From: Escherichia phage QL01
Sequence record: NC_028847.1
Length of the DNA stretch: 64,000 bases
Direction: 5' to 3' (one strand)
In this document: piece by piece, positions 1 to 64,000 of the stretch
Position numbering within the stretch: position 1 is the first letter of the stretch
Layout: the number at the start of each line of letters is the position of its first letter
Position numbers and translations under genes: made by a program
The notes under the pieces: generated by a model
The model's database searches: none
Seen by the model: only the letters and a program-made list of their open reading frames with translations
What the model was told of the DNA's origin: nothing

Positions 1-166
1 CTTCTTCGCCATAACACGAGCTATTCAGCCAATCTTCGAGACGAACTTCACCGTCATAATCGTCGAGCTCAACACCAAAACTTTGAGCAGAAGCCATATC
101 TTTTACTTTCTTATACAGTGCAGCCAGTTCAAGTGCAGCTTTTTCTAATTCATTAATATCAGACAT
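1..166 (-). CDS. hypothetical small protein, partial (start at 166, 3' end beyond window start)
   Basis: ATG at 166-164 (minus) preceded by AAGGTGA RBS; reads MSDINELEKAALELAALYKK...DWLNSSCYGEE; adjacent to the W-x-SS-x-x-C family. Confidence 0.4.
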   Translation of the reverse strand, partial: MSDINELEKAALELAALYKKVKDMASAQSFGVELDDYDGEVRLEDWLNSSCYGEE

Positions 167-177
167 TTTTTATCACC

Positions 178-390
178 TTAGCAAGACATAGAGGATGTAA
201 ACCAGAAACCTTCACCTTCCGGAATACCGTAGTCATCACGGACCCATTCGTAATCATCATATTCCGGGTTCTTTGGAGAAATGTATTCTCCACGACCAGA
301 AACACGGAACTCTTCACCCGTTTCGTCAGCCACAGACTGGCCTTTACGTACTAATTCACGGATTTGGTTTTCAATTTCATCAATAGTCAT
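178..390 (-). CDS. hypothetical small protein, W-x-SS-x-x-C C-terminal family
   Basis: 70 aa ORF ending ...GFWFTSSMSC; tightly packed with neighbours on same strand. Confidence 0.55.
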   Translation of the reverse strand: MTIDEIENQIRELVRKGQSVADETGEEFRVSGRGEYISPKNPEYDDYEWVRDDYGIPEGEGFWFTSSMSC

Positions 391-399
391 TTTATTTCC

Positions 400-681
400 T
401 TAACATTCAGAAGAAGAGGACACCCAACCACCATTTTCTAGGCTGGTAGTGTAATCATGTTGGTTTACAATAGCGTACTGAGCTTCACCGTATTCTTCCC
501 AGTGGGCAAGGTCGGCTTTCAAGGCGCCAGGAGAATAATAGTCACCGCCCATACCGCGAGCAGGGTATATATTAAAATGAGTCTCATATTTGTTTGCAAT
601 TTCCTCGGCACGACGAATAGCTTTATGGATATCATTTACTGCTTCAGCCAATTCTTTATTTTTATGGTAATCATTCATCAT
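400..681 (-). CDS. hypothetical small protein, W-x-SS-x-x-C C-terminal family
   Basis: 93 aa ORF ending ...GGWVSSSSEC; 9 nt from next gene. Confidence 0.55.
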   Translation of the reverse strand: MMNDYHKNKELAEAVNDIHKAIRRAEEIANKYETHFNIYPARGMGGDYYSPGALKADLAHWEEYGEAQYAIVNQHDYTTSLENGGWVSSSSEC

Positions 682-690
682 AGCGTTTCC

Positions 691-981
691 TTAGCACATT
701 GCCGAAGAGGAGATCCAAGCACCAACTGTAACGACGCCATTTTCAACTTCACCACCGTTGTTTTCAATTTCATCTTTAAACCACTGGGAGCATTCATAAC
801 CGACAGGATAATATGTACGGCCTGAACCATAATCACCAGTACCGAATTGGATACCATACTTATCGGCAATAGCTTCACATTCATGTTCGATGGTATTCAC
901 TTTATTCAGAAGAGCATAGATAGCCTTTTCTGCAGATTTCTCGTCATTGTGTTCCGGGATTTCAATTTCAATTTTATTCAT
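691..981 (-). CDS. hypothetical small protein, W-x-SS-x-x-C C-terminal family
   Basis: 96 aa ORF ending ...GAWISSSAMC. Confidence 0.55.
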   Translation of the reverse strand: MNKIEIEIPEHNDEKSAEKAIYALLNKVNTIEHECEAIADKYGIQFGTGDYGSGRTYYPVGYECSQWFKDEIENNGGEVENGVVTVGAWISSSAMC

Positions 982-1331
982 GATTTACATTCCTTAATAA
1001 AGGTTTCAAGGTCATTACGTTTAGTTTGTTTTACATACTCATTATAATTAGCCATAGCTAAAGCATATCTCTTTTTACGTGGCTTGTTTATTTTATTAGT
1101 TTGGGCAATATCAAAGACCCATGGGATAAAAAATCCTATTAAAGCCGGAACCCAAATCCATGCAAGGCTCATATCTTCAAACGGATGGCGAGGCATACCA
1201 TTAATAATCCCACCGACAAGAAATCCAATTATCCCTGCAGTCATACTAGTAGCAATGCCGAGGAATAAGGAAATAGCTATATCATAATCTGCTAATGCGT
1301 AACCAGGGTCGGTTTTACTAGGCTTATGCAT
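978..1331 (-). CDS. hypothetical membrane protein
   Basis: ORF 978..1418 trimmed to internal ATG (MHKPSK...) that abuts stop of upstream gene; two hydrophobic helices. Confidence 0.45.
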   Translation of the reverse strand: MHKPSKTDPGYALADYDIAISLFLGIATSMTAGIIGFLVGGIINGMPRHPFEDMSLAWIWVPALIGFFIPWVFDIAQTNKINKPRKKRYALAMANYNEYVKQTKRNDLETFIKECKS

Positions 1332-1788
1332 TTTGAACCTCTTTAGCGTATTCGCGACATTCAGTAATAAAACGATTAAGTTTACGTTGTTGTTTACGAA
1401 TCTCTGATGTATACTCATTGGCTAAAATAATAAGCTCATCTTTATCGTAATTTTTAATATCCGAATAACTCGGGCGGCGGTCGACCATACCAAAGTGGTC
1501 ACCATTTTCTAACATCAAATAGCATACTAAATGGTAATCATCGTCGGCATCAACAAGCTGTTTATAATCGCTTGGTTCATTTAAAGAGTATACTGAATAG
1601 CGTAGCTCAGCTAAAGCAAAGATAAAGGGTAATTTGGTAGTATGCTCACGGCTAGATGTTCTGCTTAAGAAATCGTTTGAATAGCCTAGGTCTTGGCGAA
1701 TTCTATAAAGAACTGAATTGGTTTCATGGGAAAGACCACTATTTTTAAACCAATCAATATTTGATATCAGGTCGTCGTATAAACTCAT
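1324..1788 (-). CDS. hypothetical protein
   Basis: 154 aa ORF with GGAGGAGAGGAG RBS upstream. Confidence 0.55.
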   Translation of the reverse strand: MSLYDDLISNIDWFKNSGLSHETNSVLYRIRQDLGYSNDFLSRTSSREHTTKLPFIFALAELRYSVYSLNEPSDYKQLVDADDDYHLVCYLMLENGDHFGMVDRRPSYSDIKNYDKDELIILANEYTSEIRKQQRKLNRFITECREYAKEVQNA

Positions 1789-1836
1789 AATATTCTCCTC
1801 TCCTCCAAATAGGGAGACCGAAGTCTCCCGGTAACA

Positions 1837-2430
1837 TTACTTAAGTGAATTAATGTAGTCTTCGATATCAGCAGAAGTCGTATCCATTCCAACTTGCGGG
1901 CCTTTAAACGTTTCTACGCGCAGTAGGGTGTCTTCAATATCAATCTTGGTCAGTGCAGCGATTTCAACAACATCGTCGGCAGTAGCAATACCAAGGGCAG
2001 CCATATTACGAGTTTCACGGATGTACTCGAGCTTAACAGCCAGTTCCTGACGAGAGTCATCAAGTTCCTTAACCTTCAGTTTAATTTCATTACGCATTTC
2101 GATATAATCATCGGCTTTCTTCCGAAGCTGAGTAGCTGTACGACGATAAAGGAGACCGAGTTTAGCATGTACCTGGACATCAGAGCCTTCGGCAATCAGT
2201 TTACGAATTTCACGTTCTTTAGAAGCAGCGAGCTGGTCCTTTTCATTAGCCAAAGCACGAATACGTTTTTCTTCATTCACAGACTTAACATGAGCAGTCT
2301 GGAGTTCAGTGATTTTATCAATCAGAGTAGAAGCAGCTTTGGTGTATTGGTCTTCGATTGACAGGTTCTGAGTCATTGCGGTGCCCAGTTTAGAACGAAT
2401 GAATTCAACGATTTTCTTTAAAGTGTTCAT
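1837..2430 (-). CDS. coiled-coil protein, possibly PspA/IM30-like
   Basis: 197 aa, long heptad-rich helical sequence; PspA resemblance is by eye only. Confidence 0.5.
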
Positions 2431-2506
2431 AGTATTTCCTTCAGTTGGTTAACGTTTTGTAATCCATGAGGACATTATACCCTGTCCTCTGAGGTTTGTA
2501 AACATT

Positions 2507-2905
2507 TTATTTCATTTTTGCGAGGCAGATTTCATTGGCTTCCCATTGAGCTTGCTTAATAATAGCTTTGGATACAGGAACCCTTTGGCCATAAGTTTTT
2601 GATGTTGAGAGAACAATATGTTTGTTTGCTTCATTATGCCAGCCCCATGATTTTTCGCCATGAGTACCTTTAACTACAGCTGACACCTCAACAGAGCAAC
2701 CACCATCAGAAATCTTGGTTTCGACAACCCATTCATTTCTCTCGACAGCTTCAATTTCCAATCTAGTTTTTTCTTCATACATCGCGGCCCAATCAGTTTT
2801 TGCCAAGTTGAAAGCAAGAGCTTTCTCTAATTCTTTGGCATATTTTTGTTGTTCGGGTGTTAATGAATTATACAACTCTTGCATTTCTTTATCTTCGATA
2901 TTCAT
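2507..2905 (-). CDS. hypothetical protein
   Basis: 132 aa ORF. Confidence 0.5.
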   Translation of the reverse strand: MNIEDKEMQELYNSLTPEQQKYAKELEKALAFNLAKTDWAAMYEEKTRLEIEAVERNEWVVETKISDGGCSVEVSAVVKGTHGEKSWGWHNEANKHIVLSTSKTYGQRVPVSKAIIKQAQWEANEICLAKMK

Positions 2906-2964
2906 TATGTTCTCCTCAAATTATGGGGCTCATAATATCTTAATAATGAGCCCATGTAAACGTT

Positions 2965-3228
2965 TTATTTCATATTATTGAAATAATTTTCTGCATCAAA
3001 ATCACTACCATGGTAAACTTTGGTAGACGATTTGGCGTAACCTTCAGCTGAGAACATATTAATCACAACTTTAATTGTATACCACTGTCCATCTTCATTA
3101 CCCATTACTGCATAGGTTTCATACACCGGGTGTTCAGGACCGATAACCTTAATATCGTTAACTGTGGCACCAAATTCTTCCGGAACACATTTCATAAAGA
3201 AATTAAACACTTCACCATAATTATCCAT
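2965..3228 (-). CDS. hypothetical protein
   Basis: ORF track start is GTG at 3243; ATG at 3228 has GGAGAG RBS; early promoter cassette immediately upstream. Confidence 0.5.
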   Translation of the reverse strand: MDNYGEVFNFFMKCVPEEFGATVNDIKVIGPEHPVYETYAVMGNEDGQWYTIKVVINMFSAEGYAKSSTKVYHGSDFDAENYFNNMK

Positions 3229-3263
3229 TTTACTCTCCTTCACTCTGTTGTTTTGATAGGTCT

Positions 3264-3292
3264 ATAGTATCATGTTCTACGAAAGAGTAAAC
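3264..3292 (-). promoter_or_regulatory. T4-type early promoter cassette (GTTTAC -35, TACTAT -10), copy 1 of 5
   Basis: minus strand reads GTTTAC-N16-TACTAT then agacctatcaaaac leader; same cassette at 6381, 6949, 41601, 57436. Confidence 0.5.
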
Positions 3293-3311
3293 ATCTTTTT
3301 TAAACCTTTTA

Positions 3312-3344
3312 GAAACAAAAAAGGCCCAACCTTTCGGAAGGGCC
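3312..3344 (-). terminator. intrinsic terminator (hairpin with GAAA loop plus U-run), copy 1 of 3 identical hairpins
   Basis: ggcccaacctttcggaagggcc at 3323-3344; A-run on plus strand gives U-run on minus strand. Confidence 0.5.
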
Positions 3345-3349
3345 TAGAA

Positions 3350-3904
3350 TCAGTTCTTGTAGAACCGGAATGGGTTTATGTGGAAGGCTAACATAGCCTT
3401 AGGGATTTTACGAGACAAAAGGCTCTTAAGCTTCCAACCACAGTACACGCGAAGGTAAAAGGTAATCCCACCAACCTTAAGATATGGAACTGAAGCAAAT
3501 ACACCCCAGGCGTCGTCATTCCACATCCATAACCACCCGTGATGAGCTTTATCAGGAGAACCGGATTCCACGTCGGGATTACCTCGATAATGGAATTCCG
3601 AGCTACAATCACGACCGAGTTTATGGTAAGCAAAGTTATAAGCTTTATTTCGCCATAGCCAAGCTACTCTCTGAAGATAAACACCACCCGGCATTTTCCT
3701 GATGTTAGCCCAACGTTTAATATGACCTTTATCACCGTCAATTGGATTATCGTATGTCATCATCCAATCAAAGCCGTACGGTAATTTACCTGTCTTTTTA
3801 TTGTGGAAAGGAACCACAAATGGTGCAAGGATAACAGCCAGAACCATAGAGATAAAATCCAGTGGAACCAACAGAACCCAACTCAAATATTTTAAAAGTT
3901 TCAT
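3350..3904 (-). CDS. hypothetical protein with N-terminal hydrophobic segment
   Basis: ORF 3350..4009 trimmed to ATG at 3904 (MKLLKYLSW...), downstream of terminator hairpin. Confidence 0.45.
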   Translation of the reverse strand: MKLLKYLSWVLLVPLDFISMVLAVILAPFVVPFHNKKTGKLPYGFDWMMTYDNPIDGDKGHIKRWANIRKMPGGVYLQRVAWLWRNKAYNFAYHKLGRDCSSEFHYRGNPDVESGSPDKAHHGWLWMWNDDAWGVFASVPYLKVGGITFYLRVYCGWKLKSLLSRKIPKAMLAFHINPFRFYKN

Positions 3905-3920
3905 ATATTTCTCTAAGTTA

Positions 3921-3943
3921 ACCAAAAAGCCCCAGACGGGGCT
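3921..3943 (-). terminator. terminator hairpin after internal-protein gene
   Basis: gccccagacggggc hairpin at 3929-3942 flanked by A/T runs on both sides. Confidence 0.45.
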
Positions 3944-3947
3944 TTCG

Positions 3948-4412
3948 TTATTTGATTTGTTTAGCAGACCAGATACGGTCTTTGATGATTTTCTGAATAT
4001 CTTCAACATACTCTAAGTCGTGAGCATGTGGATTATCTTTGAAGCTATGTGCTCGTGCCAGTTTCTGGCCTTCTGTTTTGATTACTAAAAGCTCTTTAAG
4101 AATTGCTTCATACTTAGAAATAATTCCTTTGGCGATATTTTTTTCTTGAGCGGCTTTAGGGTCCGCTTTTGACGCAGGTGCTTTACCTGTAGCTTTCTGG
4201 AACAATTCACCTGAGGCAGCTAGGCTTTTAAAAACTCGGCTAACAGTATTGGCATTAGTAAAACCTTCGGCTTTAAAATCTTTAATAAAACGGAAACGTT
4301 CTTCATCAGAGGCGTCTTTGTAAGAATATTTACCTGCTTGAATTGCTGCAATCGCAGCGGCTTTTACATCTGAACTAGATTGTTCAGTCAAAAATTCATT
4401 GTAAGTTTTCAT
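3948..4412 (-). CDS. internal protein (IP-like) with capsid-targeting N-terminus
   Basis: starts MKTYNEFLTE, matching the T4 IP capsid-targeting sequence as recalled (MKTYQEFIAE); own late promoter and terminator. Confidence 0.7.
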   Translation of the reverse strand: MKTYNEFLTEQSSSDVKAAAIAAIQAGKYSYKDASDEERFRFIKDFKAEGFTNANTVSRVFKSLAASGELFQKATGKAPASKADPKAAQEKNIAKGIISKYEAILKELLVIKTEGQKLARAHSFKDNPHAHDLEYVEDIQKIIKDRIWSAKQIK

Positions 4413-4438
4413 ATTATTTCCTAAGTTAGTTTACTACA

Positions 4439-4446
4439 TATTTATA
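4439..4446 (-). promoter_or_regulatory. late promoter TATAAATA
   Basis: exact TATAAATA on minus strand about 27 nt upstream of ATG at 4412. Confidence 0.5.
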
Positions 4447-4476
4447 CAAAAAAAGCCCAACCTTTCGGAAGGGCCT
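4446..4476 (-). terminator. intrinsic terminator, copy 2 of the repeated hairpin
   Basis: gcccaacctttcggaagggcc at 4455-4475 with A-run 4447-4454 (U-run on minus). Confidence 0.5.
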
Positions 4477-4526
4477 TTAACCTAGGGTAACCTTGTCGGG
4501 GTTCCACCTGCTAGGCAAGTGTTTGT

Positions 4527-4618
4527 ACGAAACGCCGGGATTCGAACCCGGTTATTAAGTAGTTGACGCCACTCAATATTTTTAAAAGGCCATATCTCGA
4601 CCATATCCGAACGTTCCG
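4527..4618 (-). tRNA. tRNA-like element (perfect T-arm, atypical body)
   Basis: minus strand CCGGG-TTCGAAT-CCCGG T-arm plus 7-bp acceptor pairing (CGGAACG/CGTTTCG), but no convincing D or anticodon arm. Confidence 0.25.
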
Positions 4619-4857
4619 TCAAAAACGCTACTCGGCTTACGGCAAAGATATTTCCTCGAATCGATAATTCGGTGCGCCGTTTCTGCTGTGATGTAAGGGG
4701 ACGTTAACAGATCGTAAAGATTTGTTAATGCCAGTCCTTACTCAGGGAACATCAGTCCGACGACTTACCGGTAGCGACCCGGTTTCTTGTTTGTTGCGCC
4801 GGTGAATGCTGGTAATCAGTCTTCATACGACGGCTTGACTATATAATAGTCTTCATT

Positions 4858-4932
4858 TGGTATCCCGCCCTGGGATCGAACCAGGACCGCAAACTTAGAA
4901 GGATCGTATGCTATCCATTACACCAGCGGGAC
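4858..4932 (-). tRNA. tRNA-Arg (anticodon UCU)
   Basis: 75 nt cloverleaf folded by hand: acceptor GTCCCGC/GCGGGAT, T-arm CCTGG-TTCGATC-CCAGG, anticodon loop CTTCTAA, encoded CCA. Confidence 0.85.
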
Positions 4933-4937
4933 GTAGT

Positions 4938-5014
4938 TGGTGACCCAGACCAGATTTGAACTGGTAACCTTTCCCTTATGAGGGGACTGCTGCTAACCAT
5001 TGAGCTACAGGGCC
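4938..5014 (-). tRNA. tRNA with CAU anticodon (Ile-lysidine type or Met)
   Basis: 77 nt: acceptor GGCCCTG, T-arm ACCAG-TTCAAAT-CTGGT, anticodon loop CTCATAA, encoded CCA; 5 nt from tRNA-Arg. Confidence 0.75.
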
Positions 5015-5019
5015 TTAAA

Positions 5020-5286
5020 TCAAACTACAAATCCAGCAGGAGCATTATCATCTTTAGCCATGTGCTGAATTGTATGATAAGTCATTTCTTCAGGAGCAAC
5101 CAGATAAGCCGCAGCGTTAACTAGTGGAATTATTTTTGGTTTGGCGAATGTGCTATCGGCAATTGCCATAAAGGGCTCGCCATCAGTCTCAACTTCGCCA
5201 AATTGACATTCATATGAAATAGAACAACGTTTGGTAGTTGTTGTCTTGGTTTCTGGGTCGTAAAAAGCTAATTTTAATACTAACAT
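5020..5286 (-). CDS. hypothetical protein
   Basis: ORF track start is GTG at 5292; first ATG at 5286; stop abuts tRNA 5' end. Confidence 0.4.
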   Translation of the reverse strand: MLVLKLAFYDPETKTTTTKRCSISYECQFGEVETDGEPFMAIADSTFAKPKIIPLVNAAAYLVAPEEMTYHTIQHMAKDDNAPAGFVV

Positions 5287-5460
5287 AAACACCTCAAATA
5301 AAATTAAGTAAAGTAAGTTTGATTAATAGACCTTGTCTATTATGAAAGGTTCTTTGAGGGAAGAACCTTTGGTAATAGAGGGTATTAATGATAGAGTAAT
5401 AATAACACATTACTCTTAAAGCATATTACTATTTTTAGGAATAGTCTGGTCAAATTTGAT

Positions 5461-5751
5461 TCATTGTGGCCACATATTAATGTAATCAAGTTTAATAGAA
5501 GCAATCTTCAAAGGATTTTTAAAGATGTCGTATTCGACCAACCCGTTTTCAGTTGCGGTGTAGAAAGTAAAGTTAACAGAATTATAACGGCGACCATTAA
5601 CTTTTAGTTTAACGTCGCTTGAACTACGACCAATATTAACCTGTTGGACATCAAGCACAGCACCTTTGCCAAAGTTGCGAATCAGTAGCTCTGCTGCAAC
5701 CTGGTCTGAATTATAGCCATTCTCTGGATTAGTAACCTTAACGTATAGCAT
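5461..5751 (-). CDS. hypothetical protein
   Basis: 96 aa ORF, start overlaps stop of upstream gene. Confidence 0.5.
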   Translation of the reverse strand: MLYVKVTNPENGYNSDQVAAELLIRNFGKGAVLDVQQVNIGRSSSDVKLKVNGRRYNSVNFTFYTATENGLVEYDIFKNPLKIASIKLDYINMWPQ

Positions 5752-6159
5752 TTAACCCTCGTCTACAATAGTATGGGTATTAGCATTAACAATCTGCCAC
5801 CAGTCACAGTCAAAACGATTAGAACCGTAACGAGGCTTTTTCTCATTTTCGTTAATAATATCACGTAGTTCGTCTTCAGAAAATGCTTTAGCGATTAAAT
5901 CGGTATAGCCGCCACGTGGATAATAGTTATCACCTGCGAACAGAAGGAAATTTACTTTACCAGAAGGAACATATGCTTCCTTAGGATACTTGTTTCCTGC
6001 TTGGTCTACCACTTCAATATAACGGTAAGGAATATCGGTACTTTCAACCCATTGCCAAGCTGCAGCAGGGGATTCAAAAGCATCTACACCTAAACGGTTA
6101 TCTTCATCTTTAGACGGATTATTTTCATAATCCGCATATACATAATATTCAATGTTCAT
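5752..6159 (-). CDS. hypothetical protein
   Basis: 135 aa ORF. Confidence 0.5.
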   Translation of the reverse strand: MNIEYYVYADYENNPSKDEDNRLGVDAFESPAAAWQWVESTDIPYRYIEVVDQAGNKYPKEAYVPSGKVNFLLFAGDNYYPRGGYTDLIAKAFSEDELRDIINENEKKPRYGSNRFDCDWWQIVNANTHTIVDEG

Positions 6160-6344
6160 TATTCACCTTTAGAGATTTTATCCATAACGAAAGAAATTGA
6201 ACCAATTAAGAATGCCACTACTAAAGAGATTATATTCTCGGAAGTTGAAAGCATATCGAGCATGAATCCTGCAAACATACTAAAGCCAAAAGCAGTAACA
6301 GCGGCCAGTGCAGTAACATTTCTAATTAATTCACAACGTTTCAT
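6159..6344 (-). CDS. small membrane protein
   Basis: ORF track start is TTG at 6356; ATG at 6344 with GGAGA RBS; hydrophobic helices; early promoter cassette upstream. Confidence 0.5.
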   Translation of the reverse strand: MKRCELIRNVTALAAVTAFGFSMFAGFMLDMLSTSENIISLVVAFLIGSISFVMDKISKGE

Positions 6345-6380
6345 TTTATTCTCCAATCACTCATTTGTTTTGATAGGGCT

Positions 6381-6410
6381 ATAGTACCATCACTAAAGCC
6401 CGTTGTAAAC
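6381..6410 (-). promoter_or_regulatory. T4-type early promoter cassette, copy 2
   Basis: GTTTAC ... TACTAT agccctatcaaaac on minus strand. Confidence 0.5.
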
Positions 6411-6412
6411 AA

Positions 6413-6685
6413 TTATTTTAAATAAATTGCATATTTTTTATAACCAGCCGTCTCGTGGCGCAGCCCTTTTTCATTAGCAAAACGTTCAATATTGTTAATT
6501 TGATTCTGGTCGAGTTCTGAAGTATCAAATACAAAAAAGTTTCGCTTATTGCCTAAAGTTACGTGATTAGTCAAATCGATGTTATAGAGATGATTTATAT
6601 TATCAATCATGGTCTTAACAGATTTGTTAATTTTTACTTCTTCATTAAGAATAGATTCAGCGATAAATTCTTGGTATGATTTCAT
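6413..6685 (-). CDS. internal protein (IP-like) with capsid-targeting N-terminus
   Basis: starts MKSYQEFIAE. Confidence 0.65.
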   Translation of the reverse strand: MKSYQEFIAESILNEEVKINKSVKTMIDNINHLYNIDLTNHVTLGNKRNFFVFDTSELDQNQINNIERFANEKGLRHETAGYKKYAIYLK

Positions 6686-6686
6686 T

Positions 6687-6911
6687 TTATTCAGCGCCAG
6701 CGGCTTTCAAAAGTTTTTTAAGATTGGCTATGCCGCCAGCAGAAAACGTGACCTTGCCACCTTTTTCATTGATAGAGCCAGTCAATTTAGCAAGCTTATC
6801 ACTAGGGACTTTTTTAAAATCAGCCAGTGTGCCATCAAAGGTTTTTGTAACAATTGGCAGTTCATCTTCATGTCTTTTAGCTTCGGTGATAAATTCTTGA
6901 TAAGTTTTCAT
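6687..6911 (-). CDS. internal protein (IP-like) with capsid-targeting N-terminus
   Basis: starts MKTYQEFITE; early promoter cassette upstream. Confidence 0.65.
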   Translation of the reverse strand: MKTYQEFITEAKRHEDELPIVTKTFDGTLADFKKVPSDKLAKLTGSINEKGGKVTFSAGGIANLKKLLKAAGAE

Positions 6912-6948
6912 TTTGATTTCCGTTTGGTTAGTTTGTTTTGATAGGTCT

Positions 6949-6977
6949 ATAGTATCATGCCTATAGACCTTGTAAAC
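6949..6977 (-). promoter_or_regulatory. T4-type early promoter cassette, copy 3
   Basis: GTTTAC-N17-TACTAT agacctatcaaaac on minus strand. Confidence 0.5.
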
Positions 6978-6988
6978 AACTTTTTAAA

Positions 6989-7681
<693 letters not shown>

Positions 7682-7689
<8 letters not shown>

Positions 7690-8443
7690 TTTTATTTCCT
7701 AATAATTTATCAATAGTGGTGTATAGTTCAGAAAGAGTGCCGTTATTTTCAACAACAACGTCACCAGGTAAAATTGGTAGACCCGCTTCAGTGATGTGCG
7801 AGTCTTGTACTTGACCGGTTTCAGCGCGAACTACATGAATAATCGTAGCACCCATCGCTCTGAGCGAATCAATTTCGTGTGTTTGACGAACATCAGGTAC
7901 GACATAGTATTTCGCATCAGAGTATATTTTATCAAAATAGTCTAAAGCGAACAACTTAACCCAATACATCTTATCAAATTGGTTAACAATAATATCAGTC
8001 CCAAGGGTCTGCATGAGACGACGTACTGACCAATTGTTATTTTTATTTATTACTTCAAACAGTTGGTCTTTTGTTTCTTCAGACAGATACTGGACTGGGG
8101 TAAGACCATAATGATATGCGGTACGAACATCCATTCCTGGAATAGGAAGGATATTATTCAGTTTGACAATAGCATTTTCAAAGATATCAATCACATCATA
8201 TGGTTTTAAAGGAATGATTTCTTCACGGTCGTAACCGATACCTTCAAAACAGTTAAAATCTAGTTTAGGCATGTAACTACGGTCGAATACAGGGTCATCA
8301 GAGATGTATTCATAGGCTTCAGCCAGATACTTTTTAATAGGACCTGCGAGCTGAAATTTTACCGAATCCATATTTTCGATTACATAGTTAGCAACGGTAT
8401 CCTTACCGCTACGTTTGATTCCTACAATTGATATTAGTTTCAT
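7682..8443 (-). CDS. 1: gp1 deoxynucleoside monophosphate kinase
   Basis: 253 aa with P-loop GIKRSGKDT; T4 order 57A-1-3-2-4. Confidence 0.8.
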
Positions 8444-9033
8444 TATTTTCTCATAGATGGATGCATAGACATACGAGCCACTCGTTGTTCGGCATACGAA
8501 TCAATTTGTGGACGACCTGTAACTATTGTACCATCTATTTCTACAGCAAACGATTTGAAGTTGAATGTTGCTGTGGCGATAATCGCCGGGTCAGAATCCT
8601 CTTTATAAGAGTACTGGATTTCCGAGAGGTCGGATGGCCAACCATCGTAGTAATGAATGCTCATTACGATTTTCTGTTTGTTATTATCAAGGATGTGGAG
8701 GGTGATAGCTTCCGGTTGACCTTTAGGATGCCAGGCTTCTGAATCATGGGTTACATAGTTGTTTAATGACAACATCCACTTATAAACGTCAAGCCACGAT
8801 TTCAATTCACGGTCCACAAGAAAGTTCACAATCAATGGGTCGAATTCTACAGTAGAACCTGGCAGCTTAGCACGATGTATGCCCTGGGTCGATCCTGGGA
8901 CGTCTGAGACCGGAATATGGATACCCGGTAGTGTTACATCTTGTACGTTCAATTTGAATGCCTGTGTCATTCCTGCGTCACTAACCTCTAAGATAAAGTT
9001 AGTAGTGTTAGTTTGGTTAAATAAACCGTTCAT
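8443..9033 (-). CDS. 3: gp3 tail completion / sheath stabiliser
   Basis: 196 aa, synteny between gene 1 and gene 2. Confidence 0.65.
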   Translation of the reverse strand: MNGLFNQTNTTNFILEVSDAGMTQAFKLNVQDVTLPGIHIPVSDVPGSTQGIHRAKLPGSTVEFDPLIVNFLVDRELKSWLDVYKWMLSLNNYVTHDSEAWHPKGQPEAITLHILDNNKQKIVMSIHYYDGWPSDLSEIQYSYKEDSDPAIIATATFNFKSFAVEIDGTIVTGRPQIDSYAEQRVARMSMHPSMRK

Positions 9034-9115
9034 AGGGTTCCTATATTGCTTAAGTCCCAGACAGTGTATAATGGTCCTAGGTCTGTTCCATTCAATAACT
9101 GGCTGGGATAATAGA

Positions 9116-9766
9116 TTATTTTATAAATTCACGTAGTCTTACTGGTGTCATAAAAGGCCATTTGGCTATAGTTGGTTTTATCCAGTATCTTTCGTGGCAT
9201 GTAGCTTTAAATGCCCGAACCATATCCTTGGCCTCTTCTATAGTATCCACACCAAATTGTTCACAAGTTTCCTTTCTGGCTTTATCCCATCTCCGTTTAG
9301 AAAGCTCCGCTTGGAGTTCTTTATTGGCAAAACGGCCATTATTCCTATCATGAGTGGTTCCTTTTGTAGGACTCCATCCTCGTCCCTTTACAAATCCTTC
9401 AGGAATCGGTTCACCCGGAAACAGCTTAATACACTTCTTGCCATTATTATAATAAACCTTTCCTGTTTGGGTTGCTGTGATATTCTCAGAGTGCTTACGT
9501 TTAAGCCAGCCGTAAAGCTTATTAGAACGACGAGGGCCTTGAGTCATTGTCATAGCTGCAAAAGTTAGACCAGGATGTCCTGGATGCATTTTAACTAATA
9601 GTTGATGTGCTAAATAATGTTCTTCAGGAGTTAAATCAACTAAGTTTGTAGATTCATCACCTCCACCCATACATCTAGGTAAAATATGATGAGATTCGGT
9701 ATAACAGGATAGTGCTCGTCCTTGAGCACGTGTAATTAATGAAGAATATATTTTCTGGTAATTCAT
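9116..9766 (-). CDS. HNH homing endonuclease (Mob-like)
   Basis: motif ESHHILPRCMGGGDESTNLVDLTPEEHYLAH; ATG at 9766 overlaps gp2 stop; inserted between genes 2 and 3. Confidence 0.75.
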   Translation of the reverse strand: MNYQKIYSSLITRAQGRALSCYTESHHILPRCMGGGDESTNLVDLTPEEHYLAHQLLVKMHPGHPGLTFAAMTMTQGPRRSNKLYGWLKRKHSENITATQTGKVYYNNGKKCIKLFPGEPIPEGFVKGRGWSPTKGTTHDRNNGRFANKELQAELSKRRWDKARKETCEQFGVDTIEEAKDMVRAFKATCHERYWIKPTIAKWPFMTPVRLREFIK

Positions 9767-10602
9767 TATGCCTTCTTCCAAACTTTCTGAGCTGAATAAC
9801 GCTTACCTTTCGATACAAATTGCTGAAGTGGTAATCCTATTACATTAGCCCAATCAGATGGTTTTATCTCTACTAAAGGTCCCTTAATATTTCCAGGGAT
9901 ATAAGCCTTAATCATCACGTCGGCGCCAGCGAATCCTTTTACCTTACTCCAATCGATTTTTAATTTAGTCGAGTTCGTAATGGTAGGCGTACTCGCGTAT
10001 TGCTTCAGCAATTCTTCCAGAAATTGCTGACGTGCTTTAGGTGGAATATAGTGTAAGTTCAGTCCGTACATTAAATTATGCTTACCTAACCCAAGATAAA
10101 TTATTAAAGGATATTTGTCCCAGTATGGTAGGGTATCCTTATGTTTGGCATCATAGATATAAGCATAAAGCTTACCAGGAGACGGTTTAGATACCTGGTG
10201 TCCACGAATTCCTTTCTTTAATGTTTCTGTAAACCATTTAGCTGATTTATTGTTTACGGCAGCGCCTTCGTTAGCAATCTTATCGCGAATACTCTTTCTA
10301 AAACTATTCACCAAAATTAATTGACGTTCGGCTTTGGTTAATTTATTGCCAGGTTTCTTCTGAAGTTTTTCAACCTGTACAGCAGTTTTAATTCGACTCG
10401 AGTATCGAGACATCGCAGATGTAAAGCTAGAATACTTGATGCCTTTATCTTCAGCGAATTTCTTAGCCGAAACACCTTTAGCCTTAGCGTTGGCATATTC
10501 AACGCCTAAAGTTATCCATTGTTGTTCTGAACGAGTAGGCTTGGAACCTTTTGTAGTTTCAGTAGCCTCGTTGATGTAAGAAAATATACTCATCCTTTCC
10601 AT
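9766..10602 (-). CDS. 2: gp2 DNA end-protector protein
   Basis: 278 aa, synteny and size (T4 gp2 about 274 aa). Confidence 0.7.
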
Positions 10603-11039
10603 CCTAATTTTTTCAGTGAGTTTTCGGTAATCAATCTGAAATTAATTCCCATTTTATCTGCTGTAGCTTTAGCAGCTTTCCATTTATCTTTATTTACACT
10701 CCATGTATAATGTTCGTTGATATATCTCTTTTTAGCAGCTGTAGTCATTTTAGCAGGCGCCGCTGGAGGATGGGTCTCTTTAAAAGGTTTGACTTCGAAA
10801 AAGAATTGTTGACCATTGTCGAACTTCACCCAGAAGTCCATAAAATACCGACGTTTCTTTCCATCAGCGTTACTAAAATATGGAATCACAACCTCTTCCG
10901 AGTTCCACTGGACGACATTAGGATGGTTGTCAAGCCAACGCATAAGCCATGCTTCCCAAGAGGAACGATATTGGATTTTCTTCCAATCACCTTTATATTT
11001 TTGTAAGTTTGTAGGTTTAAATTTCCCTGAGTAGGCCAT
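10590..11039 (-). CDS. 4: gp4 head completion protein
   Basis: 149 aa, synteny and size (T4 gp4 about 150 aa); late promoter upstream. Confidence 0.7.
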
Positions 11040-11049
11040 AGTGCCTCCT

Positions 11050-11057
11050 TATAAATA
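11050..11057 (+). promoter_or_regulatory. late promoter TATAAATA for gp53
   Basis: exact TATAAATA about 28 nt upstream of gp53 ATG. Confidence 0.6.
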
Positions 11058-11064
11058 TTAATAT

Positions 11065-11072
11065 TATTTATA
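11065..11072 (-). promoter_or_regulatory. late promoter TATAAATA for gp4 (divergent)
   Basis: exact TATAAATA on minus strand about 26 nt upstream of gp4 ATG. Confidence 0.6.
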
Positions 11073-11084
11073 CTCGGAGGCACT

Positions 11085-11687
11085 ATGCTCTTCTCATTTT
11101 TCGATCCTATAAATTACGAATCAAAAACAGTCAAGCCAGATTCCGGCTCATTAACTGATGCCGATGTACTGAGCGTACCGATGACTGATATATTTAGAAA
11201 CTATAAAGAATATTTTGATAAAGTGGCTAAAAATTATACACTTAAAACATATTATATCAGTGGGGCCCCTCGTCCAGAAGAATTAGCCCATCAACTTTAT
11301 GGTAACGTGCAATTATATTGGGTTTTATTGATGTGTAATAACGTATATGACCCTTATTACGGCTGGATTACAGGCCAAGAATCTGCGTATCAAGCAGCTA
11401 TTCAACGTTATGCTACTGCAGGCGGAAACCAAGTCCTTTATCATGTCAATGAAAAGGGTGAGAAATTCTGGAATCTAGTAAATACTCCGGAAAATCCTTA
11501 TACTTGGTACGATAAAGGTGATACAGAAAAACGTTATCCTCAATATGAAGGTCCTTTGGCTGCAGTAGATATTTACGAGGACGCCATTCGTAAAAATGAA
11601 TATAAGCGCGAAATAAAGATTATAGACCCTAATGACATCGAGTCCTTTGTTTCCGCTTTAATTAGAGAAATGGAGAAAGCCCTCTAA
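11085..11687 (+). CDS. 53: gp53 baseplate wedge protein
   Basis: 200 aa, MLFSFFDPINYESK..., close to recalled T4 gp53; start of conserved late gene run. Confidence 0.9.
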   Translation: MLFSFFDPINYESKTVKPDSGSLTDADVLSVPMTDIFRNYKEYFDKVAKNYTLKTYYISGAPRPEELAHQLYGNVQLYWVLLMCNNVYDPYYGWITGQESAYQAAIQRYATAGGNQVLYHVNEKGEKFWNLVNTPENPYTWYDKGDTEKRYPQYEGPLAAVDIYEDAIRKNEYKREIKIIDPNDIESFVSALIREMEKAL

Positions 11688-13429
11688 TGATTAACATGTC
11701 TGATAATGTAAGTTGGTTCGTCGGTGTAGTTGAAGACCGAATGGACCCACTCCAACAAGGCCGAGTACGCGTGCGCGTATGGGGTATGCATCCATATGAA
11801 AAAGTACAAGGCCCTGTAAAAGGCCTTCGTACAGAAGATTTACCATGGATGTCGGTATTAATGCCTACATCTTCTGCCTCTGTTTCAGGTATCCAAACCG
11901 CTATGACTGGTATGGTCCCCGGTACACAAGTTTATGGTCACTTTCTTGATAAGTGGAAATTAAACGGACTTGTCCTTGGTACATACGGTTCCGCTTCAAG
12001 ACAGAAGGCTAATCCTAATGAAGGGTTTAGTGACCCTACAGGCCAATATCCGCTTTATTTAGGTAACGATGCTGCTGCTTTAAACCGAGGTGGTGAAGTT
12101 GGATACGATGCCACTTCTAACGTAATACAAGATGCAAACACTGATGTAGGTATTAATCCTGACGGGTTGGATTTAAGTCAAGTCAAACCAGACGATAATC
12201 CTAATTTCACAATAGAAAACATGCTTCATCGTGATGAAGGGCTTAGACTGAAGGTATATTGGGATACCGAAGGTTATCCTACTATAGGTATAGGCCACCT
12301 TATCACACCACAACCTATTAGAGATATGAATCGAATAAACAAAATATTATCTAATCAGGTAGGACGAGAAGTTAAAGGTAACCCTGGTGCAATATCAATG
12401 GATGAGGCTTCTAAATTATTCCAAGAAGACCTTAAAAAAGTCCAAAACGATATAGGTCGGCATAGTGTTGTAGGTCCTGTTTACAATAAAGAAAACCGTT
12501 CAAGACAAATGGCTCTTGAAAACATGGCTTTCCAAATGGGATTAGGTGGATTGGCTAAATTCCGTGGAATGCTTAGTGCAATGCTAATAGGCGATTATAA
12601 AAAGGCATTTGAGGAAGCTCGTAATTCAGTATGGTTTAACCAAACTAAAGGTCGCGCATCAAGGGTGTCAATGATTATCCTCACAGGTAACATGGAATCA
12701 TATGGTATTATGGCCCCTAAAGAAAGGTCATTTAATGGCCGTTCGTATAGAATGATTCAAACCTTTGTGGCCCCTACAAATTCAGACCCTGCCGACCCGT
12801 GGACTCCAGAAGACACAAGGATTCTTTTTAAAGAACCTGATTCTAGTTATAAAGGCGAATATCCATATGTCCAAACCATGCAAACTGAAGGCGGGCATAT
12901 CCAAGAATTCGATAATACCCCAGGGCAAGAACGATACCGTTTAATCCATCCTACCGGTAGTTATGAAGAAGTTGCTCCTGATGGACGTAAAACTTCTAAG
13001 ACGGTAGCCGATGGTTATTATATGACCCAAGGCGATTCAAATACTTATGTTGGTGGTAATAATAAAGTCAACGTTGGTGGCGATGAAACCTATTATAATA
13101 TGGCAAACGTGCGTCGTCAGACTGATGGAAACGAAACCATCCATATTCGCGGTAATGAAGAGAAAACTGTAGAAGGTAATGGCACCCTTCGTGTTAAAGG
13201 TAATGTTACTGTTATTGTTGAAGGAAATGCTGATGTTACTGTTAAGGGTGATGCAACTACCTTAGTTGAAGGTAATGAAACTCGTACGACCAATGGTAAT
13301 TTAAATTGGACAGTAAACGGTACCGTTTCTTGGACTTGTGCAGGTGCGTGGTCCGAGACTATGGCTTCAATGAGTTCTATTGCATCTGGTCAATATACTA
13401 TTGATGGTTCGAGGATTGACATTGGCTAA
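11687..13429 (+). CDS. 5: gp5 baseplate hub / tail lysozyme
   Basis: 580 aa with lysozyme motif EGYPTIGIGHLIT and C-terminal beta-helix VxGxxxV repeats. Confidence 0.9.
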   Translation: MINMSDNVSWFVGVVEDRMDPLQQGRVRVRVWGMHPYEKVQGPVKGLRTEDLPWMSVLMPTSSASVSGIQTAMTGMVPGTQVYGHFLDKWKLNGLVLGTYGSASRQKANPNEGFSDPTGQYPLYLGNDAAALNRGGEVGYDATSNVIQDANTDVGINPDGLDLSQVKPDDNPNFTIENMLHRDEGLRLKVYWDTEGYPTIGIGHLITPQPIRDMNRINKILSNQVGREVKGNPGAISMDEASKLFQEDLKKVQNDIGRHSVVGPVYNKENRSRQMALENMAFQMGLGGLAKFRGMLSAMLIGDYKKAFEEARNSVWFNQTKGRASRVSMIILTGNMESYGIMAPKERSFNGRSYRMIQTFVAPTNSDPADPWTPEDTRILFKEPDSSYKGEYPYVQTMQTEGGHIQEFDNTPGQERYRLIHPTGSYEEVAPDGRKTSKTVADGYYMTQGDSNTYVGGNNKVNVGGDETYYNMANVRRQTDGNETIHIRGNEEKTVEGNGTLRVKGNVTVIVEGNADVTVKGDATTLVEGNETRTTNGNLNWTVNGTVSWTCAGAWSETMASMSSIASGQYTIDGSRIDIG

Positions 13430-13439
13430 TATTTTACCT

Positions 13440-13961
13440 ATGAGCACAGATTTAGGAGACTCCATGGAAGGAGCCTCAATCGATGTTACGTTTACTGCTC
13501 AATTAGAAACAAACGAAACATTAGTTGAAATAAATATAACAGAATATGAGCCTACAGAAGGCATTATTGTCGATGGAGCTCATTTATATGGAACCTACGA
13601 ATCGGTATTTGGATTCTCTGAAGATGCCTTGAAATATCGATTAAACGATGAATTTAAAACAGCCGGTTCATGGAAAGACTTACCAGGCGATAGTAACACT
13701 CAATTATACCTCTGGAAAGCCCCTAGTAATCTCCAGAAGACGTTTTCTTACACAGTCACATTAATCTATGACTTTCAAGAAGAGTCATCAGGAGGTGATA
13801 CAGGGAACTCAGGCGGTAGTAATTCTAGGGCCGGTAGCGAAATAGACCCTCCTCCGGCTCCTGTAAGAAAAACCCTTACTAAGGTTTATACCAAGGTTAT
13901 TGTCGGTAATTGGTCCAAATGGGCAAATCAATTAAGAGAATACGTATATGCGAGGCCATAA
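13440..13961 (+). CDS. 5.1: gp5.1-like protein
   Basis: ORF 13380..13961 trimmed to ATG after gp5 stop; position between gp5 and gp5.4. Confidence 0.55.
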   Translation: MSTDLGDSMEGASIDVTFTAQLETNETLVEINITEYEPTEGIIVDGAHLYGTYESVFGFSEDALKYRLNDEFKTAGSWKDLPGDSNTQLYLWKAPSNLQKTFSYTVTLIYDFQEESSGGDTGNSGGSNSRAGSEIDPPPAPVRKTLTKVYTKVIVGNWSKWANQLREYVYARP

Positions 13962-14255
13962 ATGTCAGGCTTAAGTTATAACCAATGCGTAACAGCAGGT
14001 CATGAAGCGTGGCCTCCTACAGTAATAAATGCCACTCAAGGTAAAGTATTTACAGGTGGTATTCCTGTATTAGTTGCAGGAGACCCTATTACAGAACACA
14101 CAGAAATTAAAAAACCATATGAAACCCATGGTGGGGTAACCCAACCTAGAACATCAAAGGTGTATGTTACAGGCAAAAAGGCTGTCCAGATGGCAGACCC
14201 TATTTCGTGCGGAGATACAGTCGCACAAGCCTCATCTAAAGTATTCATAAAATAG
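13962..14255 (+). CDS. 5.4: gp5.4 PAAR-repeat spike tip protein
   Basis: 97 aa, same size as T4 gp5.4; position after gp5. Confidence 0.7.
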
Positions 14256-14263
14256 GAATTAAA

Positions 14264-16222
14264 ATGGCTACTCCTACGAATTACCAATTAACAAGAACCG
14301 TTAACGCTATCCCAAAAGTATTTGTGGGAGCTACGTTTGAAGAGATTAAAAAGAATATTATCGATTGGCTTTCTAGCCAGGACGAATTTAAGGATTACGA
14401 TTTCGTTGGTTCGCGAATGAATATCCTGATTGACATGCTAGCTTACAACACCCTGTATATGCAGCAGTTTGCTAATACTGCAGTATATGAATCTTTCATC
14501 GGTACTGCTAACTTGCGTTCCTCCGTCGTCCAGGCTGCACAGGATAACGGCTATTTGCCAAGTTCTAAATCAGCAGCCAAAACAAGTATCATGTTGACCT
14601 GTACTCAAGCCCTGAATGAAAAGAATATTCGTATCCCACGTGGTACTAAATTCCTGGCCTATGCTCGTGATACTTCAGCGGACCCATACGCTTTTGTTAC
14701 CACGGAAAACGTTATTGCCGTACGTGATGTTAATAACCAATATCTTCCTATCGTATCTTTAGCACAAGGCCGTATTATTCGTACCGAACTTAAGTATGAC
14801 CCTAAAACTCCTATTCTTATTCGTGACCCGGATATTGATAGACAGGAAGTTAAACTTTATGTCGATGGCGCAGAATGGACTAACTGGACTAATAAATCCA
14901 TGGTTCATGCTGGTAGTACATCAACAATTTACTATATGCGTGAAACCGTAGATGGTAATACTGAATTCTTCTTTGGTGAAGGTGTTGCTGAAAAATCAGT
15001 TGCAGGTGGGGTATTAGAAGCTAATTATATTGGTGGTTTAAAACCTGTTAAAGATGCTACTATTGTTATAGAATATCTTCGTACTGATGGCGAAGTTGCT
15101 AACGGGGCGGTGGACTTTAGTTATGCGGATTCTTTGGCATATATTACGGTTGAAAAAATTACAGAAAACTACGATGAAAATCCGGATTATGTAGGTGCTG
15201 ATGGTGGTGGTGACCCTGAAGATATTGAACGTATTCGCGAATTGGCTGTAGTTAAACGTGAAGCCCAGATGCGTGCTGTAACTGGTACAGATTATGATAC
15301 ATTCGTTTCGGAGCGATTTGGGTCTATTGTACAAGCAGTACAAACCTTTACGGACCCAAATAAACCAGGTTACGCCTTTGTTACCATTAAACCTAAATCA
15401 GGATTGTATTTGACGGCAGTACAACGTGAAGATATCCAAAATTATCTTTCAGAATTTAACTTGGCACCTATTACCCCTTCGGTTATTTCTCCTGACTACT
15501 TGTTCTTGAAGCATAAAATTAAGGTTTCATATGCACTGAACAAATTACAGGAATCCGAACAATGGTTAACGGCTCAAATCCTTTCTCAAATAGACCGTTA
15601 TTATATTAACGAAGTTGAAATATTCAACCATGGATTTGCCAAGTCTAAAATGTTGACTTATATTGATAATGCAGACCACAGTATCCTTGGCTCTTCGGCT
15701 ACGGTAACAATGGTTCGCGAGGTATTAAACTTCTTCAAAACACCTGAAGCGGGTATTAAATACTATAATCAATACACCAACCGTTCTGTAACTTCTAGTG
15801 AATTTGAGTTCGTCCCAACAAACGTATCCGATGTTGTTAAATCTTACAACGTACGTATTGTTGCCACAGATAAAGACGAACGAGGCGATGGTAAAATGGT
15901 TATAGGTCCTTTCCGACCTGGCGATGTAATTGAAAACCAATACATCCAACCTTACACCGGAGATGACTTCGATAAAATGGCAGCGCCTGCAGACCAATCG
16001 GTCTACTATGTTATTGGCGAAATTGATTATTACTCGGACTTTATTTTCTGGGATATCGCCGCAATAGGCCTTACTTCCGACCGTTTTGAAGTCCAGTCTA
16101 TTGAACTTTATGCAGGGCCAGACCAAGACAACATCTTTACCAAAGACGGTTCTTTAATCGTATTTGAAGATGACCTTCGTCCTCAGTACACAACTATAGA
16201 GTTGGAACCAATTACAATATAA
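14264..16222 (+). CDS. 6: gp6 baseplate wedge protein
   Basis: 652 aa, synteny and size. Confidence 0.85.
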   Translation: MATPTNYQLTRTVNAIPKVFVGATFEEIKKNIIDWLSSQDEFKDYDFVGSRMNILIDMLAYNTLYMQQFANTAVYESFIGTANLRSSVVQAAQDNGYLPSSKSAAKTSIMLTCTQALNEKNIRIPRGTKFLAYARDTSADPYAFVTTENVIAVRDVNNQYLPIVSLAQGRIIRTELKYDPKTPILIRDPDIDRQEVKLYVDGAEWTNWTNKSMVHAGSTSTIYYMRETVDGNTEFFFGEGVAEKSVAGGVLEANYIGGLKPVKDATIVIEYLRTDGEVANGAVDFSYADSLAYITVEKITENYDENPDYVGADGGGDPEDIERIRELAVVKREAQMRAVTGTDYDTFVSERFGSIVQAVQTFTDPNKPGYAFVTIKPKSGLYLTAVQREDIQNYLSEFNLAPITPSVISPDYLFLKHKIKVSYALNKLQESEQWLTAQILSQIDRYYINEVEIFNHGFAKSKMLTYIDNADHSILGSSATVTMVREVLNFFKTPEAGIKYYNQYTNRSVTSSEFEFVPTNVSDVVKSYNVRIVATDKDERGDGKMVIGPFRPGDVIENQYIQPYTGDDFDKMAAPADQSVYYVIGEIDYYSDFIFWDIAAIGLTSDRFEVQSIELYAGPDQDNIFTKDGSLIVFEDDLRPQYTTIELEPITI

Positions 16223-16249
16223 ACCTCTTCGGAGGTTTAAGGAGATTTA

Positions 16250-19200
16250 ATGTCTGTACAAGCGCCTTATGTTACTAGTCTGAGAATTGATAAACTCTCG
16301 GCTAACCATGTGAGCATTCTTTGGGATGACGTAGGCGCCAACTTCTATTATTTCGTAGAACTGGCCCAAACGAAGGATGCGGGTGTAGAAATTCCCGACG
16401 ATAGATTATTTTGGAGAAATTTAGGTTACACCCCTAATAACGAATGGTTTGAAGAGGCATTCATTTCTCCTAATTCATTTTATAAAATGCGAGTTGCGGT
16501 GGCCGCCCAGGGGTTTGAGCAGTCTGAATGGGTTTACACTGAAGAATTTGAAACTTTCTCTACCAACGCATATACATTTGAGCATATGCGTGAATTCACT
16601 TTGTCTAATAAATTTATTGAAGAAAAATTCACAAAAAATAATCAGAATTATGTGAACTTTAATACCGATGCCATTATGGCTTCCTTAATGACGGAAGATT
16701 TTAACTTTACGCCGGCGTATTCGCATTTGTCATCTATATCAAATTATGTTTTAAAAGCAGACCGATTCCATGAAATCCAAGGAAGCATCCAAGCGGTTTG
16801 TAAAGACCCTAAACGTTCTATTTTAATGGAACTTGGTGGTGTACTTTACCTTTTAGAAAGATTCCAAAGTACTGCTAAGGTTTCTAATGATAAAGGGCAG
16901 AACTGGCATTATATCCGTTTGTTTAATGACCGAGTAGGTAACCCTGTTTCGCGTACAGCACATTACCAAACTGAAACTACTACGTATGTTCTAGGTTATG
17001 ACCAAATATTTTACGGACGTAAATCAAGTGATATTCGTTGGTCTGCTGATGATGTCCGTTTTAGCTCCCAAGATATAACATTTGCTAAAATAGGTAGTGA
17101 TATCGACCTTCCATTTGAAATCGAGATATTTGGGTCATATGCAAAACTTCCTTTGCCTATTTCCACTATTGCTGAAGCTATATGCGCTTCTGATGATTTC
17201 ATTTATGTTGCAGGTAGAGACAGAGTTTATAAAGCAAAAACATCTGAGGCCCCTATAGACACCGACCCTAGTTCTCCGACTTATGGAGAGAAGATATTTG
17301 AAAGCAGATATTCGACTATCACAGGGAACCCTAAAGCTGTTTGTTATAAATTAGATTCTATCCAAGGCCATACATTTGCTTTAATTACAGGTGAAGTTAA
17401 AGAAGAAAAAATGGACCCTACGGTCGAATCCAATGTGGTTGATTCTGAATCCAAAGGTGTTTATTGGTTAGACACTTCAACTGATACATGGACCCGTGTA
17501 TTTGGAAACACTGAAGAAGAACGTCGTCGTATAGAGCATGGATATACCAGCATGTCTACTGATGGAGAGGAATTATTTTTCAGTTCAAGCAACTTTAGAT
17601 ATGAAGTAGAGGTTGATTCTGAGCTTCCTTTGGAATACCCTGAAATTGTCACCTCCGCCGTTAAATATGTTAAAGATGAACAATGGATTCACGATAAACA
17701 TTATTTGATGATGAGTTTTAGGTCTAACTCTAAATCCGATTTCAAAGAATTTAAACCTGGGCGTATGGCTTATTATGCCGAACCATTCTTTAGTTGGTCT
17801 CGACGCGATGGAACCCGTTCATGGATTACCACTGGTGACCATGCGATGGTTGTTTATAACGATGCTTTATACCAGAAAATTATCGACCTGAACAGTGGTT
17901 CTTCACCTGAACGTATTGTTCATGAGATTTGGAATAAAGGTTTTTGTAAAGTCACATCTCCTAATATAGAGTTCAACGGCTTTAAGAAATATTCTTCTGG
18001 AATGATGATTCACAAATCTACAGGTGAATTGGTTGGATATTTTGAATTCGACTATCGTGTACGCGATGAAGTCCGTGTTATTTGGAAGCCTAAAGAAATT
18101 ATGTTTACGGCTGAATTGCAAAACCAAGAACATGAAATCCCGTGGAAACCTAAAGAGGAAGTTGGTGAGCAAGACCCGGACCTCCAGCCTTTACTGGTTA
18201 AAATGATTCCAGATAGTTATTTGCTTCAAGATAGCAACTTTGAAAAATTCTGTGAATACTATCTCCAATTTATTAGTGATGGCTCAGGTACACACTATAA
18301 TAATTTGTTGAATCTTATTCGTAACCAATACCCACGTGAAGAAGATTCATGGGAATATTTGTGGTCGGAAATCTATAAGCGTAACATCTATTTGTCGAAA
18401 GAAAAACGCGACGAAGTAGTTCGTTTTTTCCAGGCGCGCCAAACCGATTTTTGGTCTACAAAAGGTACCGAGGCTTCATATAAATTCCTGTTTAAATTGC
18501 TTTACAATGAAGATGTAGAAATTGATATCGAGTCCAAGAACTCTATCGAATATGATATCATCGTAGAATCTGATAATATCAGTGAAGATATCGTAGGCCA
18601 AACGATTTATACTCCTACAGGTCGTAGTAATGTTACTTATATAGAACGAAATTACAAAGATGGTAAACTGCAATGGCGTTTAACCATTCATAATCTTTTA
18701 GGTCGTTTTATAGTCGGACAGGAAATTAAATCTGAACGTACTTCGTTCAAGGGTATGATTGTTCAGGGCGTACGTGGTAAAGAGCTTTTGAGTAACAATA
18801 TCGACTATATCAACCGTAACCGTTCTTATTATGTGATGACCATTAAGTCTAATCTCCCTACTTCTCGTTATCGCAACGATGTTTTGAGATTTGTTCATCC
18901 AGTAGGTTTCGGCTTTGTAGGTATAACTTTGCTTTCTATGTTCGTTAACGTAGGTTTAACGCTAAAACATACAGAAACTATTATTAATATCCTTAAGAAC
19001 TACAAATGGGACTCAGGTTTGCCATCTGAATGGTATGATAGAGTTGCTGTAATAGGTTTTGATGGTAATATAGAACGAGACCCTAGAACAGGACTTCCGG
19101 TTTATAACGTTGGACCTAAAGCAGGAGAACCGTTTGATATCCCTGCAGATTATGATGCGGAAAATGATTTCTCTGTATTCCAAGGTCAATTACCACACAA

Positions 19201-19345
19201 ACGTATTAAAAAGCATAGTCCATTGTTTGACCAAAGTGCTGTGACCTTTGCCAATTGGCGTGCACTGGTTGATAAGCGTCTTAAAGACGATATTGGAAAT
19301 CCTAGAGACCCTAAAGTTCCAACTCAGGTAAAAATTAATGATTAA
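16250..19345 (+). CDS. 7: gp7 baseplate wedge protein
   Basis: 1031 aa, synteny and size (T4 gp7 1032 aa). Confidence 0.85.
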   Translation: MSVQAPYVTSLRIDKLSANHVSILWDDVGANFYYFVELAQTKDAGVEIPDDRLFWRNLGYTPNNEWFEEAFISPNSFYKMRVAVAAQGFEQSEWVYTEEFETFSTNAYTFEHMREFTLSNKFIEEKFTKNNQNYVNFNTDAIMASLMTEDFNFTPAYSHLSSISNYVLKADRFHEIQGSIQAVCKDPKRSILMELGGVLYLLERFQSTAKVSNDKGQNWHYIRLFNDRVGNPVSRTAHYQTETTTYVLGYDQIFYGRKSSDIRWSADDVRFSSQDITFAKIGSDIDLPFEIEIFGSYAKLPLPISTIAEAICASDDFIYVAGRDRVYKAKTSEAPIDTDPSSPTYGEKIFESRYSTITGNPKAVCYKLDSIQGHTFALITGEVKEEKMDPTVESNVVDSESKGVYWLDTSTDTWTRVFGNTEEERRRIEHGYTSMSTDGEELFFSSSNFRYEVEVDSELPLEYPEIVTSAVKYVKDEQWIHDKHYLMMSFRSNSKSDFKEFKPGRMAYYAEPFFSWSRRDGTRSWITTGDHAMVVYNDALYQKIIDLNSGSSPERIVHEIWNKGFCKVTSPNIEFNGFKKYSSGMMIHKSTGELVGYFEFDYRVRDEVRVIWKPKEIMFTAELQNQEHEIPWKPKEEVGEQDPDLQPLLVKMIPDSYLLQDSNFEKFCEYYLQFISDGSGTHYNNLLNLIRNQYPREEDSWEYLWSEIYKRNIYLSKEKRDEVVRFFQARQTDFWSTKGTEASYKFLFKLLYNEDVEIDIESKNSIEYDIIVESDNISEDIVGQTIYTPTGRSNVTYIERNYKDGKLQWRLTIHNLLGRFIVGQEIKSERTSFKGMIVQGVRGKELLSNNIDYINRNRSYYVMTIKSNLPTSRYRNDVLRFVHPVGFGFVGITLLSMFVNVGLTLKHTETIINILKNYKWDSGLPSEWYDRVAVIGFDGNIERDPRTGLPVYNVGPKAGEPFDIPADYDAENDFSVFQGQLPHKRIKKHSPLFDQSAVTFANWRALVDKRLKDDIGNPRDPKVPTQVKIND

Positions 19346-20342
19346 TTCTACAGTAGTTTATCGTTCTATTGTTACTTCAAAATTTAGAACGGAAAAAATG
19401 TACAACTTTTACAGAACAATAGGTGATGGTGAAGACCAGAACACCATGTATGTATCTTTCGGAAGGGCCCGACCATGGGCCGATAACGAAAACGACCCTG
19501 GTTTTGCCCCGCCTTATCCTGTAGATGATTCTGAGGGCGTAGAAGACGTCTGGACAAACATGATGGGTTGTGTTAAGGTTTATAAGAGCATGTTGGATTG
19601 TGTTGTCCCGCGCAAAGACTGGGGCGATACCTCTTATCCTAATCCGTTTACTTTCCAGATTGGTGAAATTGTAGTGGCGAACAGCCAGCCGCAAAACCGT
19701 ACTGATGTCGGTGCCGGGTGGATGGTTTATCGTTGTGTAGATATCCCAGAATCAGGTACATGTTCTATTTTGTCCCTTGATAATAAAACCGAGTGTATTA
19801 AACTTGGTGGTAAATGGACCTCAAATGTACAGTCGGTTAAAGCCCCTGCAGGACAAGGCGATACGGAAGGTATGGTTGATACGGGTGATGGGTATCTCTG
19901 GGAATATTTGTATGAGATTCCACCTGATGTAAGTATTAACCGTTGCACTAATGAATATATTGTAGTACCATGGCCAGAAGAAATTGCCGAAGACCCTGAA
20001 CGTTGGGGATACGAGAATAATCTTACTTGGCAGCAAGACGATTATGGATTGATTTATCGTATTAAAGGCAATACCATTCGTTTTAAAGCATTCTTAGATT
20101 CAGTTTACTTCCCTGAATTTAGTCTTCCTGGTAACAAAGGATTTAGACAGCTTTCGATAATTTCTAATCCATTAGAAGCTAAAGCTCACCCATCCGATCC
20201 GATCATTAAAGCCGAAAAAGAGTACTATGATGTTATAGACCTCTCCCGCCATTCAGGTGAAATGATTTATATGGAAAACCGTCCTCCGGTTATTCGTTCC
20301 ATGGACCAAACAGAAGAAATTAACATTATCTTCGAATTCTAA
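19338..20342 (+). CDS. 8: gp8 baseplate wedge protein
   Basis: 334 aa, synteny and size. Confidence 0.85.
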   Translation: MINSTVVYRSIVTSKFRTEKMYNFYRTIGDGEDQNTMYVSFGRARPWADNENDPGFAPPYPVDDSEGVEDVWTNMMGCVKVYKSMLDCVVPRKDWGDTSYPNPFTFQIGEIVVANSQPQNRTDVGAGWMVYRCVDIPESGTCSILSLDNKTECIKLGGKWTSNVQSVKAPAGQGDTEGMVDTGDGYLWEYLYEIPPDVSINRCTNEYIVVPWPEEIAEDPERWGYENNLTWQQDDYGLIYRIKGNTIRFKAFLDSVYFPEFSLPGNKGFRQLSIISNPLEAKAHPSDPIIKAEKEYYDVIDLSRHSGEMIYMENRPPVIRSMDQTEEINIIFEF

Positions 20343-20345
20343 TAA

Positions 20346-20370
20346 GGGCCGCAAGGCCCTTTCGGGTTTA
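20346..20370 (+). terminator. intrinsic terminator after gp8
   Basis: gggccgcaaggccc hairpin (GCAA loop) followed by tttcgggttt; coordinates approximate. Confidence 0.5.
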
Positions 20371-20403
20371 ATAAATACAGTATATCAATAATGAGGCATA
20401 CCT

Positions 20404-21264
20404 ATGATTAAGCAAACTGGTAAAGAACTAATTGACGTCGGTGAAATTGGTAATGCCAGCACCGGCGACATTCTTTATGATGGCGGTGTTAAACTGAACA
20501 CTGACTTAAACAACATATATAATACTTTCGGCGACCAACGCAAAACTGCTTTAACTGGTGAATTAACCGGTCAGAAATTACACGCTACAGGTTATTATCA
20601 AAAATTTGGTGATATGGACCAAGCAAGCTCAGTAGATTTAGGCTCTTTGGTGGATATCGATGCTTCTACCGGTTCTATCGTATTAACCACTGTAAAAGGT
20701 GCAGTCGGTGAAGGAATCGAGATTATCAACTCTAACGGGAGTATTTCTTCCACTAATTATCTTGAAATCCGTATATTGGATACTTTTGCAAGCCATTCAA
20801 CTTCGACTTTGCGTATCGTAACACCCTATACACGGGTTCTTTTATGGTGTGTATCGGATACAAACGGCGTTGCAGTATGGGATTATTCAATTGAAAGTAT
20901 GTTTGGTGATAAACGAGTTCCATTAAATAAGACATATAATATATCTTCTGTCGCTCGTGATATTCCGGTGGTTTATTCCGGCCAGTATTCATTGGTCAAA
21001 CTTTTAGTTACGGCAGTGAATGCCAACGAAACCATTTACAAAGCTTCAGAATATCTTGTGTTTATCGACAACCAAGCTAAAAAGATTTATTCCACCGAAT
21101 ACGCTGTTATTAAACGTGGTCAAACTTCAGATGATGACGAAATTTATTCCCTAGATTTTAAATTCGATACATCAAACTATATTATCGCGACCGCTTCTTC
21201 TGTCAATCCTATGAGGCTTGCAATTAAGGTCGTAGAAACCCAAACTATTGGAGTTCCAGTATAA
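20404..21264 (+). CDS. 9: gp9 baseplate wedge / long tail fibre socket
   Basis: 286 aa, synteny and size. Confidence 0.85.
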   Translation: MIKQTGKELIDVGEIGNASTGDILYDGGVKLNTDLNNIYNTFGDQRKTALTGELTGQKLHATGYYQKFGDMDQASSVDLGSLVDIDASTGSIVLTTVKGAVGEGIEIINSNGSISSTNYLEIRILDTFASHSTSTLRIVTPYTRVLLWCVSDTNGVAVWDYSIESMFGDKRVPLNKTYNISSVARDIPVVYSGQYSLVKLLVTAVNANETIYKASEYLVFIDNQAKKIYSTEYAVIKRGQTSDDDEIYSLDFKFDTSNYIIATASSVNPMRLAIKVVETQTIGVPV

Positions 21265-23075
21265 TGAAACAAGACTTAAAAGTAGGTTCCGCTGTTGATG
21301 ACGGGTCCGGTGATTACCTGCGTGCAGGTGGTCTTAAAATTAATAACAACTTCAATGAGCTTTATTACCAATTAGGTGATGGCAACAACCCTCATGCAGC
21401 AGGCGCTTGGAAACAGCATTCTACTGCAGATGGTGCTTTGTTGAACGCTGTAATGGGTCATAGCTATACCCTTAATACTCAAGGTGGGCGTATTAACGTT
21501 CAGCTTCCTAAAGGCTCTCCTGAAGAATATAACTTTGTTATCCGTGTACGTGATGTGTATTCCTCATGGCAAGCTAACCCTGTAACCCTAATCCCTGCCA
21601 CGGGTGATACCATTAAGGGTTCAGCTACTCAAGTAGAAATTGCTCGCAACTTCTCGGACCTTGAATTAGTTTATTGTGCCCCAGGACGATGGGAATACGT
21701 TGAAAATAAGCAAGTAAACCGTATTCCAAATAACGACCTCGCTACTGTAGCAACTAAGCAGTTTATTGCCACTGAAGGCCAAACAGATTTTCTAGACATT
21801 TTCCCAGGGCTTTCTTATAACGTAGCAAGTTTAAGCGTTTCGCAACGTGGTAACAATTTGTTCTACGGTGTTGATGATATTTTTGATGCGGCTACTGCAG
21901 AGTTCGGTTCTCCGGGTGCTCAACCAGGCGAATTGGTTGCCTTGAATGGTAAAGACATCCGTTTAAAATATCCTTGTGAAGCAGGTGATACTGTTATTAT
22001 CAAATCATATAATGACGGGCTTGCTCAATGGCGCAGTTCTTATAACCGCCGTGATATAACAATCCAAAGTTCAGAATTGACTAAAAACGTTTCTGTTCCT
22101 GGTTCTTCTTTCGTGGCTGATTTGAATACTTCGCATGTTATATCGGCCGCAGATTTGAATATTTCTGTTAACAGCCCTATCAACCCAAATGCTTGTCAAG
22201 TCATGCTTAATAGCACATTACTTCATCAAGCGGGTACAGCAGGACTTCCTTCGTTTTATTGTGAAGGTGCTGATGGTCGTACTGCTACCGAGTGTTTTAA
22301 TGCTGGTGGTCAATGGACCCAATCTAAATCAGATTATATTTTTAATTTGACTCCTGAAGACAAGATTGAATCTATTGAATTTGGACGTAACTTTGAACAC
22401 GGCGATATTCTTACAGTAATTTGGTACAATAATGATATCGGTACCACCATGGAAATTGATGAGATTTTGGATTATACCAACAACATCTATATTTCTAAAG
22501 GGCCTTCTATCGATATAACAGGTCAAGTTCGTATCACTGATGTAGACAATCCTTTTGCACCTAACGTTGAACCGGTCGCCGCGTCCAATATTACAATAGA
22601 TACAGCAGCAACGTTTTTTGATTTGGTTTATCCAATAGGAACCATCTATGAGAATACGGTGAACCCTAATAACCCTAAAACTTATATGGGCTTTGGTTCA
22701 TGGAAGCGTTTATCTGATGTGTTCTTGGTAGGTTGGTCTCCTGACGCTAGTTCTTTGTTTAATGCAAATAACAACGATCTGGATTCTGCCGGTATTCCAC
22801 AGTCAACTGCTGGCGGTACTGGTGGCGCTCATGTGGCTAATTTGAAATATGAGAATATCCCTGAACTTAATACCGATGATAAAGTCCTTATTGCTGATAA
22901 CGATGGCCCTATTTTTGTAGGTGGGTGTTTAGTTGACCCTGATTCACAAGGACCGGCTTATACAAAATATCGTGAAGATAAAGCCAGTATTAATAAGGCT
23001 CAAGGAACCACTCCTATCCCGGTTAATACTCTACCGCCATACTTAACTGTTCATCGCTGGATGAGGATTGCATAA
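21264..23075 (+). CDS. 10: gp10 baseplate wedge protein
   Basis: 603 aa, synteny and size. Confidence 0.85.
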   Translation: MKQDLKVGSAVDDGSGDYLRAGGLKINNNFNELYYQLGDGNNPHAAGAWKQHSTADGALLNAVMGHSYTLNTQGGRINVQLPKGSPEEYNFVIRVRDVYSSWQANPVTLIPATGDTIKGSATQVEIARNFSDLELVYCAPGRWEYVENKQVNRIPNNDLATVATKQFIATEGQTDFLDIFPGLSYNVASLSVSQRGNNLFYGVDDIFDAATAEFGSPGAQPGELVALNGKDIRLKYPCEAGDTVIIKSYNDGLAQWRSSYNRRDITIQSSELTKNVSVPGSSFVADLNTSHVISAADLNISVNSPINPNACQVMLNSTLLHQAGTAGLPSFYCEGADGRTATECFNAGGQWTQSKSDYIFNLTPEDKIESIEFGRNFEHGDILTVIWYNNDIGTTMEIDEILDYTNNIYISKGPSIDITGQVRITDVDNPFAPNVEPVAASNITIDTAATFFDLVYPIGTIYENTVNPNNPKTYMGFGSWKRLSDVFLVGWSPDASSLFNANNNDLDSAGIPQSTAGGTGGAHVANLKYENIPELNTDDKVLIADNDGPIFVGGCLVDPDSQGPAYTKYREDKASINKAQGTTPIPVNTLPPYLTVHRWMRIA

Positions 23076-23740
23076 TGACTTTAACTGAAATGAAAAGCGG
23101 GCTAAAATCCCGCTTAGCCGATTATTTGGAATTATCTTACACTAGTGACAAGCCTACTGCTGTCGCTGACCAACGTCCTATCGGTGGTCCTTCTGCAAAC
23201 CAAACTCAGAAGGGTGTTTATTTTCCTACGGTCCAAAGTGCAATAGATGATATTGCATTTAGAACAGAGCTTCCTGTGAACTCTGTTATTATTACCACAG
23301 AAAACAGAGCACCTGGATTTATCCAGCAATCTGATAAAATTACATTTACCGGTTCTATTTCTTCAGGCGGTGAACTTGGCGACCCGGTTATTATTAAAGT
23401 GTTCGGACTTCCTGTAGAGGTCTTAGTTGGCGATTCATCTGTATTGGTTGCATCTAAAGTAAATGATGTGTTTTTAGACGCTATTGCTAATAGCTATATT
23501 TTAGCCGAAACTGCTATTGATGCCTTAGACCAATCTACCTTGAATATTAAATACAATGACTATCAGAATCATATTTTTTCACCATATAAACAATCGGGTT
23601 GTACAATTTCCCATACTATAGTCCAACAGCCAAGGGCTGGATACGGTAAGTGGGAATACTTAGGTAACTCTACCCAATCGTTAGCAGGTGGTACAGTTAA
23701 CGGCACGATTCCTTTATATTACTATAAGAGATTATATTAA
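23075..23740 (+). CDS. 11: gp11 baseplate wedge / short tail fibre attachment
   Basis: 221 aa, synteny and size. Confidence 0.85.
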   Translation: MTLTEMKSGLKSRLADYLELSYTSDKPTAVADQRPIGGPSANQTQKGVYFPTVQSAIDDIAFRTELPVNSVIITTENRAPGFIQQSDKITFTGSISSGGELGDPVIIKVFGLPVEVLVGDSSVLVASKVNDVFLDAIANSYILAETAIDALDQSTLNIKYNDYQNHIFSPYKQSGCTISHTIVQQPRAGYGKWEYLGNSTQSLAGGTVNGTIPLYYYKRLY

Positions 23741-25266
23741 TGTCAACAAACACACTAAAACACATTAGTGATAAATCGGAATTCAAATCATTCGACCCTA
23801 CTGGGTCGAATTTCCCGCCTGATATTACTAATGTTCAAGAAGCATTGGCAACTATTTCATTAATCGGCGTCACAGGTAATGTTCCTTCAGCTACAGAAAC
23901 GTCCCAAGGCATTATTCGTCTTGCCACAACACAAGAAGTAATGGATGGTCTGGATGCTTATAGTGCAGTGACACCGGCAACTTTAAAAGCCCGTTTAGAT
24001 ATTCCTACTCAGGCAACAGAAACTTATGTAGGTATCACCCGTTATGCTACTAACGCTGAAGCTATAGCAGGCACAGAGCCCCAGGCTGCAATCGTAGCAA
24101 CTTCTTTGAAAGCGGTAATGGATTATACATTTGAGAACCGTTTATCAACAGAGAACGCCACAGGCGTTATCAAGATTTCAACTACACCTGCCGCATTAGC
24201 TGGTACCGATGATACCACAGCAATGACCCCACTTAAAGTATCTCAGGCAATTGGTGCAGCGACGGCCGCGTTACCGGTTTATTCTACAGCAACGACTACA
24301 AATGAAGGTTTAGTTCGTTTAGCGACCAATGCAGAGGTTGGTAATGGAAGTCTTTCGGTAGGTATCGCTATTTCTCCGGCAGGATTAGCCACATTAACTT
24401 CCACCGAAGAACGAAGCGGTATTATTAAACTCGCAGGTTGGGATATGGTATCTAATGGTACCGACCATACCGCCGCAGTTACACCGGCTTCTTTGTTAGC
24501 TCGTACAGGTAATACTGGACGTATTGGGTTGGTTCGTTTATCTACTACTGTAGGCCAAGGCGATGGTAATACGGCGCTGGCTTATAATGCTAACGTTATT
24601 TCTACTTCAGGCGGCGAAATATGGGGTACTTTAAACGTTAATGGAGCATTACGTCGTAATGGTGTTGATGTTGTTACCCATGACCAATTATCAGATAGCG
24701 TTCCGGTGGGTACTATTTGCATGTGGGGTGGCAATGAAGGTAATATACCTGGTAAATGGCGTGCTTGTGTAGGTGGGACTTACACTGGTGGTGCATATTT
24801 AAATGCTGTTGGTGGGCGTTGGGGATGGTGGGGTGCTATTCCAGATTTCCGTGGATTATATCCTCGTGGCGCTAACATGGTCGGTGGATATTCTGAAGGC
24901 GAAGTTAACCCGCATATTGCCGGTAACCGAGGAGAAGACGGTAAAGGTAAAGCCCGTTTAGGTAATGGTGTTGGTTCTTTCCCGCAATCTTCCGTTCAAG
25001 CCCAAGCATTACGTTATCATAAACATGCTGGTGGTTTTGGTGAACATGATAACTATGGCGCTTTTGGTAACACCGCTAACTCCGGATATGTTGGTACTCG
25101 TAAAGGCCTTGACTGGGATAACCGTAGTTATTATACCAACGAAGGTTTTGAGACCACCGATCCTTGGAACCGTGATGGACATACCACATTGAATAGTGAA
25201 GGTCTTATTGCCAACGAAACACGTCCATGGACAATGTCCGTTCTTTTTATTATTAAAGTAGAATAA
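23740..25266 (+). CDS. 12: gp12 short tail fibre
   Basis: 508 aa, repetitive Gly/Thr-rich fibre sequence, synteny. Confidence 0.85.
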   Translation: MSTNTLKHISDKSEFKSFDPTGSNFPPDITNVQEALATISLIGVTGNVPSATETSQGIIRLATTQEVMDGLDAYSAVTPATLKARLDIPTQATETYVGITRYATNAEAIAGTEPQAAIVATSLKAVMDYTFENRLSTENATGVIKISTTPAALAGTDDTTAMTPLKVSQAIGAATAALPVYSTATTTNEGLVRLATNAEVGNGSLSVGIAISPAGLATLTSTEERSGIIKLAGWDMVSNGTDHTAAVTPASLLARTGNTGRIGLVRLSTTVGQGDGNTALAYNANVISTSGGEIWGTLNVNGALRRNGVDVVTHDQLSDSVPVGTICMWGGNEGNIPGKWRACVGGTYTGGAYLNAVGGRWGWWGAIPDFRGLYPRGANMVGGYSEGEVNPHIAGNRGEDGKGKARLGNGVGSFPQSSVQAQALRYHKHAGGFGEHDNYGAFGNTANSGYVGTRKGLDWDNRSYYTNEGFETTDPWNRDGHTTLNSEGLIANETRPWTMSVLFIIKVE

Positions 25267-25275
25267 GGGTAAAAA

Positions 25276-26865
25276 ATGATTAACAAATTGGAACTTAGTG
25301 AGTTACCATTTGTTGACGGCGTACCTGATGCTCCTCAAAAGCGTATCCAATGGATACGCGAGGGTGATTGTATGTCTGCAGCAAAAACAAAATACGGCAA
25401 TGAAGGTAATTTGAACGCTGCTGCTTTAGGAGTTCAGAAAAACGTTGAAGCTCTTGATGCGAATGATTTGAAAACCGCAGATAAAGTTAACGAACTGGTA
25501 GAAAACGTTAATAATATCAATGATGCCTTAGAAATGGCTACGGATATTTCCGTCATCCAACAAATTGAGAAAAACCGTGTTGATATCGTAGAGCTTAAGA
25601 GAGTAGAAGGCGAAACCACTACTGGGCTAAACAATTTAACCATAAATTTAGACCACCTAAAAGAAGACGTTGGTTACCATGACCCTTTACAAGATGGCCC
25701 ATATTTAACTGTACGTGAAAATATTGTTCTTCTTAAAACCGAAATAGGTCATTATGAAAACCAGGATATAAATGGTAATCCGTTGCCTCCTGGTGAAACC
25801 AGCGAAGCCACCGGTATGAAACGTCGCATCATTGATAATACCACTCAATTGGTCGACCATCGTCTTCGCATTGATACCCTTGAAAGGAATTATGAAGATT
25901 CTGACGTCGGGCAACTAGGTATTAAATTAAATGAAATTCGTGCTGAACTCGGGCCCCATTCCGATACGGTAGGTAAACAACAGGCTTATACCCGAATTTC
26001 TGTATTAGAAACGGCTGCAATTAATTTCAATACATCTATCGACGAAATTAAGACTAATATTGATTTCTCCGGTATGCCTATAAAGGACCGAGTAACTACT
26101 TTAGAAAGCAAAACTCTTACCCTAGAAAATTCAGTCAACGTTGATTTAAAACCTCGTGTAACATCAATTGAAACCCAAATAGGTTCTGAATCAACTCCTA
26201 CTTCTATTAATGGACGTTTAAGCGGTCTTCGTACTGATGTAAATGACCTTAAAACCATAGTGGGTGTTAGTTCAAGTGATGGCTTACGTTTCCAAGTTAC
26301 TGATATCAACCGCCGTTTAGGTAGTGAAGTATCTCCGGCAGCTGGGACCATTAATAAGCGTTTAAATGACGTTATTATCCAAGCAAACCAATCTACTTCA
26401 TCTATCCAGGATATTCAAGTAGAAATTGGAAATAACCAATCCGGTATTAAGGGTACTTTACTTAAACTCACCAATAAGGTTGACGGGACAAACCCTAACG
26501 GTACTACTGTAGAAGAACGTGGTCTTATTAACGCGGTTACTTCTTTAGAAACCCAGATGTTAGGTAAGTTGAATGATGCCCCTTCCGATGGTAAGCTTTA
26601 TGCTCGTCGTAATGCTACGTGGACCGAAGTTCCTAACGTTTCTACTGAAATAGGGACCGTTAAAGCTGATTTAGTTGTTACCGATGGTAATGTGGCAGCT
26701 TTAACTTCTAGAGTTACTACAGCAGAAGATAAAATCACTGCATTAGAAACTGAACTTGCTAAACGTCCACCAGTGGCTCCAGTTGCTGATGGACTTCCAT
26801 ATGTTCTTGTTGATAATGCGTGGGTGCTATTGTCAGATTTTGTGACTTTAAACCCAGCACCATAA
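25276..26865 (+). CDS. wac: fibritin (whisker antigen control)
   Basis: 529 aa coiled-coil-rich protein after gp12. Confidence 0.8.
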   Translation: MINKLELSELPFVDGVPDAPQKRIQWIREGDCMSAAKTKYGNEGNLNAAALGVQKNVEALDANDLKTADKVNELVENVNNINDALEMATDISVIQQIEKNRVDIVELKRVEGETTTGLNNLTINLDHLKEDVGYHDPLQDGPYLTVRENIVLLKTEIGHYENQDINGNPLPPGETSEATGMKRRIIDNTTQLVDHRLRIDTLERNYEDSDVGQLGIKLNEIRAELGPHSDTVGKQQAYTRISVLETAAINFNTSIDEIKTNIDFSGMPIKDRVTTLESKTLTLENSVNVDLKPRVTSIETQIGSESTPTSINGRLSGLRTDVNDLKTIVGVSSSDGLRFQVTDINRRLGSEVSPAAGTINKRLNDVIIQANQSTSSIQDIQVEIGNNQSGIKGTLLKLTNKVDGTNPNGTTVEERGLINAVTSLETQMLGKLNDAPSDGKLYARRNATWTEVPNVSTEIGTVKADLVVTDGNVAALTSRVTTAEDKITALETELAKRPPVAPVADGLPYVLVDNAWVLLSDFVTLNPAP

Positions 26866-26888
26866 TAAAAGGGCTTCGGCCCTTTTTT
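26866..26888 (+). terminator. intrinsic terminator after wac
   Basis: gggcttcggccc hairpin (UUCG loop) followed by tttttt. Confidence 0.55.
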
Positions 26889-26890
26889 GC

Positions 26891-26898
26891 TATAAATA
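26891..26898 (+). promoter_or_regulatory. late promoter TATAAATA for gp13
   Basis: exact TATAAATA about 22 nt upstream of gp13 ATG. Confidence 0.55.
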
Positions 26899-26919
26899 CG
26901 GTTATTAGAGGAATAAACC

Positions 26920-27855
26920 ATGGCAAGTGAATCATATAACCCTAAGCAACTCAAGGACGCAATCCTGCGCCGCCTGGGTGCACCGATTACGAATATTGAA
27001 GTAACTACAGACCAAGTGTACGATTGCATCCAGCGCGCCCTGGAGCTCTACGGTGAGTATCATTATAACGGCTATAACAAAGGTTATCAGGCTTTTTATA
27101 TAGGCCATGATGACGAAGAAAAATTCCGTAACGGCGTATTTGACCTTAAAGGCCGTAATATATTTGCAGTAACACAAATTTTAAGAACTAATGTAGGTTC
27201 TTTAACATCTATGGATGGCCAAGCGACTTATCCATGGTTTACTGATTTTGTATTAGGCCTAGCTGGTATTAACGGCGGTCTTGGAACTTCTTGTAACAGC
27301 TTTGGGCCTAATGCCTTTGGTGCTGACCTCGGGTATTTTACACAATTAATGCAATATCGTTCTATGATGCAGGACCTTTTGGTTCCATTGCCTGATTATT
27401 GGTATAACGATGCCACTGAACAGTTGAAGGTAATGGGTAACTTTGTTAAAGGCGATTTTATTGTAATTGAAGTTTATACTCGCTCTTTTAATGGGGTCGA
27501 TTCTATGGTAGGAAATACCGCAGGATATGGATATGCCTCTGGTGGGTGCGACGAAAATGAATGGAGCCCCGGAGCTATTTGGGATAACCCGGCTCGTCGT
27601 ATTTCAGGTATGAGGGCAGGTGAAGACCTTGGTTTGCAAGATGGTTCATATAATAACCGTTGGGTCAAAGATTATGCGACGGCATTGGTTAAAGAAGTCA
27701 ATGGTAATATTTTGGCCAAACACCAAGGCATGCAACTTGCGGGTGGAACCACTGTAGATGGTATTCGATTGATTGAAGAAGCTCGTTTAGAAAAAGAACG
27801 CCTTCGCGAAGAATTAGATTTACTCGACCCACCAACACCTATTTTAATTGGATAA
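26920..27855 (+). CDS. 13: gp13 neck protein
   Basis: 311 aa, strong resemblance to recalled T4 gp13. Confidence 0.9.
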
Positions 27856-27857
27856 TT

Positions 27858-28631
27858 ATGGCTACTTTCGATTCGAGTTTATTTGCCAAGCTGGAAAATA
27901 ATACCGGCTATGCTAACACGAACGAAACTGAAATAATGAATCCGTTCGTCAACTTCTACAAGCATGAGAATACCCAAACATTGGCTGATGCTTTAGTTGC
28001 TGAGTCTATTCAAATGCGTGGTATTGAGCTTTATTATATACCACGTGAATACGTTAATCCAGACCAGCTATTTGGCGAAGACCTTCAGAACAAATTTACT
28101 AAAGCCTGGAAATTTGCAGGTTATTTGGATTCCTTTGAAGGTTATTCCGGTGACAATACTTATTTCAGTAAGTTCGGTATGATGGTTAATGATGAAGTAA
28201 CAATCACAATTAACCCTAACCTTTTTAAACATCAATGCAATGGCACTGAACCTGTTTCAGGTGATTTGATTTATTTCCCAATGGACAACAGCCTATTCGA
28301 AATTAACTGGGTACAACCTTACGACCCATTCTATCAAGTAGGAGCTAACGTCCAGCGGCGCATCACCGCTACCAAGTTCATTTACAATGGTGAAGAACTT
28401 CGCCCTGAATTACAGAGAAATGAAGGTATTAATATCCCTGAGTTTAGTGAGCTTGATTTAATGCCTGTTAAGAATATCGACGGATTGGCTGATATCTCTG
28501 ACATTCAATACGAAGAGGTCAATGAGATTAATGCTGAAGCGGCTGAATTCGTACATCCTTATGTTGTAATTAATGGACGAGGAGAGGATGCTCCTCCTAC
28601 AGCATTTGATGATGCTTTTTTAGATGATTAA
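27858..28631 (+). CDS. 14: gp14 neck protein
   Basis: 257 aa, synteny and size. Confidence 0.85.
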
Positions 28632-28669
28632 ATAATACATGGCGCATGGTGCGCCATTTAGGAGGTTTG

Positions 28670-29532
28670 ATGTTTGGACATTGGTATAATAGTTCGCTAC
28701 GTCGCTATATTGTTTTGATGGGTGATTTATTTTCCCATGTTCAAGTAGCACGTCAAAGAGAAGATACGGGACTTAAATTTATTAAGGTCCCTATTACGTA
28801 TGCTTCTAAAGAAAGATTTATGGCAAATTTGGGTAAATGGACGGCAGTACAGAATATTCCAAATCCTAATATGACAGCTAAAGAACGGGCCGAACAAAAA
28901 GCTAAAGTGGAAACAGTTCTTCCGCGTATGAACCTCCAAATGGTTGATATGCTTTACAACTCACAATATAAAACAGCCCTTCAAAACAGAACACAAATTC
29001 AATTTGAGAATGGCGACCCACGTAAGCGTGTCAGCCAATATTCTCCTACTCCGGTTAAAATGATTTTCGAACTGGGTATTTACACTAGAACCCAAGATGA
29101 TATGTTCCAAATTGTAGAACAGATTATGCCTTATTTCCAACCTCACTTCAATACAACTATCACTGAACTCTATACAAACGAAATTAAATTTGACCGTGAT
29201 ATCCGTATTGTGTTCCAATCTATAGCAATGGATGAACAATTAGAAGGTGATACCACTTCTAGACGTCGCTTAGAGTGGTCTATGATGTTTGAGGTTAATG
29301 GTTGGTTATATCCTCCTGTGAAGGAAATGGAAGGCGAAATTAAAACCATTTATCTTGATTTCTTTGCCAACTCAAAGGAACTCGCTCCTGAAGGTAATTT
29401 CGAATCGGTTGATAGCGAAGTGGTTCCTAGAGGTGTAGAAGAAAAAGAATGGGACGGTAAGTCCATTCAAACATATTCACAAGATATTCCAGTGCCTGTC
29501 GAGCCAGCGCCTCCAGCACCAAGGAGAAACCC

Positions 29533-29536
<4 letters not shown>
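28670..29536 (+). CDS. 15: gp15 tail sheath stabiliser / tail terminator
   Basis: ORF 28646..29536 trimmed to ATG with AGGAGG RBS ([13 protein letters not shown]... matches recalled T4 gp15 N-terminus). Confidence 0.85.
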
Positions 29537-31846
<2,310 letters not shown>

Positions 31847-31875
31847 ACAATAAAGCATAACCAAGAGGATTCAAA

Positions 31876-33858
31876 ATGGCTTTATTATCACCGGGCATTG
31901 AGCTCAAAGAAACGTCCGTACAGAGTACTGTCGTTCGTAACGCAACGGGTCGTGCAGCGCTGGTTGGTAAATTCCAGTGGGGCCCTGCTTTCCAGGTAAC
32001 TCAGATTACTAATGAAGTTGAACTGGTCGACTTATTTGGAGGTCCTAATAACGAAGTTGCTGATTACTTCATGTCGGGTATGAACTTCCTCCAGTATGGT
32101 AACGACCTTCGTACTGTTCGTGTTGTTAACCGTGAATTCGCTAAAAACGCGTCTCCGGTAGCGGGTAACGTCCAAACCACTATTACTACTGCAGGTTCTA
32201 ACTATGCGGTAGGCGATAAAATTAATATCAAATATAACCAGACTGTTGTTGAATCTGAAGGTCGTGTGACTTCTGTAGATACGGATGGTAAAATTCTTTC
32301 CGTGTTTATCCCATCAGCAAAAATTATTGCTTATGCACGTTCTTTAAACCAGTATCCGAACCTCGGCCCGGCATGGACTGCTGAAGTAACTTCTGCCTCT
32401 TCAGGTGTTTCTGGTACTATTACCGTTGGTAAAATCGTAACCGATTCCGGTATTCTTTTGACCGAAGCAGAGAACAGTGAAGAAGCTATTACTTCCCTAG
32501 AATTCCAAGCGTCTCTTAAACAGTTTGGTATGCCTGGCGTGGTCGCTCTTTATCCTGGTGAAATTGGCAGCACCTTAGAAGTAGAAATTGTTTCTAAAGC
32601 AGCTTATGATGTCGGTTCTTCTAAAATGCTGGATATTTATCCTGGCGGTGGTACCCGTGCTTCTATTGCCAAGGCAGTATTTAACTACGGCCCACAAACA
32701 GATGACCAATACGCAATTATTGTTCGTCGTGATGGCGCTATCGTAGAATCTGTCGTACTTTCTACCAAAGAAGGTGAAAAAGACGTTTACGGTAATAACA
32801 TTTATCTTGACGACTATTTCGCTAAAGGTACTTCTAACTATATTTTTGCTACCTCTTTGAATTGGCCTAAAGGCTTCAGTGGTATCATCAATCTTATGGG
32901 TGGTGTATCTGCTAACGATCAGGTTACTGCGAGTGATTTGATGCAGGGTTGGGATTTGTTTGCCGACCGTGAAGCACTCCATATTAACCTTTTGATTGCT
33001 GGTGCTGTTGCCGGTGAAGGTGATGAAGTTGCTTCTACCGTCCAGAAACACGTTGTTAGTATTGCTGATGAACGTCAGGATTGCTTGGCATTTATTTCTC
33101 CTCCTAAAGGACTGTTGGTTAACGTTCCATTGACTCGTGCAGTAGATAATCTTATCGACTGGCGTACCGGTGCAGGTACTTTCGATACCAACAACATGAA
33201 CATTAGCACCACTTATGCTGCTATTGATGGTAACTATAAATATCAGTATGACAAATATAATGACGTAAACCGTTGGGTGCCTCTGGCCGCTGATATGGCT
33301 GGTTTGTGTGCACGTACTGATGATGTTTCTCAGCCTTGGATGTCTCCGGCAGGTTATAACCGTGGCCAGATTCTTAACGTTCTGAAATTGGCAATTGAAC
33401 CGCGCCAAGCTCAACGTGACCGCATGTACCAAGAAGCTATTAACCCAGTTGTTGGTTTTGCTGGTGGCGATGGTTTCGTATTGTTTGGTGATAAGACTGC
33501 AACCAAAGTTCCATCTCCGATGGACCACATTAACGTTCGCCGTCTGTTCAACATGCTTAAGAAAAATATCGGTGATGCCTCTAAATATAAACTGTTTGAA
33601 TTGAACGACAACTTCACTCGTTCAAGCTTCCGTATGGAAGTTTCTCAGTACTTAGATGGTATTAAGGCACTTGGTGGGATTTATGAAGGACGCGTGGTTT
33701 GTGATACTACAGTGAACACCCCTGCGGTTATTGACCGTAACGAGTTTATTGCTAATATATACATCAAACCGGCGAGATCGATAAATTATATCACTCTTAA
33801 TTTCGTGGCTACTTCTACCGGTGCAGATTTTGACGAGTTGATTGGACCACTAGTTTAA
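31876..33858 (+). CDS. 18: gp18 tail sheath protein
   Basis: 660 aa, synteny and size (T4 gp18 659 aa). Confidence 0.9.
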   Translation: MALLSPGIELKETSVQSTVVRNATGRAALVGKFQWGPAFQVTQITNEVELVDLFGGPNNEVADYFMSGMNFLQYGNDLRTVRVVNREFAKNASPVAGNVQTTITTAGSNYAVGDKINIKYNQTVVESEGRVTSVDTDGKILSVFIPSAKIIAYARSLNQYPNLGPAWTAEVTSASSGVSGTITVGKIVTDSGILLTEAENSEEAITSLEFQASLKQFGMPGVVALYPGEIGSTLEVEIVSKAAYDVGSSKMLDIYPGGGTRASIAKAVFNYGPQTDDQYAIIVRRDGAIVESVVLSTKEGEKDVYGNNIYLDDYFAKGTSNYIFATSLNWPKGFSGIINLMGGVSANDQVTASDLMQGWDLFADREALHINLLIAGAVAGEGDEVASTVQKHVVSIADERQDCLAFISPPKGLLVNVPLTRAVDNLIDWRTGAGTFDTNNMNISTTYAAIDGNYKYQYDKYNDVNRWVPLAADMAGLCARTDDVSQPWMSPAGYNRGQILNVLKLAIEPRQAQRDRMYQEAINPVVGFAGGDGFVLFGDKTATKVPSPMDHINVRRLFNMLKKNIGDASKYKLFELNDNFTRSSFRMEVSQYLDGIKALGGIYEGRVVCDTTVNTPAVIDRNEFIANIYIKPARSINYITLNFVATSTGADFDELIGPLV

Positions 33859-33886
33859 GTTTACTTGCTCTAAGCTTTATGGTATA

Positions 33887-34543
33887 ATGCGCGTATACAC
33901 AATACGCGCAAGGATTTCTAAAGTGATTATTACTAAATTTGTTGATGTAAAAATAAATACTAACAATTACAGTTATTTCTTAGACTTAGGGTATGAGTTG
34001 GAACCTCTAGGAGCACCGAAGCATGGGCATAAGTGCCAAACTATTCGAGCAAAAGTTTCTGATTTAAAGGATGGTTCTAATAAAGAAGTTCAATGTATCT
34101 GCGATAAATGTGGCACAGAATTCAAACAAAGGATTGCTAGAAATACCGATGTATGTTATCCTTGTAGGCGTCATGAAGCTCTTATAGGTAACACCAACGG
34201 TAAAGCTAATAAAGGTAAAACTCTACCTCATATGCAAGGTGAAAACCATCCAAGATGGAACCCTAATAAATCTGAATACTTTGCTTATGCATCAAAGGTT
34301 AGAGCTGTTACTTATGCTTGTAAAGACGAGTGGATGGCTTGGGAAAATGCAGATAAAATAGGGTTATGTGGAGTTGAAGGTGCTTACCAATTAGACCATA
34401 AGGTTTCAGTAGCTTATGGATTCTATAACCATATCCCAGCAGAGATAATTGGACAATTATCAAATTTAGAAATAATCACTTGGGAATCCAATAGAGCTAA
34501 AAGTAAGTCTAGTTCAATAGACTTATGGGACTTACTATCCTAA
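33887..34543 (+). CDS. HNH homing endonuclease (start possibly GTG at 33923)
   Basis: C-terminal motif YQLDHKVSVAYGF...NLEIITWESNRAKS plus CxxC...CxxC zinc-finger; inserted between gp18 and gp19. Confidence 0.65.
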   Translation: MRVYTIRARISKVIITKFVDVKINTNNYSYFLDLGYELEPLGAPKHGHKCQTIRAKVSDLKDGSNKEVQCICDKCGTEFKQRIARNTDVCYPCRRHEALIGNTNGKANKGKTLPHMQGENHPRWNPNKSEYFAYASKVRAVTYACKDEWMAWENADKIGLCGVEGAYQLDHKVSVAYGFYNHIPAEIIGQLSNLEIITWESNRAKSKSSSIDLWDLLS

Positions 34544-34687
34544 ATAAATTATATCTCCTTAATCTATTATCCCAGGCTGTAATATAAAGAACCTAAAACC
34601 ATTATACCATGAGTTTGGTTACAGCGTACATCACGCAGAATTGCGCCTGGGGTTGATTATTCTTTAGGAATATGATTTATCAACTGT

Positions 34688-34695
34688 TATAAATA
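34688..34695 (+). promoter_or_regulatory. late promoter TATAAATA for gp19
   Basis: exact TATAAATA about 52 nt upstream of gp19 ATG. Confidence 0.55.
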
Positions 34696-34747
34696 AATTA
34701 ATCAGAACGTTCCTGGTGTGTCCAGGAACTGACTTAAGAGGCATCCC

Positions 34748-35239
34748 ATGGAGTTGACAGATATCACTCGTGCATTTGAGTCAGGTGACTTTGCACGCCC
34801 TAACCTTTTCGAAGTGGAAATTCCATTTCTTGGTAAAAACTTTAGCTTTAAATGTAAAGCAGCACCAATGCCTGCTGGCATTGTAGAAAAAGTACCGGTT
34901 GGCTACATGAACCGTAAAATTAACGTAGCTGGTGACCGTACGTTTGATGATTGGACAATTACCATTTATAACGATGATGCACATGACACCCGTCAAGCAA
35001 TTGTCGATTGGCAGAATCTCTGTCACGGTATGACCAATGAAATTACCGGTGCAGCACCTGCAGAATATAAGAAACAAGCAGTAGTTCGCCAGTTCCATCG
35101 TGACGGCAAGACTGTGACCAAAGAAGTTACAATTTACGGCTTATGGCCTACTAACGTTGGTGAAGTCCAGATGGACTGGGACTCGAATAACGAGGTAGAA
35201 ACATTTGAAAGCACATTTGCTATTGACTGGTGGGAATAA
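34748..35239 (+). CDS. 19: gp19 tail tube protein
   Basis: 163 aa, same size as T4 gp19. Confidence 0.9.
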   Translation: MELTDITRAFESGDFARPNLFEVEIPFLGKNFSFKCKAAPMPAGIVEKVPVGYMNRKINVAGDRTFDDWTITIYNDDAHDTRQAIVDWQNLCHGMTNEITGAAPAEYKKQAVVRQFHRDGKTVTKEVTIYGLWPTNVGEVQMDWDSNNEVETFESTFAIDWWE

Positions 35240-35268
35240 GTTTTTACTTTTATAGCAAATTATGATAG

Positions 35269-35276
35269 TATAAATA
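35269..35276 (+). promoter_or_regulatory. late promoter TATAAATA upstream of GIY-YIG endonuclease gene
   Basis: exact TATAAATA about 30 nt upstream of ATG at 35307. Confidence 0.5.
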
Positions 35277-35306
35277 CATTCAAACAATGAAGTCAAGGAG
35301 TTTAGA

Positions 35307-35888
35307 ATGTATTGTACTTACTTAACCATATACACGGGGTCTAAACTACCCCGTCGTTATATTGGCTCAACATACGTTGAAAGGATTCTCAAAGAAGGAT
35401 ATAATGGTTCTGTATTATCCCAAGCATATAAAAAGATTTGGAATCTAGAACGTAAAGAAAATCCGCACCTTTTCAAAACCAGAATTTTATCTTTATTTGA
35501 AACCGATAAAGAAGCTCGTATAGCTGAGAAAGAGCTTCAAATAAAGTATAATGTAGTTAAATCTAAAAACTATATAAATATGTCATTAGCTCAGCCTGAC
35601 GGGTTCTTTGGAATGTCTCGTAAAGGGATTCCAATGAGTGAACATGCCAAACAGCTACAAAGAGATTGTAGGTTAGGTAAAAAGAGGCCTGAACATTCTA
35701 AAGCTCTAAAAGGACGTAAGCGACCAGACCAAGCCAAAGCTATGTCTGGTGAAGGTAATCCGATGTTTGGTAAAGAACATCCGGCTAAAGGCAAAAAGAT
35801 TAATCAGCCAAGGATGATTTGCCCTATCTGTGGTGTTGAATCAACTCGTTCGGCTATAACACGTTATCACAAACATGAAAATGAATGA
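35307..35888 (+). CDS. GIY-YIG homing endonuclease (Seg-like)
   Basis: N-terminal YLTIYTGSKLPRRYIGST GIY-YIG motif; repeated NUMOD3-like K/R-rich motifs; inserted between gp19 and gp20. Confidence 0.75.
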   Translation: MYCTYLTIYTGSKLPRRYIGSTYVERILKEGYNGSVLSQAYKKIWNLERKENPHLFKTRILSLFETDKEARIAEKELQIKYNVVKSKNYINMSLAQPDGFFGMSRKGIPMSEHAKQLQRDCRLGKKRPEHSKALKGRKRPDQAKAMSGEGNPMFGKEHPAKGKKINQPRMICPICGVESTRSAITRYHKHENE

Positions 35889-35889
35889 G

Positions 35890-35897
35890 TATAAATA
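35890..35897 (+). promoter_or_regulatory. late promoter TATAAATA for gp20
   Basis: exact TATAAATA just after the endonuclease stop codon. Confidence 0.55.
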
Positions 35898-35945
35898 GAA
35901 TTATCAAGGAGCTTCGGCTCCTTATCCCATTCATCGGAGACTCTA

Positions 35946-37520
35946 ATGGCAAACTTTAATACAATATTAAGTTTTCTTAAGCCATGGGCTAATGAAGACG
36001 AAAAAGAATATAAACAACAAATTAATAACAATTTAGAGTCTGTCACCGCACCTAAGCTTGATGATGGCGCTCGCGAAATTGAGACACAAGAGCAAAATAT
36101 TCCTTATAATGCTCTTATGCAACAGATGTTTGGTAGTAATGAGCCTGAAGTTAAAAATACCAGGGAACTTATTGATACCTACCGTAATTTAATGAACAAC
36201 TATGAAGTCGACAACGCCGTACAGGAAATTGTGTCTGACGCTATTGTCTATGAGGATGATAAAGAAGTAGTTGCATTGAATTTAGACGGGACAGAATTTA
36301 GTCAAGCAATTAAAGATAAAATCTTGGCCGAATTCAGTGAAGTTTTAAACCTTTTAAATTTCCAACGTAAAGGTACTGACCATTTCCAACGCTGGTATGT
36401 AGACTCAAGAATTTTCTTTCATAAAATTATAAACCCTAAAAAAATGAAAGATGGCGTACAAGAGCTTCGTCGCTTAGACCCACGCCAAGTCCAATATATT
36501 CGTGAAATCGTTACACGTATGGAAGATGGCGTTAAAGTTGTAGACGGATATCGCGAGTTTTTCGTTTATGATACAGGCCATGAAAGTTATTGCGCTGATG
36601 GACGCATTTATTCAGCCGGGACTAAAGTTAAAATTCCTCGTGCTGCAGTGGTTTATGCTCATTCTGGATTATTAGATTGTTGTGGTAAAAACATCATTGG
36701 CTATTTGCAACGTGCTATTAAGCCTGCAAACCAGCTTAAATTGATGGAAGACGCAATGGTCATCTACCGTATTACACGTGCTCCTGACCGTCGTGTGTTT
36801 TATATCGATACAGGTAATATGCCTTCACGTAAGGCTGCAGCACAAATGCAACATATCATGAACACGATGAAAAACCGTGTGGTGTATGATGCTTCGACAG
36901 GTAAAATTAAAAACCAACAACACAATATGTCCATGACTGAAGACTATTGGTTGCAACGTCGTGATGGTAAAGCGGTAACAGAAGTTGATACAATGCCAGG
37001 TGCTACTGGTATGAGTGATATGGATGACGTTCTTTATTTCCGCACAGCACTTTACCGTGCGTTGCGTGTTCCTGAATCACGTATCCCTAGCGAGTCTAAT
37101 TCTGGTGTTATGTTTGATGCCGGTACAGCAATCACTCGTGACGAATTAAAATTCTCTAAATGGATTCGTCAACTACAAAACAAATTTGAAGAAATTTTCC
37201 TAGACCCGTTAAAAACAAACCTCATTCTTAAAAAGATTATTACAGAAGATGAGTGGGAAAAGGAAATAAATAATATTAAAGTTACGTTTAACCGTGATAG
37301 CTATTTCAGTGAAATGAAAGATGCTGAAATCATGGAACGCAGAATCAATATGCTAACGATGGCTGAACCATTTATTGGTAAGTATATTTCACATCAAACG
37401 GCTATGAAAGATTTCCTCCAAATGACCGACGAAGAAATTAATCAAGAAGCTAAGCAAATTGAAGAAGAGTCTAAAGAGGCTCGTTTCCAAAACCCAGATG
37501 AAGAAGAAGAGGATTTCTAA
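35946..37520 (+). CDS. 20: gp20 portal vertex protein
   Basis: 524 aa, same size as T4 gp20. Confidence 0.9.
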
Positions 37521-37765
37521 TGGAAGATTTAATCGAAGCTATTAAATCAAACGACCTCGTAGCAGTTCGTAAAGCAGCAGCCCCGCTTATCGAATCTCGA
37601 GTAACCGCTTTGATTGAAGCCCGTAAAGCAGAAATTGCTCGCTCCGTTATGATTGAAGGCGAAGAAGCTGACGAAGATGACGAAGACGACGAAAAATCCG
37701 ATAAAGCAGATAAGAAAGACAAAAAAGAATCTGACGATGCGGATGATGACGAGGACGACGAATAA
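37520..37765 (+). CDS. 67: gp67 prohead core protein
   Basis: 81 aa acidic protein between gp20 and gp68. Confidence 0.75.
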
Positions 37766-38193
37766 TGTTCCTTATCCCTGATGATTACGAATTAACTCTA
37801 GAAAGCGTAGAGGCCAAAATTCCAGAAGCACAGGGACGTTTTGCTGCTCTTTCTGAAGCGCTCGAGAAAAGCGATATAAATAATCTTGTAGAGAACATGA
37901 TTGCTGAAGGCGATATCGAATGTGCTATCGCTCTTGGTTCTTTAAATGAATCAATGGCTCTTAACGAATTTATCGTTAAACACGTTTCCTCTAAAGGTGA
38001 GCTTACTCGTACTAAAGATATTAAAACCCGTCAACGTAATGCGTTCCAAACGACAGGTTTATCTAAAGCAAAACGCCGTCAGATTGCTCGTAAAGCATCT
38101 AAAACCAAACGTGCTAATCCGTCTACTCAAGTACGTGCCGAACGTAAGCGTAAGAAAGCCCGTTCTAAACGTAAAGCTTTTGGACTTAACTAA
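37765..38193 (+). CDS. 68: gp68 prohead core protein
   Basis: 142 aa with basic C-terminus. Confidence 0.75.
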
Positions 38194-38828
38194 TGAAACC
38201 TGAATTGCTCATCGAACATTGGGGACAACCAGGTGAAATTATCGATGGGGTTCCTATGTTGGAATCTCATGATGGAAAAAATTCTGGGCTTGCTCCCGGC
38301 CTTTATATAGAAGGCATTTTCATGCAAGCAGAGGTAGTTAACCGTAATAAACGCCTTTACCCAAAACCTATTTTGGAAAAAGCCGTTGCCGATTATATGG
38401 CAGAACAGGTTGCTACTAAACAAGCTTTAGGAGAATTAAACCACCCACCTCGTGCTAACGTTGACCCTATGCAAGCTGCTATCATTATTGAAGATATGTG
38501 GTGGAAAGGTAATGATGTTTATGGACGTGCACGTATCATCGAAGGTGACCATGGCCCTGGTGATAAACTAGCTGCAAATATCCGAGCTGGCTGGGTTCCT
38601 GGTGTTAGTTCTCGCGGTCTTGGTTCTTTAACTGAAACCAATAAAGGATATAAGCGTGTAAACGAAGGTTATAAATTAACCGTCGGTGTTGATGCAGTAT
38701 GGGGACCATCTGCTCCTGATGCTTATGTAACTCCGAAGCAAATTACAGAATCACAAACGGTAGAAACCGATACCAGTGCCGATGACGCCTTTATGGCTCT
38801 CGCAGAGGCCATGAAAAAAGCGTTATAA
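38193..38828 (+). CDS. 21: gp21 prohead core protease
   Basis: 211 aa, synteny and size (T4 gp21 212 aa). Confidence 0.85.
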   Translation: MKPELLIEHWGQPGEIIDGVPMLESHDGKNSGLAPGLYIEGIFMQAEVVNRNKRLYPKPILEKAVADYMAEQVATKQALGELNHPPRANVDPMQAAIIIEDMWWKGNDVYGRARIIEGDHGPGDKLAANIRAGWVPGVSSRGLGSLTETNKGYKRVNEGYKLTVGVDAVWGPSAPDAYVTPKQITESQTVETDTSADDAFMALAEAMKKAL

Positions 38829-38831
38829 ATA
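38824..38831 (+). promoter_or_regulatory. late promoter TATAAATA for gp22
   Basis: exact TATAAATA overlapping gp21 stop. Confidence 0.55.
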
Positions 38832-38858
38832 TTATTATCTAAACAACAGGACTACAAA

Positions 38859-39674
38859 ATGCTTAAAGAACAACTGATCGCCGAAGCACAGAATATTGAT
38901 GCTTCCGTTGCTCTTGACAGTATTTTCGAATCAGTTAATATTTCTCCGGAAGCAAAAGAAACTTTCGGCACTGTATTCGAAGCTACCGTCAAGCAACACG
39001 CCGTGAAACTGGCTGAATCTCACATCGCTAAAATCGCTGAAAAAGCGGAAGAAGAAGTCGAGAAAAATAAAGAAGAAGCTGAAGAAAAAGCCGATAAGAA
39101 AATCCAAGAAGCTGCCGGTCGTTTCCTTGACCACGTTGCTAAAGAATGGATGGCTGAAAACCAGCTGGCTGTTGATAAAGGTATTAAAGCCGAACTGTTC
39201 GAATCCATGTTGATGGGTATGAAAGAACTGTTTGTTGAACACAATGTGGTTGTTCCAGAAGAAGCAGTAGATGTTGTTGCTGAAATGGAAGAAGAACTCC
39301 AAGAGCAGAAAGATGAAACCGCTCGTCTGTTCGAAGAAGTTGGTAAGCGCGACGCGTATATTAATTACGTACAGCGTGAAGTTGCTGTTACGGAAGCAAC
39401 TAAAGACCTGACTGAATCCCAAAAAGAAAAAGTTAGTTCTCTGGTAGAAGGCATGGATTATTCCGATGCATTCGGTAGAAAAATTGGCGCTATTGTTGAA
39501 ATGGTTAAAGGTCAGTCTGACGTTGAAAACCCAATCACCGAAGCCGCTATAAATAAAAATGTAGACGATGCTGCGGCACTGAATTACATTTCAGAAGCAG
39601 TTGAAGAAAAAGGCGCTAAGCCTACCCTGTCCTTCGCGGACCTGTCTGCAATCGCAGCATCACGAATTTCTTAA
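38859..39674 (+). CDS. 22: gp22 prohead core scaffold protein
   Basis: 271 aa, Glu/Lys/Ala-rich helical protein. Confidence 0.85.
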   Translation: MLKEQLIAEAQNIDASVALDSIFESVNISPEAKETFGTVFEATVKQHAVKLAESHIAKIAEKAEEEVEKNKEEAEEKADKKIQEAAGRFLDHVAKEWMAENQLAVDKGIKAELFESMLMGMKELFVEHNVVVPEEAVDVVAEMEEELQEQKDETARLFEEVGKRDAYINYVQREVAVTEATKDLTESQKEKVSSLVEGMDYSDAFGRKIGAIVEMVKGQSDVENPITEAAINKNVDDAAALNYISEAVEEKGAKPTLSFADLSAIAASRIS

Positions 39675-39695
39675 TTTAATAAGGTTATACAACAC

Positions 39696-41255
39696 ATGAA
39701 AAAGAATGCATTAGTTCAAAAATGGTCCGCTCTGCTGGAAAACGAAGCCCTTCCTGAAATCGTGGGTGCTTCTAAACAAGCTATCATCGCTAAAATTTTC
39801 GAAAACCAGGAACAAGACATCCTGACTGCTCCGGAATACCGTGATGAAAAAATCTCTGAAGCATTTGGTTCTTTCCTGACCGAAGCTGAAATTGGTGGTG
39901 ACCACGGTTATGATGCTACCAATATCGCAGCTGGCCAGACTTCTGGTGCTGTAACTCAGATTGGGCCGGCAGTAATGGGTATGGTTCGTCGTGCTATTCC
40001 TCATCTGATTGCTTTTGATATTTGTGGTGTTCAGCCTCTGAATAACCCTACCGGCCAGGTATTTGCCCTTCGTGCAGTTTATGGTAAAGACCCTATCGCT
40101 TCTGGCGCTAAAGAAGCTTTCCATCCGATGTATTCTCCAGACGCTATGTTCTCTGGTCAGGGTGCTGCTGAAACTTTCGAAGCACTGGCTGCAAGCAAAG
40201 TTCTGGAAGTTGGTAAAATTTATTCTCACTTCTTCGAAGCTACCGGTGCTGCACACTTCCAGGCTGTCGAAGCCGTAACCGTTGATGCTGCTGCTACTGA
40301 TGCCGCTAAACTGGATGCTGCTGTTACCGCTTTGATTGAAGCTGGTAAGTTGGCTGAATTGGCTGAAGGTATGGCTACTTCTATCGCTGAACTTCAGGAA
40401 GGCTTTAACGGTTCTACCGATAACCCGTGGAACGAAATGGGCTTCCGCATCGACAAACAAGTTATCGAAGCTAAATCCCGTCAGCTGAAAGCAAGCTACT
40501 CTATCGAACTGGCACAGGACCTTCGTGCAGTACACGGTATGGATGCAGATGCTGAACTGTCCGGTATCCTTGCTACCGAAATTATGCTCGAAATCAACCG
40601 TGAAGTTATCGATTGGATTAACTACTCTGCACAGGTTGGTAAATCTGGTATGACCAACACCGTTGGCGCTAAAGCTGGTGTGTTTGACTTCCAGGACCCG
40701 ATTGATATCCGTGGTGCTCGTTGGGCCGGTGAGAGCTTTAAAGCCCTTCTGTTCCAGATTGATAAAGAAGCAGCCGAAATCGCTCGTCAGACCGGTCGTG
40801 GTGCTGGTAACTTCATCATCGCTTCCCGTAACGTAGTTAACGTACTGGCTGCAGTTGATACTTCTGTAAGTTATGCAGCTCAAGGTCTGGGTCAAGGTTT
40901 CAACGTTGACACAACCAAAGCAGTATTTGCCGGTGTTCTTGGTGGTAAATATCGCGTTTACATCGACCAGTATGCACGTTCCGATTACTTCACCATCGGT
41001 TATAAAGGCGCTAACGAAATGGACGCAGGTATCTACTATGCTCCGTACGTTGCACTGACCCCGCTGCGTGGTTCCGATCCGAAGAACTTCCAACCGGTAA
41101 TGGGCTTCAAAACTCGTTACGGTATCGGTATCAACCCGTTCGCTGACCCTGCTGCTCAGGCTCCTACCAAACGTATCCAGAATGGTATGCCTGACATCGT
41201 TAACAGCCTTGGTCTGAATGGTTACTTCCGTCGCGTATATGTTAAAGGTATCTAA
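39696..41255 (+). CDS. 23: gp23 major capsid protein
   Basis: 519 aa; long stretches match recalled T4 gp23 (e.g. LPEIVGASKQAIIAKIFENQE, GYFRRVYVKGI C-terminus). Confidence 0.95.
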   Translation: MKKNALVQKWSALLENEALPEIVGASKQAIIAKIFENQEQDILTAPEYRDEKISEAFGSFLTEAEIGGDHGYDATNIAAGQTSGAVTQIGPAVMGMVRRAIPHLIAFDICGVQPLNNPTGQVFALRAVYGKDPIASGAKEAFHPMYSPDAMFSGQGAAETFEALAASKVLEVGKIYSHFFEATGAAHFQAVEAVTVDAAATDAAKLDAAVTALIEAGKLAELAEGMATSIAELQEGFNGSTDNPWNEMGFRIDKQVIEAKSRQLKASYSIELAQDLRAVHGMDADAELSGILATEIMLEINREVIDWINYSAQVGKSGMTNTVGAKAGVFDFQDPIDIRGARWAGESFKALLFQIDKEAAEIARQTGRGAGNFIIASRNVVNVLAAVDTSVSYAAQGLGQGFNVDTTKAVFAGVLGGKYRVYIDQYARSDYFTIGYKGANEMDAGIYYAPYVALTPLRGSDPKNFQPVMGFKTRYGIGINPFADPAAQAPTKRIQNGMPDIVNSLGLNGYFRRVYVKGI

Positions 41256-41271
41256 GATATAACCTTATTAT

Positions 41272-41300
41272 GGGAGACTTCGGTCTCCCATTCTTGTTTC
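41272..41300 (+). terminator. intrinsic terminator after gp23
   Basis: gggagacttcggtctccc hairpin (UUCG loop) followed by attcttgtttc. Confidence 0.55.
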
Positions 41301-41304
41301 TGTA

Positions 41305-41571
41305 TTATGCAATCTTAACTCGGCGGTTGATGATATCACGGAAGTCAATACGATTTTCTTGGATTTTCAGCCAGTTACCAGATTTGTCTTTGGTATGGGT
41401 AGAGTATTCACCGTTCCACCAGAAGTCGGTAGCATAAGCCATGGCTTCGTATTTCTTAACTAAGGCATTCACTGCATTACCATTAGGATTGTTACCGAAT
41501 TTTTCTACCAGAGCTTTGATGTCTTTATCAAGAGCGGAAAGAGTAGTACGAATAAAGTTTAACTTGTTCAT
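41305..41571 (-). CDS. hypothetical protein, early-promoter driven, antisense to the late block
   Basis: ORF 41305..41586 trimmed to second ATG with AGGAG RBS; early promoter cassette upstream. Confidence 0.5.
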   Translation of the reverse strand: MNKLNFIRTTLSALDKDIKALVEKFGNNPNGNAVNALVKKYEAMAYATDFWWNGEYSTHTKDKSGNWLKIQENRIDFRDIINRRVKIA

Positions 41572-41600
41572 TTTTAATCTCCTCATGTTTTGATAGGTCT

Positions 41601-41630
41601 ATAGTAACATGTGAGAATCTTGCTGTAAAC
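41601..41630 (-). promoter_or_regulatory. T4-type early promoter cassette, copy 4
   Basis: GTTTAC ... TACTAT agacctatcaaaac on minus strand. Confidence 0.5.
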
Positions 41631-41636
41631 AACTTT

Positions 41637-41644
41637 TATAAATA
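41637..41644 (+). promoter_or_regulatory. late promoter TATAAATA for gp24
   Basis: exact TATAAATA about 29 nt upstream of gp24 ATG. Confidence 0.55.
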
Positions 41645-41672
41645 AACATATACCCTCAATAAGGAAAGCGCA

Positions 41673-42956
41673 ATGGCAAAGATTAACGAATTACTGCGCG
41701 AGTCAACAACTACTTCCAGCAACTCATTGGGTCGCCCTAATCTTGTTGCTTTGACCCGTGCTACAACCAAATTGATTTACCGTGATATTATCGCCGAACA
41801 ACGTACTAGCCAGCCTATTGCTGCACTGTATGGTGTCAAATATCTTACCCCTGATAATGAATTTAGTTTCCAGACAGGTGCCTCTTATGGTGGTGAAGTT
41901 GGTTCTAAAGACCGTGAAACTATCCCAGAACTCACAGATAAGGCCCAGGCGATTGCTCAGGGTGAATATTTCAAGTACCAGAATGTGGTTTATAAGGCTC
42001 TTAAAGCAAGCCCACTCGCGTCCACTAGCGCCACAGAATTGGCTGAGGCTCTTCAAGAAGGTTTAGTGTCATTAACATGTCGTCTGGTTCCTGATGCTGC
42101 CCATACCACTAAATTTGAAGCGAGTGATGTAGAAATCTCTGATGCTGTATTCCAGGTTAATAAATGGAATGCTCCGGTTAAGACCCGTAAATTGAAGACG
42201 GCTTTGACTGTAGAATTAGCGCAGGATATGGAATCAAATGGCTTTGACGCGCCGGCGTTCTTAGAAGACCTCTTGGCTACAGTAATGGCAGATGAAATTA
42301 ATAAAGACGTTCTGCAATCTCTAATAACCGTATCCAAACGTTATAAAGTTACTGGTGTATCTGATAACGGCATCATCGATTTGTCTTATGACAGTGCTCC
42401 TGAATCTGCACGTAAACTTTATGAACTCGTTTGTGAGATGAATTCTGAAATCCAGAAAACTACTTCTTATTCTGGCACGTTTGTTGTGGCTTCAAGTCGT
42501 GTGGCTGCAATGCTTGCAGGTTCTGGCTGGTTAAAACATAAACCCGAAGATAATAATTGGCTTCCGGAAACTGCATACGGATATTTGTTGAATGGGCTGC
42601 CTCTGTTTTGTGACGTTAACAGTCCATTAGATTATGTTACCGTTGGTGTTAAAGAGAATTACGGCGGTAATGAAGTTGTCGGTTCTATTTTCTACGCTCC
42701 CTATACCGAAGGCTTAGATTTAGATGACCAAGAACACGTCGGTGCTTATAAGGTTATTGTTGACCCGGATTCATTACAACCTTCTATTTCTCTGATGGTT
42801 CGTTATGCACTATCAGCTAACCCGTACACCGTGGCTAAAGACGATAAAGAAGCTCGTGTTATCGATGCAACCAATATGGATTTAATGGCTGGGCAGAGCA
42901 ATATGTCTTATCTGGTTGGCGTTAAACTTCCGGCAATTATTTACGAGGCTGATTAA
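41673..42956 (+). CDS. 24: gp24 capsid vertex protein
   Basis: 427 aa, MAKINELLRESTTT..., near-identical in places to recalled T4 gp24. Confidence 0.9.
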   Translation: MAKINELLRESTTTSSNSLGRPNLVALTRATTKLIYRDIIAEQRTSQPIAALYGVKYLTPDNEFSFQTGASYGGEVGSKDRETIPELTDKAQAIAQGEYFKYQNVVYKALKASPLASTSATELAEALQEGLVSLTCRLVPDAAHTTKFEASDVEISDAVFQVNKWNAPVKTRKLKTALTVELAQDMESNGFDAPAFLEDLLATVMADEINKDVLQSLITVSKRYKVTGVSDNGIIDLSYDSAPESARKLYELVCEMNSEIQKTTSYSGTFVVASSRVAAMLAGSGWLKHKPEDNNWLPETAYGYLLNGLPLFCDVNSPLDYVTVGVKENYGGNEVVGSIFYAPYTEGLDLDDQEHVGAYKVIVDPDSLQPSISLMVRYALSANPYTVAKDDKEARVIDATNMDLMAGQSNMSYLVGVKLPAIIYEAD

Positions 42957-44236
42957 TGTCTAAGATTGTAGACCTAATTAAAGAATCCACATTGACGGCT
43001 GCCAGCTCGGTTGGCCGTCCTGCTCTTCTTTCATACACCCAAGCAACTAATAAACGAATCTTTAAAGCCCTAGTTGCTGAACAAAAAACAAATCAACCGG
43101 TTGCTGCTCTGTATGGGGTACGTGTACTGAATCCTGACGACAAAATGACTTATCTTGGTGGAGCAACATTTGCGGGCCAGATTGGTATGACGGAACGTGA
43201 AAATATTCCAGAATTTACTGATTCATCTACAGCTTATGCGGTCGGTGATATGTTCCAGTTTGAAAGCGTAGTGTTTAAAGTTCTAGAAGCATCTCCTTTC
43301 GCCGGAACCACAGAAACCAACCTCAGCGAAGTTATTTCTGAAGCAGTGGCAGCCGGCCATATCCGTATGGTGTCGGATGCTGCTATTACTTCTAAATTTG
43401 AACAGGGCCATCCTGAAATTGCTGAAACCGGATTCCGTATCGACAAATGGCAATCTGAAGTTAAATCACGTAAACTGAAAACTTCATTGACAGTCGAATT
43501 AGCCCAAGACCTAGAATCTAACGGGTTTAATGCTCCTAATTTCGTTGAAAATCTGCTAGGCATTCAAATGGCAGAAGAAATTAATAAGGATGTATTACAG
43601 TCATTAATTACCGTGAGCTCTCGTTTTAAAGTCCAGGGTGTTTCTGAAAAGGGTGTATTAGACCTTACCAACCCTCGCTACGATAATGCCCAGGACCGTG
43701 CTCGCACATTATATTATTATATGTGTGAGATGAACTCTGCCGTCCAACGACAGACTTCTTTTGCCGGGACTTATGCAGTAGCTAGTTCTCGTTGTGCTGC
43801 TATTCTCGCCGCCTCTGGTTGGGTTGAGAAAAAGGAAGACCAGGACGAATTGGCTTATGGTATATTAAAGAATGGCCTACCACTTTATGCTGATATGAAT
43901 AGTCCATGTGATTATGTTATTGTTGGTGTAAATGCCCAGATGGGTGAAGGACAGACGGTCGCATCTTTATATTATGCGCCTTATACGGAAGGTTTGAATG
44001 TGGTTGACGAAGAAGGTGATACTTCAGTTGGTGAATTTAAGGTTATTGTTGACCCGGAAAGCTTACAACCTACAGTAGCATTGCTTGCTCGTTATGCATT
44101 GACTGCAAACCCTTATACCGTCGCTAAGGACGATAAAGAAGCCCGCATTATTGATGGTTCTGATATGGACAAAATGGCTAATCAAAGTCAATTGAGTTCT
44201 TATCTCGGCGTAAAATTACCGCCTTTAGAAAAATAA
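42956..44236 (+). CDS. gp24 paralogue (second vertex-protein-like gene)
   Basis: 426 aa, clearly homologous to the upstream gp24 (shared blocks RKLKTxLTVELAQD, EINKDVLQSLITVS, ANPYTVAKDDKEAR) but diverged; start overlaps gp24 stop. Confidence 0.8.
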   Translation: MSKIVDLIKESTLTAASSVGRPALLSYTQATNKRIFKALVAEQKTNQPVAALYGVRVLNPDDKMTYLGGATFAGQIGMTERENIPEFTDSSTAYAVGDMFQFESVVFKVLEASPFAGTTETNLSEVISEAVAAGHIRMVSDAAITSKFEQGHPEIAETGFRIDKWQSEVKSRKLKTSLTVELAQDLESNGFNAPNFVENLLGIQMAEEINKDVLQSLITVSSRFKVQGVSEKGVLDLTNPRYDNAQDRARTLYYYMCEMNSAVQRQTSFAGTYAVASSRCAAILAASGWVEKKEDQDELAYGILKNGLPLYADMNSPCDYVIVGVNAQMGEGQTVASLYYAPYTEGLNVVDEEGDTSVGEFKVIVDPESLQPTVALLARYALTANPYTVAKDDKEARIIDGSDMDKMANQSQLSSYLGVKLPPLEK

Positions 44237-44238
44237 AA

Positions 44239-44254
44239 GGGACCGTAAGGTCCC
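44239..44254. terminator. bidirectional terminator hairpin between convergent gp24 paralogue and rnlB
   Basis: gggaccgtaaggtccc (GUAA loop) with T-runs on both strands. Confidence 0.5.
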
Positions 44255-44262
44255 TTTATCGT

Positions 44263-45270
44263 TTATTTGGATACTAGTTCAATCCATACATGTCTTAATG
44301 TTTCTTTTACGCACTCAACGAGCTGCTTTTTAACTTCAACGGGATTTTCCGCATCAGTTAATTCCAATTCTTCACGGGCGGCTTCTTCAAGGATATCCTG
44401 GACTGTCAAGCCCATCACCTTTCCGAAATCCTTCGGCGATACTTCGCCAATCTTACTGATGACATTGTTAATGCGGTTAACAGTCACATAATCGGTGAAT
44501 TGCCACATCAAATCCATATCGTCTTGGGACAATACCACTGCAACTTTAATAGGCTTATCAGACTTTTTCTTCTCGCTGAATTTAGAGTTCTTACATTTAA
44601 TCGCCACACGATTTCCGTTTGGAAGCCAGAGCGGATAACAAGGTTTTAATACGTACCCTTCAGCGGTAAATACTTCACCTTTTACTTCAGCATTCCACAC
44701 ATAGGCATTAGCTTCAATTAGCCCGACGTTATCTACCATAAAATTATAATCAGGAAGGACGGAATCTAAATCATTTGGCAATTTAATAAGGTCTTCAAAT
44801 TTACCACGTCCTAAAAGTGGAGCCAGTTTAAATCCAAAGGTCTTACAAAATGATTCCATCATATAATCATCGACATAGGTCACATCACCACTTTCGGTGG
44901 TAACAATAATGTCAAATACATAAAAATCTTTAGCACCGTAATCAACATTCTTCTGAATGCCTGTTCCAGCGAATTCACCGAAAACTTGATAAGATACAGC
45001 TGCCGAAGTTTCCATAATATCTTGTACGGCTTTAATAGAATCGGCATAGTTCTTAAGTACAATTTCATAGCCATAGAAATCTTCAGCAGGGAGGATAGGG
45101 CCAGTGCGCTTGGCGCATGTGACTGCGTCACGTTCTATGATTAAACTAAAGTTGGTTCCATGAATCTTCTCACGTGCTACCCATTCACCACCAGTCAAAC
45201 CATTAGTACGGAGTTTTTCGATAAACTTACTGTTGTAGTGGTTTTCGAGACTGCTATATTTCTTGAACAT
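44263..45270 (-). CDS. rnlB: RNA ligase 2
   Basis: 335 aa, [20 protein letters not shown]...KIHGTNFS ligase motif, matches recalled T4 Rnl2. Confidence 0.9.
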
Positions 45271-45384
45271 AAATCACCATAATAAATATAATTAAATAGA
45301 AGAGCTAGTAGTCTTCTGTCACCAAGCCAAATGGTTTAACGGAAGGACCTAGACCCATTATATCACACCTAAATTTAAAGCATA

Positions 45385-45633
45385 TTACTTTGAACTAGAA
45401 CGCGCTTTGCGCCGAACCTTGTTGTTCAATCTTTTACGATAAACAACCTTTTCTTTCGCTTTAAATTTGGCCTTGGCTTGTTCTACATCAACCCATGCTT
45501 TGGCCATGTCCTTAGCGGTCCCGCCCATTTTTTTAGCAATTTCTATAAAATTCAACCCAGATTCGTGTAAAAAATGTACTTTAACCTTATCCATAACAAT
45601 TCTCTCGTTGAGTTGGTAAACCCATCTTAACAT
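45385..45633 (-). CDS. hypothetical small basic protein, possibly DNA-binding (true start may be internal)
   Basis: 82 aa ORF with helix-turn-helix-like segment and Lys/Arg-rich tail. Confidence 0.4.
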   Translation of the reverse strand: MLRWVYQLNERIVMDKVKVHFLHESGLNFIEIAKKMGGTAKDMAKAWVDVEQAKAKFKAKEKVVYRKRLNNKVRRKARSSSK

Positions 45634-45697
45634 AGAATTTTTAACTTGTAAACAGGAATTTTGTACTTTAATGCAAAATGGGCCTTGCGGCCCATTA

Positions 45698-46546
45698 TTA
45701 ATAAATGTAATCGTATATAATACCAGCTTCTAAAGCGGTGCGATGAATAATTCGACCATTACGAGATTCTTGTACATCAACCTCTGAATAGTCGGTAATC
45801 ATTTTTTGAAGTGTATATCGGTGCAAATAATACGGGCTATCCGGGTCATCTGTTTTCCAGTCTTTGCCTTCAAGAGTCATTTTCTGGATTTCATCCATAA
45901 CCCACCAACCAACCCAAATATATGCTGAATTACGAACAGGGAGTGGATGAACGTAAGGTAATTCGCCATCCAGAACCGGTGCGACTTTAGCCGTGACTGT
46001 TACATTACCGGTTTTTGTGACAGTCGCCGGGTTATAATCAGTCGCCGAAACCACAACAGAAACTTCAATAACCTGTGAACCTTCAGTGCTTGTATCGATT
46101 GCTAGAGTATCCGTGGTGCCAACTACAGGAGAACCGTCTTTCTTCCAAGAATAGGCAAAAGTAGCACCAGCAGGAGCGCCGACCACATCCGCTTTAAAAG
46201 AAGCTGGAGTGCCTTCCGGAACATTAATCGAAGCTGGGGTTAATGTCACAGAAACACCAGTCATAGTTTTATTCTGGATAGTTAAAGTCGTCTCAGCTTC
46301 AGCAGTTTCCGGTTCGCCGTCCGCTGGTGTAGTTGTTGCAACAACTTTAATAGTCTTGCTGCCTGCTGGACCAACAGCAACATAATCCATTGCAGCAGTC
46401 ACAGAAGATTGAGGAACGCCATCAACAGTCCAGACAAATGATTCAGTACCTTCAGCTGCAGCACCGGAACCGGTCGCAGTGAAATTGGTTGTTGCTCCAA
46501 TAACGGCCGTAGCCGCCGAAGGAGAAATATCTACGGTATAAGCCAT
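45698..46546 (-). CDS. hoc: Hoc-like outer capsid protein with Ig-like domains
   Basis: 282 aa, Thr/Val/Gly-rich beta-domain repeats; position between rnlB and inh as in T4. Confidence 0.65.
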   Translation of the reverse strand: MAYTVDISPSAATAVIGATTNFTATGSGAAAEGTESFVWTVDGVPQSSVTAAMDYVAVGPAGSKTIKVVATTTPADGEPETAEAETTLTIQNKTMTGVSVTLTPASINVPEGTPASFKADVVGAPAGATFAYSWKKDGSPVVGTTDTLAIDTSTEGSQVIEVSVVVSATDYNPATVTKTGNVTVTAKVAPVLDGELPYVHPLPVRNSAYIWVGWWVMDEIQKMTLEGKDWKTDDPDSPYYLHRYTLQKMITDYSEVDVQESRNGRIIHRTALEAGIIYDYIY

Positions 46547-46555
46547 AATAAACCC

Positions 46556-47227
46556 TTATTTTAAAGTGACAAAAGATGAGTTACGAGTTTCTCGTACTAG
46601 AACAGACCCATTACGATTGATGTAATAAATCAAGCTGAATAGTGTTTGGTGTGCGGTAGGATGTTGGAAACTGGTTGGACGTTCTTTCCAATCCGGAGTC
46701 TCAGAAATCCATTGGTAAATCCACCAAGGAACGGTGCAATAACCTGGGTTCTTACCGATAAGCAAAAGATTAGGACTGAAGTTTTCAGGTAAAGAGAATA
46801 CAGGTTTTTCAGATTCAACAACCTTGGCTATAGCCCCTTTGAATTTCTCTTCGTCAAATGGAACATCCTCTTCGATAATCTCTACCTTAGGAAGTTCGGC
46901 TACCTCAACGACTTCTACTGCAGCCTCAGGGGCATCGAACAACAGGGTGGCTTCTTCTTTAGCTGGTTCAGCACCATCAACAAATTCGTTAGCACCTGTA
47001 AGTTCGTCGGCAGCATCAATCAAATCAGAAATGGACAACCCTTCGGTTTCTGGGAGTGGTTCGTCAGCCAAGGCTTTAAGGCCTTCAGAGATATCGATAA
47101 TCAAATTATCAAACGAACGGGTTTTCTTAAGTTTTAAACCGAACTGTTCGCCGTATTCGATTAACTTAGCTTTAGCTTCTTTTTTATCTTCGAGTGCACG
47201 AAGCTCTTCAATATATTGAGTATCCAT
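46556..47227 (-). CDS. inh: Inh-like protein (inhibitor of prohead protease)
   Basis: 223 aa, acidic; position between hoc and uvsW as in T4 (synteny only). Confidence 0.5.
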   Translation of the reverse strand: MDTQYIEELRALEDKKEAKAKLIEYGEQFGLKLKKTRSFDNLIIDISEGLKALADEPLPETEGLSISDLIDAADELTGANEFVDGAEPAKEEATLLFDAPEAAVEVVEVAELPKVEIIEEDVPFDEEKFKGAIAKVVESEKPVFSLPENFSPNLLLIGKNPGYCTVPWWIYQWISETPDWKERPTSFQHPTAHQTLFSLIYYINRNGSVLVRETRNSSFVTLK

Positions 47228-47246
47228 AATTAGTCTCTTGTTGGTG

Positions 47247-47254
47247 TATAAATA
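47247..47254 (+). promoter_or_regulatory. late promoter TATAAATA for uvsW
   Basis: exact TATAAATA about 28 nt upstream of uvsW ATG. Confidence 0.5.
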
Positions 47255-47260
47255 TAACTA

Positions 47261-47268
47261 TATTTATA
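47261..47268 (-). promoter_or_regulatory. late promoter TATAAATA for inh (divergent)
   Basis: exact TATAAATA on minus strand about 34 nt upstream of inh ATG. Confidence 0.5.
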
Positions 47269-47282
47269 ACTGAGAATTACTT

Positions 47283-48779
47283 ATGCAAATTCAAGTACAT
47301 TTTGATAATTTTAGTCATGTCCGTATTGAATGCGATGAATCTACATTCTACGAACTCAGAGACTATTTTAGCTTTGAAGCTGATGGATATAAATTCAACC
47401 CTAAATTTCGTTATGGTCAATGGGACGGACGTATTCGCCTTCTGGATTACAACCGTAAACTTCCTTATGGATTGGTCCCTCAAATTAAAAAGTTCGCTGA
47501 ACAATTTGAATACTCTCTGTGGATTGACCCACGTATTCTTGAACAGGAAGATATTTCTCGTGAAGATTTTGATTCATGGGTGGCTTCTCAAGAAATTTAT
47601 TCAGGGTCTACCAAGATTGAGCCTCATTGGTATCAGAATGAAGCCGTATACAACGGCCTGACAAAACGTCGCGCAATTCTGAATTTACCTACATCTGCAG
47701 GTAAATCATTAATCCAGGCACTCCTGAGTCGATATTACGTTGAGAACTATGAAGGTAAAATCCTCATCTTAGTTCCTACTACTGCACTTGTCGACCAGAT
47801 GATTAACGACTTCATCGATTATCGTCTGTTCCCTAAAGCCGCAATGCTTGGTATTCGTTCAGGTACTGCTCGTGATTCCGATGCAATGATTTATGTTTCA
47901 ACTTATCAAACCGCTATCAAGCAACCTAAAGAATGGTTTGCTCAGTTCGGTATGTTTATGAACGACGAATGCCATTTGGCTACAGGTAAATCTATTTCTA
48001 CTATCATCGAAGGCCTAACCAACTGTATGTTTAAATTCGGTTTGTCTGGTTCTTTAAAAGATGGTAAAGCTAATTTAATGCAATATATGGGTTTGTTTGG
48101 TGATGTGTTTAAGCCAGTATCCACCTCCCAGTTAATGGAAGAAGGACAGGTTACTGACCTTAAAATCAACAGTATTTTCCTTCGATACCCAGACGAATTC
48201 ACGGTTAAAATGAAAGGTAAAGATTACCAATCAGAAATCAAGGTCATTACTAAGGCTACTCGTCGTAATAAATGGGTTGCTAATTTAGCTGTTAAACTCG
48301 CTAAGAAAGAAGAGAACGTATTCCTGATGTTTAAAAACATCGAACACGGTAAAACTCTTTTTGAAATGGTTAAAGAGCAACATAAAGAAGTTTATTACGT
48401 ATCAGGTGAAGTTAATACCGAAACGCGTAATGCTCTGAAAGTAATGGCGGAAAATGGTAAGGGTATTATTGTTGTGGCAAGTTATGGTGTGTTCTCTACT
48501 GGTATTTCCGTTAAGAACCTTCACCACGTTGTATTTGCCCATCCAGTAAAATCTAAAATCATTGTACTCCAGACAATTGGTCGTGTACTCCGTAAACATG
48601 CCTCTAAATCAACAGCACAGGTGTGGGATATCATCGACGACATGGGTGTTAAGCCTAAATCAGCTACGGCTAAAAAGAAATATGTTCATTTGAACTATGC
48701 CCTCAAACACGCTTTAGAACGTATTCAACGTTATGCTGATGAGAAATTTAATTACGTAATGAAACAGGTGGATTTATGA
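47283..48779 (+). CDS. uvsW: UvsW RNA-DNA and DNA-DNA helicase
   Basis: 498 aa with Walker A LPTSAGKS and DECH box. Confidence 0.85.
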   Translation: MQIQVHFDNFSHVRIECDESTFYELRDYFSFEADGYKFNPKFRYGQWDGRIRLLDYNRKLPYGLVPQIKKFAEQFEYSLWIDPRILEQEDISREDFDSWVASQEIYSGSTKIEPHWYQNEAVYNGLTKRRAILNLPTSAGKSLIQALLSRYYVENYEGKILILVPTTALVDQMINDFIDYRLFPKAAMLGIRSGTARDSDAMIYVSTYQTAIKQPKEWFAQFGMFMNDECHLATGKSISTIIEGLTNCMFKFGLSGSLKDGKANLMQYMGLFGDVFKPVSTSQLMEEGQVTDLKINSIFLRYPDEFTVKMKGKDYQSEIKVITKATRRNKWVANLAVKLAKKEENVFLMFKNIEHGKTLFEMVKEQHKEVYYVSGEVNTETRNALKVMAENGKGIIVVASYGVFSTGISVKNLHHVVFAHPVKSKIIVLQTIGRVLRKHASKSTAQVWDIIDDMGVKPKSATAKKKYVHLNYALKHALERIQRYADEKFNYVMKQVDL

Positions 48780-49003
48780 AAACCTTTAAAGAAGTTATTC
48801 AAGAAGCATCTATTGAAAGCTTCATGGCTAAAATTGGTTCTTGTCAGACTATGGATGGTCTGAAGGAATTGGAAAAGTATTACAAAACTCGTAGTAAGGA
48901 AGCCGAACTTCGTGATTCGGATGATATTAGCGTGCGTGATGCATTGGCTGGTAAGAGAGCTGAATTGGAGTCGATGGACGACGAGGAAGAGGAAGATTTC
49001 TAA
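48776..49003 (+). CDS. uvsW.1: UvsW.1-like small acidic protein
   Basis: 75 aa immediately after uvsW, overlapping its stop. Confidence 0.6.
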   Translation: MKTFKEVIQEASIESFMAKIGSCQTMDGLKELEKYYKTRSKEAELRDSDDISVRDALAGKRAELESMDDEEEEDF

Positions 49004-49011
49004 ACAAAAAA

Positions 49012-49033
49012 GGCCCAACCTTTCGGAAGGGCC
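49012..49033 (-). terminator. intrinsic terminator, copy 3 of the repeated hairpin
   Basis: ggcccaacctttcggaagggcc with A-run 49005-49011 (U-run on minus). Confidence 0.45.
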
Positions 49034-49062
49034 AATAACCATAAATGGCTATACACACTAGA

Positions 49063-49230
49063 CTAAAGTAGTAATTGGGTTTCGTTCAGCTGTTCTTCAG
49101 TGTTTTCCGTAACCGGCAAGCTTTGAACGTAATTATAGCATGAGCCCGGATGAACCGGACCTTTTTCTGTTTCAACAACCAATGCAGCATCGATTGGAGT
49201 TTTACAGACAACGCAAATCTTATCTGACAT
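49063..49230 (-). CDS. small CxxC protein (not in ORF track, under 60 aa)
   Basis: hand translation MSDKICVVCKTPIDAALVVETEKGPVHPGSCYNYVQ...; GGAGA RBS upstream; downstream of uvsY. Confidence 0.4.
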   Translation of the reverse strand: MSDKICVVCKTPIDAALVVETEKGPVHPGSCYNYVQSLPVTENTEEQLNETQLLL

Positions 49231-49356
49231 GATTGTCTCCTTAGTTTAACTTACATACCTATTTATTACTTGCTAAAGCAGCATTAATGAATTCTTGGAG
49301 AAGTTTCATCTTATCGGCATCTACTTTAATGGGTTTGGTATTTTTAGTACGTCTCA

Positions 49357-49791
49357 TTATTTACCCGCCTCAAATTGTCTCATCTCATGCATGGTCTTAA
49401 GGTTAAAACCACGCGCCTTAATAGCATCAAGTGCTGAACTACAAAAGTCTTGTAATAAAGCCCAATACTGAATTGATGTGTCGATTTTAATTACACTAGA
49501 ATCCGCAGCCATAACGGTCTTTAATTCAGATTTCTCATATTGGTCCATACAAACCTCATCACCAGGCTCTCCACGTCCCGTGTAGAAATCTAATCGCTTC
49601 TTAAGTGAGGTCTTTTTCTGGATTTCTAATCTCATTATTTCTTTCTTACAATTCGTATACAGCCTTAGCCATTTGCTGTGCAGCAAAACGTTGTTCTGTA
49701 CTTCATATTGTAAACGAGTTCCATCAATCTTTAAATCCTCGTCTAATGCGTCCTGGAATGATTCTAACTTATATTCAATCTCTTTACTCAT
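49357..49791 (-). CDS. uvsY: UvsY recombination mediator
   Basis: ORF 49357..49824 trimmed to internal ATG; matches recalled T4 UvsY (RLQYEVQNNVLLHSKWL, MRQFEAGK C-terminus). Confidence 0.85.
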   Translation of the reverse strand: MSKEIEYKLESFQDALDEDLKIDGTRLQYEVQNNVLLHSKWLRLYTNCKKEIMRLEIQKKTSLKKRLDFYTGRGEPGDEVCMDQYEKSELKTVMAADSSVIKIDTSIQYWALLQDFCSSALDAIKARGFNLKTMHEMRQFEAGK

Positions 49792-49849
49792 CGCATGTTT
49801 CCTGTGTAATAACCATAGGACCATTATACACTATTCATTTGAACAGCAA

Positions 49850-50239
49850 TTAACCACTCTGTGAGAGCTGGATTCTAATTTGCTCTAATGTATCTGGGTC
49901 ATCAACGATACTAAACTGAACGGTCACGATAATCGAGTTATCATCGTACACAGGTGTCACACCTACAGCTAGAGCAGAAATTCTGGGTTCGAAGTTCCGC
50001 ACTGCGGAAACTATATTACGCTTAATGGTATCCGTGATTAATGGAGTAATATTCTCAAACAATTGGTTGCTGATGTCACAACCGAATTCAGGCATAAAAG
50101 GGCGCGAACCCTTGCGAGTAGTAATAATGCCTAACAAACTATTTTTTACTGCGCGAGCACCTGTAGCTTTAGCGACGTCTCTATTCCAAGACGTCCTCAT
50201 TTCAGGGTCTAAATCTGAATACATTTTATTGATATTCAT
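49850..50239 (-). CDS. 25: gp25 baseplate wedge protein
   Basis: 129 aa, MNINKMYSDLDPEM...GIITTRKGSRPF, matches recalled T4 gp25. Confidence 0.85.
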   Translation of the reverse strand: MNINKMYSDLDPEMRTSWNRDVAKATGARAVKNSLLGIITTRKGSRPFMPEFGCDISNQLFENITPLITDTIKRNIVSAVRNFEPRISALAVGVTPVYDDNSIIVTVQFSIVDDPDTLEQIRIQLSQSG

Positions 50240-50862
50240 TACATCACCTTAAAGAACTCTTTAAGTCCCTCAATAACGTGGACGGTGTGTTCACCACATT
50301 CACAAGAAATAGGTATAGCCAAAATAGGCTTAGGGGCGACTAGTGCATCATAAACTTCTTTTATATCTTTTTCTGTTATCACAGAATAAAGGTCATCAAG
50401 TTCCGCATCGCTTAAATCGGAAAGAAAAAGCTTTTCACCTGCAGAAGTTAAAATATAATCGATACACCCGGCGACCATCATAGCTCTATTTTTATCTTCA
50501 AAGAGTTTAGGATATCTGAAAACAATTTTAAAGTTGCCAAAGTCTTTAATAACATCCGGCTCTTTACCCAATGTTGCTCGAGTTAGTGTCATAGGGACAA
50601 CCTGTGAGCGACCACAACTACAACTCCACTCACGTTCTATATTCACTTCAGCTAATGAATGGGCCCACAGGTTTATCACCAGGAGCTCAGATTCTTGCTT
50701 GTTTAAATCACGGGCATCTGTGCAATTCGAAATGAGTTCATTGATAAAGGACTCTATTCTGCCTTCTAATTTAGCTTGGAGCAAGTCCTTATATTCTCTG
50801 AGGGTAAATGCTCTGCATTTTATGGTTTTGTTTTTAATTTTTACGTCAAAAGTATAATTCAT
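50239..50862 (-). CDS. 26: gp26 baseplate hub protein
   Basis: 207 aa, synteny and size. Confidence 0.75.
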   Translation of the reverse strand: MNYTFDVKIKNKTIKCRAFTLREYKDLLQAKLEGRIESFINELISNCTDARDLNKQESELLVINLWAHSLAEVNIEREWSCSCGRSQVVPMTLTRATLGKEPDVIKDFGNFKIVFRYPKLFEDKNRAMMVAGCIDYILTSAGEKLFLSDLSDAELDDLYSVITEKDIKEVYDALVAPKPILAIPISCECGEHTVHVIEGLKEFFKVM

Positions 50863-50880
50863 TGTCTTCTCCTTTAAGCT

Positions 50881-50888
50881 TATTTATA
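50881..50888 (-). promoter_or_regulatory. late promoter TATAAATA for gp26
   Basis: exact TATAAATA on minus strand overlapping the plus-strand one by 4 nt. Confidence 0.5.
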
Positions 50889-50892
50889 AATA
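50885..50892 (+). promoter_or_regulatory. late promoter TATAAATA for gp51
   Basis: exact TATAAATA about 21 nt upstream of ATG at 50913. Confidence 0.5.
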
Positions 50893-50912
50893 CATCAATA
50901 AGAGGACACCCT

Positions 50913-51665
50913 ATGGCTAATATAGTACGTTGTGAAATGCCTGATGGAGTCCACCGATTTAAACCTTTTACAGTAGCTGATTATCGTGATTTTATTTTGA
51001 TTCGAAATGACATGAATAATAAATCGCCTGAAGAGCAAAAACAAATTTTAGATGAGTTACTGGAAGAATACTTCGGTGAATATCCTATGTCATGGCGCCC
51101 ATATATGTTCATTGAACTTTATACGTCATCACTCGGCAAGACCAAAATTCCTATCCGATACACTTGTAGTAAGTGTGAAAAGGATAGACAAGTTTTATTC
51201 AATTTGAAACAGACCAAGTTAGATAATCCCACAATTGAAGTGGCCGGCTTGAAGCTAACATTCAAATTTCCGGAAATAGAATATCAAGACAAATCCGAAT
51301 TGATTCTGAACACCCTCCAAACCGTGGAAGATGAAAACGGGAAATATAATTGGACTGACCTTTCTGAAGAAGACCAATTAGCCGTAATAGATGCTATAGA
51401 CTTATCCACTTTAGAGGATATAGTCAAACAAACTAGCCCTATTAATTTTGAACTAAAATATGGATGCTGTAATCGTAGAACAATTACGTATACCGATATT
51501 TTAGAGGTGTTTAAGCTTATAGTCAACCCGGATGAGATATTTTTATTTTACCAAATAAACCATTTATTGGTAAAGAACAATTATTCATTAGAAAGCATTA
51601 TGCAGATGATTCCAATCGAACGCGGTATTGCTTTGTCTTTGGTTGAAAAGGACCTTAAGAAATGA
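50913..51665 (+). CDS. 51: gp51 baseplate hub assembly protein
   Basis: ORF 50862..51665 trimmed to ATG with AAGAGGA RBS; 250 aa (T4 gp51 249 aa). Confidence 0.7.
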
Positions 51666-52831
51666 GTTCAAAAACTATGCAACGTGAAGGCTTTCCTAAT
51701 ATTAGTATACGCCTTTACGAAGATTATGACGCCTGGTTAGAGCATCGTTTTGTTGAACTAGGCGCGACATTTACTACTCTAACAATGCGAGATGGGCTTT
51801 ACGGTAGTAATGAAGGGTTGCTTCAGTTTTATGATGCAAAGAACCTTCATACTAAAATGGATGGTGAGCAGATTATTCAAATTTCTGTTAAGAATGCTAA
51901 CTCTGAACGTACCCAATCAAGAATTTATGGAAGTAAACACTTTGCTGTAGGAGTGGATTCGAAGGGCGACAATATCATAACAATACAACTCGCCCCAATC
52001 CACTTTTTAGAGAATCTTAAATTTAGTCGTATGTTCTTCCCGAGTGTTCAAGAAACATTAACTGAAATGATTGGTGTTATTTATCAAGACCGTCCGCTTC
52101 TTGCTCCTCCTTTGAACGGGATAAACGTTTACGTTCCTAATGTTCCTTGGTGTGATTCAATGGACCGTTATATGGAATTTGTACGAGAAGTAGGTATGGC
52201 CGTTGAATCTGATAAATTTGTATTTGTCTGGGAAGATATAGATGGTATTTCTATCATGGACTACGAATTTATGGTTAACCAAGAGCCTATTAATTTTGTA
52301 GTGGGTGAACCGCGATTAATAGGTCAATACGTTCAAGATATGGATACACCTATCGCATTTGATTTTGAATGGTTAACTAAAGCCAACCAACATTCCAGAA
52401 AACCATATGAAAACGCTACTGTATACGCCCACTCTTTCTTAGACAAAAACGCCACACGAATTACTTTTGGTGACGGGCAAAACAGTATATTGGTTTCTCG
52501 CTCCGGTGGATATTCTGATTATACCTACCGAAACGGTTTTGAAGAAGCCGATAGATTAGTTACTATGGCCCAATACGATGGATACGCTCATTGTAAGGTA
52601 TATGGTAACTTTGAACTAACTCCAGGCGATAAGATTAATTTCTATGACCCTAAAAACCAATTCCAGTACGATTTTTATGTAGACGAAGTTATTCATGAAG
52701 TGAGTAACAATACATCAATTACAAACCTTTATATGTTTACTAATGGTAAGCCTATTAAGATTGAAGAACCGCCGAAGGTTAAAAATGAACTTAAAACTGA
52801 TACTCCCGATCAAGAAAATAACGCTGGGTGA
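51662..52831 (+). CDS. 27: gp27 baseplate hub protein
   Basis: 389 aa, synteny and size (T4 gp27 391 aa). Confidence 0.85.
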
Positions 52832-53312
52832 CAAAGAGATTTCCATTCCTAAATTGGGTCTTAAACACCAGAAATTGGTTAAAGATGAAAAGGACCCTTA
52901 CAAGGCCCTCTATATGACAATGGAATCTATTTGTAAAGGACTGTCTGCAGCAGAAACAGATTTTGCTGCTTTACACCTTTTAGAATTCAACGGACGATTA
53001 AAAGAAAAAGTAACTAAAGATGGATTCACATATAATTTAAATGACCTTTATATTTGCCAACGACTTGAATTCCAGTTCCAAGGTAAAACGTTTAAATTTA
53101 AATCACATGAACCATTTCAAACATTTGGTCCTGTTGATAGTGTACTACAATCTCTTTATCTTGGTGATGATGTACCAGATTTTCTGGATATGCCTGCCTT
53201 TGTTGCTACATGGGCCGACGATATAACTTCTACTGTAGCTATCCCTGGTCCTAATGGTCCTATCAAAGGATTGCTTAAAATCATGGATATCTTAAATGAA
53301 GAACGAATCTAA
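52785..53312 (+). CDS. 28: gp28 baseplate hub distal protein
   Basis: ORF 52743..53312 trimmed to second ATG; overlaps gp27 3' end in another frame. Confidence 0.65.
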
Positions 53313-55032
53313 TCAGAATAGTTTTCGTCGCAATAAACTGATTGAAGAAATGGCTCCTCAGCGTCGTGCTGAGGCGCTAGCCCAAACTCAGAACGACGAA
53401 TTAGGAAATATATCAGATGTTTTATCCGATTCCCAGGCGGCGTCTGAATTGCTCTCTGAAGTTGTTGAGACAAAGTCTAACCAGATTATTAATTCTGTAG
53501 ACCGAGTAGACAAAAGCGTCCAAGATGTTGTCGCTGGAACAGAATTAACGGCCGAAGCCATATCAGAACAAACCCAACAGTCTAAAGCTCTTTCGGATGC
53601 ATTAAACGAAAAGATTAATAAGCTTTCTAATATGTTGGAGGCTAAATTTTCTGGTATTTCTATTCCACCGGAAGGGAGCTCATTAAAGGTTATTGAAGAC
53701 TCTATTCCAGAAGAACCTAAGGCCGAAACTCCTAAAGTTCCTGCTGTTGTTGAAGATATTCTTCCACCTGAAGATAATAAACCTGACGCCGAATTTATGC
53801 CTGAGCCTCCTAAAAATTCAGATGAAGGTAAAGAAGGTGATAAGACTTCTCTTTCCGAGAAAATCGAAGCCCTTACTAAAATAACTGAAAAGGGATTTAA
53901 AGCTTCTATAGGCGTCGCTGATAGAATTTCAGGCATGCTTTTTAAGTATACCATTACCGCTGCCGCTGAAGCTGCTAAACTCGCAGCAGGTTTAGTCCTT
54001 TTAATATTTGGTATAGATGCCATTCGCGTATACTTCCAATATTTCATGGACCAATTTGAGTCAGGGTGGAAAGAATTTAACGATAAGTTTAAAGAGTGGG
54101 GACCATTACTTGAAGGGCTAATGACATGGGCCAAGAATGCTGAAGCCATGTTTAGTGAAGGAAACTGGTTAGGTCTGGCTGAAGCTATTATTCGTGGTAT
54201 GGTTAATCTTACCAAAAATATGGCACAACTTTTAATGCTTGGTATTTCTAAGTTGATTTCTGCTATTTTAAGTAAAATACCTGGTATGGGTGATTTAGCT
54301 GAAAACGTAGAGGCTTCTGCTTTAATGTCATATCAGCAAAATACCGGAGCCACTTTGGACGATGAAGACCAAACTAAAGTGGCCAAGTACCATGATAGAC
54401 GTTCAGCCGAGGCTTTAGAAACAGCCGAGAAAATGAATAAGAAGTATAAGGATAAACCTGAGCTTATAAACCAGGCAGAGAAATACGGTAATCTTACTAA
54501 AGAACAAGCCGACCAATTACGCGCAGGTGGAATTGACACAAGCTTCCGTGACCTCCCTGAAGAAGAACGTTTAGAGTATTTCAAGAAACGTGATAAAGCT
54601 CAGGCTGATATTATTCGTTTGACACAAACCGCTGATAATATAATGAAGCCAGATTCTAAAGATATCGAAAATGCTAAAGCATTTAAAGCTGATATCGAGA
54701 AACAATTGGCAGACCCTATTATGGCTAAAGGTGGGGCACCGAAAGACCTTAATATCCAGCAATTACTCGATAAGATGAATAAATCTTTAGAGAAATTTAA
54801 TGAAGCTGAAAAGCCTAAACCTGCTTCTGTAGCGGAATCTCCTGAAAATACCCAGGTTAAAAAGGTTGATGAGCAAATGAGAGCAAAGGAAAATGCTAAA
54901 TATAGTCAGCAAGCTCCAACTCAAATAAATCAGCAAACGAATATCAAGAAAACGAGTAAGACAAGCTATAATATGCCCCCACAGTCCTCTACTCCGGCCC
55001 CTGGTATGCGTCAAGCTACTAAAGTTAATTAG
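53296..55032 (+). CDS. 29: gp29 tail tape-measure / baseplate hub protein
   Basis: 578 aa, synteny and size. Confidence 0.8.
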   Translation: MKNESNQNSFRRNKLIEEMAPQRRAEALAQTQNDELGNISDVLSDSQAASELLSEVVETKSNQIINSVDRVDKSVQDVVAGTELTAEAISEQTQQSKALSDALNEKINKLSNMLEAKFSGISIPPEGSSLKVIEDSIPEEPKAETPKVPAVVEDILPPEDNKPDAEFMPEPPKNSDEGKEGDKTSLSEKIEALTKITEKGFKASIGVADRISGMLFKYTITAAAEAAKLAAGLVLLIFGIDAIRVYFQYFMDQFESGWKEFNDKFKEWGPLLEGLMTWAKNAEAMFSEGNWLGLAEAIIRGMVNLTKNMAQLLMLGISKLISAILSKIPGMGDLAENVEASALMSYQQNTGATLDDEDQTKVAKYHDRRSAEALETAEKMNKKYKDKPELINQAEKYGNLTKEQADQLRAGGIDTSFRDLPEEERLEYFKKRDKAQADIIRLTQTADNIMKPDSKDIENAKAFKADIEKQLADPIMAKGGAPKDLNIQQLLDKMNKSLEKFNEAEKPKPASVAESPENTQVKKVDEQMRAKENAKYSQQAPTQINQQTNIKKTSKTSYNMPPQSSTPAPGMRQATKVN

Positions 55033-55040
55033 GATTAATA

Positions 55041-56129
55041 ATGAAAGTAAAAGAACTTGACTTTGATGTAGCCTCCTTGTTTAAAGGAGGTTCAAAGACC
55101 TCCGCAGGTCAATCTAAAACACCAGCAATAAAAACCACGGTAACCGCTCAGTATCCAGCTGAGCGTGCTTCAGGTAATGATACCTCAACCGATATGGTAT
55201 TAAACGACCTCTATAAAAACGGATTGCTTTTTACTGCATATAATTTTAGTTCTCGTGTATCTCCGGATTTGCGTAACGACCGTTCGAGTCAAATGACTAA
55301 AAAGTTCTCAAGTGCAGCCAACAAATTAACAGGCAATAGTGGAACATATAGTGCTGTTAAAAACTTATTTGGTGGAAATACTAAGGGCGTTAAATTTGAT
55401 ACCCAAGCCTTAGCTAATATCCTTTTACCTCGTTCTAAATCTGATGTGGATTCCGTATCACACAAATTTAATGATGTTGGTGAGTCCTTAATTACTAAAG
55501 GCGGTGGTACTGCTACAGGTATTTTAAGTAACGTTGCTAGTACCGCGGTATTTGGTGCATTAGAATCTGTGACTAACGGCGTAATGGCTGATTCAGGCGA
55601 ACAGATATACACTACAGCTCGTAGTATGTACGCCGGTCCGGATAACCGTACTAAGGTATTCACTTGGGAAATGACTCCACGAAATGCCCAAGACCTTATC
55701 CAGATTATTAAAATATACGAAATCTTCAACTATTATTCTTACGGCGAAACGGGTAATTCGGCTTTCGCAGGTGAATTAAAAGAGAAGATTGATACTTGGT
55801 ATCGTTCTACATTTAAAAAAGAAGCTATTGACAAGTTTGATGGTAAGCTATTAGGGGAAAGTATTACAAGCTTCCTTTCTAATGTTATTGTGGTAAGTAA
55901 CCCAACCATTTGGTATATCCGAAACTTTGGTGATAGCAGTTCATATGATGGTCGTGAAGATATTTTTGGCCCATGCCAAATCCAGAGTATCCGTTTTGAT
56001 AAAACTCCGGACGGCCATTTTAACGGATTGGCTATTGCTCCTAACTTACCATCTACGTTTAGTTTAGAAGTTACTTTCCGTGAAATTATTACTCTGAACC
56101 GTGGCTCACTTTATACGGAAGGATTCTAA
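55041..56129 (+). CDS. 48: gp48 baseplate tail-tube cap
   Basis: 362 aa, synteny and size. Confidence 0.85.
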   Translation: MKVKELDFDVASLFKGGSKTSAGQSKTPAIKTTVTAQYPAERASGNDTSTDMVLNDLYKNGLLFTAYNFSSRVSPDLRNDRSSQMTKKFSSAANKLTGNSGTYSAVKNLFGGNTKGVKFDTQALANILLPRSKSDVDSVSHKFNDVGESLITKGGGTATGILSNVASTAVFGALESVTNGVMADSGEQIYTTARSMYAGPDNRTKVFTWEMTPRNAQDLIQIIKIYEIFNYYSYGETGNSAFAGELKEKIDTWYRSTFKKEAIDKFDGKLLGESITSFLSNVIVVSNPTIWYIRNFGDSSSYDGREDIFGPCQIQSIRFDKTPDGHFNGLAIAPNLPSTFSLEVTFREIITLNRGSLYTEGF

Positions 56130-57082
56130 TGTATACTTTACAAGAATTTCAGAATCAGGCAATTAATATTGACCTACAAAGGAATAACCTGTTTAGTGTG
56201 GTATTTGCCACAGTTCCTTCTTCTAAATCTCAGACGCTCCTCGACCAGTTCGGTGGAGCTTTATTTAACAATATCCCATTGAATAGCGATTTGTTTGGTA
56301 TTACACAAGGAGAGTTGACCCAAGGTGTTACGACATTAGTGACAGCGGGCACTCAGAAGTTGATTCGTAAGTCAGGCATAAGTAAATATTTGATTGGAGC
56401 TATGTCATCCAGGGTTGTGCAGAGCTTACTAGGAGAGTTTGAAGTAGGTACATATCTGATGGATTTTTTCAATATGGCCTATCCTACGGCAGGTCTTTTA
56501 GTCCACGCCGTTAAAATCCCGGATAATACTTTGAACTATGAAATGGATTTGAACCACAACTCACCTAACATCAAAATTACCGGAAGAGAATATTCTCCAT
56601 TAGTATTAAGCTTCCGTATGGATTCTGAAGCTGCTAACTACCGTGCTTTTAATGATTGGGTTAATAGTGTTCAAGACCCTATTACACAATTAAGAGCATT
56701 ACCCGAGGATGTTGAAGCCGACATTCAAGTCAACCTTCATTCTCGTAATGGATTACCCCATACAGTAGTAATGCTTAATGGTTGTGTTCCTGTTGGTGTT
56801 TCGTCACCGGAATTATCCTACGACGGTGATAACCAAATTGCTTCATTTGATGTTACATTTGCTTATAGAAGTGTACAGACGGGTGCAGTTGGTAAACAAG
56901 CTGCTTATGAGTGGTTGGAAGATAAGATTATTAAAGGCGTCGCTGGGCTAAGTGAGAGCAATTCGCTGAGTTCTTCAGTGGCCAAATTAAGTAGACTTTC
57001 AGGAGCTTCTAGTGGATTAACAGGATTGGTTAATACATTTGGTGGGCGTGCTATTAATAATGGAATATCGAGGCTGTTATAA
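56129..57082 (+). CDS. 54: gp54 baseplate tail-tube initiator
   Basis: 317 aa, synteny and size. Confidence 0.85.
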   Translation: MYTLQEFQNQAINIDLQRNNLFSVVFATVPSSKSQTLLDQFGGALFNNIPLNSDLFGITQGELTQGVTTLVTAGTQKLIRKSGISKYLIGAMSSRVVQSLLGEFEVGTYLMDFFNMAYPTAGLLVHAVKIPDNTLNYEMDLNHNSPNIKITGREYSPLVLSFRMDSEAANYRAFNDWVNSVQDPITQLRALPEDVEADIQVNLHSRNGLPHTVVMLNGCVPVGVSSPELSYDGDNQIASFDVTFAYRSVQTGAVGKQAAYEWLEDKIIKGVAGLSESNSLSSSVAKLSRLSGASSGLTGLVNTFGGRAINNGISRLL

Positions 57083-57089
57083 CAAAAAA

Positions 57090-57107
57090 GGAGAGCATAT
57101 GCTCTCC
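57090..57107. terminator. bidirectional terminator hairpin between gp54 and minus-strand ORF
   Basis: ggagagcatatgctctcc perfect palindrome flanked by A-run upstream and T-rich run downstream. Confidence 0.5.
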
Positions 57108-57116
57108 TTTAGGGGT

Positions 57117-57407
57117 TTATTTACGGAACGAAATGAAACCTGCTGCAGTCATTAATGGCTGCTTTTTAACAAAGACCGTGATAGAAATAGGAGCTTCAGA
57201 TTCGAGTTGTCCTGTCACTACACCGTTAAAAATGTTTTCGGTTTGTTCTGGATAAGAAAAATTCTCAACAGGTCGGATATCAAACTGTTTGTCTTCACCG
57301 AAAACTCGACGTAATTCATTACCTACGGCACTGTCAAACTCTTCGGAAGCAGGGATAACGTTTTCAACTACCAGTTCTTGACCATTAAAACGGAATGCAG
57401 ATTTCAT
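57117..57407 (-). CDS. hypothetical protein with its own early promoter
   Basis: 96 aa; early promoter cassette copy 5 and GAGGAG RBS upstream. Confidence 0.5.
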   Translation of the reverse strand: MKSAFRFNGQELVVENVIPASEEFDSAVGNELRRVFGEDKQFDIRPVENFSYPEQTENIFNGVVTGQLESEAPISITVFVKKQPLMTAAGFISFRK

Positions 57408-57435
57408 AATGTTCTCCTCATGTTTGTGTAAGGTA

Positions 57436-57465
57436 ATAGTACCACATCCTTGTGGTGTTGTAAAC
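57436..57465 (-). promoter_or_regulatory. T4-type early promoter cassette, copy 5
   Basis: GTTTAC ... TACTAT taccttacacaaac on minus strand, overlapping the stop of the upstream alt-like gene. Confidence 0.5.
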
Positions 57466-59588
57466 TACATTTTGAATTTATTTGATAAAGAAGAGATATC
57501 CAAAGACGCGGCAAGGATTTCCATAGCTTCGTTGCTTTCAGAAACGGATTCATTAACCAAGAATTGACTAAATCCATCCATCAGGCGAACTTCACCAGTT
57601 TCCATCAAATGGTCACCATCGTAAACAGATTCGCTGAGCTCTGAAGGAGGCGTTACGGTAGCTTCCATAAGGTATTTGTGAGATACTCTATCATTCATGG
57701 CAAAAGCCGCTACTTTATCAACCTTCAACAATAATCCACGCGGAAGGATAATTTCTGCTTCTTCGGCATATTCTGTAAGGTCACCAGGAGCGATAACTTT
57801 AACTGCTTCAGCACCTCGAATAACCATACCAATTTCAGCAATTCTATCTGCAGGACCTTCAGGTGCAATTGGATTACCAAACTCGTCTTCTTCCCATTCT
57901 ACCTCTTCGTCATCGACTTCACCCACATCAGATGAACTACCACTAGCCAATTTAAACAACTCATCAGCGGAGGACAAAGAACCTTCACCACCAACAAAAA
58001 CGGCTTGGTTGTCGAGGGCCATATAATTTTTACCGAATTCACCAAAGATGTTAGGCTTTAATGAGGCTGACACAAAGTTCTTAAAGTAAAATGTTTTGTT
58101 ATCGATATTATGGCGCAGAATTTTGTATGGCAAATCCTGACCACGATACAAAATAGTACCCTTAGGAAGTTTAATACCCTTAGTAAATGCTGAGTCTAAA
58201 TCCTTAATCAATTTAATAGCCGTTGTATTGTTTTCGGATTCAGGTTTACCTAAAAGGAATAAGTTCATAGGAGCATATTCAGCCGCGCAATATTCAATAA
58301 TAGCATTGCTTTCGTCTTTGGTTAGGTCCTTAGGTTTAATGAGCTCGCCTGAATAAGCATATGCATCACTAATAGAATCGTTAACCAGTTTATAAACGGC
58401 TTCCATAGCGAAAGCAATTCTAGATGCTTTCTCTGAAGGGGAACCCTTAAAACGGGTACTCAGGTTATTAACAATTTTCTTAATAATATCCAGACTATTG
58501 GTTGTATTGATTTGCGAAAGGCCACTTAAAAGTCTATCGACTTCTGTATTAAAAAATGCCATATTATTAGAGTAAATTTCAAACCCTTGTTTATCTCTAT
58601 TAGCATAATTTAGTTTAAATTTACTATCAGTCATTAAAGCGTGTGTGAGAGCAATAGTGTATCTAAAGTTGGCAAGGTCCTCGCTCTTAGATTTAAACTG
58701 AGAAGCCTGACGCATTTTAGTAATGGCACCTTTTTTAAAGTTCTGACTAATCTGTTCAATACCTTCGTTCTCAGGGCCTTCAGCCGTGTGAACCGGTACA
58801 GAAGCTTCAAACTCGTTATAAACCTGCAATTCTTTAGGGGACAAAGTTTCAGGCTCAGCAGTAGAATACTGCGCGGCCGCAGCCATACGACGCGAAATCT
58901 TAGTACGAGAGATAACGGCCTTATCAGTACGTTTCTCTTCAACTTGTGCAATAGATGCCGCTACGGCTTCTACTTTACTTACGGCCTGGCCTGTTTTCTT
59001 AGAAACATACACTTCGCCAACTTTAGACTCAACTTTAGTATAAAGATCGGCATTAATTTCAGGCATACCCTTGATATCTTCAATATTAGCACCGCGACGT
59101 ACTAAAAGAACGTAGGTATGTTTTCCGCTGAATTGGAACATGTCGTCAACAACTTTAAACTTACCACCGGTACGAGCCATAGCCAAACGAGCTAATACGC
59201 GCTGAACGGTAGGACCTTTACCTTTCATTTTCTTAGTAGGGAAACGGAATAAAACCGCGTCCATTTTAAGTTTGATTATTTGTTCATATATGGTATCGAA
59301 AATGGTGTTCAGTGTACCGAGTGGATCGGTACCCAAACCACCCTTGAGTTCTGCCGGAGCGCCTTTAGCAGATAAACTCATTAAGATAACATGGACGTAC
59401 TTATCGCCATTTTTAACCATCTTAATAGCGTCGCCTTCGGACGCATAAGATACCATACGTGCTACTAAATTGTCATTACCAGGAGCATGTACCGCAAAAA
59501 TCTGCGGTACGCCTGAGCCAGGTTTAAGATTTGTTACCGGATAGTTTTTAGCGGAATCGCTATCAAAAACTTCGTTTAAATTTTCCAT
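57465..59588 (-). CDS. Alt-like ADP-ribosyltransferase, copy 1
   Basis: 707 aa; N-terminal about 235 aa near-identical to copy 2; C-terminal R (YRG), STS-like (SASL) and E (EAEIILPRG) ART motifs. Confidence 0.8.
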   Translation of the reverse strand: MENLNEVFDSDSAKNYPVTNLKPGSGVPQIFAVHAPGNDNLVARMVSYASEGDAIKMVKNGDKYVHVILMSLSAKGAPAELKGGLGTDPLGTLNTIFDTIYEQIIKLKMDAVLFRFPTKKMKGKGPTVQRVLARLAMARTGGKFKVVDDMFQFSGKHTYVLLVRRGANIEDIKGMPEINADLYTKVESKVGEVYVSKKTGQAVSKVEAVAASIAQVEEKRTDKAVISRTKISRRMAAAAQYSTAEPETLSPKELQVYNEFEASVPVHTAEGPENEGIEQISQNFKKGAITKMRQASQFKSKSEDLANFRYTIALTHALMTDSKFKLNYANRDKQGFEIYSNNMAFFNTEVDRLLSGLSQINTTNSLDIIKKIVNNLSTRFKGSPSEKASRIAFAMEAVYKLVNDSISDAYAYSGELIKPKDLTKDESNAIIEYCAAEYAPMNLFLLGKPESENNTTAIKLIKDLDSAFTKGIKLPKGTILYRGQDLPYKILRHNIDNKTFYFKNFVSASLKPNIFGEFGKNYMALDNQAVFVGGEGSLSSADELFKLASGSSSDVGEVDDEEVEWEEDEFGNPIAPEGPADRIAEIGMVIRGAEAVKVIAPGDLTEYAEEAEIILPRGLLLKVDKVAAFAMNDRVSHKYLMEATVTPPSELSESVYDGDHLMETGEVRLMDGFSQFLVNESVSESNEAMEILAASLDISSLSNKFKM

Positions 59589-59591
59589 TAT

Positions 59592-61637
59592 TTACCCTTG
59601 GATGAATTTTTCTGGCGTTTCGTCAAAATTAATACATGAAGCTAAAATAGGCATTATATCCACCTTGGTCGATTTGACGAATGAATCAAAAGACACAGGG
59701 TTGTCGGTCTCTGTTTCTACGCCTTGGTAAACAACCAATTCGCCGGTTTCCATCAATGCATCACCATCATAGATAACCGCATTTTCTGCTAGTTGGTCTG
59801 TGGTCTGGATATCAGCTTCCAATAATTTGGTGTTGTAGTTTCCTTTATATGAGGCATCTGTAATTTTAGTAATCTTAACAGTAGTTCCACGTGGAAGAAT
59901 AACCTCTTGTTCTGTTGGAGAACCTGACAATTTACCTGGCACAATTACGTTAATAGAGTCTGCACCGGAAATTTTCCAACCGATGTTCATCATTGTATTT
60001 TCGGAACTCGTCAGCATACTTGGAAGAACAATTTCATTATCGCCTTGGAAAGATGTCCCAGCGCGATAGTCCTGATGAACTGCGGCCATTGCGACGTTTG
60101 ATACCCAGCCGCCAAAGATAATCGGCTTAAGGGACGTTGATACATAGTTCCTGAAATAAAACAATTTTGAGTGTTTGATTTTATCAAAAGTGTTAACATT
60201 TAAATATTGACCACGCCAAAGTGTAATATCAGGTGGCAATTTATGGCCAATTTCAAATGCTGCATCCATATCATTAATTACTTCAATTACACGATAACTA
60301 TCAATAAATTCTGCATCCTCTTCATAATAATTACCCAACAAATAATTATTAACATCGGTATAATATTGGCCACAATAAGAAGAAATAGCCTCACGCTGCT
60401 CATACTCAAATCGATTATCGCTATAACTGGCTGTAAAATGCATAACACTTTCTGACGCTTCATTAGCAAAGTCGGTAACAGCAGCACTTATACGTTGAGC
60501 ATACTCTTGTTCCCAAAGCTCTGCTGCATATTCTGCCGCATCCATATTAGGAGGAGCCTCATTCATTTTTCTTTCAATAAATGCAGCTTTGCGAAGGTTA
60601 AGAACCTCTGCACATGATTCGGCAAAAATCTGCATCTGCTTCATACTGCCGACAGGAGCACGTTTAAGTTCACGATGCATACGGTTAAAAATTGGGTCAG
60701 AGTCTTCGACTCGAATTTCTTCTTTCCAAACACCGTTTGCTCGCATAGCCATATCTGCCGCGCGCATACGCTCCATAGTATTCGTTTCAGAAGGTTGAAT
60801 AAAAATTTCTAGTTCTTCATAATCATCGATAAGTTCCGCTGTTGCTGGGGCACTAAATTTTGATGCCTCTGCATCAATCTCATTCCAACCTTCCGGAACT
60901 TCATCTCGAGGAGAATACTGGGCTGCGGCTACAGCACGCCTAGAAATCTTAGTAGTAGTAATAACGGCCTTATCCGTACGTTTTTCTTCGACTGCCGCTA
61001 TACTAGCAGATAGTGCTTCTATTTTGGTTACCGATTGGCCTGTTTTCTTGGATACATAAACCTCACCAACTTTAGACTCAACCTTAGTGTAAAGGTCTGC
61101 ATCAATTTCAGGCATACCTTTTATGTCCTCAATATTAGCTTGTTTACGGACCAGTAAAACGTATGTATGTTTGCCTGTAAATTGATACATATCATCGACA
61201 ACTTTAAACTTGCCGCCAGTACGAGCCATCGCCAAACGTGCCAATACACGTTGAACAGTAGGACCCTTACCTTTCATTTTCTTGGTAGGGAACCGGAAAA
61301 GAACTGCATCCATTTTAAGTTTGTTTACTTGTTCGTATACAGTATCAAAAATGGTATTCAGCGTACCAAGTGGGTCAGAACCTAACCCACCTTTCAACTC
61401 GGCTGGGCTACCCTTAGCAGACAAACTCATCAAAATAACATGAACATATTTGTCGCCCGGCTTAACCATTTTAATAGCGTCTCCTTGAGACGCATAAGAT
61501 ACCATACGAGCAACCAGATTATCATTACCTGGTGCTTGGATAGAGAAAATCTGTGGAATACCGGAACCCGGTTTAAGATTTGTTACTGGATAGTTTTTAG
61601 CGGAATCACTATCAAAAACCTCATTTAAATTTTCCAT
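59592..61637 (-). CDS. Alt-like ADP-ribosyltransferase, copy 2
   Basis: 681 aa; conserved N-terminus MENLNEVFDSDSAKNYPVTNLKPGSG; WRG, STSL, QEVILPRG motifs. Confidence 0.8.
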   Translation of the reverse strand: MENLNEVFDSDSAKNYPVTNLKPGSGIPQIFSIQAPGNDNLVARMVSYASQGDAIKMVKPGDKYVHVILMSLSAKGSPAELKGGLGSDPLGTLNTIFDTVYEQVNKLKMDAVLFRFPTKKMKGKGPTVQRVLARLAMARTGGKFKVVDDMYQFTGKHTYVLLVRKQANIEDIKGMPEIDADLYTKVESKVGEVYVSKKTGQSVTKIEALSASIAAVEEKRTDKAVITTTKISRRAVAAAQYSPRDEVPEGWNEIDAEASKFSAPATAELIDDYEELEIFIQPSETNTMERMRAADMAMRANGVWKEEIRVEDSDPIFNRMHRELKRAPVGSMKQMQIFAESCAEVLNLRKAAFIERKMNEAPPNMDAAEYAAELWEQEYAQRISAAVTDFANEASESVMHFTASYSDNRFEYEQREAISSYCGQYYTDVNNYLLGNYYEEDAEFIDSYRVIEVINDMDAAFEIGHKLPPDITLWRGQYLNVNTFDKIKHSKLFYFRNYVSTSLKPIIFGGWVSNVAMAAVHQDYRAGTSFQGDNEIVLPSMLTSSENTMMNIGWKISGADSINVIVPGKLSGSPTEQEVILPRGTTVKITKITDASYKGNYNTKLLEADIQTTDQLAENAVIYDGDALMETGELVVYQGVETETDNPVSFDSFVKSTKVDIMPILASCINFDETPEKFIQG

Positions 61638-61640
61638 TAT

Positions 61641-63725
61641 TTACCCTTGGATGAATTTTTCTGGGATGTCATAGAGGTCTATGCATGAAGCCAAAAGAGG
61701 CAGTACATCAAACCGTGTAGATTTAACAAATGAATCAAAAGATAAGGGGCTTTCGGAAGTATCGAAGTCATCTTGATATACGACCAACTCGCCGGTTTCC
61801 ATTAGTACATCACCATCATATACCACAGATTCTTGAAGCTCATCTGTTGTCATAACTTCAGCTTGAATGAGTTTTGTATTACTAGATGTTGTTCCATCAT
61901 TATTAGAAGCATCTGTTATTTTATTAACTTTGACCATTAATCCACGCGGTAGAATAACTTCGGCTTCAGTTGCTATTCCGAGATTTCCTGGATATACGAC
62001 ATTAACTTTATGGGCCCCATCAATAGCCCATCCTATTTGAACTTTAACATAATCAGGATTTTCTTTATATGCTCTTATTTCATTAGGATTAATAGTTATT
62101 CCTTCTTCATTTTTATCGACTGTCAATTCATTGCGAACTTCAGGTTCTAAAAGACCGATACCAGCGTGCGTAACACCAAAACGTCCGAAAATTATAGGGG
62201 TCAATGAAGTGGATACAAAATTTCTAAAATAAAACACTTTATTTTTAACTAGTGCTTCGTATATAGGAGCAGTCATACTCTGGGCACGATAAACTGTGAT
62301 GCCCTCTGGTATACGGTCGCCATTTTCAAAAGCAGAATCCAAATTATTAACTGCAGATTCGATATCTTTTTCGCTCATAACCTCATAGTTCTGAGGATTA
62401 TAACGTCCTAAAAGAAGATTATTTATGTCTGTATATCCTGAACCACAATATTCTCTGATACCACGCTTTTGTGATGGAGTATATTTAGAACCCTCACGAG
62501 CAATAGTAATATCGACCATAATACCGCCACCTACACCAGCAAAACTATACACGCGTTTTTTAATGAACTTGGTCTTGGCCGCTTTCCACTTGGCCTCTGT
62601 CAATTCGTTCCAAAGGTCATCAGGTTGGCCTTTACGGGTTCTGTTATGAATAGCCAGCCACTCGCCTTTGTATTCTTCGAAAATGGTATTAATAGTAGAG
62701 GCATATTTTTCTAGGGCTTTAACAGATGTCAAAGGTTCGTTTTTGATGGCCGTAAGGATTTTCTCTTTAATTTTCTCTTGGATTTCGCCAATACCGTGAA
62801 GTGGGAACAATTTGTAATCGTAATGCAATTCTTCAGCAGTGCCTTCAGCCACTATATTAGCAACCTTATTTTTAGCCGCAGGAGAATTGTTATTAGTAAC
62901 CATTTCCTGAGCCTCAGGGATTAATGGAACTGTTGCCGGTTTATTAAAATCTACTGCAGTAGCTTCATATTTCTTAAACAGCTCACTTTCATTACGATAA
63001 GATTCTAACGATTGACTTGCTGCAATGGCACGTCGAGAAATCTTAGTCTTGGTTATAACCATTTTATCAGTGCGACGTTCTTCAACCTTAGCAATACTAC
63101 CGGCAATAGCAGTTTCTTTAGTAACCTGCATGCCTTCTTTTTTGGAAATATAAACTTCGCCGACATCAGAATCTACCTTAGTATACAATTCAGCATTAAT
63201 TCCAGGCATACCTTTGATATCTTCTATATCAGCTTGTTTACGAACTACCAGGATGTAAGTATGTTTACCGGTAAATTGGTACATAGCCGGAACTACTTTA
63301 AAACGTCCACCTGTTTTCTGTGCTACCAAACGTTGGATAATCCGTTGAACGATAGGGCCTTGACCTTTCATTTTCTTAGTAGGGAAACGGAACATCACGG
63401 CATCCATACGAAGCTTTTTAACTTGGTCATAAACCACATCAAAAATAGTATTAATCGCATCTACGGGAGTAGGGCCTAGGCCACCTTTAAGTTCGGCAGG
63501 CGAACCTTTAGCTGAAAGGCTCATAAGGATAACGTGGGCATATTTATCACCCATCTTAACCTGTTTAATAGCATCACCTTCAGAAGCGTAGGATACCATA
63601 CGCGCCACTAATTGGGATTCTGCGTCACCAATCTTCCAAATCTGGGGTACTTTAAGTTTTGGGTTCAAGTTTACTGTAGGCAGTGTGCCTTCGGACTCAA
63701 ACACTTCATTTAATTGTTCGGTCAT
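61641..63725 (-). CDS. Alt-like ADP-ribosyltransferase, copy 3
   Basis: 694 aa; N-terminus MTEQLNEVFESEG more diverged; YRA, STSL, EAEVILPRG motifs; C-terminal tail PEKFIQG shared with copy 2. Confidence 0.8.
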   Translation of the reverse strand: MTEQLNEVFESEGTLPTVNLNPKLKVPQIWKIGDAESQLVARMVSYASEGDAIKQVKMGDKYAHVILMSLSAKGSPAELKGGLGPTPVDAINTIFDVVYDQVKKLRMDAVMFRFPTKKMKGQGPIVQRIIQRLVAQKTGGRFKVVPAMYQFTGKHTYILVVRKQADIEDIKGMPGINAELYTKVDSDVGEVYISKKEGMQVTKETAIAGSIAKVEERRTDKMVITKTKISRRAIAASQSLESYRNESELFKKYEATAVDFNKPATVPLIPEAQEMVTNNNSPAAKNKVANIVAEGTAEELHYDYKLFPLHGIGEIQEKIKEKILTAIKNEPLTSVKALEKYASTINTIFEEYKGEWLAIHNRTRKGQPDDLWNELTEAKWKAAKTKFIKKRVYSFAGVGGGIMVDITIAREGSKYTPSQKRGIREYCGSGYTDINNLLLGRYNPQNYEVMSEKDIESAVNNLDSAFENGDRIPEGITVYRAQSMTAPIYEALVKNKVFYFRNFVSTSLTPIIFGRFGVTHAGIGLLEPEVRNELTVDKNEEGITINPNEIRAYKENPDYVKVQIGWAIDGAHKVNVVYPGNLGIATEAEVILPRGLMVKVNKITDASNNDGTTSSNTKLIQAEVMTTDELQESVVYDGDVLMETGELVVYQDDFDTSESPLSFDSFVKSTRFDVLPLLASCIDLYDIPEKFIQG

Positions 63726-63779
63726 AATAATTCCTCTTTAATAACCTTATTTATGCCAGAAAAGGCCCGAAGGCCTTTA

Positions 63780-63998
63780 TTAAAGTACTAACAGCGTACG
63801 GTACACTTCAAATTTAGGACCCTTTTCATAGCGGTCGAAATTATCTTTAAAATCAGCGAACGCGATTTCATTTTCAAATTCAAGGACAATTTGGGACACT
63901 GCAGTGGAGACATCCCCACCTTCTTTATATCCAATAACCACGGTTTCTAAATAAGCTTTCATATTATAGACCAGTTTGAGACCAATCACCGAATACAT
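63780..63998 (-). CDS. hypothetical protein (may extend beyond window end)
   Basis: 72 aa ORF upstream of the alt array; terminator-like hairpin ggcccgaaggcc between it and alt copy 3. Confidence 0.4.
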   Translation of the reverse strand: MYSVIGLKLVYNMKAYLETVVIGYKEGGDVSTAVSQIVLEFENEIAFADFKDNFDRYEKGPKFEVYRTLLVL

Positions 63999-64000
63999 CT

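Follow-up and report, generated by a model that had tools for sequence, protein, structure and literature searches.

Introduction

It is textbook knowledge that T4-like phages carry free-standing Mob-type HNH homing endonuclease genes (HEGs). The closest characterised system is T4 MobE, a nicking and homing HNH endonuclease encoded by a free-standing gene between nrdA and nrdB (Wilson & Edgell 2009, PMC2790892). The mobE gene is promoterless and co-transcribed with nrdA, and its product nicks one strand of nrdB in the HEG-less phage T2 (PMC2790892). Single-strand nicking is documented for the Mob enzymes and for I-HmuI. As for the gene studied here, RB32, one of the phages that carry an orthologue, was counted with two mob-like HNH genes (Petrov et al. 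2010), and the type genomes JS98 and JS10 were at first described as devoid of any HEG.

We analysed a stretch of 64,000 nucleotides from Escherichia phage QL01 (NC_028847.1; hereafter the window), a Dhakavirus, i.e., a JS98-like T4-type coliphage. A 650-bp segment of this DNA is very likely a free-standing T4 Mob-type HEG, which would ride on the gp4-gp2-gp3 late message and home into HEG-less relatives. Like T4 mobE, this gene has a homologous N-terminal HNH module, stands free between two conserved genes, has no promoter match of its own and occurs sporadically among close relatives. Unlike MobE, which is a 141-a.a. protein with a short tail from the early-middle nrdA/nrdB operon, the protein has 216 a.a. 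with a C-terminal four-helix domain that has no MobE counterpart, and its site lies in the late structural gp2/gp3 operon. In addition, nicking and homing have been demonstrated for MobE, whereas for the HEG of the window they are predicted. A literature search found no biochemical or genetic work on the lineage occupying the gp2/gp3 site.

Results

An intact HNH gene between genes 2 and 3

The minus strand of the window carries the gene order gp4-gp2-HNH-gp3-gp1-57A-57B, and the coordinates of all features are collected in Table 1. The neighbours had been named as gp2 and gp3 in an earlier, sequence-only reading of this DNA, and both identities were confirmed by matches to PHROG 429 and PHROG 45. 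The HEG lies between the gp2 stop codon and the spacer preceding gp3, leaving both host genes intact and uninterrupted, and is thus free-standing. The same reading had taken T4 to have nothing between genes 2 and 3, in agreement with the T4 record, where the 106-bp spacer between them bears no annotated gene.

According to the open reading frame (ORF) listing and the raw sequence, the HNH ORF is intact and encodes 216 a.a. followed by a TAA stop. The mechanically defined ORF begins at a TTG (9781..9116), and translation from the ATG at 9766, the start common to all orthologues and T4 MobE, yields the 216-a.a. protein (MNYQKIY...REFIK). The HNH motif, SHHILPRCMGGGDESTNLVDLTPEEHYLAH, occupies residues 25-54 with the pattern HH...N...H...H. 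A search of the 64-kb window found no paralogue of the HEG.

Table 1 Features of the gp2/gp3 junction and its surroundings in the window.
Feature	Position	Strand	Basis
Probable free-standing Mob-type HNH homing endonuclease gene	9116..9766	-	ORF/translation; PHROG 655; E33 protein; T4 MobE homology
Predicted N-terminal nuclease module, aa 1-100	9467..9766	-	AF2 model, conservation, recurrence
Predicted beta-beta-alpha-metal core, aa 24-60, with H26, H27, N41, H50, H54	9587-9697	-	AF2 model and alignment
Linker region, aa 101-145	9332..9466	-	AF2 strands, conserved residues
C-terminal domain of four helices, aa 146-216; presumed to bind DNA site-specifically	9119..9331	-	
6-bp hairpin GUGCUC-AAGGAC-GAGCAC, HEG codons 13-18	9712..9729	-	Position of T4 mobE internal terminator
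TAATGA overlap	9763..9768	-	Read from sequence
Last five gp2 codons with HEG-linked substitutions (9771, 9772, 9781)	9769..9781	-	8 HEG+ vs 7 HEG- Dhakavirus alleles
Gene 2 (DNA end protector), upstream	9766..10593 (stretch matching PHROG 429, 9766-10602)	-	PHROG 429 at 7e-81; gp2 in E33, LHE83, JS98
Gene 3 (tail completion/sheath stabilizer), downstream	8443..9033	-	PHROG 45 at 4e-48; gp3 in relatives
Spacer, HEG stop to gp3 start, 82 nt	9034..9115	-	Junction comparison
TATAAATA, perfect match to the T4 late-promoter box, ahead of gp4	11065..11072	-	Pattern search

The protein resembles the nuclease module of the Mob enzymes

The PHROG 655 profile ("homing endonuclease") matched the HEG protein at 7e-56, and a database search gave 1,647 homologues, many of which align only to about aa 1-130. 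Among 79 aligned homologues, N41, E48, E49, H50 and H54 were invariant and H26/H27 were at least 90% conserved. The HNH motif that had been noticed in a protein of roughly 216 a.a. is therefore not a chance occurrence. Its catalytic pattern fits a His-Me finger, with a His (general base) ending strand 1, an Asn between the strands and a His/metal ligand in the helix. T4 MobE was 46% identical over aa 1-101 in BLASTP (E 3e-28), sharing the N-terminus MNYQKIY exactly, T4 MobD was 51% identical over 70 a.a. in tblastn (E 6e-17), and Aeh1 MobE was 36% identical over 110 a.a. By its homology to the nuclease modules of MobA-E, the protein thus appears to be of the T4 Mob type.

The curated domain models behaved differently from what the sequence-only reading had led us to expect, namely HNH_3 and NUMOD domains. 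A Pfam scan of the protein returned nothing at E<=0.1, including HNH (PF01844), HNH_3 (PF13392), HNH_5, PF14279, NUMOD1-4 and the zinc-finger models, and we therefore rejected an I-HmuI-like HNH_3/NUMOD class for it. The sole NCBIfam match, IscB at E 0.059, was not significant. Since T4 MobE, an active enzyme, itself barely passes the Pfam HNH cut-off (21.5 versus 21.4 bits) and the gp2/gp3-site orthologues fall below it, the Pfam miss points to a divergent clade rather than to decay. A phmmer search of PDB sequences with the single protein gave HNH-motif matches, all sub-significant; the HEG family profile reached the HNH motif of McrA at E 0.0037, as well as those of a group II intron maturase and Cas8-HNH. 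No sequence match to the solved HNH homing endonucleases was detectable.

An AlphaFold2 (AF2) model of the protein had a mean pLDDT of 89, rising to 95-98 over aa 1-70. The predicted beta-beta-alpha core consists of strands 24-27 and 42-45 followed by a helix at 47-60 (pLDDT 95-98), and H26/H27, N41, H50 and H54 all sit on it. A Foldseek search of the PDB with this model retrieved HNH domains as its top matches, none of them significant. The motif and the predicted fold together place the protein in the HNH (His-Me finger) superfamily, at a distance from its curated profiles, none of which matched.

A widespread N-terminal module is joined to a site-restricted C-terminal domain

Beyond the nuclease module, the linker contains a conserved beta-hairpin (GKVYYNNG.KCIKL ... 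PEGF.KGR; strands 104-107 and 112-115 in the AF2 model), in which G102, G128 and R129 are nearly invariant among the 79 homologues, and ends in a loop of low confidence (aa 135-145, pLDDT<50). The two ends of the protein were distributed very differently: 1,063 phage records contained the N-terminal module, at 1,698 places in all, whereas the C-terminal half occurred in only 76 phage records, at one place each. Every locus of the C-terminal half that we examined, across several Tevenvirinae genera, was the gp2/gp3 junction. Other proteins with the same N-terminal module bear NUMOD3, HTH or I-TevI-type DNA-binding tails instead; P0039, for example, shares only this module with the HEG protein and carries NUMOD3 at 7e-22.

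The C-terminal domain is presumed to bind DNA site-specifically, and an HNH head joined to a distinct, site-associated C-terminal region is the arrangement that a Mob-type enzyme would be expected to have. An HNH motif with a long DNA-binding region of separate modules behind it ("beads on a string") is also the layout of the I-HmuI/I-TevIII type, whose modules are NUMOD or zinc-finger units and from which the HEG differs in not being intron-encoded and in matching none of the HNH_3, NUMOD1-4 or zinc-finger models.

Filled and empty alleles coexist at the same junction

We surveyed 50 closely related GenBank records by megablast at >=90% identity. The HEG was present in 7 of these Dhakavirus records; about 43 lacked exactly 650 bp, aligning in two pieces with 70% query coverage, which leaves about 86% of the records without the gene, JS98, JS10, WG01 and Bp7 among them. 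In LHE83 the empty junction reads ...GAATTCATAA/TCTATTATCC..., with the gp2 stop joined directly to the same 82-nt spacer, and the filled junction of the window reads ...GAAGGCATAATG...(HEG)...AAATAA/TCTATTATCC.... Filled and empty alleles do not differ in the spacer. This presence/absence polymorphism with a precise empty site is one of the features by which Mob-type genes are recognised.

The gene had been read as a mobile insertion into a conserved essential block, a view that a uniformly filled junction in related genomes would have contradicted. The comparison of gp2-gp3 junctions instead revealed base-precise empty alleles in the large majority of relatives, which supports the reading as a mobile insertion. 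The insertion does not, however, represent a one-off event in this phage, because the same junction is filled in many Tevenvirinae genera. Orthologues occupy it in Dhakavirus, Kanagawavirus, Gaprivervirus, Tequatrovirus and Roskildevirus, and also in Serratia, Acinetobacter and Providencia phages; named examples are RB32, RB33, e11/2 (vB_EcoM_112), VR7/VR25, UPEC07, Kosakonia 305 and Erwinia Cronus. Protein identity to the window copy was 79% in Kosakonia 305, 62-63% in e11/2 and UPEC07, and 52% in Cronus. The orthologues examined share the full-length two-domain architecture, the junction and an overlap with the gp2 stop, and do not differ in kind from the window copy, which is the Dhakavirus allele. 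Scans of IMG/VR recovered 0 contigs with the filled-junction pattern and 1 with the empty one, too few for a survey.

The gene itself is already known: an identical protein (100%) is deposited from phage E33 as a "putative site-specific intron-like DNA endonuclease", and the orthologues in RB32 and many other phages are annotated likewise or as "homing endonuclease".

Carriage is discordant with the phage backbone, and the gene is under purifying selection

We next compared the HEG with its flanks. The HEG-less phages LHE83 and WG01 match the window at 100% identity in gp4, gp1 and the spacer, whereas in the HEG-carrying phages C6, 04086 and SHP1, gp4 is only 89-90% identical and the HEG 98.5-99.2% identical. 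The HEG is thus better conserved than its flanks between distinct phage backbones, and its carriage is discordant with the flank phylogeny. In otherwise near-identical empty genomes, the most divergent segment is the 200 bp of gp2 adjoining the HEG site (90% in WG01). Between genera, HEG orthologues diverge roughly in step with the flanks, which long residence would fit as well as recurrent homing would.

Translation revealed an intact ORF in 12 of 12 copies, comprising eight from Dhakavirus and four orthologues from other genera. The annotations of C6 and SHP1 are truncated, as if the HEG were decaying there; both ORFs proved to be full length, and we rejected decay in favour of annotation artefacts. 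The dN/dS ratio against dhabil and Kosakonia 305 was 0.07-0.10 and was low in both domains. Taken together, the intact copies, low dN/dS, conservation above that of the flanks and discordant carriage point to a working homing element that spreads by recombination.

Substitutions linked to carriage were sought among the 15 Dhakavirus genomes. Position 9781 alone was perfectly associated with the HEG, positions 9771 and 9772 were nearly so, and no HEG-linked change was seen on the gp3 side in the 8 HEG+ and 7 HEG- alleles. Since the only perfect association, at 9781, does not hold in other genera, the substitutions are insufficient to locate the target site, and we rejected this approach.

The gp2 stop codon overlaps the start of the gene

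The gp2 stop TAA (9768-9766) and the HEG ATG (9766-9764) share one nucleotide, as the sequence-only reading had described, so that the sense strand reads GCA-TAATGA-ATT; the TGA following the overlap is a second in-frame stop for gp2. The UAAUGA overlap is the same as that of T4 nrdA/mobE (PMC2988022). Its form differs by genus, being TAATG, ATGA or TTGA in the five genera compared (the window and orthologues of four others). The arrangement suggests that translation of the HEG may be coupled to that of gp2. No RBS-sequestering RNA structure, such as those of I-TevI and Aeh1 mobE, was found at the HEG start codon (z +0.67).

A pattern search of the window gave 19 late-promoter matches where 8 were expected. 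On the minus strand, no late box within one mismatch was found between 8608 and 10690; the closest such match upstream of the HEG, TGTAAATA, lies at 10691-10698, and a perfect box lies upstream of gp4.

Two RNA elements were also considered. A hairpin at HEG codons 13-18 occurs at the same codons in six of six orthologues and in T4 mobE. Its stability is significant in UPEC07, Cronus and T4 mobE (z about -3.3 to -3.6) and marginal in e11/2 (z -1.97). In contrast to that of T4 mobE, the hairpin of the window is weak, has no U tract and stays within the expectation from synonymous recoding (z -0.53), and so do those of dhabil and Kosakonia 305 (z -0.5 to -1.2 across the three). By eye, most of 80 metagenomic Mob-like genes have no obvious hairpin there. 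Its function in the window phage is doubtful, and we do not count it among the functional elements of the HEG. The spacer before gp3 was predicted to fold into a hairpin (-22.2 kcal/mol, z -1.89); it had no Rfam match, and RNAalifold on the gp2/gp3 spacer gave misaligned stems.

Discussion

The HEG is real and probably active. Three other accounts of the locus were weighed against this. One holds that the common ancestor of the Tevenvirinae genera concerned already had the gene between gp2 and gp3, that empty sites are losses, and that its patchiness arose by deletion and ordinary recombination rather than homing. Orthologues at the identical junction in five genera and in Serratia, Acinetobacter and Providencia phages are in line with such an origin, as is the protein identity of the HEG (79%, 63%, 62% and 52%), which roughly tracks that of gp2 (83%, 78%, 69% and 77%). 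Independent deletions are, however, unlikely to have rebuilt a base-exact junction of stop codon and spacer in about 43 records. Moreover, near-identical HEGs on Dhakavirus backbones that are only 89-90% identical in gp4, together with flanks identical to the window in genomes that have no HEG, require recent horizontal movement of the segment, and a gene missing from most relatives yet under strong purifying selection is the pattern of an actively homing HEG. We consider ancestral residence without homing improbable.

The same low dN/dS in both domains (0.07-0.1) could also reflect a domesticated nuclease that is useful to the phage, either by excluding co-infecting relatives or by processing DNA ends with gp2, homing being incidental. 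The overlap with gp2 that is kept in five genera, the location within a late structural operon, the lack of a late-promoter match for the gene itself, and the cost to competitors (marker exclusion) known as a side effect of T4 HEGs (PMC2988022) would suit such a role. Yet the absence of the HEG from most Dhakavirus records and from T4 indicates that neither gp2 function nor virion assembly depends on it, and a locus-restricted tail on a head shuffled with many tails is the architecture of a selfish HEG, leaving domestication with very little probability. Just as remote is the idea of an inactive relic that kept an HNH-like motif and lost DNA cutting, like I-TevIII in T4. The failure of the Pfam HNH models to recognise the protein and the non-significance of all structural matches to its model speak for it, but the first applies nearly as much to active MobE, which clears the cut-off by 0.1 bits, and a relic would hardly retain a full-length ORF in every copy examined, invariant or nearly invariant catalytic-motif residues and a dN/dS well below 1.

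For the Mob-type homing element that we favour, the following course may be proposed. The HEG would ride on a late gp4-gp2-(HEG)-gp3 message initiated from the TATAAATA box that precedes gp4, with gene 2 supplying both transcription and a terminating ribosome. Ribosomes ending at the gp2 UAA could restart at the overlapping AUG of UAAUGA, giving low-level translation. During co-infection with a related HEG-less phage, the enzyme would recognise the uninterrupted region of the gp2 end and spacer and, by analogy with MobE and MobA, nick one strand. Repair would then copy the HEG and a short 3' stretch of gp2 from the HEG+ genome into the recipient.

A further proposal, which we put forward tentatively and regard as rather unlikely, is that the genes at the gp2/gp3 junction form a "site-locked" Mob lineage, whose four-helix domain recognises TCTATTATC and the adjacent structured element of the spacer. 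This unusually conserved sequence opens the spacer and is common to Dhakavirus, Kanagawavirus, Tequatrovirus and Gaprivervirus phages. If the proposal is true, a single HEG family could enter many genera by homing and be maintained there, and the HEG could drive local hypervariability in the last ~200 bp of gene 2. The junction would then be a tractable natural case of long-term co-evolution between an HEG and its target within a late structural operon.

As an HEG the gene is ordinary, and its significance beyond correct annotation is slight. Dhakavirus nevertheless offers near-isogenic filled and empty pairs, such as the window or E33 and LHE83, which about 4 SNPs set apart around the junction. 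Finally, its setting in a late structural operon, unlike that of the nrd-associated mobE, could be used to test whether Mob genes in general are regulated through UAAUGA coupling and the 5' hairpin.

The HNH gene is a precise insertion between gp2 and gp3

The homing endonuclease gene (HEG) lies on the minus strand in the order gp4, gp2, HNH, gp3, gp1, 57A, 57B, and gp53 and gp5 diverge from the gp4 side of this block on the plus strand. The mechanical ORF call began at a TTG (9781..9116), but the ORF listing and raw sequence give an ATG at 9766 instead, and sequence comparison showed this to be the start common to every orthologue and T4 MobE. The resulting 216-aa protein carries, at residues 25-54, the HNH motif quoted in the sequence-only reading, which had also placed the gene correctly between gp2 (PHROG 429, upstream) and gp3 (PHROG 45, downstream). 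Direct reading of the sense strand at the gp2 end (...TGG AAG AAG GCA TAA TGA ATT...) confirmed the proposed overlap, in which the gp2 stop codon (9768-9766) and the HEG ATG (9766-9764) have one nucleotide in common; the TGA after the gp2 TAA is a second in-frame stop for gp2. In agreement with the sequence-only reading, the T4 record has nothing annotated in the 106-bp gene 2/gene 3 spacer. A paralogue search of the window found no other copy of the HEG.

Coordinates of the HEG, its surroundings and related loci (L-numbers, fetched loci of relatives)
Feature	Position	Strand	Remarks
HEG ORF	9766..9116	minus	ATG start, 216 aa, ends ...LREFIK
HEG stop TAA	9118-9116	minus	sequence read
gp2	9766-10602	minus	PHROG 429 'DNA end protector', 7e-81
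gp3	8443-9033	minus	PHROG 45; annotated gp3 in JS98, E33, LHE83
5' hairpin GUGCUC-AAGGAC-GAGCAC	9712-9729	minus	HEG codons 13-18
Gene 2(/HEG)-gene 3 spacer	9034-9115	minus	window
Gene 2(/HEG)-gene 3 spacer	2953-3064		L005 (T4)
Gene 2(/HEG)-gene 3 spacer	4158-4248		L012 (UPEC07)
Gene 2(/HEG)-gene 3 spacer	3544-3632		L004
Late-promoter box TATAAATA	11050-11057	plus	perfect, gp4/gp53 spacer
Late-promoter box TATAAATA	11065-11072	minus	perfect, gp4/gp53 spacer
Same-junction homologue			Kosakonia 305 (Kanagawavirus), fetched locus
Same-junction homologue			UPEC07 (Gaprivervirus), fetched locus
Same-junction homologue			e11/2 (Tequatrovirus), fetched locus
Same-junction homologue			Cronus (Roskildevirus), fetched locus
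N-terminally truncated HEG annotation	3674-4228		L008 (C6)
N-terminally truncated HEG annotation	3674-4105		L010 (SHP1)
Seg-like ORF	5595-6230		L016 (IME540); window equivalent point 11687
Seg-like ORF	5595-6230		L017 (KIT01); window equivalent point 11687

A megablast search of GenBank phages with 8443-10602 found 56 records, the nearest being Dhakavirus (JS98-like Tevenvirinae; E33 99.5%, LQ5 98.9%, ABTNLS3 98.8%). The whole query was covered in seven Dhakavirus records (E33, LQ5, ABTNLS3, C6, 04086, SHP1 and dhabil). The other records at ≥90% identity, about 43 (including LHE83, WG01, MX01, Bp7, IME08, JS98, JS10 and KIT01), aligned in two pieces with 70% query coverage and spanned 1,510-1,513 bp versus 2,160. 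The junctions were read directly (slash, junction): ...GTATGGAAGAATTCATAA/TCTATTATCCCAGCC... in LHE83, which is empty, and ...GTTTGGAAGAAGGCATAATG-(HEG)-TTTATAAAATAA/TCTATTATCCCAGCC... in the window. The filled allele is longer by exactly 650 bp, a segment delimited by the two TAA stops, and both alleles have the same 82-nt spacer before gp3. Since empty-site alleles exist, the earlier interpretation of the gene as an insertion stands.

The product belongs to the T4 Mob class

The Pfam scan of the protein gave no match at E≤0.1, and the HNH_3 and NUMOD domains anticipated earlier were thus absent; the sole NCBIfam match was IscB (E 0.059). PHROG 655 'homing endonuclease' matched at 7e-56, and the closest characterised relative is T4 MobE (46% identity, residues 1-101, E 3e-28), with T4 MobD 51% identical over 70 residues. 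Because MobE itself barely passes the Pfam HNH model (21.5 bits, threshold 21.4) and the orthologues fall slightly under, the Pfam miss is a property of the clade.

N41, E48, E49, H50 and H54 were invariant and H26, H27 and C32 near-invariant in a 79-sequence alignment. In the AlphaFold model (mean pLDDT 89), H26/H27 end strand 24-27, N41 precedes strand 42-45 and H50/H54 lie within helix 47-60, a predicted beta-beta-alpha-metal topology. The top Foldseek ranks were HNH domains (TasH, Cas8-HNH, McrA, IscB, Gme HNH), none significant (E≥0.33), and a family profile matched the HNH motif of McrA (E 0.0037). The activities that define the T4 Mob class of free-standing HNH homing endonucleases are site-specific nicking and nuclease-dependent preferential inheritance; on sequence grounds, we assign the product to this class by its head homology, free-standing position, precise presence/absence polymorphism and distinct site-associated tail, although it does not match the curated Pfam HNH profiles.

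The E33 record already annotates an identical protein, and orthologues are annotated in RB32, RB33, e11/2 and many others; Petrov et al. reported two mob-like HNH genes in RB32 and none in JS98 or JS10. No paper characterising any HEG at the gp2/gp3 junction was found in the searched literature. The sequence-only reading was correct, and the HEG is of an ordinary kind.

The C-terminal half is tied to one site

Whole-protein tblastn matched 1,698 places in 1,063 phage records, most confined to the first ~95-130 residues and at other loci (such as nrdA/nrdB, topoisomerase and helicase genes). Relatives sharing this head have other DNA-binding tails, of NUMOD3, HTH or I-TevI type. The C-terminal half alone matched only 76 records, at one place per record, including RB32, RB33, VR7/VR25 and Serratia, Acinetobacter, Providencia, Citrobacter and Yersinia phages. 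Full-length homologues, among the matches listed and annotated, adjoin the DNA end protector gene. Judged from these matches, the tail keeps to a single locus. The stop/start overlap with gp2 was kept in five of five genera examined, as TAATG (Dhakavirus, Kanagawavirus), ATGA (Tequatrovirus, Roskildevirus) or TTGA (Gaprivervirus).

Expression and RNA features

Pattern searching found 19 perfect T4 late-promoter boxes in the window versus ~8 expected; the back-to-back pair between gp4 and gp53 apparently drives two divergent late operons. No late box, with one mismatch allowed, was found on the minus strand at 8608-10690, and a sigma-70 scan gave nothing above shuffle expectation. With no late-promoter match of its own, the HEG would therefore be transcribed as part of the late gp4-gp2 message. 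Four nucleotides before its start is a purine-rich AAGAAGG, and no RNA structure occluding the start was found (z +0.67). The UAAUGA overlap is the arrangement of T4 nrdA/mobE, read by Edgell, Gibb and Belfort (PMC2988022) as translational coupling that holds the endonuclease at a low level. The mobE gene has no promoter and is transcribed together with nrdA; in T2, which lacks the HEG, its product nicks nrdB strand-specifically (PMC2790892). By analogy, HEG expression would be late, low-level and coupled to gp2, and the enzyme may nick HEG-less alleles close to the end of gp2 or the spacer.

The 5' hairpin coincides in codon position with the internal terminator of T4 mobE, which has been verified by experiment; all orthologues have a hairpin there, with differing stem sequences. 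Under synonymous-codon randomisation, it exceeded chance in T4 mobE (z -3.6), UPEC07 (z -3.5) and Cronus (z -3.3), was marginal in e11/2 (z -2.0), and did not exceed chance in the window (z -0.5), dhabil (z -1.0) or Kosakonia 305 (z -1.2). We claim no function for the window hairpin, given its z score and its lack of a U tract. By eye, 80 metagenomic Mob-like genes mostly had no obvious hairpin at these codons. A simple scan also found a perfect palindrome within the HEG, CCAGGACATCCTGG (9570-9583; codons for HPGHPG), terminator-like on both strands and probably incidental, because its stem is just 5 bp and its T run poor.

Across genera, the spacer before gene 3 is better conserved than the coding DNA on either side. 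It opens with TCTATTATC directly after the stop in Dhakavirus, Kosakonia 305, T4, e11/2 and UPEC07, and has a core, TTGAATGGAAnnGACyTAGrACCATTATA, inside an outer stem that is complementary by eye and genus-specific in sequence (CCAGCCAG/CTGTCTGG, CTGTTG/CAACAG, TCAGTG/CACTGA); Erwinia Cronus has a canonical terminator hairpin instead. The spacer folds at -22.2 kcal/mol (z -1.89), and an Rfam search with it gave no match.

Neighbouring mobile and mosaic segments

The close relatives IME540 and KIT01 have, between gp53 and gp5, a 636-nt ORF for a Seg-like (GIY-YIG) homing endonuclease that the window lacks, and UPEC07 has another HEG upstream of gp4 (L012 1546-2253). The gp53-5-4-2-3 block is apparently a hot spot for genes of this free-standing kind. 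At 6413-6911 on the minus strand, two adjacent small ORFs (90 and 74 aa) both start MK(S/T)YQEFI(A/T)E, which we take to resemble the capsid-targeting N-terminus of T4 internal head proteins. This segment is mosaic, ~46-47% identical to E33 (effectively unrelated) and 99-100% to LHE83, LQ5 and IME540.

The HEG is maintained and has moved between backbones

The ORF is full-length in all eight Dhakavirus HEG copies and all four orthologues of other genera. The truncated versions annotated in C6 and SHP1 are artefacts, the DNA encoding 216 aa in both; product names in the SHP1 GenBank record are displaced by one gene. HEG dN/dS was 0.08 versus dhabil and 0.07 versus Kosakonia 305, and low in both halves (N-terminal 0.04-0.05, C-terminal 0.09-0.10); with the intact ORFs, this supports a functional gene.

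LHE83 and WG01, which lack the HEG, match the window at 100% identity in gp4, gp1 and the spacer. C6, 04086 and SHP1 carry HEGs 98.5-99.2% identical to that of the window, yet share only 89-90% identity with it in gp4 and 95-97% in gp3. By these comparisons, carriage does not track the phage backbone, and the near-identity of HEGs on divergent backbones shows that the segment crossed between them recently.

In otherwise near-identical empty genomes, the most divergent stretch is the 200 bp of gp2 adjoining the insertion (identity to the window: WG01 90.0%, KIT01 89.0%, IME540 95.5%, LHE83 97.5%). Relative to the window, LHE83 has four substitutions in the 60 bp upstream of the junction but none on its downstream side, the pattern expected of a short co-conversion tract or of variation in the target site. 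The only position perfectly linked to carriage (8 HEG-carrying versus 7 HEG-less alleles) is 9781, a synonymous change in a Val codon that precedes the gp2 stop by five codons; the linkage was not found in other genera and is too little to place the target site. Separately, a dense substitution cluster at 9811-9841, in the 3' part of gene 2, forms two haplotypes (WG01, KIT01, Bp7, IME08 versus window, LHE83, IME540) independent of carriage, a local recombination or hypervariable patch beside the insertion site.

Between genera, HEG divergence approximately parallels that of gp2, and the HEG lineage is therefore old at the gp2/gp3 site; within a genus, it is gained and lost as a homing element would be.

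Follow-up and report, generated by a model that had tools for sequence, protein, structure and literature searches.

Two face-to-face T4-type late promoters probably share the 45-bp gap between genes 4 and 53 of a WG01-like Dhakavirus

Introduction

How late transcription can set out in two opposite directions from an intergenic gap of only 45 bp, and whether the inverted repeat that frames this gap takes any part in it, are the questions raised by the junction of genes 4 and 53 in the DNA analysed here. The whole stretch analysed, hereafter the window, comprises 64,000 nt of Escherichia phage QL01 (NC_028847.1). As judged from its sequence, the window is a WG01-like Dhakavirus: DNA at 10400-11700 is 100% identical to that of Escherichia phage WG01 (Dhakavirus, JS98 group), and the window and WG01 differ elsewhere, e.g. 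by a ~640-bp insertion at 9119-9759. The genes for gp55, gp45 and gp44/62 lie outside the window and are annotated in WG01, which is the closest complete relative. The two genes that meet at the junction are as follows.

10590..11039, minus strand: gene 4 (head completion / head closure), 149 aa; ORF, annotated as gp4 in WG01
11085..11687, plus strand: gene 53 (baseplate wedge subunit), 200 aa; ORF, annotated in WG01

The gp4 ORF starts at 11039 on the minus strand and the gp53 ORF at 11085 on the plus strand, with the 45 bp between them. Gene 4 heads the leftward late unit 4-2-(HNH ORF)-3, and gene 53 heads the rightward baseplate cluster. Homologues of gp4 were found in 2548 phage records, and roughly 2000 Straboviridae genomes contain this gene.

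The RNA polymerase carrying gp55 recognises T4 late promoters by an 8-bp box alone, which is located approximately one helical turn 5' of the start and is followed by an A/T-rich segment, the part that melts; 50 late promoters have been tabulated for T4 (PMC2988020). The box occupies positions −13 to −6 relative to the start, and A at −13 is an accepted variant of it (PMC1524935), which is seen at 9 of the 50 T4 sites (PMC2988020). A preference for A at +1 has been reported for T4 promoters generally, and 150 T4 start sites are described in a dRNA-seq preprint (10.1101/2024.04.04.588121).

Results

Late promoter boxes in the gene 4/53 gap

The initial annotation of this locus, made from the letters of the DNA, had placed TATAAATA at 11050-11057 on the plus strand and at 11065-11072 on the minus strand. 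Direct reading and a pattern search agreed on both positions, and the gap can be described by three features.

11050..11057, plus strand: TATAAATA box of the putative rightward late promoter P53; predicted start ~11063 (A), leader ~22 nt
11065..11072, minus strand: TATAAATA box of the putative leftward late promoter P4; predicted start ~11059 (A on the minus strand), leader ~20 nt
11049..11072, no strand: pure A/T block of 24 bp, containing both boxes, the 7-bp spacer TTAATAT and both predicted starts (11063 on the plus strand, 11059 on the minus strand)

These starts are predictions from the −13/−6 rule for the box. Both predicted +1 positions are A in the transcribed sense, which is consistent with the +1A preference in T4. 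The boxes are located 25 and 27 nt 5' of the ATG codons of gp4 and gp53, respectively, each in the orientation of its gene, and the A/T block is the segment which each open complex would have to melt.

The properties expected of late promoters were found at both sites: an exact box on either strand, an A/T-rich segment downstream of it and a position 5' of the orthologue of a T4 late gene, together with genes for gp55, the clamp and the clamp loader (via WG01) and conservation of the box at orthologous sites. No alternative exact box for either transcription unit was found in the window; there is no plus-strand box before 11050, and the next minus-strand box to the right of the junction is that at 47268. 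A σ70-type promoter in the gap was considered and rejected, as a consensus scan gave none there and the regional count corresponded to chance (10 vs 8.8). In the T4 GenBank records no promoter features are annotated at the gene 4/53 junction, and the records of phiR1-RT and phage 107 contain only annotated ribosome-binding sites. The proposal of the initial annotation that each of the two genes has a T4-type late promoter of its own was supported by the exact and correctly oriented motifs, the leaders of 20-22 nt and the conservation across genera; judged from these properties, the gap very probably contains two divergent T4-type late promoters, one per gene.

Occurrence of boxes and box pairs in the window

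The exact TATAAATA occurs 19 times in the window, compared with 8.0 ± 3.0 occurrences in dinucleotide shuffles, which is a 2.4-fold excess. An ORF of at least 40 aa starts 4-52 nt downstream on the same strand in 18 of the 19 cases, and the remaining box, at 39548, precedes the major capsid gene by ~125 nt (as inferred from the WG01 offsets). Boxes on opposite strands separated by no more than 40 bp were found three times, against 0.087 expected according to 300 first-order Markov simulations. Besides the gp4/gp53 pair, these are the pairs already listed in the initial annotation at 47247-47254 (+)/47261-47268 (−) and at 50881-50888 (−)/50885-50892 (+), both of which are exact.

47247..47268, both strands: crossing pair between inh (−) and uvsW (+), TATAAATA-N6-TATTTATA; predicted starts 47260 (+) and 47255 (−)
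50881..50892, both strands: back-to-back pair between gp26 (−) and gp51 (+), TATTTATAAATA, boxes overlapping by 4 bp; predicted starts 50875 (−) and 50898 (+), ~23 bp apart

The neighbouring ORFs were assigned to inh/uvsW and gp26/gp51 by their length and by the WG01 and T4 annotations. The T4 inh/segE junction, which is the orthologue of the inh/uvsW junction, carries TATAAATA-N6-TATTTATT, and T4 26/51 has overlapping divergent TATAAATA boxes within the same TATTTATAAATA that is present in the window at 50881-50892. A crude gene map of the window gave four real divergent junctions. Paired boxes are present at all three junctions that have late genes on both sides (gp4/gp53, inh/uvsW and gp26/gp51), and the fourth, at 41572-41672 between a small ORF and gp24 (late/non-late), has a plus-strand box only.

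Geometry of the promoter pairs

The gp4/gp53 pair had initially been described as back-to-back, and the other two as similar divergent pairs. The back-to-back description holds for gp26/gp51, the only pair in which the predicted starts lie outside the segment between the promoters, as they do at the T4 26/51 junction with its 4-bp box overlap. It does not hold for gp4/gp53 and inh/uvsW, where the plus-strand box lies to the left of the minus-strand box, the boxes being 6-7 bp apart. The promoter pair at gp4/gp53 is face-to-face (crossing): in terms of geometry alone, each promoter is located 3' of the start of the other, each would transcribe through the box of its partner, and the 5' ends predicted by the −13/−6 rule overlap by ~5 nt within the 24-bp A/T block.

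Conservation of the crossing pair in T4-like phages

A comparison of this junction over T4-like genomes, suggested as a check when the locus was first annotated, found the crossing pair to be conserved. The loci of gp4 relatives were taken from IMG/VR and GenBank, and the phages were identified by megablast. Among the loci compared, every one in which gp4 and gp53 are divergent neighbours has a pair of the form [T/A]ATAAATA-N6-11-TATTTATA between these genes. The gap between the boxes differs among the phages.

N6: Moon
N7: T4, RB51, phage 107, RB69, JS98 group, CF1 and CGG4-1
N8: an RB49-like phage, with the minus-strand box GATAAATA (unusual −13 base)
N10: VR20 and an IME523-like phage
N11: Acj61

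Since the gap never exceeds 11 bp, the starts are predicted to cross in every lineage and the 5' ends to overlap by 1-6 nt. In an alignment of 10 lineages, little or no variation is seen in the CCAT of gp4, a portion of the SD, ATAAATA, the gp53 start and TATTTAT, the last of which is invariant, whereas the spacer and the flanks vary. The plus-strand box reads AATAAATA in VR20, CF1, Moon and CGG4-1. The pair is disrupted where a homing-endonuclease gene or another ORF is inserted beside gp4, as in phiR1-RT and Aeromonas phages. The exact pair is absent from RB16/RB43-like and KVP40-like phages, and the RB16-like and KVP40-like phages have variant motifs only.

The architecture of the orthologous site in T4 (NC_000866, 77338-77384) is the same, with TATAAATA at 77349-56 (+), a 7-bp spacer, TATTTATA at 77364-71 (−), two strong SDs and leaders of ~21-23 nt; the spacer reads GATAATA in T4 and TTAATAT in the window. 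By the −13/−6 rule, transcription from the T4 pair would begin at 77362 (+) and 77358 (−), and from the T4 inh/segE pair at ~112042 (+) and ~112037 (−). Both T4 sites are likely to be among the 50 listed T4 late promoters. The junction of RB69 resembles that of the window in having TATAAATA-N7-TATTTATA, and Pl:80613(+) and Pl:80684(−) of this phage are predicted late promoters (Nolan et al. 2006, PMC1524935, Additional file 5). These RB69 sites are HMM predictions given in a supplement, which makes no remark on the crossing geometry, and RB69 gene 53 differs from that of the window by a longer leader and a TTG start. Similar overlapping pairs on opposite strands appear in the lists for RB49, RB43 and Aeh1 (Nolan et al. 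2006, PMC1524935). A literature search for divergent, bidirectional or overlapping late promoters and for late promoters of gene 53 yielded nothing usable. The putative late promoter pair at gene 4/53 is an already known, conserved property of T4-like phages; as far as the boxes tell, it is an ordinary arrangement, which T4, RB69 and no fewer than six further related genera share at this junction.

The inverted repeat and the RBS-start units

The gap is framed by two arms that are exact reverse complements over 12 bp.

11037..11048, minus strand: left arm, catagtgcctcc; its minus-strand reading GGAGGCACTATG consists of the SD, a 4-nt spacer and the gene 4 ATG
11076..11087, plus strand: right arm, ggaggcactatg, which is GGAGGCACTATG: the SD, spacer and gene 53 ATG

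The perfect repeat reported in the initial annotation, with both start codons inside it, is thus real, and so is the identity of the RBS-start units of gp4 and gp53 (12-nt GGAGGCACTATG). What found no support is its treatment as an element framing the promoters: the repeat is perfect in WG01-type phages only. No other perfect inverted repeat in the window reaches 12 bp (loop 3-60), and as ~0.39 such repeats per window are expected by chance, the repeat alone is unremarkable genome-wide. Among 69 crude gene calls, only 2 of the 2346 pairs share an identical 12-nt RBS-start unit, and GGAGG is present in three of the 69 units, two of them being those of gp4 and gp53. The repeat extends to 21 nt at 86%; this extension into both coding regions, which is not shared by T4 or the other phages, was rejected as a feature and treated as chance.

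Aligned on the start codons, the perfect repeat spans 12 nt in the window and only 2-6 nt in all other lineages. T4, RB69, CF1, CGG4-1 and Acj61 have only the SD and ATG in common with it, and the RBS-start units of T4 (GGAGAATCCAATG and GGAGGGCCCATG) are not mirrored, in contrast to those of the window. All lineages share a strong SD (GGAGG or similar) and the start codon, so that the repeat is essentially two mirrored RBS-start units. Within Dhakavirus, the left arm exists in two haplotypes, catagtgcctcc (WG01 type) and catagt[t/c]gcctcc (JS98 type, with a spacer longer by 1 nt), and position 11082 in the right arm is polymorphic (A/C/T), with T in L004. In KIT01, a left arm of the WG01 type is found together with C at 11082, which leaves an 11/12 match and no compensating change. 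The exact 51-mer has no copy in IMG/VR, and the perfect version is therefore confined to WG01-type GenBank records. One 1-nt deletion in the left spacer suffices to yield the perfect repeat.

If placed on one RNA, the 69-nt palindrome at 11028-11096 would fold with −32.8 kcal/mol (z = −8.0), the SDs and boxes of both genes accounting for the greater part of the stem. A repeat that functions as such would be expected to keep its complementarity by compensatory changes and to have both arms on one transcript. Here, the polymorphism within the genus is uncompensated, and each predicted late transcript carries one arm. Structures in the leader RNAs that mask the SDs were also considered and rejected, since the leaders alone are unstructured (z = −0.97 and −0.08, not significant). 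From these comparisons, the 12-bp repeat appears to be essentially a recent by-product of two mirrored RBS-start units, the 4-nt spacers of which match in one sub-lineage.

Discussion

It is quite probable that the 45-bp gap is one compact bidirectional late control region with two face-to-face T4-type late promoters, and we infer that both of them are active. RNA polymerase with the late sigma gp55, gp33 and the gp45 sliding clamp would recognise TATAAATA at −13 to −6, so that the plus-strand box (11050-57) would give rise to the gp53/baseplate mRNA from ~11063 and the minus-strand box (11065-72) to the gp4-gp2-gp3 mRNA from ~11059. Each box would sit within the first transcribed nucleotides of its partner, i.e. 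in the easily melted A/T-rich segment of the latter. As they would occupy nearly identical DNA and open one and the same A/T block, the two complexes should be mutually exclusive, with only one direction initiating at a time. In the activated complex, gp45 is located at the upstream end, where the footprint is extended by 13 bp, gp33 is near −39 to −35, and the polarity of the clamp is documented for late-promoter activation (PMC2988020). By this polarity rule, a clamp loaded in one orientation would activate only one of the two promoters. Mutual exclusion and the choice by clamp polarity are extrapolated from in vitro work with single promoters. The short leaders (~20-22 nt) would end in a strong GGAGG SD and ATG, and the 12-bp repeat, apparently perfected only in the WG01 sub-lineage, would be the mirror image of the two RBS-start units, with no apparent role of its own.

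An alternative explanation would be that only one of the boxes works, the other being an accidental near-palindromic echo and its gene being served by a distant promoter or by read-through. Such echoes arise easily in A/T-rich DNA, since TATAAATA and its complement differ at two positions only, and the Markov simulations now and then produced opposing pairs, at most two per window. Nevertheless, we consider this explanation very improbable: both boxes were kept in ~10 lineages despite changes of the spacer in both sequence and length, no further exact box lies upstream of either operon, and both RB69 sites were independently scored as late promoters by the HMM. In addition, two more late/late junctions have a doubled box, yet the late/non-late junction at 41.6 kb has a single one. 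Even less probable, and hardly credible in our opinion, is that the inverted repeat or the 69-nt palindrome was selected as a structural element, be it a hairpin in read-through (anti-late) RNA at which transcription ends or the RNA is processed, a cruciform in the DNA, or a binding site through which a dimeric protein controls the two genes jointly. The uniqueness of the repeat in the 64-kb window, the rarity of identical RBS units and the stable fold, which requires that one transcript span the whole palindrome, speak for it, as does the low-affinity binding of DsbA at A/T-rich sites that overlap two T4 late promoters (PMC2988020). Yet the repeat is not conserved, as is evident from the extra left-arm base of the JS98 type, the uncompensated C of KIT01, the T at 11082 of L004, the mere SD and ATG shared by T4, RB69, CF1, CGG4-1 and Acj61, and the missing 51-mer in IMG/VR. 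Moreover, the geometry leaves one arm per late transcript, and the predicted stem is made up mostly of elements that are needed otherwise (two GGAGG, two ATG and two TATA boxes).

How the repeat became perfect is a question of origin and not of function, and the template-switch answer to it is compatible with two promoters in the gap. Template-switch correction of quasi-palindromes, by which one arm is copied from the other, is an established mutational mechanism that was first described in T4. In the present case, catagt[t/c]gcctcc would be converted to catagtgcctcc by one 1-nt deletion, and the product exactly complements the GGAGGCACTATG arm that already exists in vB_EcoM_005. A single deletion, however, would also arise easily by ordinary slippage, and a linked coding difference in the left arm (gagtaGgcc vs gagtaAgcc) indicates that the haplotype may have come by recombination. 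We regard a template switch, as opposed to independent point changes, as an unlikely source of the perfect repeat. The perfection of the repeat is the sole element that is particular to the window, and we argue on the basis of the compared sequences that it is incidental.

The proposed pair of face-to-face late promoters can be compared with known divergent promoters. In bacteria, face-to-face or overlapping divergent promoters have coinciding polymerase-binding regions and produce transcripts which overlap at their 5' ends. The phage promoters differ from this class in having a single −10-like element, no −35 element and the phage sigma gp55, and in that their activator is a DNA-tracking sliding clamp and not a site-specific regulator bound between the promoters. 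Divergent transcription from overlapping late promoters at T4 26/51 was reportedly demonstrated experimentally by Scarlato, Storlazzi, Gargano and Cascino in 1989.

In practical terms, the annotation of this phage and also of its relatives can mark the gp4/gp53, inh/uvsW and gp26/gp51 gaps as paired late promoters, and a regulatory-element label for the 12-bp repeat is unwarranted. The gene 4/53 junction also illustrates genome compaction: 45 bp would accommodate two promoters together with the leader and RBS of either gene because each promoter provides its partner with the A/T-rich segment downstream of the box. The locus would be more interesting if its crossing geometry coupled both operons via clamp polarity. 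The 24-bp A/T block may act as one bidirectional element that responds to the orientation in which the gp45 clamp arrives, with selection for the crossing layout; we regard this as a tentative idea that is unlikely to be correct. If it were true, selection would have two reasons to maintain the layout, namely the melting segment supplied by the partner and the strict alternation of initiation between the head-completion unit 4-2-3 and the baseplate unit 53-5-.... The conserved 6-11 bp gap with its always-crossing starts would then be the signature of this constraint, and the relative amounts of the two mRNAs would follow the proportion of clamps loaded in each orientation, i.e. the direction in which the DNA is replicated and nicked locally.

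Transcription units on either side of the gp4/gp53 junction

The exact sequence TATAAATA was not found on the plus strand between positions 11058 and 26890, that is, over the 15.8 kb downstream of the predicted gp53 promoter; only AATAAATA occurs on this strand of the interval, at 13529 and 20370. In RB69, the next predicted plus-strand late promoter likewise lies approximately 9 kb downstream (PMC1524935). The predicted gp53 promoter may be the main consensus late promoter of the whole baseplate cluster.

Two features concern the leftward late unit, which is headed by gp4:

9116-9781, minus strand: 221-aa ORF with the HNH-type motif HHILPRCMGGGDESTNLVDLTPEEHYLAHQ, between gene 3 and gene 2
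11132-11150, minus strand: terminator-like hairpin, with a T-run after it, lying antisense within the gp53 coding region (TGAGCCGGAATCTGGCTTG ACTGTTTTTG)

The closest complete relative, WG01, lacks approximately 640 bp present in the window at 9119-9759, an insertion which corresponds to the HNH-motif ORF, and a Seg-like endonuclease is annotated at the same site in the related record IME540. The ORF is probably a homing endonuclease residing within the late unit that would be transcribed leftward from the predicted gp4 promoter. Minus-strand read-through would meet the hairpin and its T-run just ahead of the gp4/gp53 junction. The hairpin could block the entry of "anti-late" transcripts into the gp4 unit; its stem bases show synonymous-site variation in relatives.

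Late boxes and RBS-start units elsewhere in the window

Two further regions of the window were considered:

41572-41672: fourth divergent junction, between an unnamed 88-aa ORF (minus strand) and gp24, with a late box at 41637-41644 on the plus strand only
57465-63725, minus strand: three tandem ORFs, each of approximately 680-710 aa

The restriction of the late box to the plus strand at the fourth junction is consistent with the 88-aa minus-strand ORF not being a late gene. The first two of the three tandem ORFs share the identical 12-nt RBS-start unit GGGTAAATAATG and, besides gp4 and gp53, form the sole pair in the window matching at 12 of 12 positions. The three ORFs look like tandem paralogues.

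The junction in other phages

The KVP40-like Vibrio phage V05 has CTAAATA-type motifs on both strands (minus, ACTAAATA; plus, TCTAAATA) at a distance of approximately 40-65 nt upstream of gp4. They resemble the late motif CTAAATA described for Aeh1 (PMC1524935), and their order is back-to-back, in contrast to the crossing arrangement in QL01. The junction is broken in some lineages, among them phiR1-RT, in which a homing-endonuclease gene lies immediately upstream of gp4 (locus L034, 16-711), and Aeromonas phages in which other ORFs occupy the junction position and gp4 and gp5 are on the same strand (loci L018, L019, L024 and L036). The gp4/gp53 junction seems to have received insertions repeatedly.

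Follow-up and report, generated by a model that had tools for sequence, protein, structure and literature searches.

A putative homing endonuclease cassette behind the tail sheath gene of a T4-like coliphage, with a predicted promoter overlapping a conserved hairpin

Escherichia phage QL01, a T4-like coliphage of the genus Dhakavirus, carries a cassette of the T6 ORF19.1 family between its tail sheath (gp18) and tail tube (gp19) genes, in which a predicted sigma-70 promoter overlaps a hairpin lying directly before the ribosome-binding site (RBS) of a putative homing endonuclease gene. From this architecture we infer a function: with a probability of roughly 55%, the hairpin of this mobile cassette acts as an insulator at the sheath/endonuclease boundary, by which transcripts are told apart according to their origin. 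The analysis covered a 64,000-nucleotide stretch of the phage sequence (NC_028847.1), here called the window; the features of the locus are given below in window coordinates.

30008-31843, gp17
31876-33858, + strand, gp18 tail sheath gene, ending in the stop codon TAA (33856-33858), which bounds the insertion on the left
about 33859-34559 (about 701 bp), + strand, inserted cassette: promoter, hairpin, Shine-Dalgarno (SD) sequence, endonuclease ORF and a short tail
33860-33865, + strand, predicted −35 element TTTACT (GTTTAC from 33859), directly after the gp18 stop codon
33880-33888, + strand, predicted extended −10 element TGg TATAAT (TATAAT at 33883-33888)
33888-33910, + strand, hairpin TGCGCGTAT-acaca-ATACGCGCA, 9 bp, −12.6 kcal/mol
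33894-33897 (about A33895), + strand, predicted transcription start, placed by geometry 7 nt after the −10 box
33910-33914, + strand, SD sequence AAGGA, 8 nt before GTG 33923
33923-34543, + strand, endonuclease ORF, 206 aa, GTG start, T6 ORF19.1 family (phrog_5104)
34100-34165, + strand, zinc-finger region CxxC...CxxC, treble-clef-like (C60, C63, C78, C81)
34394-34501, + strand, predicted His-Me (HNH-type, H-N-N) core (D158-H159, N181, N190, K193)
34571-34651, + strand, native gp18-gp19 spacer structure, a long stem CCCAGGC...GCCTGGG followed by a T-rich run
34688-34695, + strand, gp19 late promoter TATAAATA
34709-34729, + strand, gp19 leader hairpin GTTCCTGG/CCAGGAAC
34748-35239, gp19 tail tube gene
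35307-35888, GIY-YIG seg-like ORF
from 35946, gp20

The first-pass annotation had reported a 218-aa open frame at 33887-34543 between the sheath and tube genes, and both the frame and its placement were confirmed. It had also proposed a comparison with insert-free gp18-gp19 junctions, which located the insertion exactly: about 701 bp are intercalated precisely after the gp18 stop codon, as seen in alignment with the insert-free phage IME08 and in the pair formed by T4 (empty site) and T6 (occupied site, the insert again directly following the gp18 stop codon). In IME08, ...GGACCTTTAGTATAA is joined directly to TCTATTATCCCAGG, the gp18 stop running into the latter (junction sequence ...GGACCTTTAGTATAATCTATTATCCC...), and the alignment identifies TAA 34560-34562 of the window as the counterpart of the ancestral gp18 stop codon. 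The best database matches are 96% identical across gp18-gp19, and of the 220 matching records just 4 reached a query coverage of 80% or more. In the gp18 and gp19 flanks, the top insert-free Dhakavirus relatives show 92-98% identity, with the middle missing; most close Dhakavirus relatives are without the cassette, and gp18 adjoins gp19 there. Since the gene lies between gp18 and gp19 at every locus inspected and yet is absent from most of these close relatives, the comparison marks segment 33859-34559 as a mobile cassette.

The native gp18-gp19 spacer has been displaced by the cassette, and now lies 700 nt farther downstream. It is nearly invariant among relatives and strongly structured (minimum free energy −39 kcal/mol, z −3.9); an Rfam scan of 33700-35400, which includes it, gave no meaningful match. 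The window keeps this spacer as T6 does; downstream of ORF19.1, T6 still has the native hairpin known from T4, GGCCTG-tttcgg-CAGGCC, and with it the late promoter of gp19. Judged from these alignments, the cassette brings its own hairpin and the native one is retained downstream, in T6 and in the window alike. The leader hairpin of gp19 sits 13 nt downstream of the late promoter and 6 nt before the gp19 SD sequence. Because gp19 has this late promoter and leader hairpin of its own, its expression should be independent of readthrough across the cassette.

The protein belongs to a widespread family. The phrog_5104 profile matches it over its full length (residues 1-205, E 5e-87), it is 44% identical to the T6 ORF19.1 protein (E about 1e-46), and a homologue is present in 246 phage records. 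Loci were collected by tblastn against phage records and by look-ups of exact proteins, and those inspected came from eight named genera (Dhakavirus, Gaprivervirus, Karamvirus, Jiaodavirus, Gelderlandvirus, Tequatrovirus and two genera of Acinetobacter phages), from unclassified phages of Serratia, Erwinia, Shewanella and Pectobacterium, and from metagenomes. The homologues are 28-99% identical (only 36-45% for the proteins on metagenomic contigs), and all of the approximately 30 loci inspected lie between the sheath and tube genes, the gene orientation being inverted in one. A search of viral contigs for related loci returned three weak partial loci only. A literature search for ORF19.1/gp19.1 yielded nothing relevant, its results being dominated by Candida gene names. 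Patchy presence at one fixed site is the hallmark of free-standing homing endonuclease genes, and in its distribution the family behaves as such genes do; its nuclease and homing activities are putative.

The paired CxxC motifs and the C-terminal H-N-N motif pointed out by the first-pass annotation are present, and they are conserved among 38 homologues. Numbered from the GTG start, C60, C63, C78 and C81 are nearly invariant, and D158, H159, N181 and N190 are invariant, as are L182 and K193. Weak matches to the treble-clef model DUF4379 were found in 15 of the 38 members. In the predicted structure (pLDDT 90), D158-H159 end the strand 155-159, N181 stands at the next strand (182-186) and N190 and K193 fall in the helix 187-193; the predicted catalytic module is C-terminal, with two short helices inserted between its two strands. 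The isolated C-terminal domain matched only Cas9 and endonuclease I. Among the 38 members, eight match the endonuclease VII phrog (E 3e-8), two match HNH_4 (E 1e-3) and several match HNH phrogs. A Pfam scan of the window protein gave no HNH match and only weak zinc-finger matches, none of 52 homologues carries a precomputed Pfam domain, and a Foldseek search of the PDB found no match. A sequence profile search of the PDB with the full family returned only weak zinc-finger matches, to the mitoribosomal protein mS66. The strong leucine-rich-repeat matches that the C-terminal domain gave in the PDB profile search were rejected as spurious, a coincidence of the motif P-E-I-G-x-L-x-N-L-x-I. On these sequence patterns and the structural model, the product is a putative homing endonuclease, free-standing, with a zinc finger and a His-Me (HNH-type) nuclease domain.

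The family comparison also fixes the start of translation. An alternative to the annotated ATG (33887) had been suggested at GTG 33923, with AAGGA 8 nt upstream, and this choice is borne out by the family profile, by the annotation of relatives and by the lack of conservation in the extension. Position 1 of the phrog_5104 profile is the residue encoded by GTG 33923, the annotations of T6 and UGJNEcP3 begin at the same residue, and the T6 record already carries the note 'likely begin by GTG codon'. The 12 codons that a start at ATG 33887 would add show no conservation; database N-terminal extensions are wholly different between members (MRVYTIRARISK, MRARTPGAHYKDFQ, MGLRPLFSRKQ), and conservation begins at M/V-I-I (MII) and continues from there. 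Most loci have GTG-ATT-AT at the start, behind AAGGA, GGAG or GAGGA at the same place. Translation is therefore placed, by comparison across the family, at GTG 33923. Many relatives have this ATG too, since a −10 box TATAAT followed by G creates it: in the window, its A and T are the last two bases of the −10 box and its G is the first G of the hairpin stem.

That −10 box is part of a predicted sigma-70 promoter of the T4 early type, overlooked by the first-pass annotation, which reads TTTAC-N17 (including TGn)-TATAAT at 33860-33888. Early promoters of T4 are of the −35/TGn/−10 type, as described in PMC2988021. Ten distinct promoter-type cassettes were compared without gaps, anchored on the −10 box. 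The pattern TAA(stop)-G-TTTACa-N14-TGn-TAtAAT is kept in nine of them, with a fixed distance from TTTAC to the −10 box, and the spacer and the downstream sequence are variable; TGn is found in eight and TAtAAT in all ten. Across the 64 kb of the window, the + strand has no strong sigma-70 match other than the cassette promoter; GTTTAC-N18-TATAAT occurs as well at 2503-2474 on the minus strand. In DNA as AT-rich as this, 10-of-12 promoter matches are no more frequent than chance predicts (8 found, 8.1 expected); what argues for the promoter is the conservation of position, spacing and TGn. Promoter activity and a start at about 33895 are predicted from this conservation and from geometry, and the predicted start falls in the last bases of the 5' arm of the hairpin.

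Two other promoter assignments were considered and set aside. With its TTTAC −35 element and TGn, the −10 sequence TATAATGC is of the sigma-70 type and not late; read as a late promoter, it has three mismatches to TATAAATA. A middle promoter is a minor possibility: the MotA-box-like TTGCTCTA at 33865-33872 is only 10 bp from the −10 box, a spacing that is usually 11-13 bp in T4, and it is not kept in other lineages. The passage of PMC2988021 on the MotA box gives its spacing as 13 bp.

The hairpin shares its first base with the end of the −10 box and its last paired base with the SD sequence (33910, the first A of AAGGA), and it stands 30 nt after the gp18 stop codon. The first-pass annotation had described an 8-bp hairpin with ATG 33887 lying inside it. 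The hairpin itself stands, with 9 bp, but the ATG is not enclosed: only T33888 and G33889 overlap the structure, and the codons after the ATG run through the stem. The 21-nt hairpin core has z = −3.4, and 3 of 200 shuffled sequences folded as well. Perfect hairpins of at least 8 bp are frequent in the window, with 34 entries (about 25 distinct) where 8.4 would be expected; at least five G-C pairs are present in about 12 distinct ones, where the expectation is 0.8. Chance thus does not account for the hairpin, although hairpins of this class are common in the phage.

The reading given in the first-pass annotation had been made to depend on conservation of the hairpin. As a structure, the hairpin is conserved at 21 of 24 distinct family loci, on the evidence of folding locus by locus with shuffled controls and of a base rate within the window. 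At these 21 loci a hairpin of −10.9 to −24.5 kcal/mol ends 3-19 nt before the start codon, distances that were scored with outer helices included (12-19 nt for the compact stems); the three exceptions have no spacer or are in inverted orientation. Within the window, 3 of 62 gene-like ORFs have an equally stable hairpin in the same position. An alignment of ten promoter-type leaders with MAFFT and RNAalifold gave no consensus structure, the variable loop lengths putting the 3' arms out of register. What is kept is the placement. In all ten promoter-type cassettes the 5' arm reaches from within the final 1-7 nt of the −10 box to about +2. The 3' arm runs up to the SD sequence in nine of them; in 92A1 it stops 9 nt short. 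At least eight different stem sequences, unrelated or partly compensated, occupy this place, for example GCGCGTAT, GCACGTATC, ATCGCACGTAC, AATTGCACATA, CAATCGGCTACA, AATGGCTC and TATAATGxGTGC. In the Acinetobacter phages Melin and Acj61, the late promoter TATAAATA is nested instead at the junction of hairpin arm and loop. Promoterless cassettes (T6, RB10, S16, POP12 and several metagenomic ones) have a hairpin with a UUCG or GAAA tetraloop between the gp18 stop codon and the SD sequence, ending 2-9 nt before the latter. Compared across these loci, hairpin 33888-33910 emerges as a conserved structural part of the cassette.

Because the predicted start lies inside the 5' arm, RNA made from the cassette promoter would be without the hairpin and readthrough RNA would carry it. 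RNA polymerase starting at about 33895 would produce a 28-nt leader that is unable to form the hairpin and is predicted to be unstructured (fold of 33895-33960), and the abundant late readthrough RNA coming from the sheath gene would fold it. The hairpin would in this way distinguish transcripts by origin, most likely as an insulator at the boundary between sheath and endonuclease genes. On readthrough RNA it may provide the sheath message with a protective 3' hairpin, a substitute for the native one pushed 700 nt downstream, and it may perhaps reduce the output of endonuclease from that RNA. In that case, the pre-replicative promoter carried by the cassette and the weak GTG start would determine the level of endonuclease.

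The first-pass annotation had proposed translational control through a hairpin placed before the RBS, and the folding calculations do not bear this out. The calculated energy needed to open the region from the SD sequence to +12 is 2.1 kcal/mol for readthrough RNA against 3.1 kcal/mol for promoter RNA, so that the SD sequence and start codon are equally open with and without the hairpin, which pairs only the first A of AAGGA and leaves the rest of the SD sequence and the start codon unpaired. Direct occlusion of translation by the hairpin is not supported. An indirect brake may still be imagined, in which the hairpin, by abutting the SD sequence, removes the standby site or sterically hinders the 30S platform and so represses the endonuclease at least on readthrough RNA. 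The stem does end 0 nt from the SD sequence in nine of ten promoter-type sequences, and once at least 4 open nt are required upstream of it, the opening cost in readthrough RNA rises from about 3 to about 14 kcal/mol (for −17 to +12, that is, from 17 nt upstream of the start, 13.9 kcal/mol against 3.1 kcal/mol in promoter RNA). In PKO111 there is further pairing, between a UCCU upstream and AGGA within the SD sequence, structured standby sites can change translation more than 100-fold (PMC3936740), and PMC2988022 describes other T4 endonuclease genes as regulated by RBS hairpins. Under the same standby model, however, a long upstream single strand can compensate for a hairpin abutting the SD sequence (PMC3936740), and the readthrough RNA has such a long distal single strand. 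Moreover, a comparable hairpin precedes the SD sequence of gp19, a strongly expressed major structural gene, by 6 nt, the promoterless cassettes leave 2-9 nt between hairpin and SD sequence, and the analogous hairpin of seg43(25) is described in the relevant passage of PMC2988022 with no effect assigned to it. With the RBS open, standby compensation possible and a similar hairpin at gp19, the translational-control reading is weak, and we consider such a brake unlikely. As regards damping of output more generally, the calculations give no reason for lower translation on readthrough RNA.

Other roles for the hairpin are less probable still. Its location 30 nt downstream of the gp18 stop would suit a terminator or attenuator of the sheath operon, overlapping the promoter for compactness only; in L027 a 13-bp stem is followed by UUUUCUUUU, in S16 GGGCC-UUCG-GGCCC is followed by UUU, and T4 mobE and segF carry terminators near their 5' ends, according to PMC2988022. 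In the window the stem is G+C-rich but only 9 bp long with a 5-nt loop, and the U-tract of an intrinsic terminator is absent directly after it, AGGAUUUCU standing there instead. The promoter-type relatives have no U-tract after the stem either, a terminator scan did not list the site, and lineages with unrelated stems all hold the 5' arm strictly at promoter positions −7 to +2, which points to more than compaction; termination is accordingly a poor candidate. A hairpin stabilising the 5' end of the endonuclease mRNA, as the leader hairpin 13 nt downstream of the gp19 late promoter probably does for gp19, is a very improbable alternative. In promoterless cassettes, processing of the RNA could place the hairpin close to a 5' end. 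Here, however, the first stem base is also the last base of the −10 box, transcripts from a sigma-70 start 6-8 nt farther on must lack the 5' arm, and there is no alternative −10 box far enough upstream. Least probable of all, to the point of being hardly credible, is that the inverted repeat is a DNA operator bound by a dimeric repressor or by the endonuclease itself. The palindrome overlaps the promoter from −7 to +16, and I-TevI represses its own promoter through an operator (PMC2988022); nevertheless, the arm sequences are wholly different between cassettes whose proteins are 60-70% identical, loops of 3 to 8 nt do not keep the spacing of half-sites, and promoterless cassettes retain the hairpin with the RNA-stabilising tetraloops UUCG and GAAA.

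The layout of the cassette has close precedents. T6 ORF19.1 shares with the window the protein family, the site after the gp18 stop codon, the GTG start and an upstream hairpin. The T6-type cassette, however, has no promoter, and its hairpin is GGGGC-UUCG-GCCCC with a tetraloop, ending 7 nt before the SD sequence, whereas in the window a sigma-70 promoter overlaps a different hairpin that abuts the SD sequence. The N-terminal halves of the proteins likewise fall into two sub-types, one as in T6 and one as in the window, of which phage UP19 is a mosaic. For I-TevI, I-TevII, I-TevIII, T4 segB and Aeh1 mobE, a promoter nested in a hairpin is an established arrangement, set out in the Edgell review (PMC2988022). 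In these systems, as in the window, a stable hairpin stands upstream of an endonuclease ORF within a host transcription unit, and RNA from the nested promoter is without the 5' arm while readthrough RNA folds, which in the window is a matter of geometry only. According to the same review, the hairpin there sequesters the RBS, the nested promoter is late and translation is restricted to late times (PMC2988022); in the window, by contrast, the RBS is open and the nested promoter is of the sigma-70 early type. The review adds that promoters specific to T4 endonuclease genes belong to the middle or late class, and that none is early (PMC2988022). The Acinetobacter phage members of the ORF19.1 family have a nested late promoter, like I-TevI, segB and mobE. 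In these variants the readthrough and nested-promoter transcripts would both be late, which speaks against timing as the general purpose of the design.

The endonuclease gene seg43(25) of Aeromonas phage 25 is also free-standing and has a very stable hairpin directly upstream of its RBS that does not sequester it (PMC2988022, in the passage on that gene). It differs in encoding a GIY-YIG (segD-like) enzyme at another locus, and that passage mentions no overlapping promoter. The T4 Mob proteins and other phage HNH endonucleases (MobA-E, I-HmuI, I-TevIII) resemble the window protein as free-standing or intron-borne His-Me nucleases of T4-like phages, found sporadically between conserved genes. 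The window protein nevertheless has no detectable sequence match to MobA-E, I-HmuI or I-TevIII and no match to a Pfam HNH model, and it is set apart from them by its C-terminal catalytic module with the H-N-N signature and two short helices between the strands. In sum, this is a long-known, little-characterised family that carries a variant of the known I-TevI/segB/mobE regulatory layout.

A broader proposal, which we offer tentatively and at well under even odds, is that the hairpin and the promoter lying within its 5' arm together form a portable insulator module that sorts transcripts by origin and not by time, leaves the RBS unsequestered, and was assembled independently with sigma-70/TGn promoters in enterobacterial phages and with TATAAATA in Acinetobacter phages. 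One possible route would be that the hairpin directs 3'-end formation, or RNase cleavage in the spacer between SD sequence and start codon, on readthrough RNA. If this proposal is true, ORF19.1 would be the first homing endonuclease family of the T4 group expressed from an early-type promoter.

For annotation, the ATG-extended database models (MRVYTIRARISK... and the like) can be corrected as artefacts of a −10 box followed by G. A family whose members are listed as 'hypothetical protein', in one instance as 'type II restriction endonuclease', can be redescribed as a predicted zinc-finger His-Me nuclease tied to one genomic site in T4-like phages. The hairpin here cannot act by the textbook route of RBS sequestration, and its many forms are ready-made compensatory variants for testing boundary hairpins; the same question of what such a hairpin does applies to seg43(25). 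As a natural series, with at least eight stems, two promoter classes, and members with and without a promoter, these cassettes bear on how selfish endonuclease genes fit harmlessly into the operons of their hosts.

Two different endonuclease cassettes flank the tail tube gene gp19, since the cassette of the ORF19.1 family (putative HNH-type homing endonucleases) lies on one side and a seg-like gene on the other. The elements located around gp19 in the window were as follows:

34688-34695: late promoter of gp19, TATAAATA, within the gp19 leader (34688-34747)
34709-34729: 8-bp hairpin GTTCCTGG/CCAGGAAC in the same leader, after the late promoter and 6 nt before the Shine-Dalgarno (SD) sequence
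35269-35276: TATAAATA belonging to the seg-like gene itself, upstream of its ORF
35307-35888: putative GIY-YIG/seg-like homing endonuclease gene between gp19 and gp20 (phrog_314, E 1e-29)
35334-35354: terminator-like hairpin ACGGGGT...ACCCCGT, within the first 16 codons of the seg-like ORF

Matches of the seg-like ORF to SegE_GIY-YIG and NUMOD3 were both weak; the gene has no counterpart in phages UGJNEcP3 and IME08, and Bp7 has one. Its terminator-like hairpin inside the 5′ end of the reading frame is the same feature as reported for T4 mobE and segF. The gp19 leader hairpin, being part of the transcript, probably stabilises the 5′ end.

The native gp18-gp19 spacer (34566-34660) is nearly invariant across Dhakaviruses, and its conservation exceeds that of the flanking coding DNA. 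Its fold (MFE -39 kcal/mol, z -3.9) is a long stem, formed by CCCAGGC (34571-34577) and GCCTGGG (34645-34651), with a T-rich run after it. The spacer had no match in Rfam and may serve as a terminator or as a structured RNA element.

Variants of the ORF19.1 family were located in other phages:

L002 (phage Bp7), 3560-4340: distant relative, 33% identity
L013 (Melin) and L014 (Acj61), Acinetobacter phages, 1150-1200 in each: late promoter TATAAATA in a hairpin before an ORF19.1-family gene
L035 (Escherichia phage UP19), 2184-2853: mosaic ORF19.1

The Bp7 relative is inserted at the opposite end of the spacer, immediately 5′ of gp19, where it takes the place of the late promoter and leader hairpin of gp19. 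At this site a hairpin (GTCGCAGG/CCTGCGAC) is followed by TATAAATA and then, only 5 nt on, by the ATG; no SD is visible ahead of this ATG, and the mRNA would be nearly leaderless. In Melin and Acj61, TATAAATA straddles the junction of 5′ arm and loop in a hairpin of at least 12 bp (GGCTCTCTATA...TATAGAGAGCC), the classical I-TevI-type arrangement.

Elsewhere in the window, too, a promoter lies within sequence that could fold into a hairpin:

2503-2474, minus strand: early-type promoter GTTTAC-N18-TATAAT

An inverted repeat (GAGGAC agggtataat GTCCTC) holds the -10 box in its loop. The promoter precedes, by about 45 nt, a minus-strand ORF that starts at 2429.

Residues 173-192 of the window's ORF19.1 protein (34440-34500; P-A-E-I-I-G-Q-L-S-N-L-E-I-I-T-W-E-S-N) resemble the leucine-rich-repeat consensus. 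Profile searches against PDB accordingly returned strong leucine-rich-repeat hits (E 6e-11), which we rejected as spurious.

Many ORF19.1-family gene models, deposited or predicted, carry 10-14 additional, non-homologous N-terminal residues (database proteins P0001, P0002, P0005, P0012, P0014, P0027, and P0037), because gene callers picked either the ATG formed by TATAAT plus G or an ATG inside the hairpin. In one group of Klebsiella phage records the gene is entered as a 'type II restriction endonuclease', and the deposited annotation of UP19 places the CDS start far downstream. The UP19 gene shares the promoter/hairpin/SD cassette and the C-terminal nuclease half with the window, whereas the ~100 residues at its N-terminus belong to the T6 sub-type (VIISKFVTVYPRNNCKRW...). 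This mosaic suggests that variants of the ORF19.1 family have recombined within the DNA-binding half.

Follow-up and report, generated by a model that had tools for sequence, protein, structure and literature searches.

The window analyzed here, a 64-kb stretch of DNA, derives from a Dhakavirus, a T4-like coliphage of the JS98/Bp7 type; in comparisons over 24 kb, identity is 97.7% with Bp7 (coverage 97%) and 98.4% with WG01 (coverage 94%). An earlier note on this DNA had described a Seg-like GIY-YIG homing endonuclease gene between genes 19 and 20, and this placement is borne out by the ORF coordinates together with Pfam matches to both neighbors. The seg-like gene is a free-standing intergenic ORF, present in some close relatives and missing in others, that runs from ATG to TGA and encodes a product of 193 amino acids beginning with MYCTYLTIYTGSKLPRRYIGST. 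No further copy was found when the window was searched. The locus comprises the following features:

34748-35239, + strand: gene 19 (tail tube), the upstream neighbor; Pfam Phage_T4_gp19, E=2.8e-10, and junction alignment.
35176-35239, + strand: last 64 nt of gene 19, a cassette-linked synonymous tract; comparison with IME08 and of seg+ with seg- genomes.
35234-35240, + strand: left junction copy GAATAAG (end of gene 19 and its stop), by sequence reading.
35238-35886, + strand: 649 bp inserted with respect to Dhakaviruses whose site is empty; delimited by aligning IME08 and PSD9.
35267-35318, + strand: predicted leader hairpin; MFE -12.7 kcal/mol, z=-2.97, per-sequence folds.
35269-35276, + strand: T4-type late promoter box TATAAATA for seg, cassette-borne; an exact match, conserved with the gene.
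35307-35888, + strand: seg-like ORF.
35334-35354, + strand: GC-rich hairpin in codons 10-16 (ACGGGG-7 nt-CCCCGT), flagged as terminator-like.
35883-35897, + strand: right junction copy GAATGAG, followed by the resident gene-20 box TATAAATA (35890-35897); identity to empty sites.
35906-35923, + strand: UUCG-loop hairpin in the gene-20 5' UTR, z=-2.15; resident, present in empty sites.
35946-37520, + strand: gene 20 (portal), the downstream neighbor; Pfam Portal_T4, E=5e-193.

Another endonuclease-like insert lies beyond gene 19, at 18|19; among the 53 phage-collection records matching window positions 33800-36200, no single one spans the 18|19 insert together with the 19|20 insert. The earlier note is silent on the 18|19 insert, on the zinc-finger-like end of the protein, on the duplication of the junction, and on the leader and codon 10-16 hairpins.

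Three elements can be distinguished in the encoded protein:

35307-35606, + strand: putative GIY-YIG catalytic domain, residues 1-100, with TIY (7-9), YIG (18-20), GYNGS (31-35), E74, and N91.
35625-35801, + strand: three NUMOD3-like basic repeats, residues ~107-165, presumed to bind DNA; Pfam NUMOD3 E=0.011, and homologues.
35820-35876, + strand: zinc-finger-like module C172-x2-C175 ... H188-x-H190; structural model and Pfam matches of homologues.

The N-terminal GIY-YIG motif that had been proposed from the sequence is indeed present as TIY and YIG, which sit on strands 2-9 and 17-23 of the AlphaFold model, and Y9, Y18, E74, and N91 do not vary among the 55 homologues. The usual spacing from GIY to YIG is 10-11 residues; here it is 8 (GIY-x8-YIG). 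The model has a pLDDT of 85.5 overall and of 92-98 across residues 1-90, and its fold order is beta-beta-alpha-alpha-beta-alpha, that is, a three-stranded sheet with flanking helices. By position and fold rather than by residue-level superposition, E74 and N91 appear to be the equivalents of the catalytic glutamate and the downstream asparagine of I-TevI (E75 and N90). At position 26, where the counterpart of the catalytic arginine on the first helix of I-TevI (R27) is expected, the 55 homologues have Arg (33), Lys (16), or some other residue (6).

For the two expected domains, the single sequence remains below threshold in Pfam; the family profile matches SegE, and 41 of the 55 homologues match NUMOD3. 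With the single sequence, there is no match to Pfam PF01541 (GIY-YIG) at E<=1, PF19835 (SegE_GIY-YIG) reaches 17.6 bits where the cut-off is 25, and searches of NCBIfam and PDB return nothing useful for the catalytic domain; at E<=0.01, PF19835 is matched by 6/55 homologues and PF01541 by 1/55. When the family profile is searched against PDB, no GIY-YIG domain is matched and only the NUMOD3 region of I-TevI is recovered, which is also the sole region aligned by hhalign against I-TevI (48%). PHROG 314 ('homing endonuclease') is matched at E=1e-29, and in hhalign the 55-sequence profile aligns with T4 SegE over 72 columns covering residues 16-94 (93.9%, E=1.6e-7). Local hmmsearch gives 25.8 bits for SegC, 25.6 for SegE, 18.7 for SegA, and 14.2 for SegG, with the collinear motifs YIG / GY(M/N)GS / F..IL / AE.E / Y.N shared with SegC, SegA, and SegG. 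The SegE profile match, PHROG 314, and the invariant residues thus support the identification of a Seg-like GIY-YIG homing endonuclease made in the earlier note, and sequence comparison places the protein, as a predicted nuclease, in the Seg branch of the GIY-YIG proteins. Because its similarity to any T4 Seg amounts to only ~25 bits, it represents a distinct Seg subfamily.

The NUMOD3-like repeats that had been proposed for the C-terminal half are real, with 13 residues each (GKKRPEHSKALKG, GRKRPDQAKAMSG, and GEGNPMFGKEHPAKGKK), although the score of this protein itself against NUMOD3 (PF07460) is 16.1 bits and falls below the cut-off of 20.4; the best of the homologue matches reaches E=1.3e-22. 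The family profile also matches residues 39-72 of the I-TevI DNA-binding domain (1I3J, E=0.034). The last 25 residues read CPICG...RYHKH, and residues 169-187 are modelled (AF2) as a beta-hairpin plus helix. The Cys columns of this zinc-finger-like module are conserved in 33-35 of the 55 homologues, and C2H2, Di19, and BED zinc-finger Pfam models each match 3-7 of them.

The gene is an optional occupant of its site. Genes 19 and 20 are separated by 706 nt here and by 57 nt at empty sites, and alignment with IME08 and PSD9 delimits the insertion to 649 bp, with a breakpoint that is ambiguous within a common GAAT. Used as a query, the 706-nt intergenic sequence is found at 100% identity in Bp7, vB_EcoM_005, and IME540; the remaining Dhakavirus records align to its last 63 nt only, the cassette being missing from ~45 other records among the 53 that match the gene 19/20 region. 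The site is also empty in T4, where the gap is 83 bp, and in 75 of the 79 T4-like loci recovered from IMG/VR using gp19, in which the gap is 30-150 bp; the other four have gaps of 640-730 bp, and all four carry a homologue of the seg-like ORF. A gene universally present at this site, which would have spoken against an insertion, is therefore not what synteny reveals.

The cassette is flanked by a duplicated junction composed of the gene-19 stop and TATAAATA (GAATRAG ... TATAAATA). On the left, GAATAAG is followed by a 28-nt spacer and then TATAAATA; on the right, TATAAATA comes directly after GAATGAG. Empty sites read ...TGGGAATGAG|TATAAATAGAATT... at the insertion point, and the alignment with IME08/PSD9 gives the empty-site sequence as ...GATTGGTGGGAATGAG|TATAAATAGAATTATC.... 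Gene 19 ends in TAA here and in TGA in the empty-site relatives, and it is the TGA stop of the seg ORF that matches the gene-19 stop of empty sites in frame and context. From 35883 rightward, identity to the empty-site phages is 100%, taking in GAATGAG, TATAAATA, the UUCG hairpin, and the start of gene 20. In the metagenomic orthologue L180, a 16-mer repeat, GAATAAGGTATAAATA, is perfect at both ends of the cassette.

The two exact promoter motifs that had been reported around the gene (35269-35276 and 35890-35897) were both confirmed on the + strand. The window contains 19 TATAAATA boxes, 15 of them on the + strand; shuffling predicts 8.0 +/- 3.0, and not one of 100 shuffled sequences had as many as 19. 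The starts of gp18, gp19, the seg-like ORF, gp20, and gp22 are each preceded by a box at a distance of 35-60 nt. The distance from exact box to start codon is 38 nt for seg and 56 nt for gene 20. Since the sequence from 35883 is identical in empty sites, the downstream box is that of the promoter already resident before gene 20. The upstream box, in turn, belongs to the cassette, because this box, followed by the leader CATTCAAACAATGAAGT, is kept together with the gene in the orthologues of Pectobacterium PM2, Kosakonia 305, Moon/Karamvirus, and L180. These comparisons bear out the suggestion that the insertion carried or preserved promoter signals: the upstream box travels with the cassette, and the gene-20 promoter is left uninterrupted. 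A late-promoter box, exact or in a close variant, lies upstream of gene 20 in every occupied site examined, in varying relation to the seg gene. In Moon and Karamvirus it overlaps or is embedded in the 3' end of seg (...TGTAATAAATA...), in KP13MC5-5 it spans the seg stop codon, and in the Acinetobacter orthologues it lies 36 nt before that stop; in L022, a new box is found within the last seg codons and the resident box would drive seg. Two further candidates were set aside. An internal TATAAATA at 35573-35580 (codons Y-I-N), considered as an embedded promoter, is conserved no further than PM2 and Kosakonia and, being absent from the Moon/Karamvirus orthologues, is probably due to chance. The seg leader was also considered as an operator-like mimic of the gene-20 leader, and by eye the two have only TCAAGGAG in common, which is missing in PM2.

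The seg leader is predicted to fold into a hairpin whose 5' arm (35267-35285) overlaps the promoter box, whose 3' arm (35300-35318) covers the AUG (35307-35309), and whose loop holds the Shine-Dalgarno sequence AAGGAG (35293-35298). Late transcription in T4 starts ~6 nt downstream of the box, and for an RNA assumed to start there the leader fold drops from -12.7 to -3.4 kcal/mol. Support for the structure comes from per-sequence folds with shuffles: of 14 promoter-bearing orthologue leaders, 13 are predicted to form a similar hairpin, the pairing being preserved where the arms have changed, and for the 11 compared with shuffles z lies between -1.3 and -4.6. The PM2 hairpin has 12 perfect pairs, including a C-G to U-A change; that of Kosakonia contains a G-U pair; those of the Karamvirus orthologues have 10 perfect pairs; and that of L022 has 13 pairs. 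In KP13MC5-5, the arms AATACCTC/GAGGTATT cover the Shine-Dalgarno sequence, and in Acinetobacter phage Konradin the arms are AAUAUUUUCAUA/UAUGAAAUAUU, a pairing that does not appear in the MFE fold of its relative AB-Navy1. In more distant members of the family, the box is predicted to lie in the loop of an RBS-sequestering hairpin. From a plain MAFFT alignment of 11 leaders, RNAalifold recovered no shared structure, since the distance of the 3' arm from the AUG varies between leaders. By analogy, we infer from the leader fold that the hairpin may gate translation of seg.

The GC-rich hairpin of codons 10-16 has a predicted stability of -11 to -16 kcal/mol in the orthologues at the 19|20 site and, with the exception of L144, is weak or missing elsewhere in the family. 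Its stem, which is retained in phages of hosts ranging from E. coli to Acinetobacter, is composed of the rarest Thr, Gly, and Pro codons of the phage (10%, 4%, and 2% usage); a single compensatory change, A-T to G-C, occurs in KP13MC5-5.

At the same site, phages of Pectobacterium, Kosakonia, Citrobacter, Enterobacter, Klebsiella, Acinetobacter, and Aeromonas carry orthologues that are 50-83% identical, so that, counting Escherichia, the site holds orthologues in phages of eight host genera. The phage genera concerned are Mosugukvirus, Kanagawavirus, Moonvirus, Karamvirus, Jiaodavirus, Lazarusvirus (Acinetobacter), and Chrysonvirus (Aeromonas), and five metagenomic contigs also carry the gene at this site; a paralogue in HX01 (40%) lies at a different site, adjoining gene 39. 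Across genera, the paired identities of Seg and gp20 are 83/76, 71/77, 66/70, 52/64, and 50/46%. Such tracking of gp20 by Seg favors a long-standing presence at the site, combined with losses and with transfer inside genera, and divergence that follows the flanking genes fits prolonged vertical inheritance in place, accompanied by losses, no less well than it fits active homing. An older statement holds that there is no convincing evidence of such elements moving across phage clusters (PMC2993671); that a single Seg lineage has persisted at the same site in phages of eight host genera is relevant to it.

Within the Dhakaviruses, the comparison of backbones reveals a footprint of transfer. From 34877 to 36009 (~1.1 kb), the window equals Bp7 and vB_EcoM_005 without a single difference, Bp7 being 2.3% divergent over 24 kb; this identical tract reaches ~310-360 bp into gene 19. 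Outside the tract, the backbone is of the PSD9/WG01 type: rightward, in gene 20, there is 1 mismatch in 1635 bp relative to PSD9, a phage of the WG01 species, and the window lacks the Bp7 variants at 36010-36011. Relative to IME08, there are 12 differences within the final 64 nt of gene 19, every one of them synonymous, compared to 10 in the other 428 nt of the gene. Between three seg+ and six seg- genomes, 7 sites in this tail plus the stop codon are fixed, and no fixed differences between them lie to the right of the cassette. The asymmetric tract fits gene conversion from a Bp7-like donor and suggests that the endonuclease target may lie in the 3' end of gene 19, the tail of which is a candidate co-conversion tract, a candidate set of target-site immunity polymorphisms, or both. 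As a clean signature of immunity, the tail is weakened by the comparison of IME08 with PSD9, both of which have empty sites and are identical at only 54 of these 64 positions.

Several properties of the element are shared with known endonuclease genes of T4. SegE and SegC are likewise free-standing between conserved genes and sporadic among close relatives, and the T4 Segs share the N-terminal GIY-YIG motif series K-YIG / DGY(M/L/N)GS / F..IL / AE.E / Y-N as well as a basic C-terminal DNA-binding half, a function presumed here; the seg+/seg- differences in the flanking tract also match the expectation from the marker co-conversion described for these enzymes. In contrast, similarity to SegE and SegC is limited to ~25 bits and the 19|20 site of T4 is empty; GIY and YIG are ~10 residues apart in the T4 Segs rather than 8, and the zinc-finger-like end is a feature of the present protein. 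The cassette, moreover, has a predicted late promoter of its own, unlike the seven free-standing endonucleases of T4, which have been described as promoter-less cassettes (PMC2988022).

A parallel to the predicted arrangement of promoter and hairpin is offered by I-TevI, in which an adjacent upstream late promoter is combined with a hairpin that blocks translation on longer transcripts, an arrangement described for I-TevI, I-TevII, I-TevIII, segB, and Aeh1 mobE (PMC2988022). I-TevI also shares with this family the NUMOD3-type element of its DNA-binding domain. It differs in being encoded in an intron (of the T4 td gene) rather than free-standing, in having a helix-turn-helix C-terminal domain that is absent here, and in carrying its zinc finger in the linker, whereas the zinc-finger-like module is C-terminal in the present protein. 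The hairpin covers the AUG here and the RBS in I-TevI, KP13MC5-5 being the exception, and, unlike in I-TevI, the upstream transcripts that would have to be discriminated against are themselves late.

Taking these lines of evidence together, we consider it very likely that the ORF is a free-standing Seg-type GIY-YIG homing endonuclease gene, carried in a 649-bp cassette placed exactly at the junction between the gene-19 stop and the gene-20 promoter. The left copy of the promoter would drive the endonuclease gene, and the right copy, with its untouched downstream leader, would still drive the portal gene. Read-through RNA from the promoters of genes 18 and 19 would fold the hairpin in which the promoter-box region is paired with the start codon; RNA from the cassette's own late promoter would lack the 5' arm, such that most of the enzyme would come from this late transcript. 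When seg+ and seg-less phages infect the same cell, the enzyme would cleave the seg-less allele either close to where gene 19 ends or at the junction, and repair from the seg+ genome would copy in the cassette along with flanking gene-19 sequence.

Some of the same observations can be read differently. The direct repeat that flanks the cassette, perfect over 16 nt in L180, raises the alternative that the cassette is gained and lost mainly by ordinary recombination between the short duplicated stop + TATAAATA repeats, with the nuclease incidental or active no more than occasionally. Exchange between the two copies would restore the exact empty-site sequence, and this would resemble the modular shuffling that has been reported in T4-type genomes for cassettes of promoters and stem-loops ('Mobile Regulatory Cassettes Mediate Modular Shuffling in T4-Type Phage Genomes', PMC2839356). 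A repeat of 15-16 bp, however, accounts for loss and not for acquisition; the invariance of the catalytic residues in 55 homologues argues for selection on nuclease activity, and the extension of the 1.1-kb Bp7-identical tract into gene 19 runs far past the repeats. We regard this account as quite unlikely. Distinctly improbable, too, is that the gene is a resident, domesticated or decaying relic, inherited vertically since before the genera split and repeatedly lost, which would either be inactive in homing or serve only to regulate by binding DNA or to exclude competitor phages. The parallel divergence of Seg and gp20 across genera is in its favor, as are the precedents of I-TevI, which doubles as a repressor of its own late promoter (PMC2988022), and of mobA and I-TevIII, defective endonuclease genes carried by T4. 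Against it, the ORF remains intact, with catalytic residues that do not vary, and the cassette is 100% identical in Dhakaviruses that differ elsewhere; this identity, together with its presence on different backbones, indicates recent lateral movement. The absence of any match to Pfam or NCBIfam at curated thresholds, or of a PDB sequence match to a GIY-YIG domain, would be expected if the ORF encoded a small DNA-binding protein with no nuclease, resembling GIY-YIG proteins by chance, an interpretation that we hold to be very improbable indeed.

The preferred reading, that of a Seg-type homing endonuclease gene, makes the element another case of a kind already in the databases and poorly annotated there. 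The genes of Bp7 (AEN93954.1), vB_EcoM_005, and IME540 encode a 100% identical protein at the same site; the UniRef cluster is already named 'Homing endonuclease', the same genes are annotated as hypothetical proteins in GenBank, and RefSeq mislabels them as 'HNH endonuclease'. Literature searches turned up no specific account of this gene or of any seg gene at the 19|20 site. Correction of the 'hypothetical protein' and 'HNH endonuclease' annotations would concern a gene of many T4-like phages that are therapeutic candidates.

A more speculative proposal, which draws on the analogy with I-TevI and which we think unlikely, is that the two hairpins form a regulatory unit metering the expression of tail tube and portal, and that the enzyme recognizes the stop/promoter junction and represses its own promoter as I-TevI does. 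The hairpin of codons 10-16, for example, might act as an attenuator that replaces the gene-19 terminator of some empty sites. If this were true, the fidelity of the Seg lineage to one intergenic promoter across at least eight phage genera would reflect promoter recognition.

As a Seg-type homing endonuclease gene, the element would provide a natural example of a selfish nuclease gene lodged between two essential, highly expressed structural genes, in which the portal gene keeps its promoter and 5' leader because the cassette duplicates the stop-codon/promoter junction. Since the predicted target tract is short and seg+/seg- pairs of genomes that are 97-98% identical have been isolated (Bp7 and vB_EcoM_005 versus JS98, IME08, and WG01), intronless homing, the length of co-conversion, and the gating of translation by the hairpin should be directly testable in these phages.

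The 193-aa seg gene (35307-35888, + strand) is of the GIY-YIG type, and it is labelled 'HNH endonuclease' in RefSeq and 'hypothetical protein' in GenBank (NC_019500, NC_055783, NC_028940, NC_027331, and other records); in myPSH1140 the ORF carries no annotation at all. Gene 20 of Bp7 is annotated as two CDSs, and in the alignment Bp7 has a 1-nt gap within this gene at window position 36254.

Beyond the exact late promoter boxes upstream of seg and gene 20, the seg ORF contains a third copy:

35573-35580, + strand: exact TATAAATA, in the codons for Y-I-N of the catalytic YxN motif

This copy is shared with the orthologues of PM2 and Kosakonia 305. Since it is not kept in those of Moon or Karamvirus, its occurrence, judged from these sequences, is probably due to chance.

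On the other side of gene 19, dense differences separate the window, Bp7, and vB_EcoM_005 across the 5' end of the gene and its upstream leader (34700-34876), and the three are identical from 34877 on. This mosaic boundary (34876/34877) coincides with differing inserts between genes 18 and 19, as if each insert had carried its own flank. Elsewhere in the window, tblastn located a further endonuclease gene:

approximately 9383-9766, - strand: mob-like HNH endonuclease gene

It matches the N-terminus of T4 MobB (48% identity, E=5e-25) as well as MobC, MobD, and MobE, with a short match to the C-terminal region of SegE.

Two hairpins were identified, one inside seg and one ahead of gene 20:

35334-35354, + strand: GC-rich hairpin (ACGGGG-7 nt-CCCCGT) inside the seg ORF, codons T10-G11...P15-R16
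35906-35923, + strand: UUCG-tetraloop hairpin GGAGCUUCGGCUCC in the gene-20 5' UTR, between late promoter and start codon

The gene-20 leader hairpin is also kept at Dhakavirus and Kanagawavirus loci that lack the seg cassette (L015-L028), with compensatory variants such as GAGGCUUCGGCCUC in L026-28. The coding hairpin (about -11 kcal/mol) is built from the rarest codons of the phage (ACG 10%, GGG 4%, CCC 2%) and is kept in all seg orthologues at the gene 19/gene 20 junction, at protein identities as low as 52%, with one compensatory change (A-T to G-C) in KP13MC5-5. In seg family members at other sites it is weaker or missing, with one outlier (L144, -11.3 kcal/mol). The coding hairpin could act as an attenuator, or could substitute for a gene-19 terminator.

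Follow-up and report, generated by a model that had tools for sequence, protein, structure and literature searches.

Two adjacent gp24-type vertex protein genes, one of them deep-branching, in a Dhakavirus phage

The gene pair and its expression signals

The window, a stretch of 64,000 nucleotides of Escherichia phage QL01 (NC_028847.1), originates from a JS98/Bp7-type T4-like coliphage and contains two adjacent genes for vertex proteins on the plus strand. Gene 24a (copy 1; 41673..42956) encodes a T4-gp24-like capsid vertex protein of 427 aa, which matches PF07068 with 330 bits and is annotated as 'head vertex protein' in phage Bp7. Gene 24b (copy 2; 42956..44236) encodes a deep-branching gp24 paralogue of 426 aa, assigned below to clade B. 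Both genes share the A at 42956, which is the last base of the copy-1 TAA and the first base of the copy-2 ATG (TAATG), as had been noted in a preliminary description of this DNA.

A comparison by BLASTP showed that 236 of 428 residues are identical between copy 1 and copy 2 over the whole length (55%, 77% positives, E 1e-177). This bears out the full-length homology claimed before for the 426-aa product, and all three sequence blocks quoted as shared were found in both proteins. In the proposed alignment with gp23 and gp24, copy 2 sided with gp24 (55-57%) over gp23, with an identity of 25% (E 2e-21) to the gp23 of the window. Among the PDB chains, T4 gp24 (1yue_A) was matched with an E of 1.4e-150 over residues 1-423, compared to E ~1e-11 for the chains of T4 gp23. 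The profile scores were 323.8 bits for PF07068 (cutoff 24.4) and an E of 1e-122 for phrog_138. Judged by these matches, copy 2 is a full-length gp24-type protein, far closer to gp24 than to gp23. The statement that copy 1 closely matches T4 gp24 holds for the first ~35 residues, which are near-identical, but is overstated for the protein as a whole, since the near-identity is confined to this stretch and the total identity is only 70% (copy 2: 56-57%). Between the two copies, the core spine-helix and P-domain blocks showed identities of 75-85%, compared to only 25% at T4 residues 61-80; the least conserved stretch was I-domain linker 1.

A T4-type late promoter motif, TATAAATA, is located on the plus strand at 41637..41644, 29 nt upstream of the copy-1 ATG. 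No further plus-strand copy of this motif is present within 39555-47247, in particular none ahead of copy 2; in the window as a whole, 19 matches of the motif were counted compared to 8.0 expected. In JS98, VR5, S16, PWKp16 and L013, the late motif likewise precedes the copy-1 ATG (-33 to -37), and in T4 it occupies the corresponding position. As read from the sequence, the Shine-Dalgarno motif of copy 1 is AAGGA (41661..41665, plus strand, 7 nt 5' of the ATG), which is kept as aaggaaagcgcaATG across the Dhaka/Gelderland loci. That of copy 2, GAGG (42945..42948, plus strand), lies within the 3' end of copy 1, 7 nt 5' of the copy-2 ATG, and also occurs in JS98, VR5 and S16. The junction between 24a and 24b stays within -1 to +4 nt throughout the eight loci compared (window, JS98, VR5, S16, PWKp16, L013, L015 and L016), and the placement as second cistron after an A-type gp24 was likewise observed in L018, L019, Cronus and VR7. 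Translational coupling, as suggested before, is consistent with the overlap, the GAGG within copy 1, the tight junction and the lack of an own late promoter motif for copy 2.

Downstream, a GC-rich hairpin with a 9-bp stem and a 4-nt loop (44236..44257, both strands) scores as an intrinsic terminator and ends the 24a-24b unit as well as the convergent rnlB. In JS98, VR5, S16, PWKp16, L013 and T4, a comparable hairpin is located behind the last gp24 gene. The motifs by themselves point to a single bicistronic late unit of 24a and 24b. This architecture is kept in eight loci comprising five genera and metagenomes, and 24b sits in the late operon of head genes with no regulatory separation from 24a.

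Distribution and age of the second gene

The window showed nucleotide identities of 99.6-99.8% to the Dhakavirus phages E33, PSD2002, WG01 and Bp7, in which both genes are annotated as head vertex proteins, and represents a Bp7/WG01/E33-type isolate. On the protein level, copy 2 is identical to its counterpart in Bp7 (100%) and shares 91% with 24b of JS98 and 83% with gp109 of S16. In GenBank the pair is named 24a/24b (JS98, JS10, IME08), 24(1)/24(2) (VR7) or vertex protein I/II (VR5, CGG4-1); it is also annotated in WG01, S16 (gp108/gp109) and Bp7 (F392_gp011/gp012). The genes of the JS98 type are the same as those of the window and are alike in order, junction, promoter and terminator, with no substantive difference. 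The comparison with other T4-like genomes, which had been advised, revealed the same two-copy arrangement in about 118 of 1417 gp24-bearing phage records (~8%), distributed over the genera Dhaka-, Gapriver-, Gelderland-, Marfa- and Risoevirus. The second vertex gene is thus already known and annotated in more than 100 phage genomes, and in annotation or phage-therapy genomics such a pair is a routine feature with established names.

The duplication of gene 24 is reportedly mentioned in papers on JS98 (2004 and 2007), which lay outside the scope of the full-text searches; these found no literature on two gp24 genes. Neither the literature searched nor the PDB yielded expression, virion-proteome or structural data for two-copy phages, and the PDB contained no gp24-type chains besides those of T4. 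The virion mass-spectrometry papers found deal with single-copy phages (Jiaodavirus ValerieMcCarty and Morganella phage MP1).

Copy 2 is intact and constrained as strongly as copy 1. The dN/dS values were 0.04-0.08 for copy 2 and 0.04-0.06 for copy 1, with 0.12-0.17 in two comparisons of the latter with PWKp16, and the dS between the paralogues was at least 1.5 or saturated. The nucleotide identity of the two copies amounted to 60%. A recent gene conversion was rejected on the basis of a third-position identity of 39% and a longest common word of 21 nt. GC content (42.6% vs 42.2%) and Nc (42.3 vs 42.4) hardly differ between copy 1 and copy 2; no foreign composition was detected for copy 2, the codon usage of which is the phage's own.

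All copy-2 proteins form clade B (100% bootstrap; 14 members, drawn from five genera and from metagenomes), which excludes every first-position and single-copy gp24. In the gp24 trees, which are NJ/distance trees with weak deep nodes (~40-47%), copy 2 branches outside the clade joining copy 1 and the single gp24 of T4. Therefore, the split would be older than the divergence of T4 gp24 and copy 1, and the second gp24 lineage goes back at least to the T4/Dhakavirus split. What had been described as a gp24 copy directly downstream of gp24 is accordingly a full-length paralogue, but not a simple local duplicate. Both clades show the topology (PWKp16,(S16,(VR5,(JS98,window)))), so that the copies co-diverged. 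A long-branch artefact was considered as a cause for the outside placement. Within the distance methods it is unlikely, because copy 2 is no more distant from the outgroups than copy 1 (copy 2 vs copy 1: Roth68 63/63%, Thanatos 57/59%, Phi1 46/43%) and the quartets were stable with gamma-corrected distances.

The split may go back to an ancient duplication with a later loss in T4, or to an import from another lineage. It is quite possible, though somewhat short of an even chance, that clade B entered the gene 24 operon from a distant, unsampled lineage of T4-like phages and later passed between the ancestors of the Dhaka type and the Risoevirus type. A sister relationship of the two copy-1 clades has a bootstrap of only 1%, and the branches separating them include single-copy phages, among them T4 and Karam-, Moon- and Kanagawavirus. 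Furthermore, the identity between the groups is 67-71% in clade B compared to 62-64% in copy 1, as would be expected if B moved later, and T4-like genomes are mosaic, with gp23 identities out of step with the gp24 grouping. However, no genome with a B-type gene as its sole gp24 was found among the hits of at least 66% identity, all of which, where checked, are the second gene of a pair. The fully native composition of copy 2, the identical position and junction in both groups and the weak deep nodes of the distance trees also count against an import. The alternative would be an ancient duplication in situ, with subsequent losses in T4 and in the other lineages that have a single copy. No copy-2 remnant was found in T4, where just 29 nt separate gp24 from the convergent rnlB. 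A 267-aa ORF that follows gp24 in Klebsiella phage Roth68, taken up as a candidate remnant, proved unrelated to gp24.

That copy 2 is a recent tandem duplicate, decaying or silent, deserves practically no credence: the genes do lie side by side in one orientation and are equally long, but the low nucleotide identity, the saturated dS and the low dN/dS speak against it, as do a bootstrap of 0% for a B+A1 clade, quartets of 95-99% for (copy 1, T4-type)|(copy 2, outgroup) and intact orthologues in about 118 records, the ORF being intact in every locus.

Fold, maturation site and diagnostic residues

The AlphaFold model of copy 2 reached a pLDDT of 75 and a pTM of 0.71, with values below 50 in the N-terminal 33 residues, where several of the diagnostic sites are located. 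Its best matches in the PDB were T4 gp24* chains in capsids (5vf3_a, TM 0.84/0.86; 7vrt, TM 0.75/0.83), and an HK97 fold with an insertion (I) domain is predicted for copy 2. No gp24 domain is missing from either copy, and 69 columns were invariant across 46 sequences.

During maturation of T4 gp24, 10 N-terminal residues are removed (PMC9546572). Glu10 and Ser11 were invariant in 54 homologues, clade B included, with the motif (L/I)-x-E10↓S11, and for 24b a cleavage by the prohead protease is predicted after Glu10 (MSKIVDLIKE↓STLT). Substitutions specific for clade B are concentrated in residues 26-57. Eight of them are fixed (T32N, L34R, Y36F, K56R, Y57V, P244Q, Y267F and E335Q), mainly at residues 32-57. 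Three small indels are located after residue 238, around 295-298 and around 350-355 (T4 numbering). In T4, residues 26-29 of gp24 pair with an I-domain linker from the neighbouring subunit within one pentamer (PMC9546572). Copy 1 of the two-copy phages showed only three convergent sites, which are too few for interpretation.

T4 gp24 (1YUE; in capsids 5VF3, 7VRT/7VS5 and 8GMO) resembles copy 2 in family, length and domain order, in the maturation site after residue 10, as predicted for 24b, and in the modelled fold (TM 0.84-0.86). Likewise, gene 24 of T4 follows gene 23 under a late promoter, as 24a-24b does. Unlike the window, T4 has one gene, from the product of which copy 2 differs by its 56-57% identity, its separate deep clade and the eight diagnostic substitutions.

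The positions at which T4 gp23 can bypass gp24 have been reported (PMC9546572). Bypass residues were not found at these positions in two-copy phages: the gp23 of the window carries the wild-type N381, A387 and K420. Since these are not gp24-bypass residues, a vertex protein would still be needed.

Possible roles of the two paralogues in the capsid

On balance, 24b is probably the second cistron of a 24a-24b late operon and a functional, non-redundant second penton protein. It would be translated from one late mRNA in a manner coupled to 24a, would lose its N-terminal residues to the gp21 prohead protease and would join the capsid in the form of pentamers at the non-portal vertices. The two proteins would not be interchangeable, because purifying selection has kept both since before the T4/Dhakavirus split. 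The backup or decoy role considered in the preliminary description is disfavoured by the same observation, both copies showing dN/dS values of 0.04-0.08 over a divergence that saturates synonymous sites.

It is conceivable, but doubtful, that 24a and 24b build separate pentamers, which would occupy distinct sets among the 11 vertices of the prolate head. This idea draws on the clade-B-specific substitutions in residues 26-57 and on the poorly conserved I-domain linker 1, two elements that in T4 pair between adjacent gp24 subunits within a pentamer. Still more tentatively, such homopentamers might sort themselves to geometrically non-equivalent vertex classes, for example a portal-proximal versus a distal ring or apex. 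The low identity in the I domain and its linker is not specific for such self-sorting, because these parts vary among gp24 orthologues generally.

Rather unlikely, though to be weighed seriously, is a free mixing of 24a and 24b, within pentamers or among vertices, in which case dosage, robustness or surface/antigenic diversity, and not position-specific roles, would explain why the pair is kept. The complete set of domains in both copies, the 69 invariant columns and the high identity of the core blocks fit this explanation, and coupled co-expression from one mRNA would bring both proteins to the same proheads. In addition, gp23 takes the vertex position in T4 bypass mutants, so that a substitution is tolerated there (PMC3012670). 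On the other hand, fully redundant duplicates are not expected to last with a dN/dS of ~0.05 in both copies, in at least five genera and with saturated dS; no decayed copy was found in any sampled genome, and the eight fixed substitutions set copy 2 apart from every other gp24.

A product that is made but is not a stable part of the capsid, be it an assembly factor, a transient prohead component or a host-defence decoy, is very unlikely. Capsid proteins trigger some abortive-infection systems, which would fit a decoy. However, constraint extends across every structural domain and the C-terminus of copy 2, the cleavage site is invariant, the predicted fold superposes on capsid-embedded gp24*, and the gene lies in the late operon of head genes, not set apart from 24a in its regulation.

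A non-redundant second penton protein can be compared with two other paralogous pairs. The pair gp23/gp24 of T4-like phages, in which the penton protein derives from the major capsid protein, is alike in that a capsid-shell gene was duplicated and specialised, with adjacent copies in the late head operon, and 24a/24b would be another round of this process; it differs by an identity of ~21-25% and clearly distinct roles (hexamer vs pentamer), whereas 24a and 24b share 55% and both look like pentamer formers. In alpha-carboxysomes, CsoS4A and CsoS4B are encoded by adjacent paralogous genes and both are vertex-capping pentamers of an icosahedral shell. Their fold belongs to the BMV/EutN family and is unrelated to gp24, the shell is non-viral, and the pair has been reported as largely redundant. 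The selection pattern of 24a/24b argues against a redundancy of this kind.

T4 is the reference model for the assembly of prolate capsids, and its vertex protein is usually portrayed as a recent, easily bypassed addition (PMC3012670). Two diverged, constrained vertex genes in ~8% of the sequenced gp24-bearing phages, together with the ancient second lineage, suggest a vertex specialisation layered beyond the T4 model. If the paralogues are position-specific, they would provide a natural tool to study the recognition of non-equivalent vertices in a prolate shell. If self-sorting holds true, this would be the first position-specific penton system of a tailed phage, and the single gp24 of T4 would be a secondary simplification.

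The coupled translation suggests comparable amounts of 24a and 24b, and such amounts fit a 5/6 split of the vertices and mixed pentamers equally well.

Two intact gp24 genes in one probable late unit

The gene 24a, which encodes a gp24-type capsid vertex protein (copy 1; 41673-42956, + strand, 427 aa), is directly followed by its neighbour 24b (copy 2; 42956-44236, + strand, 426 aa), and the overlap noted in the preliminary description consists of one base common to the stop codon of the former and the start codon of the latter (TAATG). Over their whole length, the proteins share 55% identical and 77% similar residues (E 1e-177), in agreement with the proposed full-length homology, and all three quoted motifs are present in both copies. 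In the alignments with gp23 and gp24, copy 2 clearly sided with gp24: T4 gp24 (PDB 1yue_A) matched with an E of 1.4e-150 over residues 1-423, while T4 gp23 chains reached about 1e-11 and gp23 of the window showed 25% identity. Furthermore, copy 2 surpassed the PF07068 threshold by a margin of 300 bits, and its predicted structure (pLDDT 75) gave a TM of 0.84-0.86 on capsid-embedded T4 gp24*. Copy 2 is therefore a gp24 and not a gp23. Copy 1 is nearer to T4 gp24 (70% identity) than copy 2 (56-57%), as had been described, whereas the close match claimed for copy 1 holds true for the N-terminus only. Altogether, the feature is real and was described well.

A T4-type late promoter motif TATAAATA (41637-41644, + strand) is located 29 nt 5' of the copy-1 ATG, and no further late promoter motif was found on the + strand until 47247. 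The 3' end of copy 1 comprises a GAGG 7 nt before the copy-2 start, and a GC-rich hairpin of 9 bp (44236-44257, both strands) reads as a terminator. Judged by these motifs, translation of 24a and 24b is probably coupled. The layout recurs in eight two-copy loci, in which the promoter motif lies at -33 to -37 relative to copy 1, the copies are separated by -1 to +4 nt and a hairpin is situated 3' of copy 2, while in T4 a single gene 24 is bounded by the same promoter and hairpin. Since these layouts match, the unit would correspond to the late cistron of T4 gene 24 with a second cistron before the terminator.

Age and origin of the second copy

A recent, pseudogenised duplicate was refuted by the data. 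The nucleotide sequences of the copies showed an identity of 60% (39% at third positions) with a longest common word of 21 nt, and the paralogue dS was at least 1.5 or saturated, which together with the tree position rules out a recent origin. Compared to its orthologues, copy 2 showed a dN/dS of 0.04-0.08, similar to copy 1 with 0.04-0.06 (0.12-0.17 in two PWKp16 comparisons). GC content, effective codon number and codon adaptation were alike in both copies, and no disrupted gp24 copy was found in any locus inspected, so that a pseudogene or silent copy can be dismissed.

As an observation, the gene 24 pair is already known, since it is annotated and named in relatives. Over the 2.7-kb region, the Dhakavirus Escherichia phages vB_EcoM-E33, PSD2002, LQ5, FB, WG01 and Bp7 match at 99.6-99.8% identity, and their records annotate both genes as head or capsid vertex proteins. 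The pair is named 24a/24b in JS98, JS10 and IME08, 24(1)/24(2) in VR7, capsid vertex protein I/II in VR5, head vertex protein I/II in CGG4-1 and gp108/gp109 in Salmonella phage S16, and JS98 papers of 2004 and 2007 reportedly mention the duplication. The suggested comparison with other T4-like genomes yielded gp24 matches (tblastn) at 1534-1535 places in 1417 phage records; accordingly, two copies are carried by about 118 records, which fall into Dhakavirus, Gaprivervirus, Gelderlandvirus, Marfavirus and Risoevirus.

Neighbour-joining trees were built from 18 gp24 proteins and then from 46, and a single clade B, with 100% bootstrap, took in every second-position gene. The first-position genes were divided between clade A1 (Dhaka, Gapriver, Gelderland, Marfa) and clade A2 (Risoevirus-like), and both joined the single-copy gp24s (T4, Karam-, Moon-, Kanagawavirus and others) in a crown clade with 86% support and B outside. 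Monophyly of A1+A2 received 1% and B+A1 0%. Distance quartets grouped copy 1 with the T4 type, and B with the outgroup, at 95-99% under three distance corrections, and 13 sites grouped A with T4, compared to 4 and 3 for the alternatives. The branch of clade B is not unusually long, its outgroup identities being equal to those of copy 1. Thus, B split from the A/T4 lineage before T4 gp24 and copy 1 of Dhakavirus diverged. Since the phage branching order was identical within B and A1, and each B-type protein that was traced to its contig (identity 66% or higher) was the second gene of a pair, both genes have long been inherited together.

Two origins can be considered. An ancient in-situ duplication, with 24b lost later from T4 and the other genera with one copy, is somewhat favoured, in which case the single-gene state of T4 would be derived. 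The somewhat less plausible alternative is that B came from an unsampled lineage and later moved between the A1 and A2 ancestors, for which it speaks that between these groups B is 67-71% identical and copy 1 62-64%. The preference for duplication is slight, since only distance methods were used and support for the deep nodes is weak.

Copy 1 of both two-copy groups, which the tree does not place as sisters, shares the derived residues Y313F, I324T and L376M (T4 numbering), while copy 2 and single-copy phages kept Y/I/L. Possible causes are convergent adaptation of copy 1 to the presence of copy 2 and an error in the tree.

Proposed role in the capsid

We favour 24b as a putative non-redundant second penton protein, which would be co-expressed with 24a and then trimmed as in T4, where the prohead protease removes the first 10 residues of gp24 (PMC9546572). 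Glu10 and Ser11 were invariant in 54 homologues, including the whole clade B. The gp23 of the window comprises wild-type residues at the three gp24-bypass positions, and therefore a dedicated penton protein is still needed. A non-virion role of 24b is unlikely.

Conservation between the copies was uneven: identity reached 75-85% for the spine-helix/P-domain block (T4 residues 172-231) and for residues 376-405, compared to 25-40% at 21-40, 61-80, 122-141 and 152-171. Eight substitutions are fixed in B, unlike all other gp24s, with five of them at residues 32-57. Within a T4 pentamer, residues 26-29 pair by a beta interaction with an I-domain linker of the adjacent subunit, while residues 11-20 and I-domain linker 2 contact neighbouring hexamers (PMC9546572). 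The I domain is variable, and its divergence may be unrelated to paralogue sorting.

The T4 head comprises 11 distinct gp24 subunits per fivefold asymmetric unit (PMC9546572), so non-equivalent vertices exist, and the paralogues might tentatively be expected to self-sort into separate pentamers, each at its own class of vertex in the prolate head. The main rival of the non-redundant reading, which we consider less likely, is that 24a and 24b mix freely or are interchangeable. The literature searched yielded neither proteomic nor genetic nor structural data for any two-copy phage, and T4 is the only phage with gp24 structures in the PDB.

Neighbouring genes and variable slots

The slot from the last gp24 gene to rnlB is a variable insertion point. 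Klebsiella phage Roth68 (L005 4326-5129) and PWKp16 (L004 4308-5042) carry unrelated hypothetical ORFs there (267 aa and 244 aa, respectively), without gp24 similarity and with marginal mutual similarity. In Risoevirus-type loci, two more same-strand genes follow the second vertex gene (L021, Erwinia phage Cronus, 4327-5842; L013 4890-6427; L016 5326-6841; L018 2634-4140). One encodes a fibre-like, collagen-like protein of 334-352 aa (phrog_5073 tail fiber; 'tail fiber protein' in Cronus), the other a 'Hoc-like head decoration' protein of about 166 aa. Together they might form a module for head fibres or decoration, which is absent from the window.

Between genes 23 and 24, where T4 carries the homing endonuclease segD, the window has a 93-aa ORF (41305-41586, - strand; phrog_6003, no Pfam match), homologous by annotation to JS98 orf173 and VR7 ORF190c. 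A 193-aa ORF (35307-35888, + strand) between genes 19 (tail tube) and 20, annotated as HNH endonuclease in Bp7, looks like a mobile-element insertion in the late structural cluster. The window is of the Bp7/WG01 type of Dhakavirus but differs from Bp7 itself: contrary to the RefSeq record of Bp7, which has gp20 as two CDS and an H-N-H homing endonuclease splitting uvsW, the portal gene 20 (35946-37520, + strand) and uvsW (47283-48779, + strand) of the window each form one intact ORF.
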